Source: Candidatus Poribacteria bacterium (lineage in GTDB: Bacteria; Poribacteria; WGA-4E; WGA-3G). Taken from it: a DNA stretch of 64,000 nt. Below the pieces are notes generated by a model. The model did not search any database and had not been told where the DNA came from. It saw only the letters and a list, made by a program, of their open reading frames with translations. A program made the translations under genes and the position numbers. Where the stretch lies: contig CBDBFU010000023.1 of NCBI GenBank assembly GCA_965205025.1, forward strand, positions 1 through 64,000, in the 5' to 3' direction. Shown here piece after piece: positions 1 to 64,000 of the stretch (the first letter of the stretch is position 1; each line of letters opens with the position of its first letter).

Positions 1-2224
1 ACACCAATAGGACATGCAGTAGATTATGGTTATAGCGATTCAGTGCTCTTTGCATTAAAATTAGAAAGTATACATCCCCAACGCAAAAGTCTTTTAGTAA
101 ACATCACACCCGTATTTATTTCAGATCTGCCTCCATTATCAGGTAGTATTGGGGGTGGTGCACGATTTGATAAAAGTAGAAGCACATGGGAATCAATTAA
201 GGTTTTTCCAAAAAATGTAGAATTAAGAGTCGCAGCTGTATACTCGGCTGGAGGAAGTCGGGAGACTATTCCAGATTCACGAGGAATACAGGTGGGTATA
301 CACTATAGTCTCGCCGCACTTCCATCAAACAACTATCAACCACGTTTCGCAGATGATCGTGTAGGTCATTTTATGACTACTGTAAAAGACTATTCTTTAC
401 AAACAAGTGAAGAACCATACATACGTTATGTAAATAGGTGGCATTTAGAAAAAGCTGATAAGAAAGCAAAACTATCTCCTCCAAAAGAACCCATCATCTT
501 TTATATTGAAAAAACTGTACCCCATAAGTTAAGACCTTATGTCAGACAAGGTATCTTAGAATGGAATAAAGCTTTTGAAACTGCTGGATTTGTTGATGCG
601 ATTGAAGCACGGATTCAACAAGATCATGAGACCTGGGATCTCAGAGGATGCAAGATATAATACTATAAGATGGATTGTTGGCGCATCCTTCGCTATTGGA
701 CCTTCTCGTGTTAATCCATTAACTGGACAAATACTTGATGCTGACATACTTGTCGGTGAAAGTTGGATTAGATATTGGCAAAGAGAATATTCTACATTCA
801 TTGAGGAATTAGAACATGAACGTGAACATCCTGTTGATCACACATCACGATTTAACTGTCAAATGGCTGATGGATTAGCCAGACAAATGGGATTCATGGC
901 AAGTGTATTGCAAGCACGTGGACTAATGGATGATGATGGTGAAATACCTGATGAATATATCGGACAAGCACTAAAAGCTTTAATAATGCACGAAGTTGGA
1001 CATACATTAGGACTACGGCATAACTTTAAGGCAAGTACTGTATATACACTTAAAGAGATTCAAGGACGAAAAGGTAAACCACTTGTCGGATCTGTAATGG
1101 AATATGATTCTGTCAATATCGCACCAGAAGGGAAAAAACAAGGGGATTACTATACTTCAACAATTGGACCATGGGATCATTGGGTAATTGAATATGCATA
1201 TAAACCAGTGGGGGGTGGATCTCCAGAGGGAGAATTAAAAGATCTACGTAAAATCGCTTCACGTGCCCCTGAATCAGAATTAAGATATGGCACAGATGGG
1301 GATGCTTCTATGTATCAATATCGGGATTTGGACCCATTAGTAAATCGATGGGATATGGGAGCAGATCCCCTAAATTTCGCAAAGCATCAAAGAGAAATCG
1401 TGTCTGAACTTTGGGATAAGATTTCTGATAAAGTCACAAAAGAAGGTATGGGTTATCAAAGAGTCCGAAGGGCATTCAGATCTCTGCTCAGTGAATATAG
1501 TTCTTCAATGTTTCTTGCAACTCGATTCATTGGGGGACAATACCATCATAGAGACCATCGTGGTGATGAAAATGCCCGTTTACCTTACGTGCCTGTTTCA
1601 GCGAAAAAACAGCGTGAAGCACTAAAATTCATTAAAGAATATGCACTTTCAGATGAAGCGTTTAATTTCTCTCCTGAATTATTGAATAGTTTGGCTATAA
1701 CTCGTTGGAGTGATTGGGGGTCAAGTAGCAATAATTCAACACGATTGGATTATCCAATCCATGATGTAATCCTCAGAAATCAATCTCAAATTATTGGACG
1801 CCTACTACATCCAAATATTCTCGCTCGTGTACAGGATACTGAGTTAAAGTTTAATGAGGATGATGTATTTACATTACCAGAATTATTTACTGGGATTACA
1901 GAAGCAGTATGGTTAGATCTTGATGCAAATCCTAATGCGAAACAGTGGACAAATGCAGAAGCTTATATCTCTGGATTCCGTCGCGGTTTACAACGTGAAC
2001 ATCTGAAGCAGCTCATTAAATTAGTGTTAGCGGCTGATAGTGGAACTCCTGAGGATGCAAGATCTCTTGCGAGACTCCATCTAACCCAGATCAATTCTCG
2101 TATACAGGATGTCCTTCAAAAGTCCAAGCCACAACTTGATGATTATACAGTCGCGCATTTGGAAGAATCACAAGTTAGAGTTGAGAAAGCATTAGATGCT
2201 AATTTTGAAGTACAGAAGAGATAA
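1..2224 (+). CDS. Zinc-dependent metalloprotease (Met-zincin, DUF5117/DUF4953-like); 5' end outside window; +1 frameshift near 641
   Basis: Frame 1 is open from base 1. ORFs 43..660 and 575..2224 join as 'HETWDPEDARYNTIRW' if one T in GATCTCAGAG is removed. Has HEVGHTLGLRHNF zinc motif and SVMEY Met-turn. Confidence 0.88.
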
Positions 2225-2259
2225 GTAGAGTTTAATACTTCAAAATAGATTGATATGTG

Positions 2260-2292
2260 AAATCGGCGGGGGGTGATACCTCCGCCGATTTT
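2260..2292 (+). terminator. Intrinsic terminator
   Basis: AAATCGGCGG...CCGCCGATTTT hairpin directly after the protease stop. Confidence 0.8.
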
Positions 2293-2321
2293 GTTGAAGT
2301 TCGAAAATATGTCTTGAGTAA

Positions 2322-2432
2322 TACCATTACTTATAGTTAATACCTTCTTAATGTAGCATAAACTTCCAGTTTGTGCTGATATTCACGACATGCATAATAG
2401 TTGTTCATGGATAAACATATATAGATATGGCA
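2322..2432. mobile_element. MITE family A (TACCATT...AATGGTA ends), diverged copy with GTAGCACAAAC/GTTTGTG hairpin
   Basis: TAA flanks both ends. Core GTAGCATAAACTTCCAGTTTGTG is shared with five other copies in the window. Confidence 0.7.
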
Positions 2433-2459
2433 TAAATAATAAAATATAGAAATAATTCA

Positions 2460-3374
2460 ATGGAAGTAATTCAATATACACCAGATCTGTTAGAATCAAT
2501 AACTGACTTTTATAATAGTCTTATACATAATGTACCGTATTGTTACCCTGTATCAATAGGAAATTTTGAATCCGTATTAAAAGGTATCACTGGTAACCCT
2601 AAAGATAGTGATAATGACGAATTAAAGGAAGAAACAGTCTATATTGTTATTAATAAAGGTATTGTTGAAGCATATATCCATATTGGAATCGAAAGCGATG
2701 AGGATGAAAAGGAATATGGGGGAATAATCAAGTTTTTTGGATACAAACGCGGATCAAGAAAAGCAGGACAAACCATACTCAAGAAAGCTGAAGATTTTCT
2801 GATAACAAACAATGTCACTCGTATTTATGCTTTCTCAAAGCAATATCAATATCCAATTTACCACTACAGATATGCACACTTGTCAAATACACTTGACCAT
2901 ATTGAAGCACTATTTGGAATGAATGGATTTACACGCTGTAGTGGTCAGGTCTTTTTGGATTGGAAAAATTACACTGTTAATCCTACACTATCAACTATTC
3001 CAATAGAGCTTAAGCTCGATTGGAAAGATGGTAGAGGTAGACTAAAGAATTGTAATCTAACAGCATACATAGATGGTGAAGAAATTGGTCAATGTTGGAC
3101 TAATTCATGTGGTGAATTTACTGATCATCAAGAGATACAAGATTGGGTATATATTGACTGGTTGGGTGTAGAAGATGAATTCCAAGGACAGGGATTGGGG
3201 AAATATCTACTTGAATATACTTTAAGAGAATTGAAAAAGGTTGGATATAAGCACACAACACTCAGTACAAGTTGGGATAATCATCTTGCATTTCTGTTAT
3301 ATACAAACTTAGGCTATCGTGTAATTGATTGGACTTACGGATATGAGAAAGTCTTCAAAGAAAAGTCATCCTAA
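2460..3374 (+). CDS. GNAT family N-acetyltransferase (tandem GNAT domains)
   Basis: C-terminal VEDEFQGQGLGKYLL acetyl-CoA motif and N..A..LY..LGY motif. Confidence 0.85.
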   Translation: MEVIQYTPDLLESITDFYNSLIHNVPYCYPVSIGNFESVLKGITGNPKDSDNDELKEETVYIVINKGIVEAYIHIGIESDEDEKEYGGIIKFFGYKRGSRKAGQTILKKAEDFLITNNVTRIYAFSKQYQYPIYHYRYAHLSNTLDHIEALFGMNGFTRCSGQVFLDWKNYTVNPTLSTIPIELKLDWKDGRGRLKNCNLTAYIDGEEIGQCWTNSCGEFTDHQEIQDWVYIDWLGVEDEFQGQGLGKYLLEYTLRELKKVGYKHTTLSTSWDNHLAFLLYTNLGYRVIDWTYGYEKVFKEKSS

Positions 3375-3452
3375 AACAGGTTATATGATGTGGTATATCA
3401 GTAATTCTGTAAACTTCAAAATACCACATCATATCAATTTTAATTTTCAGAC

Positions 3453-5437
3453 CTACCAAATGAAAGTTAACTTTGCAAAAGCTTGGTTTACAGTTTCTTT
3501 TTGTCTTGGTCTCCATAGACTAAATAGAAGACAAAATCCTCAAGGAATGAATATTTAAATACTGCATTGAGATTAGGTTTATGGTCACCCCCCGTTCGTA
3601 CTCGGAAAGTAATCCACTTTTCTTCACCAATTTCAATATTTAAGCTTGTACGAAGAGAGAATTCCTGATTAGTACTTCCATCAGGGAAAGTCTGCCATAG
3701 ATTCTCACCTTTCAACCCTATAGACAAGAATTGGAACGGAATTATATTTGTAGCTGTAGTAAGAAATGTAGCCTTCGCACCTTCAAATTCACCATATTGT
3801 CCAACTACAAAAACACGGGCAGGACTCTGTCGGTTATAAACCGCTTGTGCTGCCATAACCCAATTATTGTGCACATCATAAGACCAATTCCTATAAAACG
3901 TACCAGTTTGCCATTTTTCTCCCAAATCAAATTCAACAAGTTGAAAATGATCTCCCCGTATCCTTTCACCTGAATGATTCCAAGTGAGTGATTGTACGGA
4001 TTCAAACTTAATAGTCTGTATAATACCTTTCTCAATTGGCCAACGGTAGACTCCCCAGAAACTTGGCTGTCTTATATCTGTAAGTCGTACAAACCCGTTA
4101 ATAGGATTAAAACCTTCTGTAATGTCTCTATAGGCAAAACTGATGATCGGGTTACCTCTACGATTTATCTCAGTCAATATTGCACGACTGTCATCTTGGT
4201 CAGTTTCCCAATTGATTGCATAATTCCCGATGAAATTAAATGCCTGTGGTAATCTAATTCTGGTATCAACAGATAACGATCTGTTATTTGTGTCTTTTAG
4301 TTCTTTTGTAGCCCCAAACACACCAACAGATGATGAATTCCCTAAATCCCACATACCTCTTAGTAACGTATTATGACTCTTATCTTCTGTCTCTCTAACA
4401 TTCATAAGTCCATAAGTGGCATTACCTGATTTCCCAATTATCTTTCCACCATAATCTATTTCACCAATCCTTCTGCTATAGAATAACGAAATAGGGGCAC
4501 GGAAAATACGACCATCTTCTTGAAAGAATGGTCTTCTATCTGTTAATCTTTGTTCAAGATCAGATAATACTATACCTTGTACTTCAGATTCGATATGACT
4601 AAAATTAGGGAAGAGTGTACCAATGATTCGAGTACTTGAATTAGGTTTATAGGATACATCTGCTCCAATATGCGGTGACACACGGTCAAATAAAGCCTCT
4701 GATTCAATTGTAGCATCATATTTAGTTGATATATAACCGATCAATTCATACTTCTTTTCAGCAACCTTTTGAATAAAATTCAGATTAGCTAATGTTCCGA
4801 ATCTATTTGCATCCGAGACATTGACTCCTGTATCTGCCCAAGTACTTGTTCGGTCAAGACTTTGATGACGACGGACTAAGTTTAACCCCCAACTTTGCTC
4901 AGTTTTTTCAGGTAAGTCAAGAATCTTATATGGGATCTTCATTTCAACAGACCAAACTGACTTATCTATAAGTGCTGCAGCTGACCAAACACCATCCCAT
5001 CCTATGTCCCCCTGTTTGTCATCAAGTTGTGTACCCAAGGGATTTACAGCAAAACAATAAGTTCGTATTTTATCATGATAGGTATCAATGTAAATTGCAA
5101 CATGATCCTCAAACTTAAAACTCCCATCTTTCCGTGTTTGATTAGCTATCACTTGCGTATCTTCCTGAAAACAACGAAATCCAACATAAAGTGCATTATC
5201 ATCATATCCTATATATATTTGTGTCTGGTCTGGAACCGTTGTCTCTAATTCAGCAATTCGAAAATCTTCAATAGGTGTTATTTGCTTCCAAATATCATCA
5301 TCCAAATTACCATCTATCACAGGTGGGGTATCCAGTTTCTTTACTTCTATCGTTTGAGATAACACTATTGAAATTGGATTAAAGAACAAGACGCAGAAAA
5401 TCAATAGACCAATTCGAAGATAGGTTATTTTAGTCAT
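3453..5437 (-). CDS. Secreted CBM9-like domain plus DUF5916-like outer-membrane beta-barrel protein
   Basis: Signal peptide; PPVIDGNLDD..W, GYDDNALYV, WSVEMKIP and ERRPFF-like motifs. Adding one A to an A5 run extends the C-terminus to ...AKLTFIW (stop at 3453), an aromatic barrel end. Confidence 0.78.
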
Positions 5438-5654
5438 TTTTCTCCTTTAGTAATTATATCAATTAAAATAAAATGGCACTAAATCAATTATGGTTGAGTA
5501 ATATCTTGTATAATCGTGATTTCAACCAAATTGTTTAGTACCAGATTTCATTTTTATTTTATTGTATATGTTAAATTTATAGTGGTTTTTCGTATCAAAT
5601 TGAATATTCATTTATAGATAAGAAATCCTGTTTTAAAATCTATTTTAGATCTTA

Positions 5655-5776
5655 CAGGACTTACGCATTTCATCTTAAAGTCCCCCTGATAAGGGGGATT
5701 TAGGGGGTTAAAATACTGAAATGACAGCTTTTTAATTCAAATTTTACCTTTTTCTGCTTAAGTTGCGTAAGTCCTG
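5655..5776. mobile_element. Non-autonomous MITE with IS701-type ends
   Basis: 13-bp TIRs CAGGACTTACGCA/TGCGTAAGTCCTG identical to the IS at 26586; 5-bp TSD TCTTA (5650-5654 and 5777-5781); internal CCCCCTGATAAGGGGG hairpin. Confidence 0.9.
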
Positions 5777-5778
5777 TC

Positions 5779-6813
5779 TTATACATTTAATTCCTTTAAA
5801 ACTGTAGTTGCTTTTATTGCCATTTCAGATGTAGGATCGCGTCTGACTATCCTATTTAATTGATATACTGCCCGTTCATCTCCGTCCTTTGCTAAAACCA
5901 ACGCCTCCTCAAAACCCTTGTTAATATAGCTTAAATCTCTTGGAATTACAGTTAGGTCTACATCTCTCCAATAATACTTTAATTCATCAGAATCCCATTT
6001 TTCATAAACATCATCCCATTTTAGATTATTGAAAATATTCAGATGTGGCTCAAGCATATGCTCTGCTATCGGATCATCTACTGCTTGATACCGATTGTCA
6101 AGGGATACGCGAAGTCTATCCTCTGTTAAATTCGGTAGTGCTTTATGAATAGTTAATGCTGGGAAAATCAATGTATCACCAATTTCATAGTTGGTTGTAT
6201 GCCATTCACCTGCTAACTCATCTGTATCAACACAGAGTCCACCAGCCCCAAGTGAAAAGTGGTGTTCCATCACATAATTTACTCTATGTGATCCTGGTAA
6301 TACCGCTAAACCACCCAACTCAATTGGACAATCACCTACTGGTGCCCAACAGGTGTATGTCTGGAAATTACCTTGAAAATGTACAAAATCCTGATGTATC
6401 GGCGTTGTATGTTCAGTATATTTAGGATACCAAAGTCGTGCAATCTTCTGAGGATGTGGTAATACCTCTTTACCTATGATTTTTTCCACCATTTCAACGA
6501 CTTCCGACCAATGACCTGACCGATGGAATGCTTCTAATTTGTAGACCTCATGGTAAACATCAGTGTATTCAGGATCTCCCTCAGTACACTGTGTTGAAAT
6601 ATCAGCAATTCCATCCATTGGATCTGTGTCTGGAATTAGCCAACCACCCTTTTGCATGGTTGAAAGCATTTCCATTCGTAATTCCAGCAACTTGTTCGGA
6701 TCTTGCAACTTCTTGAAAAATAGATAACCTTCATTCGACATTCTTGAACGTAACTTATCGGGATTATCCATTATATCATTTGATATACAAAGTTCTCGTA
6801 GTTTATCTGACAT
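5779..6813 (-). CDS. Phytanoyl-CoA dioxygenase (PhyH) family Fe(II)/2OG dioxygenase
   Basis: HQD, W.P..D...GGL.V.PGSH, GD..IF....H and R.S.D.RY motifs. Confidence 0.9.
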   Translation of the reverse strand: MSDKLRELCISNDIMDNPDKLRSRMSNEGYLFFKKLQDPNKLLELRMEMLSTMQKGGWLIPDTDPMDGIADISTQCTEGDPEYTDVYHEVYKLEAFHRSGHWSEVVEMVEKIIGKEVLPHPQKIARLWYPKYTEHTTPIHQDFVHFQGNFQTYTCWAPVGDCPIELGGLAVLPGSHRVNYVMEHHFSLGAGGLCVDTDELAGEWHTTNYEIGDTLIFPALTIHKALPNLTEDRLRVSLDNRYQAVDDPIAEHMLEPHLNIFNNLKWDDVYEKWDSDELKYYWRDVDLTVIPRDLSYINKGFEEALVLAKDGDERAVYQLNRIVRRDPTSEMAIKATTVLKELNV

Positions 6814-6850
6814 CTAATTAACATCCTTTAAGGTTCTGACCAATTACAAT

Positions 6851-7484
6851 CTATGATTCGGATATCTTTCCCATAAATTCAGGAAAGATAAACTTTTTCA
6901 AAAATAAAGTTCTGGCATAAAAAGCTCTTGATTTACTGCCATGACCAGCACCTTTAGTCCTTGGTTGAATATATACTCCCATTTCGCTTTTCAGTGCTGA
7001 GATACCTGAAATTGAAATGCTACTCCTTACAAGTTCATAATCTGATTTAACTTGGTTATATATTTCAGTGTCTTCTAAATCAAATGTAGTAATGCGATGA
7101 AGTATAGATCTTTCTTCATCCTTACTTTCCCATATTCTTGCTGCTACTATCATTTTCCTTAATTTACTTAATAAATGACTTTCTTCAAAACTAGTTCTTT
7201 CGACATTATAGGCATCAATCATAGTAATTGACATAGTTTCCTTTACAGTTAAATTACCATTCTTTAGTCTTTTTAATGGAATTGTTTTAAGTTCCCATGA
7301 TCCAAAATTCGGAGCTTGGGGATGAATTGGTAGGTAAACCTAAATGTCTTTCAAGAACATGTCCTGCCCATCCTTTATTGATCTTATTTCCTTTTACTAC
7401 TGTGACCTGATATAAATCCGCTAATACACGTAGATCATGACCTACTATTGTATTTAATTTACTAATTGCTTCTTCTCTTTCCAT
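6851..7484 (-). CDS. MvaI/BcnI-family type II restriction endonuclease (frameshift near 7318-7321)
   Basis: NKGWAGHVLERHLGL..NS then, after removing one C, QAPNFGSWELKTIP...KETMSIT; C-terminal QPRTKGAGHGSKSRAFY; adjacent to a methyltransferase. Confidence 0.8.
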
Positions 7485-7492
7485 ATTTCATC

Positions 7493-8508
7493 CTATAGAT
7501 ACTCTTGAATTGAGGTAGCTTCAAACAGACTTAAGGAAGACTCATCTATTCTTGATTGAGCAATTTGATTATATGATTCATCTTTTCAATCATTATCCAC
7601 TTACGGTTATTCTGTTCAGCAACTACTGCTGTTGTACCAGTACCTGAAAAAGGATCTATTATGATGTCATCTTCGTTTGTACCTGCCAATATAATCCTAT
7701 TTAAGACTGATGTCGGTTTCTGTGAAGGATGTTTCCCGAATTGTTTTTCTGATTTTGGTGTAAGTGGTATTTCCCACATATTCCGCATCTGTTTTCCTTT
7801 ATTCATCCCTTTCATAGTCTCATAATTAAATGTCCAATTCTTTGCCTTGGAACTTTCATTATTTACAGCCCAAATGATAAATTCTGTAGATTCTGTAAAC
7901 ATCCGACAAGTAATGTTGGGTTGTGCATTTGGTTTATACCAAACCAGCTGAGAGATGATTCTTCTGTCAAATATATTCTGTAATATAAATCCAATTGTAA
8001 AGATACAATGAAATGAGCCAAAAATGAATAGATTCCCATTAGTCTTTAGAACCCTGAGCACTTCTCTGATCCAATTAACCGAAAACTGAAAATACTCATC
8101 TTTTGAAAATATATCCCATTGTTCTTGCATTGTAATATGTGAACTAAATGCCCAACCTAACCCCTTTTTTTTTGACATATTAAATGGAGGATCGGTAATA
8201 CAACAATCAAAGAAACTATCAGAGAATGTAGGTAGAATCTGAAGACAGTCCCCGGTAACAATCTGGTTTACAGAAGTATCTGTATCCTCAGTTGAGAAAA
8301 GGGTTGGTGAGTTACCATTCCCTTCATCAGAAGGCTCATTTAATAACCCTTGAATATTTTTTTGAATTTTCTGTGATGGGTTCATTGGGTGGATACCAGT
8401 AGAAAGATACTGAATCAAATCCGCCTTTTTTAATTTTGAATATCTTTTGAATCCGCGTATTCTTAATTCTTCTTTTATATCTCTGACACGCATCTTATGA
8501 TAGTCCAT
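7493..8508 (-). CDS. Beta-class N4C/N6A DNA methyltransferase with N-terminal Rho_N/SAP-like helical domain
   Basis: ITDPPF (motif IV) precedes HPSQKP and DPFSGTGTT (motif I). Adding one A near 7585 restores IEKDESY..IA..RI and a stop at 7493. Confidence 0.88.
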
Positions 8509-8635
8509 TGATTTAAAAAACTCCTGTCTTTATTGAATGGAATATAAGAAAATTACTAATGATTTTTATTTAGTTATATTCAATTTAATGATAAAGAATC
8601 AAATTGAATTTTATGATACAGTAATTAGAAACTAA

Positions 8636-9396
8636 CTAATAAGTTTGTTTTACCCAAGACCAAGTTATGGTGAGTTTATCATTTGGATCAACTGACAGAG
8701 GCTGCAAGTCCAGATCTTTTGTTACATCAACATAATTCGCTTTTCCAAATCCATCTTTACCATCGTTACCGTTCTTCGAATTATCTTTCGCATTACCTTC
8801 ATCAAAAGTGTAGTGGGTATTAAGTTTTGGTTCATCACCAGAAAGTACTTTCTTCATGAATTCATTGATCTCTTTTTCAGTTCTTGCAACTTCCCATATT
8901 CGAATCTCATCAATTAAACCTGTACAGAACCAGTTTTGACTATCCCCTACACCAATATAGAGTGGGGCATCGGTTGCTGCTAATTTCTTTGGTTTCAAAT
9001 GGAAGTGACCCCATTTTTTTTCCCATCTATATATGTACGCATCTCTTTACCATCCCAAACACCAGCAACATGCTGCCATACATTCTGTTTCAATCCTTGA
9101 ACATCAAGTATCTTCGTTCCTGGCCACAAGACAAACCTTAATCCGTTCCCATTCTGAATTATTTCAGGGAAAATGTAATCTCGTTTTCCACCCCAATCCT
9201 TAGCAAGACATTCCCCATCAGGTGTATTCATATTCAACCATGCTTCAATTGTTATTGCGGTCTTAGGATTTAAACTATCACTATTTGGAACTTCAATTGC
9301 TGTTTTACCATCTAATTCGAGTGCGAGGTTCTTCGCCCATATATTCATAGACATTAGACATAATACAATTATGCATAAATATACCAACTGTTTCAT
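8636..9396 (-). CDS. Secreted LamG-like jellyroll protein (split by homopolymer indels near 8995-9021)
   Basis: Signal peptide; ITIEAW, WQHVAGVWDG and GLIDEIRIW motifs; tail VDPNDKLTITW. Confidence 0.82.
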
Positions 9397-9490
9397 GATC
9401 TGTCTCCAGGATAGATATAATCAAGAATTCATCTTACATTATCCTTGACTTCTCAAAATTGGTAACCTTGATCTATTTTTACTAATAGAA

Positions 9491-10387
9491 TTATGATGCC
9501 AAATCATCAAGCATTTGACGAATATTGTTTTCACCACTATCAATAAATAAAGGAGCTAAAGGTCCTCTACCATGTAAAGTTTGAAGCAATGTATCAATCT
9601 GAATCATCCGTTGTTGAGAACTACGACATGCTAACCACTTTTTCACGAAATCACGTGCAGGTTTAGGATTACCAGTTCGAAGTGTCTGTGTACTCTTTCT
9701 CCATTCTTGCCACTTGAATTGAAACCCACAATTAGTACATGACAGTTTCTCATCTCTCTTTTTGAGACTTTTTCTATAAGCTTTCCATCTACGAATATAA
9801 TTACAATCTATGCATTCTATATTTCCATTCCTATGAAAGGCTGTGCCAACACATTTAGGACAGGACAATGCAGATGAACGATTCTGTGTTTTGACTTTTT
9901 TCTCTCTTGGCTGTACCATAGGTCTACGAACAAGATTTCGGCAATGTGGACAGGGAAGTCTAACTCTCGTTCTTACAGATTGACTATATGATTTCTTAGT
10001 CCAACTTTTACCACAATCACATTGATATTCGTCTGAGACTTGCAGTAGATTACCACAAGTAAAACAACGGGGTTTGTTTCTTAGTGCTTGTCGACAATCA
10101 CGCCATAACAGTCTCTTAGAACAGTGTGGACAATTAAACCAATTCTCTTTTGTCCCACCTTCACCTGAACTGGATAATATATCAATCTGTCGTGGAACTT
10201 TAGATTTACATTGTGGACATGGTACACGACCATTTCTGTAAACATCAGCAACTGTTACAATATCACAACATCGATCATATAACTGCCAACCTATATCGTA
10301 TAATAGTAGATCGTCATAGACACCAATTTTAGCATACCTGTATAAACGACGTATTCTAATCGGTTTAACTCTCGGTGTCCAATTCAT
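9491..10387 (-). CDS. Hypothetical basic protein with many CxxC zinc-ribbon motifs
   Basis: About 8 CxxC/CxC motifs; very Arg/Lys-rich; internal repeats. Confidence 0.75.
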   Translation of the reverse strand: MNWTPRVKPIRIRRLYRYAKIGVYDDLLLYDIGWQLYDRCCDIVTVADVYRNGRVPCPQCKSKVPRQIDILSSSGEGGTKENWFNCPHCSKRLLWRDCRQALRNKPRCFTCGNLLQVSDEYQCDCGKSWTKKSYSQSVRTRVRLPCPHCRNLVRRPMVQPREKKVKTQNRSSALSCPKCVGTAFHRNGNIECIDCNYIRRWKAYRKSLKKRDEKLSCTNCGFQFKWQEWRKSTQTLRTGNPKPARDFVKKWLACRSSQQRMIQIDTLLQTLHGRGPLAPLFIDSGENNIRQMLDDLAS

Positions 10388-10407
10388 ATCTCAATTTCTT
10401 TATGTAT

Positions 10408-10782
10408 CTACAAAATTGGTAATCTTCGTACTCTAACGTTCCTATCATCAATTGTAATAACACAACCCTTGAATAAATGGTTCTCAATCGTAGGTAAAAG
10501 TTGCAATAGGGTTTGTGCGATCTTCTCAGGATCAGGTATAGATATACGAAATGTAATCAAACTTGGTTTACTATATCCACCTAATGCTAATAACGAAGAA
10601 AAGTCTAAGTCCTGTGTGATAATCACTTGGTTATGTGTTTGTGCATACTCAAGGATTTGTTTATCTTCAGAATCCATAGGTAATATATCTGATACTCGAT
10701 GAATATCCAATCCCTGTTTTCTTAATAATGTAACAGTCTTTGGTGACAAATTCATATCAACCAAGAAACTTAGCTTAGACAT
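10408..10782 (-). CDS. DUF5615 PIN-like toxin (VapC45-like)
   Basis: FLVDMNLS, D..IL..A....ITQDLDF and RVRRLP motifs; follows a DUF433 gene. Confidence 0.88.
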   Translation of the reverse strand: MSKLSFLVDMNLSPKTVTLLRKQGLDIHRVSDILPMDSEDKQILEYAQTHNQVIITQDLDFSSLLALGGYSKPSLITFRISIPDPEKIAQTLLQLLPTIENHLFKGCVITIDDRNVRVRRLPIL

Positions 10783-10791
10783 TCAGAAATC

Positions 10792-11025
10792 CTATAGATT
10801 CTGTTCAAATTCAATAGTATAATCTGACACAACCCAAGCCGCATATTTCATTGCATCATAAATATCAGGAATTTCCAATTCGGGATACATCTCTATAATG
10901 TCCTCACCGGTTTTCCCATTAGCTAATAGTTTAAGTATTACACTTACCGTAATTCGTGTACCTCGAACCACAGGTTGTCCAAGACAAATATTAGGATTGA
11001 TATGAATCCGTTCTAATTTCTCCAT
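10792..11025 (-). CDS. DUF433 antitoxin
   Basis: RI.INP.IC.GQPVVRGTRI.V...YPEL...DI motif. Confidence 0.92.
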   Translation of the reverse strand: MEKLERIHINPNICLGQPVVRGTRITVSVILKLLANGKTGEDIIEMYPELEIPDIYDAMKYAAWVVSDYTIEFEQNL

Positions 11026-11048
11026 ATTTCCCCCATGAAACTAAAACA

Positions 11049-12062
11049 TTATAGGTTAACCACTTTACCACTTTCTATACTTTGACTAATAGCCTCTAAT
11101 ACCCGCATGTTTTGGTATGCATCTTCAAGACTGGCATGTGGTTGATTTCCGGCTTTAAGGGATTGTGCCCAATGCTGCATCTCTTCAAGGTATCCCGGTC
11201 TGGATATACCATGATATGCTGTATTCAGATTCCAATCCTCTGTCGGAGTATCCACATAGCCACCACCAGCACCAGTCCATGTCGGTACTTTGTAACGTCT
11301 TAACTTACGTGTTTCAAATACTTGGATGGCTTGATTATTTGTGCCTTTAATAAAGACCATTGCTTCCAAAACTGGACCGGTTCCAAGTGTCATAGTTCCG
11401 ACACCACCATTTTCATATTTTAAATTGACTGACATTGAAACACTACTCGTTGTAGAATCAACTGTTCCCATAGCATACACTTCACTGACTTGACCCATGA
11501 AGAACCGCATGCAATCAGTTGGATGGATAACTTGATCTAACATGAAAGGCCATGCAAATGGTGAACCTGCTTCAGATAGTCGTGGTCCTGGCGCAAGATA
11601 CCTTGTATGGTATTGACATGCATTACCAAAATCATCTTCATCCATCAATCGTTTTGCAAGTGTATGAGCAGGTGCATGACGCCACATTGTTCCTACCATT
11701 CCTGTCTTTCCAGTTGCAACAGATGCATCAACTAACATCTTTGCACCTTCAGCAGTAGTAGCAGGTGGTTTTTCTGTATAGATATGGTATCCCTTTTTAA
11801 GACACTCTATACCGATATCCCTATGGAGTTTGTCTTCAGGTCTTCCAACAACAGCAACTGCATATAAATCTTCGTTTTCGAACATTTCATTGTAATCTGT
11901 ATAATGTCTTAATGCCCCGAATTTTCTCGCATTCAATTTGGCTTTCTCTTCAACCAAATCACATGTTGCAACAAACTCAAAGTCAGAAATCTGGGGTATA
12001 CACTGCTGCAATATTGATGACATTCCTCCACAACCAATAAAAGCAATTCTAATTTTTTCCAT
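11049..12062 (-). CDS. Gfo/Idh/MocA family oxidoreductase
   Basis: IAFIGCGG and EKP motifs. Start set at 12062 (GGAG RBS) because the longer ORF start lies inside a MITE. Confidence 0.88.
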   Translation of the reverse strand: MEKIRIAFIGCGGMSSILQQCIPQISDFEFVATCDLVEEKAKLNARKFGALRHYTDYNEMFENEDLYAVAVVGRPEDKLHRDIGIECLKKGYHIYTEKPPATTAEGAKMLVDASVATGKTGMVGTMWRHAPAHTLAKRLMDEDDFGNACQYHTRYLAPGPRLSEAGSPFAWPFMLDQVIHPTDCMRFFMGQVSEVYAMGTVDSTTSSVSMSVNLKYENGGVGTMTLGTGPVLEAMVFIKGTNNQAIQVFETRKLRRYKVPTWTGAGGGYVDTPTEDWNLNTAYHGISRPGYLEEMQHWAQSLKAGNQPHASLEDAYQNMRVLEAISQSIESGKVVNL

Positions 12063-12103
12063 TATTCTCCAATCTATACATAGTATTCTACGTATACTTG
12101 TTA

Positions 12104-12333
12104 TACCATTTCTAATTGAAAATGTCTCTTTTTTGTACCACAAACTTTATGAAGATTAAGAAAATATTTCGGCAATTCTAATTTTCCCAAACCCGGTAGG
12201 TGCGGTTTCCTAACCGCACTGGATCTTATCTTTAAAATTACCGAATTTAAAAATTAATCTTCATTCAGTTTGTGACCTGAAAAATGACTGCCATAATAAC
12301 CGTCTTATGAGACAATAATTTATAGAAATAGTA
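12104..12333. mobile_element. MITE family A copy with nested family B insertion
   Basis: TACCATTTCT...AGAAATAGTA ends; central CACAAAC/GTTTGTG hairpin is split by the element at 12149-12264. Confidence 0.8.
12149..12264. mobile_element. MITE family B (bipartite TIR ATGAAGATTAA-N8-TTCGGYAATT) carrying REP-like GTAGGTGCGGTTTCCTAACCGCAC
   Basis: Matching bipartite IRs at both ends; same element at 34235-34378. Confidence 0.82.
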
Positions 12334-12369
12334 TGTGTACTGTAAATACACGATTAAAAACTAATTCTC

Positions 12370-12561
12370 TTATTCAGTTTTTTCAAATGTATCTGTTCTT
12401 GTTTTGACATTCCTATTATTAGATTTTGCACTTTCTCGTGCCATCCATTCAAGGGAATCTGCAACTTTTTCGTGAGCTTTCATTGTACGCCACCCAACAA
12501 CCATCCAATATATAAATGTAAAAAAGAAGAATAAAAACATAAAAAAACTTATACCATCCAT
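12370..12561 (-). CDS. Small single-pass membrane protein
   Basis: AGGAGG RBS before MDGISFF; hydrophobic helix followed by WRTMKAHEKVADS. Confidence 0.7.
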   Translation of the reverse strand: MDGISFFMFLFFFFTFIYWMVVGWRTMKAHEKVADSLEWMARESAKSNNRNVKTRTDTFEKTE

Positions 12562-12605
12562 TGAATTCCTCCTATAATAATAATACATACCGAACTAACA
12601 TTTAA

Positions 12606-13712
12606 CTATGTTACTTTCGGTTCAAATGGTGTTAATAAGAGTGATGTGTTCCCCGAAGTAATTAATTCAGAAATAAGTTTCCCAGTGATTGGCGCAAGTA
12701 ATATACCATTCTTATAGTGACCAGATGCCAAAATAACATTGTCAAATCCGGGAATATAACCTAAACACGGACCTTTTTTATAATAGGGTCTTAAACCTAC
12801 CCATGTTTGGTCGAATTTACATTCAGCCAATTCTGGTGCAATCACAATTGCCGCATCGATCATCTGTTTAACACCATTTACAGTTGGAGTTTTGTCGTAA
12901 CCTACCATCTCAACAGTTGCCCCCAGTAATATTTTTCCATCTGTACGCGGTACAATATAGATACCAAGACCGTCAATTGTTCTTCCAATTATGGGTGTGA
13001 CAGATTCAATTAATACAATCTGTCCTTTTGCAGGTAGAATAGAAATATCGAAGTCAAGATAAGAAGCAATTTTTCCAGACCAACATCCGGCAGCAATTAC
13101 AAAAGTATCTGCATATATTGATTCTCCATTTACTTTTACACCCGTTACATGACCATTTTCTTGGATAAAGCATGAAACAGGATTACCTAATAGAAATTCC
13201 GTACCATGATTTGATGCCCCAATTGCTAATGCCTTTACCATTTTAGGATTTCGGACATGTCCATCTTCTGGAAATAGTACTGCCCCAGTGATATTCTTAG
13301 ATACAGATGGTTCTAATTCACATACCTCATTAGGTGATAATACCTCCGCTGTGAACCCCCTATTGACTCGTCTTTCTGCTAATCCAATTAACCCTGCAGC
13401 TTCTGTCTCATCAAAGAACACAGAAAGTGTACCAGAACGTATAAATTCAATATCAATATTAGTTTCAATTCTGAGTTCTTCAGCTAAATTCGGATATAAT
13501 TCAAGACTTGCACGACATAATTTTGGATACGGTTCATTCGTGGTAGCATGGGATGTTAATATACCAGCACCTGCCCAAGATGCTTCAATTCCAACACTGG
13601 CAGCCTTATCAATTACCATTACTTTAACGTTATTCTTTGCAAGTTCGTAGGCTATAGAACAACCAATAATACCTGCACCGATGATTAATACATCAACCTT
13701 GTTCTTAATCAA
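12606..13712 (-). CDS. thiO: Glycine oxidase ThiO (FAD-dependent DAO family)
   Basis: GAGIIG, ASWAGAGIL, KGQ, YIVPR.DG, GLRP and GHYKNGILLAP motifs. Confidence 0.85.
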   Translation of the reverse strand: MIKNKVDVLIIGAGIIGCSIAYELAKNNVKVMVIDKAASVGIEASWAGAGILTSHATTNEPYPKLCRASLELYPNLAEELRIETNIDIEFIRSGTLSVFFDETEAAGLIGLAERRVNRGFTAEVLSPNEVCELEPSVSKNITGAVLFPEDGHVRNPKMVKALAIGASNHGTEFLLGNPVSCFIQENGHVTGVKVNGESIYADTFVIAAGCWSGKIASYLDFDISILPAKGQIVLIESVTPIIGRTIDGLGIYIVPRTDGKILLGATVEMVGYDKTPTVNGVKQMIDAAIVIAPELAECKFDQTWVGLRPYYKKGPCLGYIPGFDNVILASGHYKNGILLAPITGKLISELITSGNTSLLLTPFEPKVT

Positions 13713-13767
13713 TGTCTACCCCATATCAAAAATATGATACTGTGTTGTCTTACAGAAAGTTGGTTGT

Positions 13768-13857
13768 AATATAACATATCTGTGTACCACTGTCAAATAA
13801 GGCTAAGTGTTTATCCACTTATTACATCTTGATTCTTGAGTATATATCGTGTATAAT
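13768..13857. promoter_or_regulatory. Divergent sigma70-type promoters (thiO on minus, eutN operon on plus)
   Basis: Minus: TTGACA-17-TATATT (13796-13768). Plus: TTGATT-17-TATAAT (13829-13857). Confidence 0.6.
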
Positions 13858-13941
13858 TTCCAATAGTGATCAATACAGATATCTAATCTAACATAATGGA
13901 TTACAAATTGCATTTATAGTCTAATCCGAAAGGCTTAATTA

Positions 13942-14229
13942 ATGACACTTGGAAAGGTTACTGGGACAGTTGTCGCAACACAAAAGGATGAAAAACTTGT
14001 TGGTAGTAAGTTGATGATTGTCCAAGATGTCGATTTAGAGGGTAAGGTAGAAAAACAATACACTGTTGCAGTAGATGCTGTAGGTGCAGGAATTGGTGAA
14101 ATTGTACTTGTTGCAACAGGGAGTTCAGCACGACAAACAAGTGTAACAAGCAACAAACCTGTAGACGCCGTTGTCATGGCGATTGTTGACACCATAGAGG
14201 TAAGTGGTGAAGTTCGATATATGAAATAG
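13942..14229 (+). CDS. eutN: EutN/CcmL family microcompartment vertex (BMC-P) protein
   Basis: GKVTGTVVATQKD, VAVDAVGAG.GE.VLV..GSSAR and PVDA...AIVD motifs. Confidence 0.93.
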   Translation: MTLGKVTGTVVATQKDEKLVGSKLMIVQDVDLEGKVEKQYTVAVDAVGAGIGEIVLVATGSSARQTSVTSNKPVDAVVMAIVDTIEVSGEVRYMK

Positions 14230-14241
14230 TGAGAAGGACTG

Positions 14242-16002
14242 ATGGAACAGGATAAATTGTTCCCTAATATAGCAGACAACGATGAACTGCCCTTAAAACT
14301 GGAGTTAATCAAACAGATTGGCTGGTTGGTGAAGCTTCGCTGGATAGCAATTGGAGGAGTGTTCTTCACGGTAACGGTTGCCAACTTAGCCCGTGATATG
14401 ATCTCACATCCGTTACCTTTATATATCATTGCCAGTTTGATGGTGCTTTACAATTTTGAACCAAATATCCTTCGTAGAGCACCTGAAAAACAACAATTGA
14501 TGTCAATAAAAAGACAAGCAAGTATACACATTATACTTGATTTATTGTCTTTGATTGCTCTAATACACTTCAGTGGTGGTGTAGAAAACCCATTTATCTT
14601 CTATTTCATATTTCATTTAATTATTGCAAGTATAATACTATCCAAACGTGTCAGTTACATTTTAGCCACTCTAAACACCCTCCTACTTAGTTCACTCATC
14701 TTTCTTGAGTATTTCGGTATACTCCATCACTATCATCTTAATAATTTTCTGCCAGAAAATCTTTGGCGTGATCCAATTTATATGTGGGGAGTACTTTTTG
14801 TATTTACGAGTACTCTCTTTTTTTCTGTTTACTTGGCAACAACCATTACACAGACAGCCAGGGAGAGAGAAGCGGAAACAAGAGAACTGAAAGAAAATTT
14901 AGAAGAAAAGGTCGATGAATTGGAAGAAATGAGAAAAGAGGTGGTCTTTGAAAGTAATAAACTACAATCTATAATTGAGTGTATGCAGGAAGGAGTTGTC
15001 TTTGTAGATTCGACTAATCAGACAACCCTATTTAACAAGGCAGCCCAACAAATCCAGAATGAAGAATCAAGTATAGATATAGATAATGAAAAACAGTTTG
15101 GAAGTTCAGAGACTCTTGACCAAATATCACAGGACTTTTCTGAAGGTGGGGATGCAATCGAAAGAAAAAACCTGAAAATAGGTGATAAATATTTTGAAAA
15201 CACTTATGCTGCTGTACGTGATAATGAAGAATTCTACTTAGGTACAGTACTTGTGTCCCGAGATGTAACAGACAGAAAACGTATGGAACAACAGTTGATT
15301 TTTTCTGAAAAAATGGCTGCAATAGGTGAATTAGCTGCTGGAGTAGCACATGAAATCAATAACCCCTTAGATGGACTATTAAACTGTATTCTAAGAATAC
15401 AACGTAATCCCGATAATATCTCACAAACTCAAGAATACTTAGTCTTAATGGAAGATGCAATTCATCGTATGGAGGGTACAGTTGGTAAACTTCTTGATTT
15501 CTCCCGCCCCCACGAACTCACATTAACTGCCATTAATATCAATGAAGTTGTTGATGAAACTGTGGCTCTATTATATTATAGTGCTACAGAAAAAGGAATA
15601 ATGATAAAGAAAGATTTTCATGATGACATTTCTGATATACGTGGGGATAAACACCTATTAGAACAAGTCATCTTAAATTTGACATTAAATGCTATAACAG
15701 CAATGCCAGATGGTGGAGATTTACTATTCCAAACTGGTGAAGCTCCAGCGGACACTTTGATCGGAAAACCAACTGTCTTTGTAAGGGTAATTGACAGTGG
15801 AATTGGAATTTCAGATACTGTACAAGATAGGATATTTGATCCGTTCTATACTACACAGATAACTGAAAAAGGGACTGGACTGGGACTATCAGTCTCTGAC
15901 AGGATTATTAGACAACATCAAGGTGTCATTGAGGTAGAAAGTAAAGAAGGTTTTGGTTCAACATTTACAGTGAAATTACCTATAGTGGAAGTTCATTCTT
16001 AG
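14242..16002 (+). CDS. Multi-TM PAS-containing sensor histidine kinase
   Basis: About 6 TM helices, PAS-like segment, AHEINNPL H-box, and N, DSG.GI, FDPFYT and GTGLGL boxes. Confidence 0.93.
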   Translation: MEQDKLFPNIADNDELPLKLELIKQIGWLVKLRWIAIGGVFFTVTVANLARDMISHPLPLYIIASLMVLYNFEPNILRRAPEKQQLMSIKRQASIHIILDLLSLIALIHFSGGVENPFIFYFIFHLIIASIILSKRVSYILATLNTLLLSSLIFLEYFGILHHYHLNNFLPENLWRDPIYMWGVLFVFTSTLFFSVYLATTITQTAREREAETRELKENLEEKVDELEEMRKEVVFESNKLQSIIECMQEGVVFVDSTNQTTLFNKAAQQIQNEESSIDIDNEKQFGSSETLDQISQDFSEGGDAIERKNLKIGDKYFENTYAAVRDNEEFYLGTVLVSRDVTDRKRMEQQLIFSEKMAAIGELAAGVAHEINNPLDGLLNCILRIQRNPDNISQTQEYLVLMEDAIHRMEGTVGKLLDFSRPHELTLTAININEVVDETVALLYYSATEKGIMIKKDFHDDISDIRGDKHLLEQVILNLTLNAITAMPDGGDLLFQTGEAPADTLIGKPTVFVRVIDSGIGISDTVQDRIFDPFYTTQITEKGTGLGLSVSDRIIRQHQGVIEVESKEGFGSTFTVKLPIVEVHS

Positions 16003-16009
16003 GAGGTTA

Positions 16010-17356
16010 GTGATGAAAATTCTTGTGGTTGACGATGAAAAACTGAAATGTATGACACTTCGAGATGATTTAAGAGAATCTAATTATGATGTCATTGCTG
16101 TTGAGTCACCCCTTATTGGACTTCAGCTATTGCAACAAGAACCATTTGATGTCTTGGTTACGGATTTACGAATGCCACAGATGCATGGTATTGAATTTCT
16201 TAAAAAAGTGAAAAAAGAACATCCACATATTACTGTAATTGTAATGACTGCCTATGCAAGTGTCGAAACTGCTGTAGAGGCACTTAGATTTGGGGCATAT
16301 AATTACATTAAAAAACCATTCTCCAGTGGGGAATTAATCCTGATGTTGGAAAAGCTAAAATCGTTGAGAGGAAAAGCAGCTATTGAAGATACATCAGAAA
16401 AGACAAATACAGATGAATCAGCACAAGAACAGTCTCTTTACCAAACACTGATAGGGAATAGTCAACAGATTCGAGAAATTTTTAGTCTAATACCAAAAAT
16501 ATCAGCAGCCGACAGTAATATAATTATCTATGGTGAGGAAGGAACAGGAAAATCTCTTTTAGCCAAGACTATTCACTTACGAAGTACAAGAAAGCATGAA
16601 CCCCTTGTAAGTGTAAACTGCTTTGGAATGACTGATGAGGTAATTGACAACGAACTATTTGGAATTGAGAATAGACAAGGAAAAATACAATTAGCAAATA
16701 ACGGTACTCTTTTTATAGCAAATATAGACTCAATACCATCTCATTTACAAGCCAAACTTTTATCTGTATTAGAAGATCAGATTCTGGAATTGAATAATTC
16801 CAACAGAATTGATATTGATTTACGAATAATTTCTACTTCTCGTGAGAATATAAAAGAGAAAGTTAAACTGAATGAATTCATTGAAGATCTCTATTATCAG
16901 TTAAATGTCATACCTTTATTTTTACCCCCTTTACGCGAACGAAAAGGGGACATACCTATGTTAATTAATCATTTTTTAGATCTATTCTCACCGAACCAAC
17001 CGATTGGTATCGAACAGGATGCCGTAAATCTTCTTACAGAATATCCGTGGCCTGGGAATATTAGTGAACTTGAAAATATCATTGAACGTCTCGTGACCAT
17101 AAATTCTGGTTCAGATATTACCACCGAAGATATTCCAATAGAATTGAAATTACCTACTCCCCAGAAGTTTGATCAAACATCTAATATTACATCCTTTCAT
17201 GACATCATAAAATCCACAGAACGAGAATTGATTTCCTGGGCAATGCGGAAGACTGAGGGAAACAAGACTCGGGCAGCACGTCTCCTTTCGATGAAACCTT
17301 CAACATTCCGTGATGCTCTTGCCAAACATTCAAGTCAAATTGATCTGGATAATTAG
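16010..17356 (+). CDS. NtrC-type response regulator (REC-AAA-Fis HTH) with degenerate sigma54 interaction loop
   Basis: VVDDE/DLRMP/KKP receiver; GEEGTGKS Walker A; WPGNISEL; GAFTGA absent. Confidence 0.9.
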   Translation: MMKILVVDDEKLKCMTLRDDLRESNYDVIAVESPLIGLQLLQQEPFDVLVTDLRMPQMHGIEFLKKVKKEHPHITVIVMTAYASVETAVEALRFGAYNYIKKPFSSGELILMLEKLKSLRGKAAIEDTSEKTNTDESAQEQSLYQTLIGNSQQIREIFSLIPKISAADSNIIIYGEEGTGKSLLAKTIHLRSTRKHEPLVSVNCFGMTDEVIDNELFGIENRQGKIQLANNGTLFIANIDSIPSHLQAKLLSVLEDQILELNNSNRIDIDLRIISTSRENIKEKVKLNEFIEDLYYQLNVIPLFLPPLRERKGDIPMLINHFLDLFSPNQPIGIEQDAVNLLTEYPWPGNISELENIIERLVTINSGSDITTEDIPIELKLPTPQKFDQTSNITSFHDIIKSTERELISWAMRKTEGNKTRAARLLSMKPSTFRDALAKHSSQIDLDN

Positions 17357-17367
17357 AGAACCATAGA

Positions 17368-17958
17368 ATGGATATTCTGGAGAAAAGGGATTTAATACGA
17401 TTTGAATCACTTGAGAGAAGAAAAAAACTGCCAACTGCAACTCGAGAATTATTTAGTAAGAAGATAACCACTCATATAATTGAATGGTTCGAGAGTCATG
17501 ATAGTTTGGTTGAGAATGATTCTCCTAACGGAGTGATGGTTTATCTGAGCATGAAAAGTGAAGTGAATACTCAGGAGTTAGTAGATTATCTATTAAATGC
17601 TGGTAAAACAGTCACTGCCCCTGTTGTTCATAATGATAGTGGTATGTTAATTCCCAAACGTTTCAATAATCTTACCTCGGATCTTGTTCAACACAGACTT
17701 GGGATGCTCGAACCAAATGAGAATTGTCCTGTATATCCAGTAACACATTTATCACATATAATAGTTCCTGGAATTGCTTTTGATATGGATGGGTATCGGC
17801 TTGGATATGGTAAAGGCTTCTATGATAGATTTCTACCATCATGTCCGAATGCAAAAACAATCGGTTTGGCTTTTCATACACAACTCGTTGAGAATACATA
17901 TCCTCAATCTTGGGATATACCCATGAAATATATATGTACTGAAAATGGTCTATTATAA
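17368..17958 (+). CDS. ygfA: 5-formyltetrahydrofolate cyclo-ligase
   Basis: SEVNT and VPGIAFD..GYRLGYGKGFYDRFL signature. Confidence 0.93.
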   Translation: MDILEKRDLIRFESLERRKKLPTATRELFSKKITTHIIEWFESHDSLVENDSPNGVMVYLSMKSEVNTQELVDYLLNAGKTVTAPVVHNDSGMLIPKRFNNLTSDLVQHRLGMLEPNENCPVYPVTHLSHIIVPGIAFDMDGYRLGYGKGFYDRFLPSCPNAKTIGLAFHTQLVENTYPQSWDIPMKYICTENGLL

Positions 17959-18281
17959 GTATCCAATTCACAGGTAATGGGAGTATCATTGTAATGGATT
18001 GGATTGCATGACATTTTGGACATTTCATATATATATTTCTATGAAATATTTACTATATCATTATGGATTCTAAAGTTTATTAAAAATAGTCAAGAAGTAG
18101 TTGAATATTTTTTTGCATGTGTTATGATTCCATAAATTGATACGATGCGGTGTGAATAAATGTCTTGCTGATTCGAATGCAATTATTTAGGTAACACTCT
18201 TCTTTTGTATCAACATTTGGTTGACCTTCAAATTGTTTCTTAAGGATTTCATACATAATATAATTACAGGAGTTTATAACC

Positions 18282-18821
18282 ATGAAAAAATTGAATGTTT
18301 TATCTTATATTTTACTCTTTTTACTTTCAAGTTCATTACATTTTTCTTCTAATGCTGAGATGAGATCTAAGGGTAGTGGAGGTAAGAATAATCCAAACGT
18401 ATTCGGCCATGTCTATATAAGTGTTAACCCATATATTACATGGATGAATGGAGTTCCTACTATGTCTATGACAGATCATAGATATAGTGTTTATAACTTT
18501 GCAGCTAAAAGTTGCAATTACGAATACGAGTATAAACAATGGTTATCACATTATGATAATGTAAAGAAAGAAACAGGAGATAATATAAATGAGGATAAAG
18601 GATGGGGTAGTGGTAAGTTAGAGCCAATTGATGAAGAAGATAACAATTGGCCTGATTACTATTCCGGTGATACAGGTTTCCAAAATCACTATCTTCCTGA
18701 CTACAATCTTACGGTTGGATGGTGGTATGTAGTCGGAGGTTATACCCGACTTGTAGTAGAGAGTCGTAAAGGTTCGGATTCATGGGAAGTATATTCGGAT
18801 GATTTAATTTTTCAATGGTAA
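18282..18821 (+). CDS. Secreted hypothetical protein
   Basis: AGGAG RBS; signal peptide; Tyr/Trp-rich beta-like sequence. Confidence 0.75.
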   Translation: MKKLNVLSYILLFLLSSSLHFSSNAEMRSKGSGGKNNPNVFGHVYISVNPYITWMNGVPTMSMTDHRYSVYNFAAKSCNYEYEYKQWLSHYDNVKKETGDNINEDKGWGSGKLEPIDEEDNNWPDYYSGDTGFQNHYLPDYNLTVGWWYVVGGYTRLVVESRKGSDSWEVYSDDLIFQW

Positions 18822-18890
18822 TATATTGACTAACGGTAAATCTTCTACTATTATATTGAATTAGGAATTTATTTTTATTAATAGGATAAT

Positions 18891-19910
18891 TTGATGACAT
18901 TGAGATACTTATTCAGTTGTTTGTGTTTATTCTTACTTACCACGTTTGTATCTGCAAAGATACTTTTTGACTCTACCCTCGGAACAACTTTTACTCCTGG
19001 AAAAGATTGGGACTATAATATCTTTATGATGAACGATGATGGTAGTGGTATCCGAAAACTCACAGACACTCCATTTTTAGAAATAAGTCCAAGGTGGGCA
19101 CCTGATGGAAAAGCTATTGCTTTTGTGAGAGACCTTGATATCGCACTGACTACGGTTAGGCAAACCGATCTATTTATAAAATCTATAGAGGGAAATTTCG
19201 AAATTAGACTCACTCATCACCCAAAACAAGATGGTGGAGATATAGCGTGGTCCCCTGATGGAAGATTTATCGCTTTTGTAAGTACTCGGAATGGAAGTTT
19301 AGAGATATATAAAATAGATGTAGCAAGTCTCGTAATAACACAACTAACTAACAATGCATTATTAGGTGGTTTATCTGCTGCCCCAGATTGGTCTCCGAAT
19401 GGAGAGCAAATTACTTATGAACAAGGTGTGCCAGGAATTGGAAGAACAATCTATATTATGGATGCTGATGGTAGAAATCAGAAACAACTTATTCAGCCAA
19501 ACCAGCTTGTAAGATTTAGTCCACGATGGTCGCCAGATGGTGATACGATCCTTTATGGTGAAACTGAATTTAAACTTATTCCTAGAAAACGGATTATAGT
19601 AGCAGTAAGTCTTGTGATTTATAACTTAGAGAGAAAAGAAATTCAGTTAATTATCACAATTCCTAATCGGTATAATATCAGTAAAATGTGTTGGATAGCC
19701 CCTGGTCATGAGATAGTTTTTAGTGCAAATAACACTGAAACAAACGGAAGAGGTATTTTTCGTTACCATATTGGAAGTAAACAATTGACTAAACTCACTG
19801 ATGGTCCAGAAGGAGGCGTTTATGTAGATTGGATAGAGGATGTAGCATTAGATGCGACACCTAACGGCAAACTGTCAATTCAATGGGGTCAACTCAAACG
19901 TAGTAATTAA
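18891..19910 (+). CDS. TolB-like PD40 beta-propeller secreted protein
   Basis: Repeated P.WSPDG..IAF motifs; signal peptide; tail PNGKLSIQWGQLK. Confidence 0.85.
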   Translation: MMTLRYLFSCLCLFLLTTFVSAKILFDSTLGTTFTPGKDWDYNIFMMNDDGSGIRKLTDTPFLEISPRWAPDGKAIAFVRDLDIALTTVRQTDLFIKSIEGNFEIRLTHHPKQDGGDIAWSPDGRFIAFVSTRNGSLEIYKIDVASLVITQLTNNALLGGLSAAPDWSPNGEQITYEQGVPGIGRTIYIMDADGRNQKQLIQPNQLVRFSPRWSPDGDTILYGETEFKLIPRKRIIVAVSLVIYNLERKEIQLIITIPNRYNISKMCWIAPGHEIVFSANNTETNGRGIFRYHIGSKQLTKLTDGPEGGVYVDWIEDVALDATPNGKLSIQWGQLKRSN

Positions 19911-19919
19911 TAATTCAAA

Positions 19920-20151
19920 CAGGACTTACGCATTTTCACCTATAGTTCCTTGGATAAGGAAGGTTACAGTGTAATACCATTTTCAATTGATACACTTACA
20001 TTATGAGTCCCGTAGGGACGAAATGTCTATAGAAAACGGGTTAATCCATTATCCTGAGTCCCGTAGGGACGGAATGTTTATATAATACCTTTTAAACTAA
20101 ATTGGCTTTTCCAATCTTCTATTAAGGCAAACTAATTAAGTGAAATTGGTA
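19920..20151. mobile_element. Composite repeat: lone IS701-type left end followed by a family-A-type MITE (19975-20151) containing two GAGTCCCGTAGGGACG repeats
   Basis: CAGGACTTACGCA at 19920; TACCATTTTC...GAAATTGGTA with TAA on both sides; repeats at about 20006 and 20055. Confidence 0.75.
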
Positions 20152-20187
20152 TAACATTGTACATTACCAGTTTATCAAGAATTAATA

Positions 20188-20619
20188 TTAATCAACACCT
20201 ATATACGGTTTTATCTTATCCAAAGTCTTCTCCCCGATACCTTTAACTTCTGTGAGATCCTCAATAGTCTTGAAATCTCCATTCTCCTTCCGATGTTGAA
20301 CAATCCGTTTTGCCATTTGAGGACCAATACTTGGTAGTGTCTGAAGTTCTATTACTGTAGCAATGTTAATATTCAGTAGTGAAGGTTTCGGTTGTTTCTC
20401 TGTCGTATCTTTTAACTGATGAGGTCTTTGTGTTGTAGTTTCTTCATTTGGAACTGCAATTAAATCTGGTTTACCAAGAAATAATGCAGGATTATATCTT
20501 CGAATTCCCCAAAAAACTGTTCCAAGTAAAATCATTATTAAAAGGAATATTACTGCACGAAAATAATGTCTTGAGACAATTCCTTCAATTTTAGATTGAT
20601 TATCTTTTTCTTGATTCAT
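20188..20619 (-). CDS. comEA: ComEA-like helix-hairpin-helix DNA-binding membrane protein
   Basis: N-terminal TM; NINIAT..ELQTLPSIGP..A.RI and VKGIGEKT motifs. Confidence 0.85.
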   Translation of the reverse strand: MNQEKDNQSKIEGIVSRHYFRAVIFLLIMILLGTVFWGIRRYNPALFLGKPDLIAVPNEETTTQRPHQLKDTTEKQPKPSLLNINIATVIELQTLPSIGPQMAKRIVQHRKENGDFKTIEDLTEVKGIGEKTLDKIKPYIGVD

Positions 20620-20626
20620 AGATTTA

Positions 20627-20752
20627 TACCATTTCTGGAAATTTAGGTCTCATTAATAGAACCTCTTATATGTAGCACAAACTTCCAGTTTGTGTAGTAT
20701 TTCAAGACATAAATATCACCTAATCATGGAAGAATCATATATAGGAATGGTA
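20627..20752. mobile_element. MITE family A, empty (uninterrupted) copy
   Basis: TACCATTTCT...GGAATGGTA with TTA TSD; intact GTAGCACAAACTTCCAGTTTGTG. Confidence 0.85.
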
Positions 20753-20756
20753 TTAA

Positions 20757-21299
20757 TCATGTCTTCCAGATTGGTTCAGATGAATTTGATCTTTTGTTCA
20801 CTACTCTTGCAACTACAAACAGTAGATCAGATAGTCGATTTAGGCATATAATAATTTCAGGATTAATATCAAACTCTTTTGATAGTCTAACAACACACCG
20901 TTCAGACCTACGGCATACTGTTCGTGCTAAATGTAAGAGTCCACCTGCATTACTTCCTCCCGGTAAGATAAAGTTTGTTAGTGGTGGTAATTCCTCTGAC
21001 AGAGTATCAATACACCTCTCCATTTCTAAGGTAAAATCACCTGTAATACGTATCTCAGAGGATTTTGTATGTGATTCAGGAGTTGCTAAGTCAGCACCAA
21101 GGGAAAATAGGTGATTTTGAACTCTTTCTAATATCTCAGATATATCCGATTCTTCTATTAATGTATTCGCATAACCGATATATGCATTCAATTCATCCAC
21201 TGTACCTATTGCTTCGATTTGTAATGTGTCTTTTGAGATACGAGATCCACCAAATAACGCAGTTTCACCAGTATCACCGAATTTTGTATAGATTTTCAT
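20757..21299 (-). CDS. pduO: PduO-type ATP:cob(I)alamin adenosyltransferase
   Basis: KIYTK.GD.GET.L, GTVDELN, FILPGG, ARTVCRRSER and NRLSD motifs. Confidence 0.93.
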   Translation of the reverse strand: MKIYTKFGDTGETALFGGSRISKDTLQIEAIGTVDELNAYIGYANTLIEESDISEILERVQNHLFSLGADLATPESHTKSSEIRITGDFTLEMERCIDTLSEELPPLTNFILPGGSNAGGLLHLARTVCRRSERCVVRLSKEFDINPEIIICLNRLSDLLFVVARVVNKRSNSSEPIWKT

Positions 21300-21344
21300 G
21301 ATGTTTTATTTTATACTTTGTCTTGAAAGGAGTCAAAAGAAATT

Positions 21345-22703
21345 ATGAGTGATACCAACAAACAAATTGAGAGAGTAAATAGTACAATAGAAAATGTAGA
21401 TGTTATTGATTTGCGAGTGCCAACCTCTGATACACTATTGGGTTCAGATCCATTTCATAAGAAACCGAATTATTCTGCTGTTTTAACTACTATTGAGACA
21501 GATTCTGGTCATAAAGGCATCTCAGTAGCGTTTACAGCAGGGGCAGGAAATGATTGGATTGCTTATGGTGTAAAGGATCTGTCAAAACTTGTAACTGGGA
21601 TGAATGTGTCTTCATTCGTTAATGATCCAGGTGCATTTTTTAGATTACTGATTGATCATCACCAATTACGTTGGTTAGCAGACGGTGTAAATCGGATGGC
21701 AATTGGTAGTATCGTTAATGCAATGTGGGATCTATGGGGTAAACTTGTTGATAAACCACTATGGAAATTGCTTGTTAACTTACCTTCTGAAAAGATTGTC
21801 CAATGTATTGATTGGCGTTATCTACGGGATGCATTGACTCCTGAAGAAGCAATAGATATTTTGAACAGCAATTGGGATAAGAAAAATACCCGTGAAAAAG
21901 GACTATTAGAAAAAGGACCAAAAGCTTATTCTACTGCAGGCTGGCTTGGATTAACCGATGAACAGATTATTAAAACTGTCGATGATGTTAAAGCCTCTGG
22001 ATTGGACTGTTTCAAGATGAAAGTGGGACAAGATGTTGACTTTGATAAGAAGAGACTTGCATTTATTCGATCAGTAATCGGTGATGAATCAAAATTAATG
22101 TTGGATGCTAACCAAGTCTGGGGTGTTGATGAAGCAATATCTCACATGGAACAGTTAGTTGATTTTAATCCTACATGGATTGAAGAACCTACTGCAAGAG
22201 ATGATGTGCTCGGTTTTGTGAAAATATCAAAATCATTAGAAAAATATGGTATAGGTGTTGCTACCGGAGAACAAGTCCCATCACCAGTAATCTTCAAACA
22301 ACTAATTACTAGTGGAGGTATACAATTTTGTCAAATTGATGCGTCCCGACTGGGTGGTGTGAATGATGTGTTGGCAGTAATTCTTATGGCAGCAAAATAC
22401 GATATTCCTGTCTGTCCACATGGAGGTGGAATTGGTTTATGTAATATGATACAACATTATGCTTTGTGGGATCAGATCTGTGTGGCAGGTCATTCCGATA
22501 CACAAGTTGTGGAATATTTAAACTTCCTACAAGAAGAGGTTTTTCTACATCCAATTCAGATTACTAATGGTGCCTATGTAGCACCATTAATACCTGGATG
22601 GGGTCTGGAGATGTATCCTGAATTTGTGGTAAATCATACCTATCCTACTGGATCAATTTGGCAAGGAAGAGAGGAATCTGGTGGCATTACTTTTATTGCT
22701 TGA
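21345..22703 (+). CDS. L-fuconate dehydratase-like enolase superfamily protein (rTS/ENOSF1 type)
   Basis: D.RVPTS...GSD, AYST.AGWLG, KMKVG, DANQ, WIEEP, ATGE and CPH.GG motifs. Confidence 0.85.
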   Translation: MSDTNKQIERVNSTIENVDVIDLRVPTSDTLLGSDPFHKKPNYSAVLTTIETDSGHKGISVAFTAGAGNDWIAYGVKDLSKLVTGMNVSSFVNDPGAFFRLLIDHHQLRWLADGVNRMAIGSIVNAMWDLWGKLVDKPLWKLLVNLPSEKIVQCIDWRYLRDALTPEEAIDILNSNWDKKNTREKGLLEKGPKAYSTAGWLGLTDEQIIKTVDDVKASGLDCFKMKVGQDVDFDKKRLAFIRSVIGDESKLMLDANQVWGVDEAISHMEQLVDFNPTWIEEPTARDDVLGFVKISKSLEKYGIGVATGEQVPSPVIFKQLITSGGIQFCQIDASRLGGVNDVLAVILMAAKYDIPVCPHGGGIGLCNMIQHYALWDQICVAGHSDTQVVEYLNFLQEEVFLHPIQITNGAYVAPLIPGWGLEMYPEFVVNHTYPTGSIWQGREESGGITFIA

Positions 22704-22771
22704 TAAACCATCAGATAGTTTGTATTAATATATCTCTATTTTCTAAACACAAAGAAATTGGAATATAAAAA

Positions 22772-23098
22772 TTATGTCTCATTTTCTGTCTGATTCTGCT
22801 TATCATCCTGAGGAGTTATATTTGACTTGATATTTAAAAGTGTTTGATTGATCTCATAGAGCATTAGCAAGGCTTCACATATAATCCGTAAAATTAGAGG
22901 TATAATGACAATCCAGATAATCCCTGATAATAAACCATCCATCCAAGTATACTGATCACCATAATACCAACTATTTTCGAGAATTTGAATTAGACCTACA
23001 ATGATACATAAAATTAGCCCTATTCTATAAATTGATGGAACTATTTTTGGAATTAGATAATTATCTAATTTAGTATAGTCTTTCATTCCGACCCCCAT
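22772..23098 (-). CDS. Small membrane protein (DUF4282-like)
   Basis: Two TM segments; LIPKIV and RIICE.L...Y.I...L motifs. Confidence 0.7.
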   Translation of the reverse strand: MGVGMKDYTKLDNYLIPKIVPSIYRIGLILCIIVGLIQILENSWYYGDQYTWMDGLLSGIIWIVIIPLILRIICEALLMLYEINQTLLNIKSNITPQDDKQNQTENET

Positions 23099-23131
23099 AG
23101 AATTTTAATGAAAGCACATACATAAGCAAGA

Positions 23132-23887
23132 TTAAGACCTTGCTTTTTCAGCCTTTAACTTATAATCAGCAGCAGCGGTTGAAATCCATCCACCAATACC
23201 TACAAGTAAAAACTGCACTCCGGCTTTAACATATTTCTCAACCGTATGATCCAATGCAAGTGTACCCGCGGTTCGACCAGCATCTTGAATACGTGCAAGT
23301 GCAGAATCAATTGTGTCTTGAACATCTTTATGACCAAGATTACCTATATGTCCCATTGATGTGGCTAAATCTGAAGGTGCAACAAAGAATACATCAATAT
23401 GGTCAACAGTGAGAATCTCATCTAAATTATCAATGGCAACAATATCTTCAATTAATACAACTACCATAGTTTGACTATTGGCTACTTCAAAATAGTTATC
23501 CACTCCATACCCTTGTCGACTTGTAAACATTCCTCGGTGTCCGATTGGAGCGAACTTAGTTCCATCCACCACATTCTGTGCTTCCTCTTTCGTATTTACA
23601 TGTGGTACAGCAATTCCCATTGCACCACAATCCAATGTACGGTAGATTAATCCTTGATCGTTTCGATTAACGCGGACGATAGAGGTTAGTCCCCAAAGAT
23701 CACATGCGCGGGTAAGGTCTCCTATATTAGAAGCATTCACATTTCCATGTTCTCCTTCTAACCATACAGCATCAAATTCATTTGGTCCAAAGTTGTCTAT
23801 ATCATCTGGATTTGTTAAACCACTTATAACATAAGTAAGTTCACCATTGGACAGTTTTTGTTTTACACGATTCTCTCTTATTTCCAT
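23132..23887 (-). CDS. HpcH/HpaI class II aldolase family protein
   Basis: E.EHG, LD.GA.GI.VPHV.T, P.G.RG, IED and PSDL motifs. Confidence 0.9.
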   Translation of the reverse strand: MEIRENRVKQKLSNGELTYVISGLTNPDDIDNFGPNEFDAVWLEGEHGNVNASNIGDLTRACDLWGLTSIVRVNRNDQGLIYRTLDCGAMGIAVPHVNTKEEAQNVVDGTKFAPIGHRGMFTSRQGYGVDNYFEVANSQTMVVVLIEDIVAIDNLDEILTVDHIDVFFVAPSDLATSMGHIGNLGHKDVQDTIDSALARIQDAGRTAGTLALDHTVEKYVKAGVQFLLVGIGGWISTAAADYKLKAEKARS

Positions 23888-23914
23888 GTACTTTCTACCC
23901 TTTCTATAGTTATT

Positions 23915-25234
23915 TTATGCCAGAAAACCTGAAGGCAATAATTCGTGGACAGTATCAATTACAAGTTGTTCAACACCAGGAGCAAATTTAGTGGGTTGTC
24001 CAAAATAAATCATTGCACCGCCACCTTCATATCCACCTTCAGCCAATACTCTTTCAGACGGAATATAACCTGGAAAAGCATTTGAATACGCTCCTACCCA
24101 TAATCTGGTATTATCAAACTCCTTCTTTAGTCGTATGGAATAATCTACCACTACCTCACTGGCAAGAAAGACGATTGCTAAATCGTCTCCAAAAGTCCAT
24201 GCTTGAATTGGATAGGAAATATCTGTTTTGATAGATTGACCATTATCCAACATTTCAAGATGCTTTTCTGCGTGATACCCAATTGCCCCTCCTTGTGCTG
24301 CAAGTTCCTTCCATCCTTCAACTGTGGGAAGTTCATCAAACGGCAAATCAACTCTCTGAATAACACTCTTTGGCATATCTGATAAGCCAATTGCATCACG
24401 TTCAAGTTGATGAGACACCTCATGTGCAAATGCTTTTCCGTGTTCTTTCGCATAGGCAAGACGGGTATCAAATACCTCTTGTACTCCTTGAGGCATTGTT
24501 CGCATTCGAGATTCTGGGTTGGCATCTGCCCCACAACCAATTGTAATTAATGCTGTAGTTCCAGGATGTGCCAGTTGAATCTCTTCTTGTGCAAATCCTG
24601 CCCAGTCCCCACAGATATGATTATCTGAACCTGCTAATGTGGTACAATGACACGCATAACTTGCCCAAATTGCAGATAAATTTCCTTCACTATCTGTAAT
24701 TCGCATAACCGGTAAAGAGTGGTCAACAGGACCTCCTTCAGTCCGTCTATTCTTTGCGAATCCCAATTCACCGATATTCCAGGCTAATTGACAAGGTTTC
24801 CTATTCTCAAGTGCAGTAATTGCAATTGATTCTATCCAATCCTTCAATTGATCTGTATATTTGTCAATTGTTGCTTGTTCACCAGGTTTTATATCAGAAC
24901 TAAAAATAAACGCAGCAGAATTTGTTAGACAAGGTGCACTGTGGGTATGTGTATAACATGCAACAAAATTCTCGCGTGATATTCCTGTTTTTTGTTTGAT
25001 CCGTTCTGACACTTCCTCAGTGAATTCATCGGGTAGACCACAGTTTTCAACGGTGACCATAATAACAGGATCTTGTTCATCACTTCCAATTGCAAGCGCT
25101 TTTGCCCATATCCTTTGTATTATACCCTCTGATTCTGTACGTCTACTACCATATCCATTCAGTCGTATGGGGTAATCAGGTGTAATATCTACTTGTGCAA
25201 CACCAACTTCAATATAGTTATCTTTATCTGGCAT
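23915..25234 (-). CDS. Neutral/alkaline ceramidase-like family hydrolase
   Basis: G.A.VDITP, THTHSAP, YACHCT, GCGADANP and GYIPS...GGYE motifs. Confidence 0.82.
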   Translation of the reverse strand: MPDKDNYIEVGVAQVDITPDYPIRLNGYGSRRTESEGIIQRIWAKALAIGSDEQDPVIMVTVENCGLPDEFTEEVSERIKQKTGISRENFVACYTHTHSAPCLTNSAAFIFSSDIKPGEQATIDKYTDQLKDWIESIAITALENRKPCQLAWNIGELGFAKNRRTEGGPVDHSLPVMRITDSEGNLSAIWASYACHCTTLAGSDNHICGDWAGFAQEEIQLAHPGTTALITIGCGADANPESRMRTMPQGVQEVFDTRLAYAKEHGKAFAHEVSHQLERDAIGLSDMPKSVIQRVDLPFDELPTVEGWKELAAQGGAIGYHAEKHLEMLDNGQSIKTDISYPIQAWTFGDDLAIVFLASEVVVDYSIRLKKEFDNTRLWVGAYSNAFPGYIPSERVLAEGGYEGGGAMIYFGQPTKFAPGVEQLVIDTVHELLPSGFLA

Positions 25235-25261
25235 ATATATACCTCTATATAGGATATTAAC

Positions 25262-26572
25262 TTACTTTGTCACATCTCCCTCTGGATAGGTAAGACTTTT
25301 TTTGAAAATCTCACCGTCTAAATCAGGAATAATATGTCGTGTCCCCATAACCTTACTTGATACTCCTGTGACGTTGGTTGGAAATTCTACTGATTGTTCT
25401 TCACGACTGCGATTATATATTACCCAACCACCTGTGAACTCTCTAATAAAGAGTCCTTCTCGATCATTATATACTTGTCTCTTATCTGTTATTGGTTTGC
25501 CTAAATCGGTATCCCAAAATGTATACCAGTAATGTTTATGTTGTGTTCCATCATTATAGAGTACATAACCATCTGAATGTGTGAGACTCATGGTTGTAAA
25601 TACCCTCATCCACTGTAAATTTTTGTGACTGTCTAATTCTTCTGTTGGAATTCCCCATCCTTCAAGACAATTAACACGCGGTTCTCTTAAGTTACATTCT
25701 GCCCAATAGAGAGTATCTTCAATCTCTTTTAATCCTTCGTAGGTATAGCCATCTATATTGTCCCTAAGTGTTTCCATAAAAGTTCCATTAATTGCCCACT
25801 TCGTACGTGGAAACTTACGACGATTTCCATTTACTAATATAATAAAATCTTTTGGAACCTTCTCACGGATAAGTTTAAGAATGGTATCCCGCGCATTCTG
25901 TTCAGCTATAAATCCTCGATAACCTGAATTTTCAAATGCCCCCCATGAAGCATTTTTACCATCAGCAAGTACTACACCGTCTTCAGACCACCAGTCAAAA
26001 AATATCCCATCATACAAACCACAATTCGCAACTGCAATTGCTTCATTCACAATTTTATCAATTACTACTGGTTTTGTAAAATCTATGAAGAATGCTCCAT
26101 CCTTCCATGCAACTATCCGTTTTCCATTCTTATCCCTTAACCAATATGTAGAATTTTTTGGATGACTCGATGCATAAGCTTCGCGCATTCGTATCTCAAC
26201 TATAAACAACATGTTGGGATTCTGTGAAAGATATACATCCCGTTTTTCAATTGCTTCATTCATATCACCTATCAAACGTATTTCACCCTGAGTCTTTTCA
26301 AACTTACGATGAAATATAAGTGATGAAAAATATAAATCATGGAGAACCATCTGTTCGAAATCAGTCTTTTCTGGGAGATTAAGTACAGAACTCCAACCAA
26401 TTCCACCCCAAGCAGAAAAGATTGAAGGAAAACTTCGATTTTGAATACGTGTATGAATAGGAAAGACCTTATCCTTATCTATATTTTCTACAGATTTAAT
26501 TGGATCTGAAAAGATACATACATTAGCAATAAGTAAGAATATGAAAAGTAGACAAACAATTAACCGAACCAT
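25262..26572 (-). CDS. Secreted putative glycoside hydrolase (TIM-barrel)
   Basis: Signal peptide; IDFTKP, YDGIFFDWW, NG.FME and DLGKP motifs. Confidence 0.65.
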   Translation of the reverse strand: MVRLIVCLLFIFLLIANVCIFSDPIKSVENIDKDKVFPIHTRIQNRSFPSIFSAWGGIGWSSVLNLPEKTDFEQMVLHDLYFSSLIFHRKFEKTQGEIRLIGDMNEAIEKRDVYLSQNPNMLFIVEIRMREAYASSHPKNSTYWLRDKNGKRIVAWKDGAFFIDFTKPVVIDKIVNEAIAVANCGLYDGIFFDWWSEDGVVLADGKNASWGAFENSGYRGFIAEQNARDTILKLIREKVPKDFIILVNGNRRKFPRTKWAINGTFMETLRDNIDGYTYEGLKEIEDTLYWAECNLREPRVNCLEGWGIPTEELDSHKNLQWMRVFTTMSLTHSDGYVLYNDGTQHKHYWYTFWDTDLGKPITDKRQVYNDREGLFIREFTGGWVIYNRSREEQSVEFPTNVTGVSSKVMGTRHIIPDLDGEIFKKSLTYPEGDVTK

Positions 26573-26585
26573 TCTTTATAACCTT

Positions 26586-27675
26586 CAGGACTTACGCAAA
26601 ATTACAAAATGTGTTATTCTTATTGATTATGAACACATTTACACATTCTAAAAAGAAGCAAGACTTATTTTCCGATTATTGTCAATATTTGTTTTCAAGT
26701 TTTACTAATTTTACACAAACTTATTTTGCTAAACATACAGACCGTTGGAGCCACGATCAACTCAATCGCTTTCTGAGAGACGAAAACATTCCTACAAGTG
26801 AACTCTGGGCATCCGTCAAAGACGACATCGACTTTGATGAAGAAGGATACCTGATTTTTGATGATGTTGTGCTGTCAAAAATACATTCTAAACGGATTGA
26901 AATAGTACGCTCTCAATGGAGTGGTAGTGACAGAAAGGTGATTCAAGGTATCGGTATTGTCACCTGTCTCTATGTCAACCCTAAGACACAGGAATATTGG
27001 GTCATTGATTACCGTATTTTTGACAGAGATCATGACGGTAAAACCAAAATCGATCATTTATTGGATATGTTGCACGATGCTTATTCTAAGAAACAACTCC
27101 CATTCCGGACAGTCTTGATGGACTCTTGGTATGCGTCCATGAAAGTGATGAAAGCGATTGATAGACTTTCTAAGATCTATTATGTTCCGTTGAAACGAAA
27201 CCGTCTTGTGAATGATACCAAAGGTGTAGAACCTCACAAGGCAGTCAAAGATCTATCTTGGTCTCAAGCAGAAAAGAAAAGCGGTAAACGCGTACATCTC
27301 AAAAACTTTCCGAAAGGTTCTGTCGTAAAGTTATTCCGGTTTGTGTCTGATACCGGACGCACGGAATATATAGTGACAAACGATTTGACACAATCAAATG
27401 TGGATATGACTCACCAAAAGTGTCGTCTCCGTTGGAAGATTGAACTCCTTCATCGTGAGATGAAACAAGTAACCGGTATTGGTAAATGCCAATGTCGTAA
27501 GATGCGTGCCCAGAGAAATCATATTGCGTGTAGTTTCCAAGTATGGGTCTTTATGACGCGTGTTGTACGTGCTGTTGGACAAAAGATTTACGAGTTTAAA
27601 GATGGTTTATTGAGTGATTACTTAAAACATCAACTCTCAAATCCTTCAATAAAATTTAAAACTGCGTAAGTCCTG
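26586..27675 (+). mobile_element. Intact IS701-family insertion sequence
   Basis: Perfect 13-bp TIRs CAGGACTTACGCA; 5-bp TSD ACCTT at 26581-26585 and 27676-27680; one transposase ORF whose stop lies in the right IR. Confidence 0.93.
26629..27669 (+). CDS. IS701-family DDE transposase
   Basis: SHDQLNRFL, IFDD, VLMDSWYA, RWKIE..HRE.KQ.TG...CQCR..R.QRNHI motifs. Confidence 0.92.
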   Translation: MNTFTHSKKKQDLFSDYCQYLFSSFTNFTQTYFAKHTDRWSHDQLNRFLRDENIPTSELWASVKDDIDFDEEGYLIFDDVVLSKIHSKRIEIVRSQWSGSDRKVIQGIGIVTCLYVNPKTQEYWVIDYRIFDRDHDGKTKIDHLLDMLHDAYSKKQLPFRTVLMDSWYASMKVMKAIDRLSKIYYVPLKRNRLVNDTKGVEPHKAVKDLSWSQAEKKSGKRVHLKNFPKGSVVKLFRFVSDTGRTEYIVTNDLTQSNVDMTHQKCRLRWKIELLHREMKQVTGIGKCQCRKMRAQRNHIACSFQVWVFMTRVVRAVGQKIYEFKDGLLSDYLKHQLSNPSIKFKTA

Positions 27676-27686
27676 ACCTTAAAGAA

Positions 27687-27839
27687 ACGTGAGTATGATA
27701 AATCAGATTATTGTATTCAGTGCAGTGAATCAACGGTATAAATTCCATTTAGGCATTCCCGGGAAACAGCACCAATCGGGTTCATGAGAATAGTATTTTG
27801 GGTGAAATGATATTCATATACCAATTGTCCAACTCACGT
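27687..27839. mobile_element. MITE with IS982-like ends carrying a REP-like remnant
   Basis: ACGTGAGTATGATAA versus reverse complement ACGTGAGTTGGACAA; near-perfect 7-bp TSD TAAAGAA/TAAAGTA; internal sequence matches the repeat at 52898 in reverse. Confidence 0.65.
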
Positions 27840-27890
27840 TAAAGTATCTGACTGTATGTAAGATATGTTTGATTATTACTATGATATCCA

Positions 27891-28808
27891 TTATTCAATT
27901 TCCATAACTTCTGCAAAAACATCTTCAAGTGTATGTTCTACTTCCCGTAATTGTCGAAGTTGAATCCCGGTTTCATGAGCCAATTTAAAAAAGAATGTAC
28001 CTTCAGTCCTTTCTTCACTGATTGATGTAACTCGTAAACGACCATCAGTTTTAATTTCTGTTGTATACGAATGCTGTCCTAAAATATCAATAAATGTTTC
28101 CCGATCACCGACTATTTTCAAATCAAAGGCTTGTGTTTGGTCTCTTCTTAATTCCTCAATATTACCTTTAACTGCAAGATTACCGTTGGATAGTGCGAAT
28201 ATTTCATGACACACAGATTCTACATCCGGAAGTAGATGTGAAGATAGAACAACATTAATTCCTTTATCTTCAGCAATGTCTTTGATAAGTAATAGCATCT
28301 CCTCTCTACCAGCAGTATCCATTCCATTCGTTGGTTCATCAAGGAGGAGTAATTTGGGATCATGTATTAAGGCTTGTGCTAACTTCACACGTTGCCGCAT
28401 CCCGGTGGAATAGCCACTAATCGGTCTATAACGTTCTTCGTCAACACCTACGTAAAATAATACTTCGTGTGCCCGTTGCATTGCATCTTTTGTAGGCATT
28501 CCGCATATCTCACCAGCAAACGAAACTAATTGTACTGCGTTCATTTGAGGTATTAGACAATCATCTTCTGGCATATATCCTATCTGTTCACGTATTCCTT
28601 CTTGTTGTGATTTTACATCCAGCCCGAACAGTTTTGCATCTCCTTGAGAAGGTCTTACAAAACCCAGTAGCATTTTAAGTAGAGTACTTTTACCAGCACC
28701 ATTTGGACCGAGTAATCCAATTGCACCACCCTCTAAATTTACCGTCAATTCGTTTAAGGCATGATTCGCACCGAAAATAACAGAAACGTCTCTTATTTCT
28801 ATTAGCAT
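27891..28808 (-). CDS. ABC transporter ATP-binding protein (ABC-2 type)
   Basis: GPNGAGKST, YSTGMRQR, LLLDEP and SSH motifs. Confidence 0.93.
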   Translation of the reverse strand: MLIEIRDVSVIFGANHALNELTVNLEGGAIGLLGPNGAGKSTLLKMLLGFVRPSQGDAKLFGLDVKSQQEGIREQIGYMPEDDCLIPQMNAVQLVSFAGEICGMPTKDAMQRAHEVLFYVGVDEERYRPISGYSTGMRQRVKLAQALIHDPKLLLLDEPTNGMDTAGREEMLLLIKDIAEDKGINVVLSSHLLPDVESVCHEIFALSNGNLAVKGNIEELRRDQTQAFDLKIVGDRETFIDILGQHSYTTEIKTDGRLRVTSISEERTEGTFFFKLAHETGIQLRQLREVEHTLEDVFAEVMEIE

Positions 28809-28857
28809 AGTATTATCTGTAATTTAGAAAACTTTAGATTTAATTAAACACTTTACT

Positions 28858-28934
28858 TGTAGGAGCGACCTCCCGGTCGCGACCAGGAGGTCGCTCCTAC
28901 AGAAGAGGCGTAGGACGCGAACGTAAGTTCAGCC
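28858..28934. repeat. GTAG-type REP doublet plus a second REP
   Basis: 16-bp perfect IR TGTAGGAGCGACCTCC/GGAGGTCGCTCCTACA, then CGTAGGACGCGAACGTAAGTTCAGCC. Confidence 0.8.
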
Positions 28935-28950
28935 AATAGAATTTAGAATA

Positions 28951-31149
28951 TTATTCATTAGGATATAATATGTCTAAATTATCGATAGGTTTTCCTGTCT
29001 GGTCTGTAATCTGTAATGAGAATCCTATACCTCTCCCTACTTCATCTATCTTAACCAAAATACTATTATTCCCAGGATTTAAGGTAATCGGTATGGTTGA
29101 TTTTTCTGTATTTCTATTTCTCATATTATTTATTTCAAATTCCTGCAGACCATTCACCCACAGTTTACTTATATCAATGCAAGAAAATTTCATTACGACA
29201 TCTTGTTCTATAGGAGAATTAACTGTTGAATATGCATAATAGATACCCCATTGCTCTTCCTCTTGCATTTCTATGATATTATCTAAAACTTCATCAGAGT
29301 ATTTTCTCCATTTTTCTTGACCATATTTTCCTTTATGCTCTAATGAGAAGTCCATTTTAGGAAGATGTTCATTGATGTATAATTTATTAATTCCATTGCC
29401 ATTTTCACTATCAAACGGTCCAAGTAGCATCCAAGCATTATTTATAATATAGCCAGTAGATTGAATGATAGAATTGGATTTTTCAATCATATCATTCTCA
29501 CTATAAAACTGAGCTAATGCAAATATAAACTTATCCTGCAAGGTCTGAGGATAAGATATTTCATCTATCAGTTGACTTAGCATATCAATATATGCGTCCC
29601 TATCTACTACATTCCTACCTGCTTTTAAAAATACCAAGTATATTTGATTTTCATAATATTGAAAATCAAATATGTTAAAATGGAACTTTATATGTTGATA
29701 GACTTCCTTATATTTCTGATTTGCCATATATGCTTTTAATAATGTAATATGATAGTCGGTATTAAACTGATTTTCTACTGCTTTTTCAGACAATTCCAGG
29801 GCGATCTCAGGTAATAGATTGATGTTAAGTAGTTTTTCAGAAATATTATAATATACTTCAGATATATTCTCTTCATTCACCTTACCTTTTGATAATTCTA
29901 CCCACATCCTATATGAAGTTTTTGCCTTTTCTGTCATGTTTGCATTTAGGTAAGCATCTCCTAAAAGTTCAAATAAGACTGAACTATTATCCATTTGAGT
30001 TTGAAGTTTTTCTAATAGAGTAATGAATTCTATTCCTGCATTTCTATTACTATAGAGTTTGTTCAGATTTCTTAATGCATCGTCATGTTCCTCCTGCATT
30101 AGGTTTGCTCTCAGTGAACGGAGATATACATTCTCAGCATCTGAATGCCGATCCAACTGAATATATGTATCTGCAAGATACCTATATATATCATAATATT
30201 TCGTATCAGATTTAAGGAATTCCTCATAATGTACTGAGGCATCATTGAGTTCTTCAAAACCGATTCTTATTGTTGGTTGTATATATTTTACCAATTTCGC
30301 ATTTCCTACCATCTTACCATGATTTTGATTAGGAGACAAATCTCTGATAGCTCCATTTTCTACATTGTTGAAATTCCAATAACCAATTAATCCATTTTCA
30401 GTTCCTTTTGGTTCTGAAATCATATCAGAACGAATTTCTTGATCGGATCGTGCAATATTCCATACAGAAACATCATCAATTTGACCAACAAAAGGTGAAT
30501 GGCAGGGTCTTTCTTCTTCGTGTGAGCGACCAATTCGTAAAGGTAATATTGTCTTTAGCATGTGCTCTTCACCACGAAAACTACGACGCTCTACTTCTTC
30601 CCCATTAATAAATACTCTCATGACATTCTGATTAACATCAATGACTCCAGTGATAAATGTCCAAGTATTAAGTTTTACAATTGTATCTGGTACAAGGTAT
30701 TGGGCAAATTTACCTGCTGGTGATGAATCAAATGAGATTCTACCATCCTCCCACAACCAAAATGTAAATTGACGATGCGTTATTCTTGGCAATCTTTTAT
30801 TTCCCTTAAAAAGAATGTTTGAGTATTCGTGAGGATAGGCTTCAGGTTTTATCCATAGAGAAACAGTAACCTGCTTTGTAATGTTATTTAAACTATCACT
30901 ATCTTTAATTTCAAGATAACTTTCTTTACCATCAAGATCAAGAGCACTGTCCAAAGGATTGAAATCAATTTTCTTTTGATTTAAATTATCATCTTCTATT
31001 TTACTGTTTGAATTATTAAGGTCTTGTGCATATACTATTGAGATACAACAAAGAATAAGAACATAGAATAAGACTGAACTTATCATTTTTACTTTTCTTT
31101 TTTCCATTAAAATACCTTCCCTAAGATAGTATTTGACATTAGAGCTCAT
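28951..31149 (-). CDS. Secreted LamG plus TPR plus C-terminal beta-sandwich (PA14-like) protein
   Basis: LamG motifs (TVSLWIKP, GQIDDVSVWN); helical TPR-like middle; W.LLGPFD...KLWVNG...L.PG.NSILVK; paralogue of 35380. Confidence 0.8.
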   Translation of the reverse strand: MSSNVKYYLREGILMEKRKVKMISSVLFYVLILCCISIVYAQDLNNSNSKIEDDNLNQKKIDFNPLDSALDLDGKESYLEIKDSDSLNNITKQVTVSLWIKPEAYPHEYSNILFKGNKRLPRITHRQFTFWLWEDGRISFDSSPAGKFAQYLVPDTIVKLNTWTFITGVIDVNQNVMRVFINGEEVERRSFRGEEHMLKTILPLRIGRSHEEERPCHSPFVGQIDDVSVWNIARSDQEIRSDMISEPKGTENGLIGYWNFNNVENGAIRDLSPNQNHGKMVGNAKLVKYIQPTIRIGFEELNDASVHYEEFLKSDTKYYDIYRYLADTYIQLDRHSDAENVYLRSLRANLMQEEHDDALRNLNKLYSNRNAGIEFITLLEKLQTQMDNSSVLFELLGDAYLNANMTEKAKTSYRMWVELSKGKVNEENISEVYYNISEKLLNINLLPEIALELSEKAVENQFNTDYHITLLKAYMANQKYKEVYQHIKFHFNIFDFQYYENQIYLVFLKAGRNVVDRDAYIDMLSQLIDEISYPQTLQDKFIFALAQFYSENDMIEKSNSIIQSTGYIINNAWMLLGPFDSENGNGINKLYINEHLPKMDFSLEHKGKYGQEKWRKYSDEVLDNIIEMQEEEQWGIYYAYSTVNSPIEQDVVMKFSCIDISKLWVNGLQEFEINNMRNRNTEKSTIPITLNPGNNSILVKIDEVGRGIGFSLQITDQTGKPIDNLDILYPNE

Positions 31150-33989
31150 TATCTATTAACCGGGATGTCCCCAGAAAGTACTTTTTTCCAATTCCACAAC
31201 AAAATCGTCCCATCTTCACCAGTAGTAGCAAGAGTGTTTCCATCATGTGAGAATAGGAGGGATTTTATTGGGGCAGTGTGTCCTCTTGAGAGAGTATGTA
31301 TTTGCAGACCAGAATCAATCTCCAATATATTTACATCATGGCTCTTATAATCCACAGATAAAAGTTTTGATCCATCAGGAGAGAAAAGTAACATCTCGGA
31401 AGCAACTTGATCATGTAGGATATTATTAACCTCAACTTTGTCTGAATTTGTAATATCCCATATTTCAATAGTCTCCCATCTTTTTACTGCAATTAATCTA
31501 CTATCATGTGAGAACTTTAGTATATCAGCATCAAACGGATAGGATACTATTTTATTCATTCTTGCAATATCCCAAATAGTTGTTTTTGCCTCACCCTCAT
31601 ATCTCCCACTTGCAGCAAGTTTTTGTCCATCTGGGGAAATAGCCATTGATCTAATATAACCAGTATTCTTTTTCATATCATCAAATAAACTGAGTTCAAA
31701 TAATTGGACACCTTCTCTTACATTTATGAAAGTTACAATAGGATATTGGTATGCGTATACAAGAATATCTTGGTTAGGTATAAAGTCAAAATGGGATGTG
31801 TATATCATAGAAGTATCCTCAGACATTACAACAGTAGGTAACTCCATATTGTTAATTAGATCGTATATTCTGACTTTATTTAATTGTTGTGTGGCAATAA
31901 GATTGGCTTTTTTGGATATACTGCCTTTCCATACATAAATGTTCTGGATTAAGGATGGTGTTAATTCTTTGCCTGTGTTTACACTCCAGTTTTGTATTTT
32001 CTTGCTTGAACCAGCACTCATGATAGTAGTATCATCTGGTGAAAATGCTATAGACTCTACAAAAGCTGTATGTCCTTCTGTCACAACGCGTTTATTATTT
32101 TTGTTAGCCAGATCCCATGAACGTATTGTCCCATCTTTGCTGCCACTGACAAGTGTTTTACCGTCTGGTGACAGAACCAGAGAAGTAATTGTATATCTGT
32201 GTCCAATCAGTGTATTAAGTTCCTGACCCGAATTGACATCCCATACTTTTATATTTCCATTACCTCCACCGGTAATAATCTTTTTACCATCATTTGAAAA
32301 TACCAATGAATAGATCCAATTGGTATCATCTTCAAGTGTAACTTTTTCTTTCCCACTTATTAAATCCCAGATTATAACTTCTTTGTCTGGAACTACTGAA
32401 GCAAATAAGCTTTCGTCTTGAGAAATTGTTATTGCTTCTATAGGTTGGTCAATTTTCTTTTTAGGTTTCCTAAAGAAATTAAAAACCTTATCCCAATTGA
32501 TCCAATTAGAATGACCCCTAATTTTGTAGGATAGTGTGATCTTAGGAATTTCTCCATCAAAGTGAATATCTTTCTTACTAATTTCGCCACTGTTATGGCC
32601 TATTATCATGAAACTATGATCGGAATTTATGGCATAGACAGCATCCCTATCAATATAATTTAGGGTTAAAGGACTCCTGGATTTAATATCCCATAATGAC
32701 AGATGTCCAGATATTCCATCTGATCTTATTCCATATAGAATATTTTCCCCTTTTGAATAAGAAACTATAGATCCTGGAGCATAAATTTGTGATGGGAGAT
32801 AGGTCCTATTTAATATTTCAGCTTGTCTATGAAATATTGATTTCTGTTTACCTGTATGAATATCCCATATTTGAATACGACTATTATAACCACAGGTGGT
32901 GAGAGATTTTCCATCAGTTGAAAAAGTTAATGCTGTTATATTTCTTGGTTGATTAAATTGGATTGGGATACCTTCCCCAGTTTCTATATCATAAACCCAC
33001 GCACCAACACTACTTCCAACTGCAAGTTTAGATCCATCGGGAGAGAATTGCATTACATTAATTCCACCCTTTCCAAGACGGTAATTAACTTGTGGTGGTA
33101 ATCCTTTAGAATGATATTCTGGATCTGGCTCAAGATCTTTTTGAATATCAGTAACCAAGTCAGGTATCTTATATTGTAACTTCTGTATTACGTTGTAATC
33201 TTGAATTGGATTATTACTGATATGTAATACCTCTAAATTTTCAAGTTTACTTATCGGACTTACATCCATAATATTGTTATTGTTAATCCGTAAATCATAT
33301 AGTTTAGAGAGAATACCGATTGGGTTAATATCACTAATCTGATTGTTAGCCAACTGTAGTCCTGTCAGTTGATGGATTTCATATAGTGGAGATATATCTT
33401 GAATTTGGTTCTTTTGAAGTGATAGATATTTCAAGCGTAACATACCTTTTAAGGGAGAAATATTCAGAATATTGTTCTCTTGAAGTGATAAATATCTCAG
33501 TTTTCTAAGATTAGATAATGGACCAATATCTTGAATATTATTTCCTTGTAACATCAGGTATTCAAGCTGTTTTAATTCTCGTATCGGTGAAATATCATGT
33601 ATGTGGTTATCATGCAGTAATAAAGCCGTAAGTTGAGATAATTGTGCCAATGGACCAATTTCACTAATGTCATTATTATAGAGATTCAAAAATTTTAATT
33701 GAGTCAATCCTCTTAAAGGCGATAAATCAGTGATATTATTCTCATTAAGATGTAAGGTTGTTAAACTTGTGAATTTTTCTAATCCAGTTAAATCATTTAT
33801 ATCTCTATTATGAGCATTAATGATTTTTAGCTTATCTATTTTGTTAATTGAAATACGAGAATTAGTTTTTAATTTTAGGGCTTCCCGAATTACTTTAGCC
33901 AGATTCTCATCTGGAATATCAACAAATTCAGATGTAGTACAACTCATAAAAATTATACTAATCAATAATAATAGAATGATATTTTTCAT
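31149..33989 (-). CDS. Lipoprotein with internalin-like LRR region fused to WD40 repeats
   Basis: IFMSC lipobox; about 9 LxxLxLxxNxIxDIxPL repeats; GH....L.FSPDG..L.SG..DGTI..WD repeats. Confidence 0.88.
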   Translation of the reverse strand: MKNIILLLLISIIFMSCTTSEFVDIPDENLAKVIREALKLKTNSRISINKIDKLKIINAHNRDINDLTGLEKFTSLTTLHLNENNITDLSPLRGLTQLKFLNLYNNDISEIGPLAQLSQLTALLLHDNHIHDISPIRELKQLEYLMLQGNNIQDIGPLSNLRKLRYLSLQENNILNISPLKGMLRLKYLSLQKNQIQDISPLYEIHQLTGLQLANNQISDINPIGILSKLYDLRINNNNIMDVSPISKLENLEVLHISNNPIQDYNVIQKLQYKIPDLVTDIQKDLEPDPEYHSKGLPPQVNYRLGKGGINVMQFSPDGSKLAVGSSVGAWVYDIETGEGIPIQFNQPRNITALTFSTDGKSLTTCGYNSRIQIWDIHTGKQKSIFHRQAEILNRTYLPSQIYAPGSIVSYSKGENILYGIRSDGISGHLSLWDIKSRSPLTLNYIDRDAVYAINSDHSFMIIGHNSGEISKKDIHFDGEIPKITLSYKIRGHSNWINWDKVFNFFRKPKKKIDQPIEAITISQDESLFASVVPDKEVIIWDLISGKEKVTLEDDTNWIYSLVFSNDGKKIITGGGNGNIKVWDVNSGQELNTLIGHRYTITSLVLSPDGKTLVSGSKDGTIRSWDLANKNNKRVVTEGHTAFVESIAFSPDDTTIMSAGSSKKIQNWSVNTGKELTPSLIQNIYVWKGSISKKANLIATQQLNKVRIYDLINNMELPTVVMSEDTSMIYTSHFDFIPNQDILVYAYQYPIVTFINVREGVQLFELSLFDDMKKNTGYIRSMAISPDGQKLAASGRYEGEAKTTIWDIARMNKIVSYPFDADILKFSHDSRLIAVKRWETIEIWDITNSDKVEVNNILHDQVASEMLLFSPDGSKLLSVDYKSHDVNILEIDSGLQIHTLSRGHTAPIKSLLFSHDGNTLATTGEDGTILLWNWKKVLSGDIPVNR

Positions 33990-34175
33990 ATTCTTAATAT
34001 CTTGTAATTCTTTGTATTCAAATAATTCAGTTATGAATGAGTAATTTGTAACGGAATTAGTCGTTTTGAACTTGAAAAGGCGCGATAATCCCTATTATAG
34101 AGTGGGTTTATATGGTATCTTATAGGTGAGAAATTTAGGAACTTTAACCCAAATTAAACACGAGTATACAAGTTA

Positions 34176-34446
34176 TACCATTTCTGGTAATTAAAGTCTC
34201 ATTAATAGAATCTCTATAATGTAGCACAAACTTCATGAGGATTAAGTTTTAAATTCGGTAATTCCCATTTTCCCAAACTTGGTAGGTTCGGTTTCCTAAC
34301 CACGGGGAATGCTATATAGCATTCATACTGTTGATTCGAATTTCTAACACATTACCGAATTATTATTTTAATCTTCATCCAGTTTGTGTAGTATTTCAAG
34401 ACATAAATATCACCCAATCGTGGGAGAATCATTTATAGAAATGGTA
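34176..34446. mobile_element. MITE family A copy with nested family B insertion (34235-34378)
   Basis: TTA TSD; near-identical to the empty copy at 20627 once the 144-bp insert is removed. Confidence 0.88.
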
Positions 34447-34594
34447 TTATTATTCTGATGTTCTTGCTAATCTAAATTGTATCAGAATCCGTCGGAAAAA
34501 ATCAACTCATTACGGAGTATCCCTTGATATACTACTTGAATTCAAATTATAAATGTGATTTAATGCAACCATTATTTACCATACCATAAGGAGC

Positions 34595-35143
34595 TTGGGT
34601 ATGTTTAATAGAATTGCAGGTATGATATTCATCATCTGTTTACTCTTAGTTGCGTGCTATGTTTTGTATCAATATGATACTGCACCTGCCAAGAAAGAAG
34701 CAGCCAAAAATGCTGAAATTGTGCATCAATGGGAAAGAGAGCAATCTAATACTGGCAGCACACCAGAAACAGTGTCACCCCAAGAAACTGTGGAAAGTGC
34801 GACACCAATCGCTTCGGTGAACCCCGAACATGAGTTACTCTTCCGTGTTCGAATCAAACTATATCAACAAGGTATTCAAGCTACAGGAGCAACTTATTTA
34901 CGTAACGGACTAATTTATCCTATCATAAAAGGTGTCTGTTATGTTGAATGGGATACGGTGGAATATCCAGATGGCACTGTTAAAAGGTATGTTTCTCGTT
35001 CTACAGGACATCCTGACGATCATTTCATGCGTGGAGCAAAGGGTCGTGTTTTAGAAAGTGATATTCCAAGTCACCTCAAAATTTACACATACCCAGATGG
35101 GGGTATTGATCCCTATGAATTTTTAAATTTATCAAAGGAGTAA
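34595..35143 (+). CDS. Membrane-anchored hypothetical protein
   Basis: AAGGAG RBS; N-terminal TM, low-complexity linker, C-terminal GIDPYEFL. Confidence 0.72.
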   Translation: MGMFNRIAGMIFIICLLLVACYVLYQYDTAPAKKEAAKNAEIVHQWEREQSNTGSTPETVSPQETVESATPIASVNPEHELLFRVRIKLYQQGIQATGATYLRNGLIYPIIKGVCYVEWDTVEYPDGTVKRYVSRSTGHPDDHFMRGAKGRVLESDIPSHLKIYTYPDGGIDPYEFLNLSKE

Positions 35144-35379
35144 TTTGAATTGCTTACACTCATTTATAATAAGATGAAAATCAAAAATGTATTCCGTTCA
35201 CTCTTAAGTTATATTATTATTAACATACGTGATTCACGGAGAATTGGTATACTTTAAATTATAAACCCTTATACAATAAGGGTTCGTAAAATTGCTCCGT
35301 GAAGGTTTCCGTGAAAGTACAATCATCTCAGAACGATAAATATTAACACTTTTCCATTTATATTAACGGATACACAGTA

Positions 35380-37521
35380 CTATAACTTTGATGGTTCGAT
35401 TACCAAGTCCGGTATAGGATTCCCCATTTTATCAGTTATACGAAAATAAAAACCCCAGCCACCAGTTTCTTCACATACCTTAACGAGAATACTGTTTTTA
35501 CCTGCTTTAAGAAATACAGGAAATTTATAGTCATCAATCTGAGCTGTGAAAGTTTCTGTATGTTGAAATATTGCTTTTCCATTGAACCATACTTTTCCTT
35601 GATCATCTGAATCAAAACGGAATTGAACGACTTGATCTTTTGGTGAGATTACCGTTGTATATGCATAACCGACTGCCCAATCCACATCCTTTCCAAGATG
35701 AACATACCCATTGAAGATTTCATCCTTCCCATTCCTCCATTGGATTTTATCATATTTCCCTTCATATACTTCATCAGTGTTAAATTCGGTTAACTCTTCA
35801 TTAATATATGATTTTTTACATCCATTACCCATCCTGTTATCAAAAGGACCAAGAACAATCCAGGAATCTTCCGTAATAAATGCTGTCTTGTTAATCTCTG
35901 TCCTTGCTTTTTCATTCATTCCATTTTCTTGATAAAAATCCGCTAAAGCTAATGTTGCATGATAATATGGTGATGAGTTATTAGGCATTAAGTCAATAAT
36001 AGATTTCAACATTTCTGCATAAGTATCTTTATTTTTGATATTTTTACTGGTTTTTACAATCCGTTCAAACCATCTACGTTCCATAAATGGTAATCCAATA
36101 GATTCAATATTAGTTTCAATTAGGTGAAGGGCATCCCCAAATCGTTCATTAACAAGAAAAGCATGCCCGAGTGTAATAGTATTGTTTGAATCATATCGAT
36201 TACTGAATGCTAATAATGCACAATCTAAGGCTTCTTCAGGGAGTATATTCTTAGCGAGTAGAAATTCTGCAATTCTGTTATATTCAGTTGATTGATTTTT
36301 TAGATCCGCTAATATCCTCTCATTTTTATACCAGTTTTTGTATGCATTTTCTGCTTCCTTATGTTTGCCTAACTTTGAGTATGTATCTCCTAACAATTTA
36401 AACAAGACAATACTATCATCCATTGTTGGTTCTAAACCTTCAAGAATCTCAATCAGACTATTTTCCTTCTCTTGTAGAGTATATAGATTACTTAGATCCA
36501 ATAAAATGTTATCATGCTCAAACATAGTTAAATCGGCATCTAATGCTTGGAGGTACAGATTTTCTGCATCTGAAATACGTTTAGATTTAACTAACGCCTG
36601 TGTCAAAATACGATAATATTCAAATATATTGGGATCTTTCTCAATTTTCTGTTCATAGATTCTTATAATCTCTTGAAACTGTTCAGGATTTGCTTCAACA
36701 GGTTCAGGTTTAATATACTCGATAATTTTTGCGTTACCTTCAAAGAATCCAACATTATTATTTTGTGAGATGTCAGTAATAATTGAAACATTTTTCTTAT
36801 CAAAGTTCCAATAAGCCACTAAACCATCTTCATTTCCATTCAATTTATTTTTTATAGAAATCTGTATTTCATCGCTTGTTAGTGCTTTGTTCCAAACGGA
36901 TACATCGTCTATCTGACCAATAAAAGTTGAAAGTGCCACTATTTCTGTTTCATGGGCATGTCCTATCCGAAGTGGTAATTTACTTTCATAGATTTCAGGA
37001 TTCCAATTAAATCCATTACTTCCAACCTCCAATCCATCTATATATAGTTGCATTATATTATTCTCTGTATCAATGACACCTGCAATGTGAGTCCATTCAT
37101 TTAACGAGACTGCCCCTGAATGTGAAAAGATATATCTTTCACCTTGACCTTTCGGTGAAAATGCAAATTGAATTGCACCATTACTGCGTAAAAATAGGGC
37201 GAAACTTCTATTGCTAATTTCAGGAGTACGTTTATCACCTTTATAGACAATAGATACATATTTGTTGGGAAATGCTATAGGTCTTATCCAAGCGGTAACC
37301 GTAATCTTCTGATTAATTGTATTCAATATATTACTATCAATGATTTCTACATAGCTATTGTTGCCGTCAAGATGGAGTGCAGAATCCATAATTATGTTAT
37401 CATTCTTGTCAATATTATTTTTGATATCATTCTGTGCATAAGAAATTGAATATAACGAAAACACAACTAAATTAATCGTAAGTAGAATTATGGGTTGAAA
37501 TCGGAGAATTTTTAAAGGCAT
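35380..37521 (-). CDS. Secreted LamG plus TPR plus C-terminal beta-sandwich protein (paralogue of 28951)
   Basis: Same architecture; WIVLGPFD, DSDDQGKVWFNG and L.AG.NSILVKV motifs. Confidence 0.82.
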   Translation of the reverse strand: MPLKILRFQPIILLTINLVVFSLYSISYAQNDIKNNIDKNDNIIMDSALHLDGNNSYVEIIDSNILNTINQKITVTAWIRPIAFPNKYVSIVYKGDKRTPEISNRSFALFLRSNGAIQFAFSPKGQGERYIFSHSGAVSLNEWTHIAGVIDTENNIMQLYIDGLEVGSNGFNWNPEIYESKLPLRIGHAHETEIVALSTFIGQIDDVSVWNKALTSDEIQISIKNKLNGNEDGLVAYWNFDKKNVSIITDISQNNNVGFFEGNAKIIEYIKPEPVEANPEQFQEIIRIYEQKIEKDPNIFEYYRILTQALVKSKRISDAENLYLQALDADLTMFEHDNILLDLSNLYTLQEKENSLIEILEGLEPTMDDSIVLFKLLGDTYSKLGKHKEAENAYKNWYKNERILADLKNQSTEYNRIAEFLLAKNILPEEALDCALLAFSNRYDSNNTITLGHAFLVNERFGDALHLIETNIESIGLPFMERRWFERIVKTSKNIKNKDTYAEMLKSIIDLMPNNSSPYYHATLALADFYQENGMNEKARTEINKTAFITEDSWIVLGPFDNRMGNGCKKSYINEELTEFNTDEVYEGKYDKIQWRNGKDEIFNGYVHLGKDVDWAVGYAYTTVISPKDQVVQFRFDSDDQGKVWFNGKAIFQHTETFTAQIDDYKFPVFLKAGKNSILVKVCEETGGWGFYFRITDKMGNPIPDLVIEPSKL

Positions 37522-37639
37522 AATCTACCTCTTTAATAGACAGCGTTAGACTATCTATGGTAATCATTTCTTTTGTTTAATTTGTGGAACTATATCTTTC
37601 TATTGTAACGATAAATTGGATGCAACTTGTATAGATTGG

Positions 37640-38491
37640 TTAAAGTCCAAGTGAGGTTAATGTGAATGTATCGTGATACCATCCCGTACAATTACTATGT
37701 ATATAAACGATATCGTCAATAATCATCTGAAGATTATTCGGGAATTTCTCTACAAGATCATGTCCACGAAGGAAACGTCCATCATAACGTCTAAAAAACA
37801 CAGTGCGACCATCCTCGTTCAAATATACTTCACACATTTCTCCACCATGTTCCGCCTCAATATCAGGATCTATGACTCGAAGACAATGAAAGGTGTTATC
37901 ACCAATTGTAACATCGTACGTTCCTGCCCCTAACCCGTTCCCATCAGTGATTTTGTATGAACCATCTGGTTGAAGTCCATATCGTCCATCGTCAAATATA
38001 TGACGATTACAAGGACCACCCCATTGGTCTTCAAACCATTCATCTCCAAGTGTATTATATATCCTCTTACCATCAATAGTATTTACAACTGCTATCCATC
38101 TTGTGTGATTATCATCAATGGCAACATACATTAAATCTGGAGATGGTGGCCAATCTTTTGTTAACAATTCATTAAATTGGATTTCTACACATTCAGTATC
38201 TCTTATGTAAGCGTTTGCAGTAGGAATCATTTCCGTAACCGCATCTAATTTCTGAGTTTCTCCATCGTATTCTGCCCACATATACCGTTCACCCATGCGT
38301 GGAATCATAAACCACCATTGCAACTCCTGACAATCTACTTGTTTGATGGTATGTGAACTCTCAACGATTTTAATCTCTGGACGAGTAGGGGGAAATGGAT
38401 GTTCAAGTATTTCTCCAGTTGGTTTTATCGTAAATTTCTCACTCATGATATTATTTTTCTCTTCCACTTGAATATTGATATAGGATTGCAC
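37640..38491 (-). CDS. Hypothetical protein
   Basis: 283-aa ORF; start uncertain (probably MSEKF); E.YL...GRTVFFRRY motif. Confidence 0.7.
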   Translation of the reverse strand: MQSYINIQVEEKNNIMSEKFTIKPTGEILEHPFPPTRPEIKIVESSHTIKQVDCQELQWWFMIPRMGERYMWAEYDGETQKLDAVTEMIPTANAYIRDTECVEIQFNELLTKDWPPSPDLMYVAIDDNHTRWIAVVNTIDGKRIYNTLGDEWFEDQWGGPCNRHIFDDGRYGLQPDGSYKITDGNGLGAGTYDVTIGDNTFHCLRVIDPDIEAEHGGEMCEVYLNEDGRTVFFRRYDGRFLRGHDLVEKFPNNLQMIIDDIVYIHSNCTGWYHDTFTLTSLGL

Positions 38492-38504
38492 TTGTCTGTT
38501 CGTC

Positions 38505-38597
38505 TTATGTCCTTTTCACTAAAATTATGAGAACTAATAATAAAAGTCCTACAAACACTCCACCTATAATTATCATTTCATATAAACCGAAAAACAT
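38505..38597 (-). CDS. 30-aa single-TM micro-protein (MFFGLYEMIIIGGVFVGLLLLVLIILVKRT)
   Basis: Translated by hand; AGGAG RBS; paralogous to the upstream peptide. Confidence 0.6.
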   Translation of the reverse strand: MFFGLYEMIIIGGVFVGLLLLVLIILVKRT

Positions 38598-38683
38598 AAT
38601 ATCTCCTGTCCTCTATTAATGAATAAGTGAATTGAATTACATGTGTAGTTGAGTTTTTATAATATGGCAAACACTATATGAAC

Positions 38684-38788
38684 TCAACTACCTTTTGGAT
38701 TGATAAATAGGATTATCGTTAATATAATTCCTACTATAAAAATAACAGCAAAGAACAATATTCCAATTTCAAATAAACCGATAGACAT
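38684..38788 (-). CDS. 34-aa single-TM micro-protein (MSIGLFEIGILFFAVIFIVGIILTIILFINPKGS)
   Basis: Translated by hand; GAGGA RBS; shared GL(F/Y)E start. Confidence 0.6.
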   Translation of the reverse strand: MSIGLFEIGILFFAVIFIVGIILTIILFINPKGS

Positions 38789-38838
38789 AAAAATATCCTC
38801 AAATATTACTTAGTAATTCCAACTAAGAGTACGAAATT

Positions 38839-39651
38839 TTATTCATTTTTCCATCGTTTTACAGCATCCAATTTAGTTTGTTGCCAATCTGTCCAATCTT
38901 TTTTGCCTTCATATCTGACAACGTCATGTATTGTTGCACGTGGTTGATAAGTAATATAGTTCCCCGTATGCCATGCAAGATTCCTATAAATCATAAAGTC
39001 ACCGGGACCAAGGTGTACCTGTACAGCCCCAGGAAACTGTTGACAATGTTCCAAATTATAACGTTCGGCTTCCACATTTGACTGTCCTTCCTGCGGTTTT
39101 CGCAACTTCGGATCTTTTGTAGATTGTTCTTCTCCCGGCATATCCCATTGACGCAGATGACTTCCTGGTACAAACCATGTACAAGAATCAGAATAAATTG
39201 CACAATTTACCTGATTAAAGTGTCTTAGGTCATACCAGACTTCTGCTAACTTTGCCACGACCTGTTCATCTCTTGCTTCAAGAGGAACTTCAACAACACC
39301 ATCACGATGCCAACCAATATGCCATGGATGTTCCAAAGGTTCAACTAACAAACCCATTATATCTACATGACCATGCGTATAGTCATCTCCAAGCAAATTC
39401 TGTATAGCATCTTTAAGTTCAGGAAGTTCTGTATAATCGTAGAATGGTTTCAGGTTCAGTTCATCACCATAATTTGAGAGTGGTTGAATACGTTGGGTTT
39501 GAGGACCATTAAGTTTGTGTGCCAGGTGTCGTGCTTTTTCAGCTTCTATGCGTAAATCTGTGAGTAATGATGGAGGAACAATGCCTCGAAGTATTAAATA
39601 CCCTTGAGATAGATATTCATTCACCATATAGTTGTGAAATTTGAATGACAC
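38839..39651 (-). CDS. PhyH family dioxygenase
   Basis: QGYLIL, WHRD, VPGSH and L.PGD......WH motifs. Confidence 0.87.
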   Translation of the reverse strand: MSFKFHNYMVNEYLSQGYLILRGIVPPSLLTDLRIEAEKARHLAHKLNGPQTQRIQPLSNYGDELNLKPFYDYTELPELKDAIQNLLGDDYTHGHVDIMGLLVEPLEHPWHIGWHRDGVVEVPLEARDEQVVAKLAEVWYDLRHFNQVNCAIYSDSCTWFVPGSHLRQWDMPGEEQSTKDPKLRKPQEGQSNVEAERYNLEHCQQFPGAVQVHLGPGDFMIYRNLAWHTGNYITYQPRATIHDVVRYEGKKDWTDWQQTKLDAVKRWKNE

Positions 39652-39756
39652 TGTTTACCTCTATGGTAGACAATTAGATATTGATTCTTATGCGAAATCA
39701 AATATATATGTAAAGTATTAGATATTGGATGATATTTGTTATACCAGATTCCATTC

Positions 39757-39836
39757 ATTCTACAATAATGATTTTTAGATGTCAATAAAAAGCAATATTC
39801 AATTCTACTTGACGAGTGGTAATTCTTATGTATAAT
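39757..39836. promoter_or_regulatory. Divergent sigma70-type promoters
   Basis: Minus: TTGACA-17-TAGAAT (39785-39757). Plus: TTGACG-16-TATAAT (39809-39836). Confidence 0.55.
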
Positions 39837-39871
39837 GTGGAAACTATAATAGTTATAGAGTAAGCTTGTAT

Positions 39872-41323
39872 ATGTCTCAACCAAATTTGTTATACATTCA
39901 CTCCGATCAACACAACCCCTATGTTACAGGTTGTTATGGGGATGATTTAGTAAAAACCCCTAATTTGGATAAATTAGCATCAGAAGGTGTTATATTAGAT
40001 AATGTATATTGTCCATCTCCTATCTGTGTGCCATCCCGCATGTCTATGTTGACAGGTCGTTATCCTTATGAAAACCGAGTTTGGACGAATAGTCATATAC
40101 TTGATTCGGGTATTCCAACATTTGCTCATGGGATGGGTGCAGCAGGATATGAACCAGTTCTAATTGGTCGTATGCACGCATTGGGTCCAGATCAACTTCA
40201 CGGATATACAGAAAGATTAGTTGGAGATCACGGACCAAATCATCCTGGTGGAATAGGAGTTGATCACGGTGAGCTGTCTGGAACAGCAGGACCTGCAAGA
40301 GTTAGTCTTGTAAAATCAGGACCGGGACAAAGTGCCTATCAGGTACACGATGAAGATGTAACAGCTGCTACAATTGATTATATGAATAGACTTGGGATTC
40401 AGAAAAAAGCAGGACTCCTGAAAAAACCCTTTTCAATTTCAATCGGTTTTATGTTACCACATCAACCATTTGTTGCAAGAAAAGAGGATTATGAACTTTA
40501 TGAAGATATTATGACAATGCCACAACATCCTGAAACATATTCAGATAGTTTACATCCATATTTTAAGTGGTGGCGTGACAAGTGTGGAATTACAGATGTG
40601 GAAAATGATGAGATAATACGCGCTCGGACTGCATATTGGGCACTGGTTACACGCATGGATATAATGATAGGACAAATATTGACTGCACTTCAGGATAACA
40701 ATCTTGACGAAAATACACTCATAATCTATAGTTCTGATCATGGAGAACAGGTAGGTGAACATGGTCTTTGGTGGAAACAGACATTCTATGAACACTCAGT
40801 AAAAGTGCCGGCGATTCTATCGTGGCAAGGAGTTTTACCTGAAGGTGAACGCTGTGAAAGAGTCATTAGTTCTTTGGATATAAATGCTACTATAATTGAT
40901 GCACTTGATTGTCCATCCCTACCTAATTCACGAGGTAGAAGCCTATTACCACTATTAAAAAATGAAGATACCGACTGGGAAAATATTGCATTTTCAGAAT
41001 ACTGCACTGATGATAATTGTTATCATAGAATGATACGACAAGGAGATTGGAAACTGAATTATTATCATGGTCAACCATCACAACTGTTTAACCTTAAGGA
41101 AGATCCTAATGAATTGCAGGACAAAACTGATGATCCAAAATGTCAGGATATTAAGAATGAACTAACCAAGAAAGTATTGGATGGTTGGAATCCTGAAAAA
41201 ATAAAACTTCAGATGGAAGAGAAGAAATTAGATACTCAAATACTTGGTAGATGGACTCGGAATACCAAACCTGTTGATCATTATAGATGGACTCTCTTAC
41301 CAGAGATGGATTATTTGGATTAA
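39872..41323 (+). CDS. Formylglycine-dependent sulfatase (choline-sulfatase-like)
   Basis: PNLL..HSDQH, CVPSR..MLTG (CxPxR), GRMH and SDHGE motifs. Confidence 0.92.
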   Translation: MSQPNLLYIHSDQHNPYVTGCYGDDLVKTPNLDKLASEGVILDNVYCPSPICVPSRMSMLTGRYPYENRVWTNSHILDSGIPTFAHGMGAAGYEPVLIGRMHALGPDQLHGYTERLVGDHGPNHPGGIGVDHGELSGTAGPARVSLVKSGPGQSAYQVHDEDVTAATIDYMNRLGIQKKAGLLKKPFSISIGFMLPHQPFVARKEDYELYEDIMTMPQHPETYSDSLHPYFKWWRDKCGITDVENDEIIRARTAYWALVTRMDIMIGQILTALQDNNLDENTLIIYSSDHGEQVGEHGLWWKQTFYEHSVKVPAILSWQGVLPEGERCERVISSLDINATIIDALDCPSLPNSRGRSLLPLLKNEDTDWENIAFSEYCTDDNCYHRMIRQGDWKLNYYHGQPSQLFNLKEDPNELQDKTDDPKCQDIKNELTKKVLDGWNPEKIKLQMEEKKLDTQILGRWTRNTKPVDHYRWTLLPEMDYLD

Positions 41324-41358
41324 AAAAATGACTATCCTTTATTACCTCATTAACTAAT

Positions 41359-42234
41359 TTGGAGACAACAATGACTAATAGTCCAATTTTAAAAGGTGAA
41401 CCTTTCAGTGAAGAGAAGACTTTAGAAATTGCAGAACAATTCTTCAAAGAGGGATATGTCCATATCCCTGGTGTTCTCACCGATAATGAAGTTTCTGCAT
41501 TAAGAGATAAGTCAGATGAATTATTTGATGATCCAGAATTGATGGAGAGAACTAATCCTGAACTGGCAGATGTACGTTATATCCAGATGGGGAGTCATGC
41601 AGAATCAGGTAATACACTCCCATTCATACTTCGAAACACAATTGAGCTTGATCCGATATTTCGTGATATGCTTCTCCGTGAACCTATACTCAGTCTTGCA
41701 GAAGCCATTGTAGGGAAGAATTGCAAATTTTGTGGACAGAATGTACTTAGAAATCTCCCTGGTCTTTCAATCAGTACTTGGCATGTGGATGGATCTGTTC
41801 ATTTTCCAGTAACAGATGAGATGCCACAACATGATCCACGTTTAAGGATGCCTGTAATGTGGTTCACCGTTCAAATGGCGTTAAATGACATTGACACTAT
41901 AGAAGAGGGACCGACACAATATGTCCCAGGTAGTCATTTCTCAGGAAGAAATCCTAACGATCAAGAAAATCCAGAATTTAATGGAAATAAACCTGTATCC
42001 ATCTTCTGTAAAGCAGGGGATATTTATCTACAAGATCCACAGTGTTGGCATCGTGGTGCCCCCAATAATTCTGATAAAACACGTTATATCCTCCAATCAC
42101 AGTATGCAGCATATTGGGCATATTGGCGATTTAGTTTATGTAATGATGTACCTGTTTCGGAAGAAGAGCTAAAATCAGCAGATGATGAATTGTTACGTTT
42201 GTTGGGTCGAAGTAGACCAAATGGTTCAGATTGA
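41359..42234 (+). CDS. PhyH family dioxygenase
   Basis: GYV.IPGVL, WHVD, GPT..VPGSH and AGD......WHRG..N motifs. Confidence 0.9.
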   Translation: METTMTNSPILKGEPFSEEKTLEIAEQFFKEGYVHIPGVLTDNEVSALRDKSDELFDDPELMERTNPELADVRYIQMGSHAESGNTLPFILRNTIELDPIFRDMLLREPILSLAEAIVGKNCKFCGQNVLRNLPGLSISTWHVDGSVHFPVTDEMPQHDPRLRMPVMWFTVQMALNDIDTIEEGPTQYVPGSHFSGRNPNDQENPEFNGNKPVSIFCKAGDIYLQDPQCWHRGAPNNSDKTRYILQSQYAAYWAYWRFSLCNDVPVSEEELKSADDELLRLLGRSRPNGSD

Positions 42235-42255
42235 GGTTATGTTAAGGACAAATCA

Positions 42256-43656
42256 ATGCCAGAAACACCCCTTCATTATAAGACGATTACTGAGCTTTCT
42301 GAATTAATCTCATCAAGAAAACTGTCTCCTGTTGAGTTGACTAATTCTATTCTACAACGAATAGATAAACATGATGACAGATTGAAAAGTTATGCTACGC
42401 TCATGACTGACCATGCATTGGATTCTGCCAAAAAAGCTGAACAGGAAATAATGGATGGTAAGTATAGAGGTTATCTACACGGTATTCCAATAGGTATAAA
42501 GGATCTTTGCTTTACCAAAGGTGTTAGAACTATGGGTGGTGCGAAAGTATTGGAGAACCATGTACCCACCTATAATAGTACAGTTGTCAATAAGTTGGAA
42601 TCTGCTGGGGCTGTAATCCTGGGTAAGTTAAATCTAACTGAAGGTGCAATGGGTGGTTATCATCCTGAATTCGACATCCCAATCAGTCCATGGAATCCTA
42701 ATAGATGGACAGGATCATCATCAAGCGGTTCTGGTGTTGCAACTTCTGCAGGTTTATGTACAGTTTCAATAGGAAGCGATACAGGTGGATCGATTCGATT
42801 TCCATCGGCTGCTTGTGGAATCGTTGGCATAAAACCTACATGGGGTAGAGTCAGTCGATTTGGCGTATTTGCACTCGCTGAATCTATGGATCATGTCGGT
42901 CCAATGACACGAAGTGTATCTGATGCTGCTATTTTATTAGAGACAATTTCTGGCTATGATGAGAATGACCCAACCTCATTACCCAATCCTGTACCCAATA
43001 TGCTTGAAGGTATCGGAAATGAAATAAATGGGATTCGAATTGGATTTGATAAACTCTATACAACTAAAGATGTAGATAATGAACTTGCAGATGCGGTATG
43101 TTTAGGTGTTGATATCTTAGAGGATTTAGGGGCAGAAATAGTAGAAGTTAAAATACCAGATATGGATGAATATGCCCTTGCATGGCCAACGATATGTACT
43201 GCTGAAGCAGTTTTAGCACATAAAGATACATATCCTTCAAGGCGTGATGAGTATGGACCTTGGTTTCAAGGTTGGCTTGATATGGGTGCTGGGATTACTG
43301 GGACACAATATGCTGAAGCAAATAACCTAAGAAATGAATGTTCAGGACACCTTAGAAGTGTTTTCAAAGATATAGATGTGTTAGTATGTCCATCAATGTC
43401 TGCCCCACCACACCCCGTCACTCCAGAATTGCTATATGGTCCAAAAGAAACCAGACCGGCAAGATTCCAGCGATTTACCGCTCCTTTTGATTTCAATGGA
43501 GCACCAACCCTCTCTGTACCATGTGGTATGACAGAAGATGGATTACCATTAAGTATTCAGTTTGTAGGTAAACATTTATGTGAACCGTTATTATGTCTGG
43601 TTGGATTTGCCTACGAAAATGCAACTGAATGGCACAAACTTCATCCAGAAATCTAA
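42256..43656 (+). CDS. Amidase signature family protein (GatA-like)
   Basis: KD, GSSSGS and GSDTGGSIRFP motifs. Confidence 0.92.
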   Translation: MPETPLHYKTITELSELISSRKLSPVELTNSILQRIDKHDDRLKSYATLMTDHALDSAKKAEQEIMDGKYRGYLHGIPIGIKDLCFTKGVRTMGGAKVLENHVPTYNSTVVNKLESAGAVILGKLNLTEGAMGGYHPEFDIPISPWNPNRWTGSSSSGSGVATSAGLCTVSIGSDTGGSIRFPSAACGIVGIKPTWGRVSRFGVFALAESMDHVGPMTRSVSDAAILLETISGYDENDPTSLPNPVPNMLEGIGNEINGIRIGFDKLYTTKDVDNELADAVCLGVDILEDLGAEIVEVKIPDMDEYALAWPTICTAEAVLAHKDTYPSRRDEYGPWFQGWLDMGAGITGTQYAEANNLRNECSGHLRSVFKDIDVLVCPSMSAPPHPVTPELLYGPKETRPARFQRFTAPFDFNGAPTLSVPCGMTEDGLPLSIQFVGKHLCEPLLCLVGFAYENATEWHKLHPEI

Positions 43657-43673
43657 ACTAAAACTAAATAAGA

Positions 43674-44621
43674 TCATTTCTGTGGTAGATGATACCCATC
43701 AATCCCTACCTCTATCCTTAGTAGACTTCCACCTGCAGTAATGTAGAGATTTTTGCTTGCATCCCCACGTCCAAATGCGACATTCGTTGGTAATTCAGGT
43801 GTATTGATGAAACCTAATTCCTCTCCATCTGGAGCATATATGCCAATTCCAAATCGTGTTGCATCCCGAACAGCAACATACAAATTACCTTCGACATCAA
43901 CTTCAAATCCATCTGGACCGTGTTCTGGTGCATAGTCCACGAGGGTTTCACGATACGTTGCAGTTCCATCAGATGACAAATCATAGGCAAGGAGTGCCAT
44001 TCTACCCATACATGTAGGTAATTCATCTGGCATTTCTCTCAACGAACCACTATCATTACTACCGACATATAGAGTTTTCTGGTCAGGAGAAACTGCGATT
44101 CCGTTCGGTTTTCCAGAATCCGCAATGACTAATTCAATAGATCCATCAGTATCAATTCTATATACTCCCATCACAGGTTGTTCAACCGGTTCATGTCCAA
44201 CATACCTTGGATCTGTAAAATAGATTCTACCTTTCTCATCAATAGTCAAGTCGTTTGGTGAATTGAAAGGTCTACCTTCAAATATTCCTGCGATAATATC
44301 ACTTTTTCCAGTATTCATATCGGTACGTGTAATTCGTCTTCCACCAAAATCTGCACCTTCAGCAACAACTAATCGGCCGTATGCATCAAACTTCATGCCG
44401 TTGGACATTCCACTTGGGGAACGGAATACAGACGTCTCACCTGTTGATGGGTCGTATTTCATGATATGTCCAGCTTGCATATCCGCTTGGTGTGTGAATG
44501 TAATATCACTGAAATAGACTGTTCCATTATGTGCGACAGTCGGTCCCTCAGTGAAATGTGCTTGATTATATACCTCTTCTAACACAGAATCTTGTGGGAA
44601 TACACTATCAGATTTCGCCAT
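43674..44621 (-). CDS. SMP-30/gluconolactonase family protein
   Basis: EGP, NSPND, YFTDP, PNGIA.SPD and PDG...D.EGNLY motifs. Confidence 0.92.
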   Translation of the reverse strand: MAKSDSVFPQDSVLEEVYNQAHFTEGPTVAHNGTVYFSDITFTHQADMQAGHIMKYDPSTGETSVFRSPSGMSNGMKFDAYGRLVVAEGADFGGRRITRTDMNTGKSDIIAGIFEGRPFNSPNDLTIDEKGRIYFTDPRYVGHEPVEQPVMGVYRIDTDGSIELVIADSGKPNGIAVSPDQKTLYVGSNDSGSLREMPDELPTCMGRMALLAYDLSSDGTATYRETLVDYAPEHGPDGFEVDVEGNLYVAVRDATRFGIGIYAPDGEELGFINTPELPTNVAFGRGDASKNLYITAGGSLLRIEVGIDGYHLPQK

Positions 44622-44658
44622 ATCTACTCCTATGAAATTTAGTTGTAATCAAATTGAG

Positions 44659-45677
44659 TTAACCCATCGGATGAGGACCGTTGGTATTTACATTATGTCG
44701 GGCATGCGCGTAAACAGCATCTTGTATTTCAAGTATTCGCACTGCATCTTCTACCGATGGTACAAATGAATGTCCATTTTGTATTGCATCGAATGCCATA
44801 TTCATAATCCCCACGGATTCTCTCTCCATGTGGTATATCTTCATAAAATTCAACACCATCAGTTGTATGAACTTCTATAAGTGGTTCACCCTTTTTTCCA
44901 TATTGCTCAAAAACAGATGCCTTGGTTCCAATAAACCTAAAGAAATGATCTCCACCCCGTCTTCCTGCTGGATAGGTGTATCCAGATTCAATAATTCCTG
45001 TAGTACCACTTTCAGTTCTTAAGACACCTATACCACTATCTTCTACAATCCTACTATACATGGAATTAGACATGACACCTCCTACAACACTAATTTCCTG
45101 ATCACCAACAAATTGAAGGAATGTGTCTATACCGTGTGCAGCCTCAACTGCCCAACAACCACCACCTGAAATTACCGGATCATTATGCCAGTATGATGGT
45201 GTAGGGTCGTATCTGGAAGGTGGACCATTATTTAATCTACTGTTATAAAGAACAAGGTCACCAAAATCTCCCTGTGCTATCAACTCAGAGACGATATTGA
45301 CAACACGACTTGCTCTATTTGGTAGTACAAGTGCACTGAATACACTATGTTTCTCAGATTCTTCTGCGACAGGTCTGAGACTCTCAGCGGAATCAGCAAA
45401 AGGTTTATCTAATAGATACGGAATTCGTCTAACAACACATGCTTGAATGTGAGAAGGCATCTCTGTATGCTTTCCCAGCAACAAGAGCAACTTCAGGTTT
45501 TGTAGCATCAAGACATCCAGCTGCAGAATCGTATGCTGGACACTGAAAGTCGTTAGCTAATTGTTCACGCGGAGTGTGTTCAGCATCCATCACTCCAATA
45601 ATTTCATGTCCGAGTGATTCTGCTGTCTTAGCCATGCTACGTCCATGATGACTATAAGAGAGAACTGCTATTTTCAT
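44659..45677 (-). CDS. Gfo/Idh/MocA oxidoreductase (two homopolymer frameshifts, near 45473 and 44810)
   Basis: Three ORF pieces join after removing one A and one G; DKP and SGGG.....H.ID motifs. Confidence 0.78.
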
Positions 45678-45750
45678 TATAATAGCTCGTTTTTAGTATT
45701 CACCAATGTTTTCAATTCTTTATTCCCTGGGTGATTAACTTCGATGTAAT

Positions 45751-46129
45751 TTAGTTTTCGATTGAATCTTCATGTATTATATGTGTAGATGATTTAAGCT
45801 TATGTGTGATAAGTGCGTACAAACTGATTCCTGTCCTTGAAGCTTCATTTGTTAAGGCATAAAATAAATCCGGTTCAATGGGTATATTATATGGTCTAAC
45901 GTGCCCATTTTTTAATGTAGGTTTTGGAATATGTTCTCCATCGTTTGCATAACATTCTTTCATTAATTCCCATGCACTCTTTAACTCTTCTAACGCTTCG
46001 TTAGGCGTAGATCCGAAAGCTGAGACCATTAGGAAGTTCTACCAGATGTGCCAAGTAATCACCATCCTCATCATAAAAGACATTTACTATGAAACCATCA
46101 AAATCATCGGAATTATTCTTCATTTTCAT
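45751..46129 (-). CDS. hicB: HicB family antitoxin (frameshift near 46028)
   Basis: DEDGDYLA..VELP.VSAFGSTP.EAL..L motif and C-terminal RHH-like segment. Confidence 0.85.
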
Positions 46130-46359
46130 TCTCCAAAGCATAATGTTTGAGAAATTGTCGGACTTGATACCCTTTTGCCATAGATTTATTCGGTTGAATA
46201 ACCAAACGGAACCCATTCGGTGAGTACCATATACGATGGCTACCCTTCTGCCGGCGTTGAGTCCAGTTATATTGTTGAAGTAGTTGTTCAAATTCTCGAA
46301 ATTTTAGTCCATTAGGATTTCGATGTGCCTTGTTAATCAATTCCTCTCTTTTGATTCAT
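46113..46359 (-). CDS. hicA: HicA family mRNA interferase toxin
   Basis: NP..LKF.E, KGSH and AK.YQVRQ motifs; ATG at 46359 is in frame after removing one A. Confidence 0.87.
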
Positions 46360-46474
46360 AAGAATGTTTGTTATTAACTGGAAACTACAAATGTTTATTC
46401 ATTCTATCAAAGGAAAATTTATACTTCAATATCTGTTTTTTTCAATTGTTCCAATGCACACAAAGGTCTTTGAA

Positions 46475-47389
46475 TTAACCGGTAGCATAATCATCAGGAT
46501 TGTTCTTACGCCAATTAGGCAGATATCCTTCTGTGTGTCCGAATCCATAAGAAGGTCCAATTTGGTTCACACTTGACCAGGGCCATGCCTGCCCTCCAAT
46601 TAAACGAAATTCATCACCTTTTCCACATAACCAATAGAACATATGTGCAACATATCTTGCTATACCATGTCCACCATATTCTGCTGTTTGAAAATCGAAA
46701 TCAGGTTCATGTATCCAATCACGATTTGGCTTCTCAGTTCGCCAATAACTGTATTTCAACATATGTCTTAATCCAGATGCTGTTGATTCACCACGACGAT
46801 GTAAAATACTTTGGGAGTGAATGACAAATGATCCAGCAGGTCCATCACTTGAGACACCTTTCTCAGTTATATCACGATGTGTTGGTGAAATATGTGATCC
46901 GGGTAATATCTCTGTCGGTCCCAATTCCATAGAAGTATCTTGTGGAAAATAAAACACTTCGACGAAGTTTGTTTCAGGACCAAATACGTGATCGGCATCG
47001 TGATGCCATTCTTGTGCAGGCATTGGACATTCTACACGGTGATTACTAACTAAAACTGGTAGACCAACATTATTACCAAGTAATGAACGTAATGCTCCAG
47101 CGAGTTCCTTATTCAGAAGCACATGCTCAATATACCAATCTTCAAGTAGAAGAGTACTGGGTTCGTGTGTATCTCTCATCCTTTCTAAATCAGCATGTGT
47201 CAATCCTTTTGGGATATAACAAGGATTTATAGGTAAATCACCGTTTAGATAATCAAAAGTACGTTGGTTAATCTCTTCTGGGACAACACCCTTTAATTGG
47301 AGAAAACCATCACGGCAATATTGGAGTACCTGTGAGTCGGTGAGTGTCGGTTGACAATCAAAAGTACGATTTGTTTTATCATATTTCAT
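46475..47389 (-). CDS. PhyH family dioxygenase
   Basis: WHHDAD, GPTEILPGSH and AGS......ILHR motifs. Confidence 0.87.
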   Translation of the reverse strand: MKYDKTNRTFDCQPTLTDSQVLQYCRDGFLQLKGVVPEEINQRTFDYLNGDLPINPCYIPKGLTHADLERMRDTHEPSTLLLEDWYIEHVLLNKELAGALRSLLGNNVGLPVLVSNHRVECPMPAQEWHHDADHVFGPETNFVEVFYFPQDTSMELGPTEILPGSHISPTHRDITEKGVSSDGPAGSFVIHSQSILHRRGESTASGLRHMLKYSYWRTEKPNRDWIHEPDFDFQTAEYGGHGIARYVAHMFYWLCGKGDEFRLIGGQAWPWSSVNQIGPSYGFGHTEGYLPNWRKNNPDDYATG

Positions 47390-47416
47390 AACTGTATACC
47401 TATTATATTCTCTTAT

Positions 47417-48850
47417 CTAAACATTATCTATAGTATGTGGTTCCATTCCAAGTTTCAAATAGGATTCAGGAGTAGGAAATATCTTTCCAGGATTACAGAG
47501 TCCTGTCGGATTAAAAATCCCCTTAACATTTGCCATTACTTGTAAATCTGCTGGACTGAAGATAAGAGGCATATAATCCATTTTCTCCACACCAATCCCA
47601 TGTTCTCCGGTTATTGTACCGCCGACTTCAGCACATACTGTCAAGATTTCTTTGTTAACATGCTCCACTCGTTCACATTGGTCAGCATCACGTTCATCGA
47701 ACAATACTATTGGATGGATATTTCCATCACCAGCATGGAAAACATTGGCAATTGCAATTTGATATTTTTCAGAGATCTCTGAGATACGTCTTAATACCTT
47801 TGGAAGTGTCGTACGTGGTACAACCCCGTCCTGTGTAATATAGTTTGGAGCTAATCTTCCAAATGATCCAAATGCGCTCTTTCTTGCTTTCCAGAGTTCT
47901 TGACGTTCTGCATCATCTTTGGCATAGTTCACTTCACGTGCATTAAATTCATTAAAAATCTTGATAATTTTGTCAGTTTGATTCTGCATTCCAGCTTTAA
48001 TTCCATCAAGTTCGACAATTAGAATTGCCTCAGCATCTAATGGAAAACCGAATTTGAAAGCATCTTCTAACGCTTGTATCACCAAACTATCCATCATCTC
48101 AAGTGCAGCCGGGATAATTCCTGCACCAATTATGGTTGATACCGCATTAGATGCATCATCCATACTATCAAAAACTGCCATCGCTGTTTGATAGGATTGA
48201 GGATTTCTGGTTAGTCTAACTGTAGCTTTCGTTACAATTCCAAACGTGCCTTCTGAACCAATTAATACACCACGTAGATCGTAACCTATTACTTCCTCTA
48301 CTTCTCCGCCAAATTCAAGTATCTCACCATCAGGCATGACGACCTCCATCCCAAGAATATGGTCTGAAGTAACACCATACTTCAGGGTATGAGGACCACC
48401 TGAATTTTCAGCTATGTTCCCACCGATTGTGCATGCTTTTTGACTTGAGGGATCAGGAGCATAATGGTACCCTTGGTCCTGAACGGCTTGAGATAAAAGT
48501 AAATTCACAACCCCCGGTTCTATCACTGCTCGTTCATTTTCAATATCAATCTCAAGAATACGGTCCATTCTATTCAAAGCAATGATAATTCCACCCTTGA
48601 CTGATAGCATTCCCCCACTTAATCCTGTACCACCACCTCTTGCGATAAATGGTGTATTGTACTTATTCGCTATTTTGACAATATCAGAGACCTGTTGTGA
48701 TGTATCAGCGAATACAACAACATCAGGCATTGCTTTAAAAGAAGGTGCAGCATCACATTCATAAACAGAAAGGGCAGTCGTGTCTGTTAATACATTCTTT
48801 GAACCTAAAAGTTCGGTGAGATCAGATATAAGTTGTTCCTTATGTTCCAC
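47417..48850 (-). CDS. glcD: FAD-linked oxidase, glycolate oxidase GlcD-like
   Basis: RGGGTGLSGG, PDPSS, GGPHTLKYG, HAGDGNIHP, GEHGIG and NPGK motifs. Confidence 0.88.
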   Translation of the reverse strand: MEHKEQLISDLTELLGSKNVLTDTTALSVYECDAAPSFKAMPDVVVFADTSQQVSDIVKIANKYNTPFIARGGGTGLSGGMLSVKGGIIIALNRMDRILEIDIENERAVIEPGVVNLLLSQAVQDQGYHYAPDPSSQKACTIGGNIAENSGGPHTLKYGVTSDHILGMEVVMPDGEILEFGGEVEEVIGYDLRGVLIGSEGTFGIVTKATVRLTRNPQSYQTAMAVFDSMDDASNAVSTIIGAGIIPAALEMMDSLVIQALEDAFKFGFPLDAEAILIVELDGIKAGMQNQTDKIIKIFNEFNAREVNYAKDDAERQELWKARKSAFGSFGRLAPNYITQDGVVPRTTLPKVLRRISEISEKYQIAIANVFHAGDGNIHPIVLFDERDADQCERVEHVNKEILTVCAEVGGTITGEHGIGVEKMDYMPLIFSPADLQVMANVKGIFNPTGLCNPGKIFPTPESYLKLGMEPHTIDNV

Positions 48851-48954
48851 TTAAATAACCTAAAAAATCTGAGATTCTTATATATTCAGATTACCACATT
48901 TCTCTTTATATGTCCAATATGTTAACCAAGAGGGCTCCATAAATAATTTGTCAC

Positions 48955-49395
48955 TATAGGCGTCAATTTAAAAGCTTAGACTCTTCTGTAGGAGGGGATT
49001 CCGATTCCCGATCTTTCCTCACCCCAGATGAAGTTAAAAAAATAAAATAGGTAATTTGGACCCAGAGGCTGGTAGGTGCGGTTTCCTAACCGTACTATAG
49101 GCGTCAATTTTAGACTATGATTTATTGGTTTTGAGTCCCGTAGGGACGGAATGTCTATAGAAAACGCGTTTATGCACTTTCTTGAGTCCCGTAGGGACGG
49201 AATGTTTATAGAAGTCGTTATCACCAATATCCCAAGCCCCAGCGGGGCGAAAGGTGTGTAGAAAACGTGAAAACACAAAACAATAAGCCCAGCGGGGCGA
49301 AAGGTGTATCCTAAATTGACGCCTATGGTGCGGTTTCCTAACCGTACCGGATTCTACAAGAAACTGGAAATTACCCGAATAAATTCTTTTAAGAT
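48955..49395. repeat. Nested MITE/REP cluster
   Basis: ATAGGCGTCAATTT ends; degenerate family B ends (about 49028 and 49369-49393); a duplicated REP; four ~51-bp tandem units. Confidence 0.8.
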
Positions 49396-49705
49396 TCTCC
49401 TCGGTGTCGTCGGTGAGCCGATGTAGATTGCTACCATCGTTATTAATAATATATACGGCGGACTTTTGCAGCTGCCTCGGTTCCACCGGCAGAAGTTTCC
49501 TAAAAGCAATCTGCTGACCATCCGGAGACCAAACAGGCCACCAGGCACTATATGCTCCGATCCTTTGGAGATTATTACCGTCATCATCCATCACATAGAG
49601 ACCGCCACCGGTGCGTACAGAACGATACGATAAAAAAACGATTTTTGCGGGTGCCAAACTCGGTAAGAATAACAGGAACAAGCAGTAGCAGAGGAGACGT
49701 TGCAT
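49396..49705 (-). pseudogene. 3'-truncated TolB-like PD40 protein
   Basis: Signal peptide, LYVMDDDG, WSPDGQQIAF; homology ends where the repeat cluster begins. Confidence 0.75.
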
Positions 49706-49816
49706 AAAACTTGTTTACCTCCATTTTACAGTAGATTTTCCAATGCCCTTGATATTGACGTGCTGTCGGAGAGAATCGAAACGCTCTCCGACAGAGGATA
49801 CTGATCAATCATGAGA

Positions 49817-50076
49817 CTACTTATCTTCAACCCAGACTTTATAGGAATCCCAGTAAACACTTCCATCCCACCGGTAAACATAGGCGGTGATTTCGTAGGA
49901 TATGCCTCCCGCAGGCACATCATCCGGGAAACACGAGTAGGTCATCTTCGCATTAGCCAGATTATCTGGGCATGATCATCTTTGGCTAACCACGCAAAAA
50001 CGGGAAAACATGACCATAACGTAACAAAAAATATAAAAATATAGGTCGTGAGTTTGGATATAAATGATCTAAACAT
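49817..50076 (-). pseudogene. Frameshifted or internally deleted secreted protein, positional equivalent of 18282
   Basis: MFRSFISK...PVFA signal peptide, frame change near 49970, then ...YEITAYVYRWDGSVYWDSYKVWVEDK*. Confidence 0.5.
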
Positions 50077-50146
50077 TTGGTTTCTCTTTCATTATTATAA
50101 TAGGATATGCCAAAAAAGCATATCGTAAAGTTTATCGGGGTCCTAA

Positions 50147-50271
50147 TACCATTTCTGGTAATTAAAGTCTCATTAATAGATCTCTTTAATGTAGCACAAA
50201 CTTCCAGTTTGTGCAGTATTTCAAGCCATACATAACAAAAGTTGATGGGATAAACATTTTTAGAATTGGTA
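50147..50271. mobile_element. MITE family A, empty copy
   Basis: TACCATTTCT...AGAATTGGTA; 5' half nearly identical to 34176. Confidence 0.85.
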
Positions 50272-50846
50272 TTATATTTAAACTCTCAAAATAAATGTCG
50301 AGAAGGGGTCCATCTTGAAAGTTTATATTTAAACGTTCAAGATTCGGAATACAATGTTCTGTGCTGTTTGCCTCAACACCACCAAACAACAAAAACCCGC
50401 AACGAGGCAAAGCCGGCGTCCAGGCGCGAAAATATCGCAGATTAAATTCAGCGATAAGAAATTATGACGTAAAAATATTAACGAATGTATCGTCGAGAGG
50501 GGGTAGTTAAAACCAGCCTTAAAAACATCGCATACACAAAAATCTTGATCAGATGAAAGATATCTGATGCATTTATTTCTGATTAGCAATTTCATTTTTA
50601 TTTTGGACTTTAGCATAAAATTTGTATTTTTTTGCAGGCAATTTAAAGCAATGAATTCAACATATGTTTACAAACAGAATAGACACACTGGTATGAATGT
50701 GAAACCTTATCTAAATTTATTTGATGATGTAAATGTCAGATGTTATAATTAACATATCTTGTGAGTTGAAATATATACTCCAACTCAATATTAGAGTAAA
50801 CTAACAATCAATCGTGTCTATAGTCATGCATTAAAAAGGAGTAAAA

Positions 50847-51626
50847 ATGCGTTTAATTTGTCTGATATTAGGAATTACTTTCTCAATTACTTTACTGTTA
50901 CCCCAAATTAGTACAGCAAAAATTGATCCAGAAACTGCTGCCGGAGTTTGGCTGTTCGATGAGGGTGCTGGTGATGATGCAGTCGATTCATCTGGGAAAG
51001 AAAACCACGGAAAGATCAATGGAGCTAAATGGAAGGATGGTAAATTTGGAGAAGCCCTTGAATTCGATGGTGCACATTCGGTTTCAATTGAATCTACACC
51101 AGATTTACAATTAGGTGAACAACATACCATGATGGCTTGGTTTTATGCTAAAGATATTACCACATGGCGACAACTTATTGCTAAGAACAATGAATATCTT
51201 TTACGGATTGATCCACCACAAGAAGGTAATAAAATGTCCTCGTTTGTTCATCTAGGTGGATGGGAACCCAGAGCTTCTGCAAGTGTTCCAGACACAGATA
51301 CCTGGATTCATTTTGCAGCTACTTACGATAAGTCAGCAAACAATAACCAGCTTAACGTATATGTTAATGGTAAACAAGCCGGGGCAAGCACACGTCCTGG
51401 GAATCCTGCTGGAAATGCTGATCCAGTTACCATAGGAACATGGAATGGTGGATCATTCTTTGTCGGAATTATTGATGAAGTCGCAATCTTTAAAGCTATA
51501 TTAACAGAAGCGGATCTTCAGACCATTATGGATAATGGGTTAGATAAAGCATTAGGCGGTGTTGCTGCTGTTGATGCCAATGAGAAATTGGCGACCACAT
51601 GGGCAAACCTGAAATCTGATAATTAA
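50847..51626 (+). CDS. Secreted LamG-like jellyroll protein
   Basis: Signal peptide; WLFDEG.G, GKFG.ALEFDG and G.IDEVAIF motifs; tail VDANEKLATTWANLK. Confidence 0.9.
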   Translation: MRLICLILGITFSITLLLPQISTAKIDPETAAGVWLFDEGAGDDAVDSSGKENHGKINGAKWKDGKFGEALEFDGAHSVSIESTPDLQLGEQHTMMAWFYAKDITTWRQLIAKNNEYLLRIDPPQEGNKMSSFVHLGGWEPRASASVPDTDTWIHFAATYDKSANNNQLNVYVNGKQAGASTRPGNPAGNADPVTIGTWNGGSFFVGIIDEVAIFKAILTEADLQTIMDNGLDKALGGVAAVDANEKLATTWANLKSDN

Positions 51627-51645
51627 TTTTAATATAATTCCACTA

Positions 51646-51683
51646 AACAAGGACAGAAGGTAAAATTCTGTCCTTGTTCTTTT
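51646..51683 (+). terminator. Intrinsic terminator
   Basis: AACAAGGACAGAA/TTCTGTCCTTGTT stem followed by CTTTT. Confidence 0.8.
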
Positions 51684-51795
51684 AAATGTAAAAATATTGA
51701 AGAAAATCAAACCATAACACAACTAAAGATATAAAATAATTGAAATTAGACTGAAAAACAAGTAACAGAAGTAAATATACTATAGAATAATATCA

Positions 51796-51909
51796 TACCA
51801 TTTCTAATTGAAGATGTCTCTTTTTTGTAGCACAAACTTTCCAGTTTGTGGCGTATTAGATTACATTTCACAAAAACCTGTAATGCGAACCCATTTTTTA
51901 GAAATGGTA
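51796..51909. mobile_element. MITE family A, empty copy
   Basis: TACCATTTCT...AGAAATGGTA with TCA TSD; 5' half matches 12104. Confidence 0.85.
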
Positions 51910-51928
51910 TCACATAAAAAACTTTTGC

Positions 51929-51958
51929 TTGACAAATATATTTTTATTATGTTACTAT
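51929..51958 (+). promoter_or_regulatory. Sigma70-type promoter with no adjacent intact gene
   Basis: TTGACA-18-TACTAT with extended -10 TG. Confidence 0.5.
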
Positions 51959-52249
51959 ATATATCACAATAAAAGTATAACAAAAAATTTGTTATGAAAC
52001 TTTCATAACAGTTATGAAAAGGAAATTACAATCTGATACACCTACAAACCTATACCAGAACAGGATTCAGAACACTTCAAACAAGAACAAAGTATGAATT
52101 TTTAAAAAAAATAAAAAAACTAACATTTTTTTAGTATATCTACAAACCCTTTCTAGGACTGACTTTAGAGCAGTTTAAAACATGCTGCTTAATAATTGTG
52201 TTATGAAAATAAAATTATGGTATATCTCATAAATATGAATCGTTATTAC

Positions 52250-52460
52250 TTATAGCGTCAATTTAAGGATTAGACTCTTCTGTGGGAGGGATTCCGATCT
52301 CCTATCCTTCAAGATCCTGTTCCTATTTTGATCGTTTCAACCCAGTTTTTCAGACACTCTCCTCACCCCCAGAGGGGTGATATGTCTATAGGAAAGGTAT
52401 GACAACTTCCTGCAATCCAACGGAGTGCTATGTAAGTGAATAGGTGGCAACTTAGGTTAA
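52250..52460. repeat. REP/MITE cluster (ATAGCGTCAATTT end; IS982-like AACC...GGTT element with CCCCAGAGGGG hairpin)
   Basis: 52250-52300 matches 48955-49010; AACCCAGTT at 52339 and AACTTAGGTT at 52449. Confidence 0.6.
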
Positions 52461-52801
52461 TATACTTTTTGTGAGATTCACTAAACAGAATTCACATCTA
52501 CAGAGAGAAGATCAACTAATAAATAGGAAGATGGGAAATGACAATCCAACATTTTTATAAAAATACAATCAGACAAAGAAAAAATAGCAAATGGCTTCAG
52601 TGGTCAGGAAATTCAGATAAACCAGAGAATGACACAAAAATCAAAATTCTCAAATTTCAAGAAAATTACCATAAACCCAGTCTACCACAGGGATTAGTGC
52701 GATTTTACAAAGTTACACCATGTAACGAAAAGTGTAACTTTTTCATTTTACTTCAGAATATCCCATTATTAAGAATACTTCTATTTGGTATAATTCCACT
52801 T

Positions 52802-52965
52802 TGTAGGGACGAAACCTCCCTCTTCTCTTCTGTAGGCGGGGAATGCGCGTATGGCATTCATACCCGCCGAATGCCATACGCGCATTCGGCGTTGATTTGG
52901 GGAATGCTAAATAGCATTCATACCGTTGATTCCCTGATTCCCTGATTCCTGGATTCCGATCCCAG
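52802..52965. repeat. GTAG-type REP cluster with 19-bp perfect inverted repeat
   Basis: GAATGCGCGTATGGCATTC (52841) and its inverse (ends 52887); GATTCCCT tandem units. Confidence 0.75.
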
Positions 52966-53582
52966 ATCTTACATTCTAATGAAAACTAACATGTCAAACC
53001 AATGGATAAGAACAAAAGAAAATGACACAAAATTCGTCACTGTGACAAATTCTTGTGACATAAAAAAAGTGGCTCTAAACCCAGTGTAGTACTGACGGGA
53101 AAGAGATTTTATCAATGTCACACCATGTGACAAAAAGTGTAACAATTTAAACATATTAATAATTTATATATTACTATTGTGAACAGTAAAAAAACAGCAA
53201 ATTTACAGAATAATACGGGGTTCAATATATAGTACATCGCAAGGAACAAAACACTCTCAATATAATGATTTATGAGATATAACCTAAACTATACACAAGT
53301 TGGAAATGACATAATAATTACGAATTTTCAGAGTATTCAGAGTAAATCAAAGAAACCATAATTTTAGAAAACACAGAGGAATCCAGACTATAACTGACTT
53401 TATACAAAATATAAAACATCACCTAACAGCATTTACTCTGAAAATTACACTGTTACTCTGAAACAGCTAAAAACTATATGATCCGTGATATTCATGACAA
53501 AAACTTTACATACCCCTTACAATCGTTGAAGTTTGCAACACTATACAGAAACATGCTATAATGAAACTACTATTTAGGAGGT

Positions 53583-54326
53583 ATGGATATGCTTAGATTG
53601 TTCTTTATCGTCATTGGTCTCACAATTATCGGTCTTATAGCTAATATATCTGCAGATGTGTGGACTGATAATTTTGATGGTAATAAATTGGAAGAAGGAT
53701 GGGAATTCCGTGATCATAATGCCAAAGCAACTAAGTACGAAGTAAAAGATGGATTCTTACACATCACCAATCCTGGAAATTGGGGACACACGACACCTGA
53801 TAAACCAATGATTGAACGTGATATACCAAATAGTGCTGCAAAGAATATCACAGTAAGTGGAATATTTACGAGTGAACCTGATAAACCAGCTGATGCCTGG
53901 ATTGGAATTTTTCTATATAGTGATAGTGATCTCAATTACGCCTGCTTCTTATTTGGCGGAGAATCAAATCAACCACAGAAGACTCTAATCGGTAGTATGG
54001 TCAAGGGAAATTGGCAAGACAAAGGACATCCACAGACCGGTTTTGATGTTCCTCTTCATTTGAAAATTGTCAAAGAAGATGATACATTGTCAGGTTATTT
54101 TCGAAGAAATGAAAAAGAAGATTGGACACTTGCTGGTGGTAAAATGTGGAATCATAGTTTTAATATCAAACAAGTTGGTATTGGATTTATGAATAATTGG
54201 GGTGGAAAGACTGTTACATTTATGATTGATCAATTATCTATTGAGGGGGACGGTATAAAACCCTTTTCTGTTGATCCTAACTCTAAATTAACTACCACAT
54301 GGGGTAACATTAAAACTAATTCATAG
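53583..54326 (+). CDS. Secreted concanavalin-like beta-sandwich protein
   Basis: AGGAGG RBS; signal peptide; WTDNFDG..L...W; tail VDPNSKLTTTWGNIK. Confidence 0.8.
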   Translation: MDMLRLFFIVIGLTIIGLIANISADVWTDNFDGNKLEEGWEFRDHNAKATKYEVKDGFLHITNPGNWGHTTPDKPMIERDIPNSAAKNITVSGIFTSEPDKPADAWIGIFLYSDSDLNYACFLFGGESNQPQKTLIGSMVKGNWQDKGHPQTGFDVPLHLKIVKEDDTLSGYFRRNEKEDWTLAGGKMWNHSFNIKQVGIGFMNNWGGKTVTFMIDQLSIEGDGIKPFSVDPNSKLTTTWGNIKTNS

Positions 54327-54404
54327 TAATACGAGACTAACCGTTTTAATATCGTTGTTAAGGTAAGAAAGTTTATTAATCTACTATATCTTACACCTAA
54401 TTTT

Positions 54405-54449
54405 ATATGGATATTTGGGTATTATTTCAGTTTATCCAAATATCCATAT
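54405..54449. terminator. Hairpin, possible terminator
   Basis: ATATGGATATTTGG/CCAAATATCCATAT 14-bp stem. Confidence 0.5.
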
Positions 54450-54659
54450 TGCTGTATTATGGAATCATCTTGGTCTTATGTATGCCTTTCAGTCCACTAT
54501 AACGGAATTAGAGAGCAATAGAACAAAATCACGATTTTTTACTTTCAATACTAATAATTCATAATTTTACGGAAGTTCTATTGATAAATGTATGTCAAAT
54601 AAATTAGAAGAATTAAAAATACTTTCAATTGATTGATTAGAAGGAGTAGTATTTAATAA

Positions 54660-57600
54660 ATGTCCATTCCAAAAATATCTGTGAACAACCCTGTCTTAGC
54701 AAATATGTTGATGATTCTAATTATGATATTTGGGTTGTATGCATGGATTACCCTGCCAAGAGAACTCTCTCCTGAAATTGCCCTCCAAAGTGCAACTATT
54801 AGTACTTTGTATCCTGGTGCCTCACCGGAAGAAGTTGAAAAACTTATCAGTGCACCTATAGAAGATTCAATCGAAGAAAATGTAAATAAGATCAATCTCA
54901 TGATTTCTACATCGTCTGAAGGTAGATCAATCATCTCAGTAGATTTTGAAGAAATGACTGATAGGGAATTCGATAAGGAATTGGAGAATCTGCGGACAGC
55001 TGTAGAACAAGTTAACAATCTACCAGAAGAGATATTAGATGATCCTTTGGTGCAGGAATTGGATGTGTCATCTGGGTTTCCGATGTTAACAATTGTAGTT
55101 GGAGGAACCATATCTGAGACTCAAATGCGGGATATTGCTGAGAATCTAAAGGATGAGATATTAGAAATCAAAAATATCGCAGATGTACAAATTGCCGGTC
55201 TTCGTGAAAGAGAAATATGGATAGAAGTTAACCCAGATAAGTTGAAAGCCTATAACCTACCAATTACTGCGGTGAGTACTGCATTACAACTAAGAAATTT
55301 AAACCTTCCTGCTGGTACGATGGAAATTGCGAACACTGAATTTATGGTGAGAACGATGGGAGAATTCTCAAATCCAGAATTCATTGGTGATACAATTCTA
55401 TCTGTTCTACCATCAGGAACTCCTCTTCGTCTTAGTGATGTGGCAACAGTCTCAGATACTTACGAAAAACCAAGAACACTATCCCGAATTGATGGCGGAT
55501 CTTCAATCAGTTTGAGTGTTCAAAAGAAAAAAGAAGGAAACACCATATCATTAGTTGCACAATTACGAGAATTAGTTACAGAACACAATAAGAACCTACC
55601 TGAAGGAGCTGTATTGACTCCGGTTAATGATTATTCTGTAATTCTAAAAGAACGTCTTGGTATCCTTGAAACTAATGCTATCTTCGGATTAATACTTGTC
55701 ATCTTCATGCTTTTCATTTTCATAGGATGGCGTAATGCTCTATTTGCTGCGCTTGGAATCCCTGTTGCATTTATGGCAACGTTCTGGTTTATGTCTATTA
55801 CAGGATATTCGTTAAGTGGCGTATCTCTTTTTGGTCTCATTTTGGTAGTTGGAATTGTAGTTGATGATGCAATTGTTGTAATAGAGAATATCTATAGACA
55901 TATTCAATCAGGAGCTACACCAAGGGAAGCGGCAATCAGAGGTGCAGAAGAAGTCGGGTGGCCTGTAGTGGCAGCAAGCTTAACCACCATAGGTGCATTT
56001 GGACCCCTTATGTTCATGTCAGGTGTCTCAGGACAGTTTATGCGGATTGTACCTATAATGGCAATCCTTGTATTGCTCGCTTCACTCTTTGAGGTATTTT
56101 TTATATTACCCGCACATGTTTCTGAATGGGGCAGACCAGAGCATAAACAAACAAGATCAAATAGATGGTTTAATGTTATAAGAGGGTTCTATGTAAAAAT
56201 CCTGAAACGTACGATTAGATATCGCTATGTTTTTGTTGGAACTGTTTTGATGATAGGTTTAGTAACCTGTGTCGGTGCATTTCTGATTCTTGATAAAGAA
56301 TTGTTCCCTGGTGAAGATTTTCCACAGTTCTATGTAAAAGCAGAAATGCCAACTACTTATGGCCTTCAAGAAACTACAGACGTCATTGCTCAACTTGAAA
56401 ATGCAGCTAAGACACTACCAAAAGAAGAAGTTGCTGCTGTAGTCAGCAATATTGGAATTCATACACCAACAGGTGGATTAATGGAAGGAATAACTTACGG
56501 TTCTAATTATGGGGAACTCATAATTGAATTAGTTCCCAAAAATCAAAGATCACGCACTACCGATGAAGTAATTGCTTCTATAAGGAAAGAAACTGTTAAC
56601 ATTAGTGGTATAGAGAAACTAAATTTTGATAAAATACAAGGTGGACCTCCTCAAGGACAGGACGTTGAGGTTAAAGTTAAAGGATCACGCTTCAATCAGT
56701 TAATTGAAATCGCAGATAAGCTTAAGTCTACTCTAAGTGATATTGAGGGTGTAGAGGATATCCGAGATGATTTTAGGATTGGAAAATCGGAATTACGTAT
56801 ATATTTGAAACCTGAAAAAGCAGCTCAACACGGAATGTCTACTTTACAAGTAGCTCAGACAGTACGTATTGCAATTGAAGGGGCAATTTCTACAACTTAT
56901 CGAGAAGCTGATGAAGAAATTGATGTAATAGTCAGGTATCCTGAAAATCGTTTACAGTCAATAAATGAACTTAGCGATCTATTGTTAACAACCCCACTTG
57001 GCACTATAATTCCATTAAAGGAAGTTGCATATATAGTTGAAGAACAGGGGTATGCGGATATAAAACGATTTGAAGGTGAAAGAGCAATTACTGTTTTTGC
57101 CTCAGTAGATAGAACTATAACCACACCATTTAAAGTAAATCAAGCCTTAATCTCTGCCTTTGAAGATATTGAAACATTGTATCCTGGGTACAGACTTGAT
57201 TTTAGAGGATTGTTTGATGAAATTCAAGAGTCTTTCGGTGAGTTATGGAAACTCTTTGTCGTCGGTGTTTTTGTCATTTATATGATATTGGGGGCACAAT
57301 TCAAGTCCTTTTTACAACCTATCATAATTCTTTTAGCAGTTCCTTTTGGTATGATAGGTGCGATGTTTGGACTTCTATTTTCAAATGCAACTTTAAGTAT
57401 GGTAGCAATGTTCGGAATTGTTGCACTTGCGGGGATTGTGGTTAATGACTCTATTGTTTTAATTGATTTTATCAATAAGTATCGTGAACGTGGTTACAAT
57501 CGATGGTATGCTATTTTAAAAGGAAGTAGTCTTAGATTACGTCCAATTATGCTTACATCTATGACAACAATTATAGGTCTAATTCCAATGGCAAGCGGAT

Positions 57601-57809
57601 TAGGAGGTAAGTCACCTATATGGATGCCAATGGCAAATACCATTATCTTTGGTCTGGCTTTTGCAACCATTATGACACTATTCGTTATGCCTTCTCTGTA
57701 TGCGATTATATCAGATATAAAGAATGTATTTAGTAGAAGCAAGCAAGAAGACTATAAAATTGTTGAACACGAAGATATGATTGGAGTTCCCGCCCCAGCA
57801 GATGATTGA
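54660..57809 (+). CDS. RND efflux transporter permease (AcrB/AcrD/AcrF family)
   Basis: YPGASPEEVE, GIVVDDAIVVIENI, GIVVNDSIVL and RLRPIMLTS motifs; 1049 aa. Confidence 0.95.
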   Translation: MSIPKISVNNPVLANMLMILIMIFGLYAWITLPRELSPEIALQSATISTLYPGASPEEVEKLISAPIEDSIEENVNKINLMISTSSEGRSIISVDFEEMTDREFDKELENLRTAVEQVNNLPEEILDDPLVQELDVSSGFPMLTIVVGGTISETQMRDIAENLKDEILEIKNIADVQIAGLREREIWIEVNPDKLKAYNLPITAVSTALQLRNLNLPAGTMEIANTEFMVRTMGEFSNPEFIGDTILSVLPSGTPLRLSDVATVSDTYEKPRTLSRIDGGSSISLSVQKKKEGNTISLVAQLRELVTEHNKNLPEGAVLTPVNDYSVILKERLGILETNAIFGLILVIFMLFIFIGWRNALFAALGIPVAFMATFWFMSITGYSLSGVSLFGLILVVGIVVDDAIVVIENIYRHIQSGATPREAAIRGAEEVGWPVVAASLTTIGAFGPLMFMSGVSGQFMRIVPIMAILVLLASLFEVFFILPAHVSEWGRPEHKQTRSNRWFNVIRGFYVKILKRTIRYRYVFVGTVLMIGLVTCVGAFLILDKELFPGEDFPQFYVKAEMPTTYGLQETTDVIAQLENAAKTLPKEEVAAVVSNIGIHTPTGGLMEGITYGSNYGELIIELVPKNQRSRTTDEVIASIRKETVNISGIEKLNFDKIQGGPPQGQDVEVKVKGSRFNQLIEIADKLKSTLSDIEGVEDIRDDFRIGKSELRIYLKPEKAAQHGMSTLQVAQTVRIAIEGAISTTYREADEEIDVIVRYPENRLQSINELSDLLLTTPLGTIIPLKEVAYIVEEQGYADIKRFEGERAITVFASVDRTITTPFKVNQALISAFEDIETLYPGYRLDFRGLFDEIQESFGELWKLFVVGVFVIYMILGAQFKSFLQPIIILLAVPFGMIGAMFGLLFSNATLSMVAMFGIVALAGIVVNDSIVLIDFINKYRERGYNRWYAILKGSSLRLRPIMLTSMTTIIGLIPMASGLGGKSPIWMPMANTIIFGLAFATIMTLFVMPSLYAIISDIKNVFSRSKQEDYKIVEHEDMIGVPAPADD

Positions 57810-57890
57810 ATTCTTTGTTCCAAAGCAACTTTGTAGATAGAGAATAATACCAAATGTAAACATTCCATCAGAGTTAATAAAGGAGAAAAT

Positions 57891-58850
57891 ATGAAGATTG
57901 GATTTATTGGTGTTGGTGGTATAGCAGGAAATTATAGAGGAAGTCTAAAAAGACTGAATAAACCTATTAGAGCTGTATGTGATATAAATGCAGATAGAGC
58001 AAATTCAATTGCCTCTGACGAAAATGCCACATCCTATACAGATCACCAAGAAATGTTGGATAAAGAGAAACTGGATGTGGTGTTTATCTGTATTCCTCCT
58101 GGAGCACATACTACACAAGTTGCAGATTCAGCAAAATCGGGTGCTGCAGTTTTTGTTGCCAAACCGATTGCCCCAAATCATGAGGTAGGCAGAAATACCA
58201 GTGATGCAATTGCTGAGTCTGGTGTCATCAATCAGGTTGGTTATATGGCAAGATATAGTGATATTACCGATAAAGCAAAAGAATTAGTTGGTGATAATCC
58301 ACTTACCATGGGCATAGGTAGATTTCTTTGTAGAATGGGAGCAAGTCATCCTTGGTGGGGTAAATTTGATATTTCTCTTGGTCAGATGGTAGAACAGACT
58401 ACCCATGTTTTTGACCTAATACGTTATTTTCTTGGAGATGTTCAAAGTGTACAGGCATTCGGCATCAAAGATGTATCAGGGGATATTGCAGACTTTGAAG
58501 AATGTACTGTGTGTAACCTCAAATTCAGTAGTGGTGCAGTAGGGAGTATTACAAGTACATGTGCTGCACGGGCACATGATCATTTTGCTACCGAGTTGTT
58601 AGGAGACGACATATATCTCAAATTAACACATGATTTAGGGTTACGCGGACAAATTAGAGGAGAAGGGATCACCTACAATGGAGAGGAAGCAGGATATTTT
58701 CGTCAAGTAGAACAATTCATCAAGGCAGTTGAAGCAAACGATCAGAATATAGTTCGTTCTTCTTATGCTGATGCATATAAAACTCTTGCTGTAACACTTG
58801 CTGCGAATAAGTCCTTGGAATCTGGAAATGTAGAAAGTGTAATAGAATGA
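57891..58850 (+). CDS. Gfo/Idh/MocA oxidoreductase
   Basis: IGFIGVGGI, PP..H, AKP and EQTTH..D motifs. Confidence 0.9.
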   Translation: MKIGFIGVGGIAGNYRGSLKRLNKPIRAVCDINADRANSIASDENATSYTDHQEMLDKEKLDVVFICIPPGAHTTQVADSAKSGAAVFVAKPIAPNHEVGRNTSDAIAESGVINQVGYMARYSDITDKAKELVGDNPLTMGIGRFLCRMGASHPWWGKFDISLGQMVEQTTHVFDLIRYFLGDVQSVQAFGIKDVSGDIADFEECTVCNLKFSSGAVGSITSTCAARAHDHFATELLGDDIYLKLTHDLGLRGQIRGEGITYNGEEAGYFRQVEQFIKAVEANDQNIVRSSYADAYKTLAVTLAANKSLESGNVESVIE

Positions 58851-58914
58851 AACAATTTACTGAAACTATATTACAGTTACATGCCTCTCATATAAGATGT
58901 AGGAGGAACTTAAT

Positions 58915-59417
58915 TTATCGTCTTATTAATTTAACCAATACTTGTGCAATATTACCTTTATAACCACAGCGAGTTGTATTAATTGGATAATCTTCTCCTC
59001 GAAATGTAATTCTTGATTTTTTTAGCTTGTCTCGTTGTACTCTGTGTAAGCTACCTCCATGTACTAAATAGGTACAAGGTCTATTTCAACTGTATTTGGA
59101 GTGTAGTGGTCTGCAATTCTTGCTCCAGTCTGTAATTGAAGTACTGCTTCAGATGCATCAACATCACCTCGTTTTAATTCCAAAGGGACACCAATTAGAC
59201 AATTCTTCACATCATCAATATGAAATAAGATGAAATCACATTGGTTGCTTCTCGCTTTGTCTGTGGGATAAGCTTTATCTACATCTAATACTACACGGTT
59301 TACAGGTTTAGACCTTAGATTAGCCATTGAAACGGTACATCCTTTTCTGGTATAGGATTTTGCATTACTGTTACCTACCCATTTCTTTATCTGATTAAGT
59401 GTATCAATTGGATTCAC
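58915..59417 (-). CDS. Small putative PD-(D/E)XK-like protein (frameshift near 59066)
   Basis: CDFILF...ELKRG...A..QL motif; GTG start overlaps the ATPase end; adding one T extends VPILVHGG... to 58915. Confidence 0.62.
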
Positions 59418-60864
59418 TACGACTCTTGCCTTTCTTTCTCTCATATCGTTGTTGAAGATTTACAGTACGGTTGTATAGTCCTTCAGCAACATCCTCATAA
59501 TCCTGTGGGGAGATACCTTCTATAGATTTAAATGGTATCTCTTTCACTGTTTCGTTCTTTTGAAAATGCCATACGCCTACTTCTTCAGGCACTAACCAAC
59601 AATCAGATTTATCCGAATTTTCATCAATTAATCCTTCAAGAACAAGGTTTCCTATTTCCTGGAGCAACCAATCACTATGTGTTGTTGTTATAACTCTAAC
59701 ACCAGCTCTAACAAGATATGCGAGTATCACAGCCATGTCTGCTTGTGCACCTGGATGAAGATGAGCTTCTGGTTCTTCTATGATTAGTGTATCTCCAGGA
59801 TTAAGAATTCCTCTAATAAATAAAACAACTGGAGCTAATTCAATCACCATCGATGATGATTGGCTTAACGGTATGTCTTTTTCACTCTCATTAAAGGTAT
59901 ACCGTACATCAGGATTGCCACTAACAGATGATTTTAACTGGATTTTACCTTGTAGTATCTTGTTTTCTAATATTCCAGCAATATAATGCATATCACTGTC
60001 AATATTTTTGTTTTCTTCATATAGAATTATCTTAGCCAAGAAATCCGTTAGAACACTTGACATCGTAGGTATATTAGATAATTCTTCGACACCTATACGT
60101 GTAGTATGTCTAACCATAGAACTTGCAATCACTCTGTGACTTTGCATTAGACCACTACGTGCGCCAGGAAGATAATATCGACAATGTTTTCTTCCTTCAA
60201 TAGTAATTTCTGACTTGCCTTCATGTTCTGGTAAGATGATGGTTATAGCATGATTCTTAGGGATTAAAACCTGTTCATCACTTGATGAATAGGTCAAATC
60301 CAAATCAGATTCATCTGAACCTAAAGAATGCATACTTATATTCCAATATATTTTATTGTCTGACTCAATTTTTAACGAGATTGACATAGGATTATGTTGT
60401 TTTTTTAACACTCGATTAAGATTTGAAATTGAATCTAAATCAAAGCAATTTATGAGTTCTTCTTGTAAAGTCTTTTTAAAGGAATCTATAGTAAAATAAT
60501 TGTGTATACTTTCATGCATACTTTTTGGAAGATCCGATAATAAAAATGATCTGTCAATCATTGCCATTTTCCGTTGGATAATGTGCTTTTCTTCTTTTAA
60601 CAAATCTTGACCATTTAATAATTCTCTCAGTAAAGGTTCAAGACTACTTGGTTCAGAATTATAGATTAGATTTGGACCTGTAAAGTCGTTAAATACTCCA
60701 TGCAGAACATACATCAAGGTGGCAAGATATGTTTTTCCAGTATTACTCGGACCAACAAACACAGTCAAGGGACGCAGATCAATGTTGGCTTCGTGAATTG
60801 GTCCAAAATTTTTGACTTCAATACCTATCTTCAATTCTTGACTGGAGTCTTCTTTCTTACTCAT
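59404..60864 (-). CDS. ABC-type ATPase (AAA_15/AAA_21-like)
   Basis: KNFGPI, GPSNTGKT, SSS...EL, IIEEPEAHLHP and TTHS motifs. Confidence 0.9.
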   Translation of the reverse strand: MSKKEDSSQELKIGIEVKNFGPIHEANIDLRPLTVFVGPSNTGKTYLATLMYVLHGVFNDFTGPNLIYNSEPSSLEPLLRELLNGQDLLKEEKHIIQRKMAMIDRSFLLSDLPKSMHESIHNYFTIDSFKKTLQEELINCFDLDSISNLNRVLKKQHNPMSISLKIESDNKIYWNISMHSLGSDESDLDLTYSSSDEQVLIPKNHAITIILPEHEGKSEITIEGRKHCRYYLPGARSGLMQSHRVIASSMVRHTTRIGVEELSNIPTMSSVLTDFLAKIILYEENKNIDSDMHYIAGILENKILQGKIQLKSSVSGNPDVRYTFNESEKDIPLSQSSSMVIELAPVVLFIRGILNPGDTLIIEEPEAHLHPGAQADMAVILAYLVRAGVRVITTTHSDWLLQEIGNLVLEGLIDENSDKSDCWLVPEEVGVWHFQKNETVKEIPFKSIEGISPQDYEDVAEGLYNRTVNLQQRYERKKGKSRSESN

Positions 60865-60927
60865 GTTTGTCCTTTACAATAATCTTCCCAAATCATTAAT
60901 TTACAAATACGATATATAATTTAACAC

Positions 60928-62298
60928 TTAAAAAAATGTAAGATACGGTTTGCCTTCTATCTCGCGGAGCAACAATAGTGCAAGTTCTCTTCCATGATAG
61001 TCTCCCCACATAGATGCCTCTCCACATGGTATTTTTCTATCTTCTGGAACATAGTCCCACCCGTTGGGTCTGTGATATACTGAATGAAGAAGTAAACCTT
61101 GATGTGTTTCTGAGGCTGATAAATAGGGTTCATCAAAGAGAGTGTTTGCTACTGTTAAACCAGCTTGGTAGTATTTGGAACTTGATTCTTCTTCACCATG
61201 TTTTGAAAGGAAGTTCCCATATCTAATTAACCCTTGTGCCGCGATTGCTGCAGCAGAACTATCAACGGGTTCATAATCATTGTATGGTTCGGACGGAATT
61301 GATAGGTAATCTCCTAATTCAACCAGACCCGGAGCCCCTGTATCCCAGTAAGGTATTCCATCCTGTGCTGTGTTCTCAATGAAGAAATCTGCAGTTGCTT
61401 CAACTGCTTTCCTCATATGGGATGTCACTTCGAACTTCCCACCAAAAGAATCAAGGTCATCATCAGACAATGTATCAAAAAACTCAAGCTGCTCTGCATA
61501 ACCTGTTATAATCCATGCTAAACCACGAGTCCAGGTAGAAAATGGGGAATAACCTTGTTGTGTACTGGGACATCGGTAATTTCCATCATTAGTATTGAAG
61601 ATAGATTCATGAACTACCCGTCCCCGAATATCAAAAGCATCACGACCTTCACCGTAGTAAACATTATACTTAGCAGTTGTTTGAGAATGTTGGATTAACC
61701 GTTCCAATAAGTTTATTGCTACATCACCTTCACCCATAAGGACAGCCCCAAGTGTATGTCCTATAGCTAATACACGTAATGAACGTATGGTATCTGAGAA
61801 TAAAGAATGTGGTCCGTTGAAAGAAGCAATATAACCTGCTCCATCCTTAATCTCTGTCCATCGACTCGCTTGTACGGCTGCTGAAGATTTCAAAGCAATT
61901 TCATAAAAGTGCATTTCATTTTCATCAGTTGGGATAACACCTTCCCGCATAAGTCGACAAAGATTACCATAAGTGGAGACGTTATTAAACCCGTGATCAT
62001 GTACGCCAATATGTGTAACATGTGGATGCATTTTTTCAATAGTGTTCCGTCTTCCAATTTCTAAGAATTGTTCATCCCCAGTTGCATCATATTGAAGAAT
62101 AGCAGATCCAAATTGAAATCCTTGCGTCCATTCTGTCCATCCTCTGGTTGTGTATGTACCAGCAACTGTAAAAACAGGTGTGCCATTTTCTGGTAGCCAA
62201 GTGTCTTCAATTGACAATATTTTTTCACCTGAAAACTCAAAAAACCTGTCTATTTTGGTTTTCAGATCATGTATCTTTAATGAATTGTTTATCTTCAT
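60928..62298 (-). CDS. GH88-like unsaturated glucuronyl hydrolase
   Basis: WT.GF, HDHGF, QGY...STWTRG.AW, PYWD, DSSAAAIAA and WGDY motifs. Confidence 0.85.
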   Translation of the reverse strand: MKINNSLKIHDLKTKIDRFFEFSGEKILSIEDTWLPENGTPVFTVAGTYTTRGWTEWTQGFQFGSAILQYDATGDEQFLEIGRRNTIEKMHPHVTHIGVHDHGFNNVSTYGNLCRLMREGVIPTDENEMHFYEIALKSSAAVQASRWTEIKDGAGYIASFNGPHSLFSDTIRSLRVLAIGHTLGAVLMGEGDVAINLLERLIQHSQTTAKYNVYYGEGRDAFDIRGRVVHESIFNTNDGNYRCPSTQQGYSPFSTWTRGLAWIITGYAEQLEFFDTLSDDDLDSFGGKFEVTSHMRKAVEATADFFIENTAQDGIPYWDTGAPGLVELGDYLSIPSEPYNDYEPVDSSAAAIAAQGLIRYGNFLSKHGEEESSSKYYQAGLTVANTLFDEPYLSASETHQGLLLHSVYHRPNGWDYVPEDRKIPCGEASMWGDYHGRELALLLLREIEGKPYLTFF

Positions 62299-62334
62299 GT
62301 ATCCTCTATTTCTTATATGAACCTACTTTAGGTT

Positions 62335-62829
62335 TCAAGATGTTCCATACTGTTCACATATTACTTCAATCAAGTTAGTTGTTGATTTACCTGGAACATT
62401 AATACCTACAACTACCTTACCACCATTTTCTTCAACAATTTCTCTTTCTACAAGCTGCTCTAATTTGTAATCTCCACCTTTTACATGAATGTTTGGTTTG
62501 AGATCTGAAAGTAATTCGATTGGTGTCAATTCAGGAAATATCACAACATAATCAACACATGCTAATCCTGCTAACATCTCTGCTCGTTCATCCTCAGGAA
62601 CAAGTGGACGATTCTCTCCTTTGAGTTGTCTAACAGAATCATCACTGTTAACAGCGACAACAAGAAGATCCCCCATCTTCCTTGCAGCCTGAAGATAACG
62701 TAAATGACCTAAGTGTAATACATCAAAACAACCATTTGTTGTTACGACAATTCTGCCTTGTTTTCTAAGGTCATTTAACTGCAATGATAGTTCAGATCGT
62801 GTATATATTTTCTTCTGTGTCATTATCAA
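62335..62829 (-). CDS. rfaE2: D-glycero-beta-D-manno-heptose 1-phosphate adenylyltransferase
   Basis: TNGCFDVLHLGH, NSDDSV..LKG..RP, KGGDY and STT motifs. Confidence 0.92.
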   Translation of the reverse strand: MIMTQKKIYTRSELSLQLNDLRKQGRIVVTTNGCFDVLHLGHLRYLQAARKMGDLLVVAVNSDDSVRQLKGENRPLVPEDERAEMLAGLACVDYVVIFPELTPIELLSDLKPNIHVKGGDYKLEQLVEREIVEENGGKVVVGINVPGKSTTNLIEVICEQYGTS

Positions 62830-62893
62830 CTTTACTTTATAAGTACTTTTTAAAAATTGCTGTCAAAATTGTTGATGTTATATTCATACATTA

Positions 62894-62922
62894 TTGCATA
62901 TTCACTATACTTTTGCTATAAT
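62894..62922 (+). promoter_or_regulatory. Sigma70-type promoter for the EF-Tu-like gene
   Basis: TTGCAT-17-TATAAT with extended -10 TG. Confidence 0.55.
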
Positions 62923-62977
62923 AAACAAACACTAAAACAAAATCCATCCACATCATACAATTCCTTACGGTGTAAAA

Positions 62978-64000
62978 ATGAATAAGAAAAAGACATCCAT
63001 TCATCAATCGTTACCTATATGCATGCTTGGTGCTAATGGACATGGTAAGACTACGTTAACAACTGGTATGGAAAGAGTCGTTGAAAAAATTGGAACAATT
63101 CGTTCAGATACCAATACTGATTTTGCTGATCAGTTGCCAAATCACCACCAGATATGTGAAGGAGTTGGTTTTACTTTTCGATCTATTGACTATGAAACAA
63201 GCGGAAAACACTATACACAGATAGATTGTAATACACATCAGGATATAATAAAATTATTAGTTAGTGGTACTCTGGATATTCAAGGTGCAATATGGGTAGT
63301 CGATGCAGATGAAGGTGTAACGCCAGAATCTGAAGAACTGGTTTATATTGCCAATCGTGTTAAAGTATCCAATATTGTATCATTCTTAAATATTCATAAT
63401 ACCGATGACAGTGAGTTAGTAAATATCTGTCAACATGAAATGAGAGAATTACTCACTGAATGTGGATGGAATGAGAATAATTCACCAATATTAGTTGGTG
63501 ATGCACATAATACATTAAACTATAAAACTGTAAATTTGGGTTCAGACCAATGGAAACCTATCGTTGATACCATTTCTGCATTAAACAGCATAATGCCGGA
63601 TCCAATTGATAAATCACATCTTCATCTGGTTTTACCTATACATGAAATTGTGAAGGAAAGTAAAGAGACTGTGACATTTTCAGGTGAATTAATACAAGGT
63701 CATCTTTCTGTAGGTCAATCCATTGATATTGTTGGCAAAGGAGACAGGGTTAAAACAAAATGTTTAAATATTAAAGAAGATGAAATAACAGTAGAATCTG
63801 AACCAGACTGGTTATCTGTTGGACAGGTTGTATGTTCCCCAAAGACTATAAAAGCACATACAGAATTTATAGCTATTGTTTATTTACTAAGCCAGGAAGA
63901 AAGCGGAACACATATCCCTATAATTCAAAATGATAAGCTTGATATCCACCTATGGGGTATAGATGTTCATGCACGTGTTCAACTTCCACCAGAACTATCA
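62978..64000 (+). CDS. Highly divergent EF-Tu paralogue, runs off the window end
   Basis: 341 stop-free codons translated by hand; colinear with EF-Tu (GKTTLT, YET..HY..DC..H.D, GAI.VV.A..G, E.RELL, HTEF...VYLLS.EE.G.H.P). Confidence 0.85.
   Translation, partial: MNKKKTSIHQSLPICMLGANGHGKTTLTTGMERVVEKIGTIRSDTNTDFADQLPNHHQICEGVGFTFRSIDYETSGKHYTQIDCNTHQDIIKLLVSGTLDIQGAIWVVDADEGVTPESEELVYIANRVKVSNIVSFLNIHNTDDSELVNICQHEMRELLTECGWNENNSPILVGDAHNTLNYKTVNLGSDQWKPIVDTISALNSIMPDPIDKSHLHLVLPIHEIVKESKETVTFSGELIQGHLSVGQSIDIVGKGDRVKTKCLNIKEDEITVESEPDWLSVGQVVCSPKTIKAHTEFIAIVYLLSQEESGTHIPIIQNDKLDIHLWGIDVHARVQLPPELS

What the first reader, a model, noticed from the sequence alone, without database searches (positions are those of the whole stretch)
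62978..64000. Degenerate EF-Tu paralogue, probably a pseudo-GTPase with a new function
Seen: an intact ORF, absent from the ORF track, with its own promoter and colinear with EF-Tu domains I-III. Compared from memory with canonical EF-Tu: G1 GHVDHGKT is GANGHGKT, switch I RGITI is EGVGF, G3 DCPGH is DCNTH, G4 NKxD is NIHN and G5 GSAL is GDAH. The domain II stretch EMFRK...GENVG.LLRG is replaced by a shorter KEDEITVESEPDW. Known: those motifs give guanine specificity and form the aminoacyl-tRNA pocket. Inference: a preserved but repurposed EF-Tu fold, for example an EF-Ts or ribosome modulator, a decoy for EF-Tu-targeting toxins or antibiotics, or a host-interaction factor. It is not in a tuf/ribosomal context.
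Basis: partly seen in the sequence, partly recalled or inferred. Interest (0 to 1): 0.75.

Follow-up and report, generated by a model that had tools for sequence, protein, structure and literature searches.

The report
Poribacterial EF-Tu-derived pseudo-GTPase paralogue
This is an intact, selectively maintained second copy of the translation factor EF-Tu, found only in Poribacteria, that has lost the parts needed to switch with GTP and to carry charged tRNA, so it must do something new that is still unknown.

Summary
Window 62978 onwards (+) is the first 341 codons of an intact 385-codon gene that ends at contig position 64135. It is colinear with EF-Tu and 29% identical to the genome's own canonical tuf, which lies next to fusA on another contig.

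It is not a decaying copy. Intact orthologues exist in at least 153 of 159 genomes of one poribacterial order. dN/dS is 0.07-0.15, and domain II is the most constrained part.

It belongs to a Poribacteria-only clade that shows stepwise decay of the GTPase:
- Type B keeps NKxD and SA but has lost the P-loop Asp, the switch-I Thr and the DxxG Gly.
- Type A (this gene) has also lost G4/G5 and 14 residues of the domain II aa-tRNA pocket.
- Type C (one genus) has lost the P-loop itself, yet still has dN/dS of 0.13-0.18.

AlphaFold2 predicts the paralogue confidently in the open, GDP-type shape. The genome's own EF-Tu, folded the same way, comes out closed, with uncertain switch regions.

Best reading: a non-switching EF-Tu-shaped binding protein. 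A role at the ribosome or bL12 stalk is inferred, not shown. No conserved gene neighbour, known family model or paper accounts for it.

The parts
62883..62921 (+). Candidate promoter in the 148-bp AT-rich spacer: TTCATA-17-TATACT, followed by TGCTATAAT seen by eye.
   Evidence: The scan lists one 9/12 site here. The whole region is not enriched over shuffles (6 sites against 8.5), so this is weak evidence. The sequence was read.
62978..64000 (+). CDS of the EF-Tu-like paralogue (type A). The window holds codons 1-341, and the gene ends at contig position 64135 (385 aa, P0001).
   Evidence: Pfam GTP_EFTU scores 69.1 bits. Identity to the genome's own tuf is 29%. dN/dS is 0.07-0.15.
63029..63052 (+). 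G1/P-loop GANGHGKT. Walker A GxxxxGK[ST] is kept, but the Asp and His inside the canonical GHVDHGKT are lost.
   Evidence: GxxxxGK[ST] is present in 50 of 50 type A sequences.
63095..63187 (+). Switch-I equivalent (aa 40-70, including EGVGFTF). It is predicted as an ordered beta hairpin, not a mobile helix.
   Evidence: blocks 41-70 have pLDDT 78-92 and form strands 55-60 and 63-74. In the control, the canonical EF-Tu has residues 43-66 below pLDDT 50.
63224..63238 (+). G3 DCNTH. The Walker-B Asp is kept and the DxxG glycine is replaced.
   Evidence: The Gly is absent in 50 of 50 type A and 13 of 13 type B sequences.
63389..63400 (+). G4 NIHN in place of NKxD. Only the Asn is kept.
   Evidence: None of the 37 sequences from family f1 has the Lys.
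63404..63463 (+). Helix-D region (aa 143-162), one of the best-retained EF-Tu-like stretches.
   Evidence: own-tuf positions 136-165 keep 10 of 18 canon-conserved positions, against 85 of 227 overall. The helix is predicted at 145-161.
63497..63508 (+). G5 GDAH in place of GSAL. The Asp is a new, nearly invariant residue.
63731..63811 (+). Remodelled domain II. It holds the family signature VGKGDR[IV]KTxC ... EPxW and a 14-column deletion where EF-Tu has its EMF...G.LLRG segment.
   Evidence: Domain II has the lowest dN/dS, 0.04-0.10. Pfam GTP_EFTU_D2 is not detected.

Best explanation
The gene encodes a lineage-specific EF-Tu paralogue that arose once within Candidatus Poribacteria. It has been kept under purifying selection while losing the EF-Tu working parts.

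Shown here:
- It keeps the three-domain EF-Tu fold.
- It coexists with a canonical tuf.
- It evolves several-fold faster than tuf, yet with dN/dS near 0.1.
- The family lost the P-loop Asp, the switch-I Thr and the DxxG Gly first (type B).
- It then lost guanine-recognition motifs G4/G5 and 14 residues of the domain II aa-tRNA pocket (type A, this gene).
- One genus lost the P-loop itself (type C).

Inferred:
- The protein no longer cycles between GTP and GDP shapes and no longer carries aminoacyl-tRNA.
- It is a static EF-Tu-shaped module fixed in the open ('GDP-type') arrangement.
- Its function sits mainly in the remodelled, most-constrained domain II (VGKGDRxKTxC...EPxW) together with domain III.

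Most likely mechanism (about 0.3 of the total probability): it still docks on the translation apparatus through retained EF-Tu surfaces, such as the helix-D face that EF-Tu uses for bL12 and EF-Ts. There it acts as a non-hydrolysing occupant or regulator of idle or stressed ribosomes. This would be analogous to open EF-Tu(GDP) on hibernating ribosomes.
For: Gene and fold.
- Intact 385-aa gene.
- AF2 model with pLDDT 89.4 and pTM 0.86.
- All of the top 50 Foldseek rows are EF-Tu.

Coexistence with tuf and rate of change.
- Canonical tuf scores 718 bits on C9, with an EF-G-like hit 2 kb upstream.
- In 5 of 5 genomes checked, both genes are present. Tuf is 99/94/89/84/82% identical to the window genome's tuf. 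The paralogue is 89/65/58/50/43% identical.

Selection.
- dN/dS is 0.071-0.148 in 16 pairs with dS<1.5, out of 91 pairs computed.
- By domain: G domain 0.09-0.16, domain II 0.04-0.10, domain III 0.03-0.16.

Distribution.
- Paralogue-level hits occur in 153 of 159 genomes of families f1-f4, by my reading.
- Type C is present in 3 more genomes.
- Type B is present in 2 of 5 genomes searched outside the order.
- Named database members are all Candidatus Poribacteria.

Single origin.
- A+B form one side of a branch with SH-aLRT 99.
- Type C is nested in type A with SH-aLRT 98.

Motif decay is tabulated and shown in the alignment.

Type C has no GK[ST], yet its ORFs are intact and dN/dS is 0.13-0.18.

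Frozen open shape.
- The paralogue model matches GDP-form EF-Tu at Z 42-45, rmsd 2.1-2.5 A (1tui, 1efc, 6mij, 1d8t).
- It matches a GTP-analogue form (2c78) at only Z 30, rmsd 7.7 A.
- Its switch-equivalent segments have pLDDT 78-94.
- The genome's own EF-Tu, folded by the same method, gives the closed form: TM 0.90-0.92 to 1exm/1eft/1ttt against 0.48-0.55 to GDP forms. Its switch I and switch II fall below pLDDT 50.

Precedent. Passages of PMC10901736 show that open EF-Tu(GDP) binds hibernating ribosomes through Balon, the bL12 C-terminal domain and 16S h5.

Retained surface. The helix-D region keeps 10 of 18 canon-conserved positions, against 37% overall.
Against: - No biochemical, expression or interaction data exist. 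No RNA run was listed.
- The P-loop Gly/Lys, Asp83 and Asn138 are invariant in the 20-sequence type A alignment, and GxxxxGK[ST] is present in 50 of 50 type A sequences. Nucleotide binding may therefore still matter in the window's lineage.
- The open/closed difference is an AlphaFold2 prediction from shallow alignments (20 and 24 rows), not a structure.
- No Balon-type partner was found in this 95.5%-complete genome. PF10116, PF18854 and PF03465 each gave 0 matches.
- Ribosome contact is inferred only from partial retention of helix D. That helix may be retained for folding reasons.
- Domain II, which contacts 16S h5 in EF-Tu, is the most remodelled part.
- No gene neighbour is conserved across families, so no partner is indicated.
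Confidence: 0.55

Rival explanations
1. It is still a nucleotide-dependent switch, but with changed base specificity (ATP or any NTP). This would resemble Obg-family YchF/OLA1, where a non-canonical G4 motif goes with ATP use (recalled, not from a call).
For: - GxxxxGK[ST] is present in 50 of 50 type A sequences.
- Asp83 and Asn138 are invariant, and a new near-invariant Asp175 sits in the G5 loop.
- The G domain is under purifying selection, with dN/dS 0.09-0.16.
Against: - The DxxG Gly, needed for gamma-phosphate sensing, is absent in 50/50 type A and 13/13 type B sequences.
- The switch-I Thr is not conserved.
- Type C lost the P-loop and is still under purifying selection.
- The G4 motif drifts freely within f1, with 12 or more variants. 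That pattern fits relaxation, not a new specificity.
- AF2 predicts one confident conformation.
Confidence: 0.15
2. It is a regulatory or structural subunit of a non-translational complex, in the way the EF-Tu-like CysN regulates CysD. It would bind its partner through the remodelled domain II.
For: - Domain II is the most constrained domain and carries new invariant motifs.
- All neighbours seen are metabolic or transport genes.
- The canonical tRNA-contacting segments of domains II and III are changed.
Against: - No neighbour is shared between families f1, f2, f3, f4 or type B.
- In f1 the gene stands alone between divergent and convergent genes.
- CysN itself scores only 23.7 bits.
Confidence: 0.15
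3. It is a decoy or sponge for agents that target EF-Tu: toxins that need EF-Tu as cofactor, elfamycin-type antibiotics, or phage factors.
For: - The EF-Tu fold and overall shape are kept while the activity is lost.
- Solved structures of open-form EF-Tu bound to Tse6, CdiA-CT and GE2270A are among the closest structural matches.
Against: - It is a single-copy, vertically inherited gene across an order, with a stable position within family f1.
- It has no defence-type neighbours, and PADLOC gives only one marginal hit (E 1.7e-4, 18.7 bits).
- Only 85 of 227 canon-conserved positions are kept, so the surfaces are poorly mimicked.
Confidence: 0.07
4. It is a working alternative elongation factor, either condition-specific or antibiotic-resistant, like the actinomycete EF-Tu3/actEF-Tu.
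For: - The best family matches are EF-Tu models.
- It is full-length and colinear with EF-Tu.
- Passages of Atkinson 2015 describe actEF-Tu as a distinct, functional EF-Tu-like subfamily.
Against: - It scores 168-173 bits against cut-offs of 449-522.
- The P-loop Asp, switch-I Thr, DxxG Gly, NKxD and SAL are lost, and domain II has a 14-column deletion.
- The Pfam D2 domain is not detected.
- It is predicted in the shape that does not bind aa-tRNA.
Confidence: 0.05
5. It is a decaying duplicate (pseudogene in the making) or an annotation artefact.
For: - It has diverged strongly from tuf, at 29% identity.
- Databases name it 'hypothetical protein'.
Against: - All 50 type A loci, 3 of 3 type C loci and both type B loci examined have intact frames.
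- dN/dS is 0.07-0.18.
- In the 20-sequence alignment, 63 columns are invariant.
Confidence: 0.01

Closest known systems
Canonical bacterial EF-Tu (TIGR00485; the window genome's own copy is P0002)
   Same: - Three colinear domains with the same fold: TM 0.82-0.89 to solved EF-Tu.
- Walker A, the Walker-B Asp and the G4 Asn are kept.
- The helix-D region and parts of domain III are kept.
   Different: - 29% identity, and 168 bits against a cut-off of 522.
- The P-loop Asp, switch-I Thr, DxxG Gly, NKxD Lys/Asp and SAL Ser are lost.
- Domain II carries a 14-column deletion.
- It is not in the str operon.
- It is predicted open, where the canonical protein is predicted closed.
actEF-Tu / Streptomyces EF-Tu3 (Atkinson 2015, PMC4342817; passages read)
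   Same: A lineage-restricted EF-Tu paralogue that escaped gene conversion with tuf.
   Different: According to that paper, actEF-Tu is a condition-specific, antibiotic-resistant but working elongation factor. The poribacterial family lacks the catalytic and tRNA-pocket elements. No actEF-Tu sequence was compared here.
Non-hydrolysing or divergent EF1-family members: yeast Ski7, archaeal aSelBL, giant-virus EF1-family GTPases (PMC4509514, PMC3037878, PMC6582330; search listing and abstract starts only)
   Same: trGTPase folds that were kept after duplication while the canonical delivery function was lost or changed. The atlas feature search ranks giant-virus EF1-family clusters nearest, at 0.96.
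   Different: These are eukaryotic, archaeal or viral and belong to the EF1A/SelB branches. By its abstract, Ski7 still binds GTP in an active-like conformation. No direct kinship is shown here.
Open EF-Tu(GDP) on Balon-bound hibernating ribosomes (PMC10901736; passages read)
   Same: An EF-Tu in the open shape, without GTP hydrolysis, that occupies the factor site through bL12 and 16S h5. The paralogue model matches that chain (8rdw_H) at Z 42.7, rmsd 2.4 A.
   Different: There the protein is ordinary EF-Tu and needs Balon. No Balon-type family was found in this genome. Ribosome binding by the paralogue is not shown.
CysN (TIGR02034) and SelB (TIGR00475)
   Same: EF-Tu-related proteins recruited to special tasks.
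   Different: - The scores are far below cut-off: 23.7 against 336 for CysN, and 44.4 against 242 for SelB.
- There is no cysD neighbour.
- There is no SelB C-terminal extension; the protein is 385 aa.

Membership tests
Translational GTPase superfamily (Pfam GTP_EFTU, PF00009) | G domain matching the family model above its gathering score | tested here: met
   69.1 bits against a cut-off of 26.5, over residues 13-184.
EF-Tu (TIGR00485 equivalog; NF000766, NF009372, NF009373) | Score above the curated whole-protein cut-off | tested here: not met
   167.8-173.4 bits against cut-offs of 449-522. The genome search gives 189.5 against 522.4, while the genome's own tuf scores 718.5.
EF-Tu | Three colinear domains with the EF-Tu fold | tested here: met
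   BLASTP is colinear over 5-384. The AF2 model matches EF-Tu structures at TM 0.82-0.89 and Z 42-45.
EF-Tu | G1 GHVDHGKT: Walker A plus the P-loop Asp that binds the monovalent cation (its role is taken from Atkinson 2015 passages) | tested here: not met
   Walker A GxxxxGK[ST] is kept in 50/50 type A sequences. The Asp is present in only 1 of 50 type A and 0 of 12 type B sequences with the region.
EF-Tu | G2 switch-I Thr in RGITI (its role is recalled, not from a call) | tested here: inconclusive
   In the alignment the aligned position is not Thr. A Thr or Ser lies 1-2 residues away in most type A sequences, and type B has IPI.
EF-Tu | G3 DxxGH | tested here: not met
   The Gly is absent in 50/50 type A and 13/13 type B sequences. 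The Asp is kept, and the His is kept in most.
EF-Tu | G4 NKxD and G5 SAL (guanine recognition) | tested here: not met
   The window protein has NIHN and GDAH. The Lys is absent in 37/37 f1 sequences. Type B keeps NK[IV]D (12/13) and GSA (13/13).
EF-Tu | Domain II (PF03144) with the aminoacyl-end pocket segment | tested here: not met
   PF03144 is not reported at E<=1. A 14-column deletion is present in all 50 type A sequences. Canonical hits carry PF03144.
EF-Tu | GTP-dependent aa-tRNA binding and ribosome-stimulated GTPase activity | not testable with these tools
   Biochemistry is needed.
SelB (TIGR00475) | Score above cut-off and a C-terminal mRNA-binding extension | tested here: not met
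   44.4 bits against 242. The protein ends after domain III at 385 aa.
CysN (TIGR02034) | Score above cut-off and an adjacent cysD | tested here: not met
   23.7 bits against 336. The neighbours are a cytidylyltransferase-like gene and a hisA-like gene.
actEF-Tu (Atkinson 2015) | Clusters with the actinomycete EF-Tu2/3 subfamily | not tested
The family's named members are all Poribacteria.
Pseudo-GTPase (concept: a GTPase fold kept under selection without the catalytic or switch machinery) | Loss of switch and catalytic motifs together with purifying selection | tested here: met
   Motif table. dN/dS is 0.07-0.18. Type C lacks GK[ST].
Pseudo-GTPase | Nucleotide-binding class (none, or binding without hydrolysis) | not testable with these tools
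   The P-loop is kept in type A and lost in type C. Binding assays are needed.

The most novel reading that the evidence does not exclude
This would be the first bacterial pseudo-translational-GTPase family. It is an EF-Tu duplicate frozen in the 'off' (open) shape that works without any nucleotide cycle. It would act as a dedicated occupant or regulator of the ribosomal factor-binding site, for example keeping idle ribosomes silent or protected in slow-growing poribacterial symbionts. The living series type B, then A, then C records each step of how a GTPase switch is dismantled while the fold is re-used.
Probability: 0.2. Interest if true: 0.8.

Novelty: new variant of a known kind. Interest (0 to 1): 0.62.

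Why it matters
EF-Tu is among the most conserved and best studied proteins. In the passages read, the 2015 survey of translational GTPases named only one clearly distinct EF-Tu-like subfamily in bacteria (actEF-Tu), and that one still works as an elongation factor.

This family is a second, much more derived one.
- It shows that bacteria can recycle the EF-Tu fold as a non-switching protein.
- It preserves three successive stages of motif loss in living genomes. That makes the order of events in pseudo-GTPase evolution directly readable, and testable by expressing types B, A and C.
- It is a near-universal gene of a major group of Poribacteria, with no assigned function, in organisms that cannot yet be cultured.
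- Databases name it inconsistently as 'hypothetical protein', 'GTP-binding protein' or 'elongation factor Tu'. The last name is probably a mis-annotation.

Tried and rejected
Gene context. ORFs around 50 type A loci were clustered. Pfam was run on neighbours from f2, f3, f4, type B and type C loci.
- Within f1 the order (unknown 456-aa ORF, cytidylyltransferase-like, paralogue, hisA-like, ABC permease) is common.
- Nothing is shared between families.
- An M20 peptidase lies near the gene in an f3 locus and in a type B locus. The two peptidases are unrelated, so this lead was dropped.

EF-Ts binding. One EF-Ts gene is present. Complex prediction with the paralogue alignment A1 and the EF-Ts alignment A2 returned 'no answer' (score 0.01 against a mark of 0.32, controls not run). 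This counts neither for nor against binding.

Balon partner. PF10116, PF18854 and PF03465 each gave 0 matches in the 95.5%-complete genome. That these Pfam families cover Balon is recalled, not checked.

Expression. The look-up of sequencing runs listed no RNA holder, only two DNA-type runs from one study. Read laying was not used. A sponge holobiont proteome preprint (passages) mentions EF-Tu only generically.

Defence role. PADLOC gave one marginal hit, PDC-M02B at E 1.7e-4 over 70 residues. It was disregarded.

Origin of the duplication. The trees do not resolve whether the clade is sister to poribacterial tuf, so no donor or date is claimed. One search used 20 of the 50 type A sequences and included 23 long-branched representative rows. 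One search left those 23 rows out.

Literature. Four searches found no paper on this family. Only listings and abstract starts were seen for most of them. The supplements of Atkinson 2015 (Additional files 1 and 2, per-taxon tables) are closed and could bear on whether any poribacterial sequence was classified there.

Limits on the distribution figures.
- Genomes G115, G030 and G063 showed only canonical-level hits.
- G030 and G063 were re-searched with the A1 profile. G115 was not re-searched.
- 12 of the 17 genomes outside the order were not searched with a type B query.
Full report
**1. The observation**

The ORF listing with open ends shows an ATG-started frame from window 62978 that runs off the window end (341 aa). 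The window is contig C23:1-64000 of a 5.66-Mb, 33-contig assembly that is 95.5% complete. On the contig the frame closes at 64135, giving a 385-aa protein, P0001.

Pfam finds GTP_EFTU (69.1 bits) and a weak GTP_EFTU_D3 hit, but not GTP_EFTU_D2. The NCBIfam EF-Tu models are the best matches. They score only 168-173 bits against cut-offs of 449-522. selB, EF-1alpha and CysN score far lower.

The genome has one canonical tuf, at C9:130800-131996 (718.5 bits). An EF-G-like hit lies 2 kb upstream of it. P0001 aligns to that tuf end to end at 29% identity.

The upstream spacer holds promoter-like hexamers. The region holds no more such sites than shuffled sequence does.

**2. It is a conserved gene family, not a decaying copy**

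A word-indexed search of 5.8 billion proteins returned 277 hits. The 120 listed span 370-488 aa (most are 385-390 aa) and are 56-100% identical. Every one that carries a name is from Candidatus Poribacteria, labelled 'hypothetical protein', 'GTP-binding protein' or 'elongation factor Tu'.

I searched the 176 genomes of the phylum with P0001. By my reading of that table:
- 153 of 159 genomes of families f1-f4 (one order, including the window's genome) gave paralogue-level hits, at E <= 1e-60.
- The 17 genomes of families f5-f11 gave only hits at the level of canonical tuf (E 1e-41 to 8e-51), or none.

I fetched 50 loci, and all 50 hold intact frames of 385-442 aa.

Nei-Gojobori dN/dS was computed for 91 pairs among 14 sequences. 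The 16 pairs with dS < 1.5 gave 0.071-0.148. By domain, over 7 pairs:

| Domain | dN/dS |
|---|---|
| G domain | 0.09-0.16 |
| Domain II | 0.04-0.10 |
| Domain III | 0.03-0.16 |

In 5 of 5 genomes checked, both genes are present:

| Gene | Identity to the window's copy |
|---|---|
| Canonical tuf | 99, 94, 89, 84, 82% |
| Paralogue | 89, 65, 58, 50, 43% |

The paralogue therefore evolves several-fold faster than tuf, yet under clear purifying selection.

**3. Extent of the family and its internal series**

A profile of 20 diverse members (A1) was searched against 1.84 billion representatives. Only two clusters scored above the level of ordinary EF-Tu:
- P0122, at 651 bits.
- P0123, at 361 bits.
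- The next hit, P0124 at 264 bits, reads like an ordinary EF-Tu with canonical G motifs.

P0123 defines a second group, which I call type B. It comprises 14 listed clusters, including P0123 itself. These are 54-84% identical to P0123 and 43-44% identical to canonical EF-Tu, and the named ones are again all Poribacteria.

Type B is present in 2 of the 5 genomes searched outside the order (G007 and G008, families f6 and f7). G007 also carries a canonical tuf.

In an IQ-TREE tree of 67 rows, type A (20 of the 50 sequences) and type B (13) together form one side of a branch with SH-aLRT 99. The stem lengths are 0.93 for A and 0.30 for B. Where the clade attaches among EF-Tu sequences is unresolved.

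Three genomes of genus g17 (family f4) had seemed to lack the paralogue. They hold a third form, type C, with these properties:
- The frames are intact.
- The P-loop reads G[DE]RSYDLC, with no GK[ST].
- The G4 Asn is replaced.
- In one genome the G3 Asp is replaced as well.
- Type C nests inside type A, next to the other f4 genus (SH-aLRT 98), on a stem of 1.66.
- Its dN/dS is 0.13-0.18.

**4. What was lost, and in what order**

Residue roles are partly recalled textbook knowledge. The cation-binding role of the P-loop Asp comes from Atkinson 2015 passages.

Type B:
- Kept: GH.GHGKT, NK[IV]D (12 of 13) and GSA (13 of 13).
- Lost: the P-loop Asp, the switch-I Thr (it has IPI) and the DxxG Gly (0 of 13).
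- Gained: an acidic insertion in domain II.

Type A:
- Kept: GxxxxGK[ST] (50 of 50), the G3 Asp and the G4 Asn.
- The DxxG Gly is absent (0 of 50), and G5 has become G-D-A.
- G4 erodes along the tree, as tabulated below.
- All 50 sequences lack 14 alignment columns of the domain II segment that in EF-Tu reads EMF...G.LLRG. Some f3 members carry insertions at that site, one of about 50 low-complexity residues.

| Family | G4 motif |
|---|---|
| f4 | NKAD / NEVD |
| f3 | NK[AS]E (7 of 8) |
| f2 | NQ[TS]E (3 of 3) |
| f1 | no Lys in any of 37 (the window has NIHN) |

Of 227 columns that are at least 90% conserved in 11 canonical EF-Tu sequences, type B keeps 134 and type A keeps 85. In type A:
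- The best-kept stretches are the P-loop (10 of 14) and own-tuf positions 136-165, which include the helix-D region (10 of 18).
- The worst-kept are switch I (1 of 7), domain II, and two domain III segments.

New family-specific invariant residues lie in domain II (VGKGxRxxT, E..W), domain III (W326, KK370-371) and after G5 (Y182, P194-I195).

**5. Predicted structure, with a control**

AlphaFold2 on alignment A1 gives a confident model (pLDDT 89.4, pTM 0.86). In it, the segments equivalent to switch I and switch II are ordered (block means 78-94), and switch I forms beta strands.

All listed Foldseek matches are EF-Tu. The VIA-align second look gave these scores:

| Solved form | Z | rmsd |
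|---|---|---|
| GDP-form EF-Tu (1tui, 1efc, 6mij, 1d8t) | 42-45 | 2.1-2.5 A over about 370 residues |
| EF-Tu:EF-Ts complexes | about 34 | 3.6-4.1 A |
| GTP-analogue form (2c78) | 30.0 | 7.7 A |

As a control, I folded the genome's own canonical EF-Tu by the same method with a 24-row alignment. The result differs:
- pLDDT is 82.9.
- Residues 43-66 (switch I) and 86-98 (switch II) fall below pLDDT 50.
- The domain arrangement is closed. TM is 0.90-0.92 to the GTP-form entries 1exm, 1eft, 1ttt and 1ob2, and 0.48-0.55 to GDP forms.

The method does not default to the open form. The paralogue's prediction is therefore specific to it. This remains a prediction, not a structure.

**6. Interpretation**

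Shown:
- This is a single-origin EF-Tu paralogue restricted to Poribacteria.
- It is maintained by selection alongside a normal tuf.
- It has dismantled the GTPase switch step by step, and in types A and C part of the aa-tRNA pocket as well.

Inferred:
- The protein no longer switches.
- It does not deliver aa-tRNA.
- It works as a fixed, open-form EF-Tu-shaped module.
- Nucleotide binding is dispensable at least in type C. In type A the invariant P-loop leaves binding open.

The function probably resides in the remodelled and most-constrained domain II, together with domain III.

For the mechanism, I favour continued docking on the translation machinery, at about 0.3 probability. Two points support this:
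- Helix D is the face that EF-Tu uses for bL12 and EF-Ts (recalled; the bL12 contact is also stated in the Balon paper passages). It is comparatively well kept.
- Open EF-Tu(GDP) is known to sit on hibernating ribosomes (PMC10901736, passages).

Against this, no Balon-type family was found in the genome, and nothing links the protein to ribosomes directly.

The rivals are: an altered-specificity NTP switch, a CysN-like subunit of another complex, a decoy, a working alternative EF-Tu, and a pseudogene. They are weighed in their own sections. The last two are effectively excluded.

**7. Comparison with what is known, and novelty**

The protein is a member of the translational GTPase superfamily (Pfam cut-off met). 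It fails the EF-Tu equivalog cut-off and five of the sequence features that define EF-Tu. It should not be annotated as elongation factor Tu.

In the passages read, Atkinson 2015 lists only actEF-Tu as a clearly distinct bacterial EF-Tu-like subfamily. Its supplementary tables could not be seen.

Four literature searches found no description of this family. No dedicated NCBIfam or Pfam model matched it.

I rate it a new variant of a known kind: an undescribed, lineage-specific pseudo-GTPase offshoot of EF-Tu.

**8. Verdict**

The function itself is unknown.

Interest is moderately high. The family offers a natural three-stage series of GTPase decay in one of biology's best-understood proteins.

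Noticed in passing
L107:1429-2667 (+), L106:1468-2670 (+), L108 (genomes G059, G061, G060): This is the type C form of the paralogue, found in one genus. The P-loop GK[ST] is entirely replaced (G[DE]RSYDLC), but the frame is intact and dN/dS is 0.13-0.18. It is flanked by an enolase-superfamily (MR_MLE_C) gene and a Cof-type HAD hydrolase gene.
   Followed up: yes
L058 (genome G029) family gene; also L049, L054, L056, L057, L059, L051: Family f3 members carry insertions exactly where type A has the domain II deletion. In L058 the insertion is about 50 residues, rich in Pro, Ser and Gly (442-aa protein). The site seems to tolerate any loop length.
   Followed up: partly
window 60928-62298 (-): A 456-aa ORF with no Pfam family at E<=1e-5. 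Together with the cytidylyltransferase-like gene at 62335-62829 (-), it is the upstream neighbour of the paralogue in 18 of 50 loci.
   Followed up: partly
G000:C20:47311-48381 (-) and C20:50244-51029 (-) (L004, L005): Two further EF-Tu-family hits lie 3 kb apart in open frames of 651 and 686 aa, scoring 119.7 and 60.8 bits against the EF-Tu model. They may be SelB-, CysN- or EF-G-type factors. They were not examined.
   Followed up: no
L064 (G017:C394:4013-5173): The canonical-level tuf match in this genome is reported with one TAA inside the match, close to the contig end. This could be an assembly edge or a broken copy.
   Followed up: no
L066:854-1441 (-): The frr-like gene downstream of tsf encodes a Gly/Arg/Lys-rich insertion (...GSDGGSGGRRSKGRGGDKKGSRG...) within an otherwise ribosome-recycling-factor-like sequence.
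   Followed up: no
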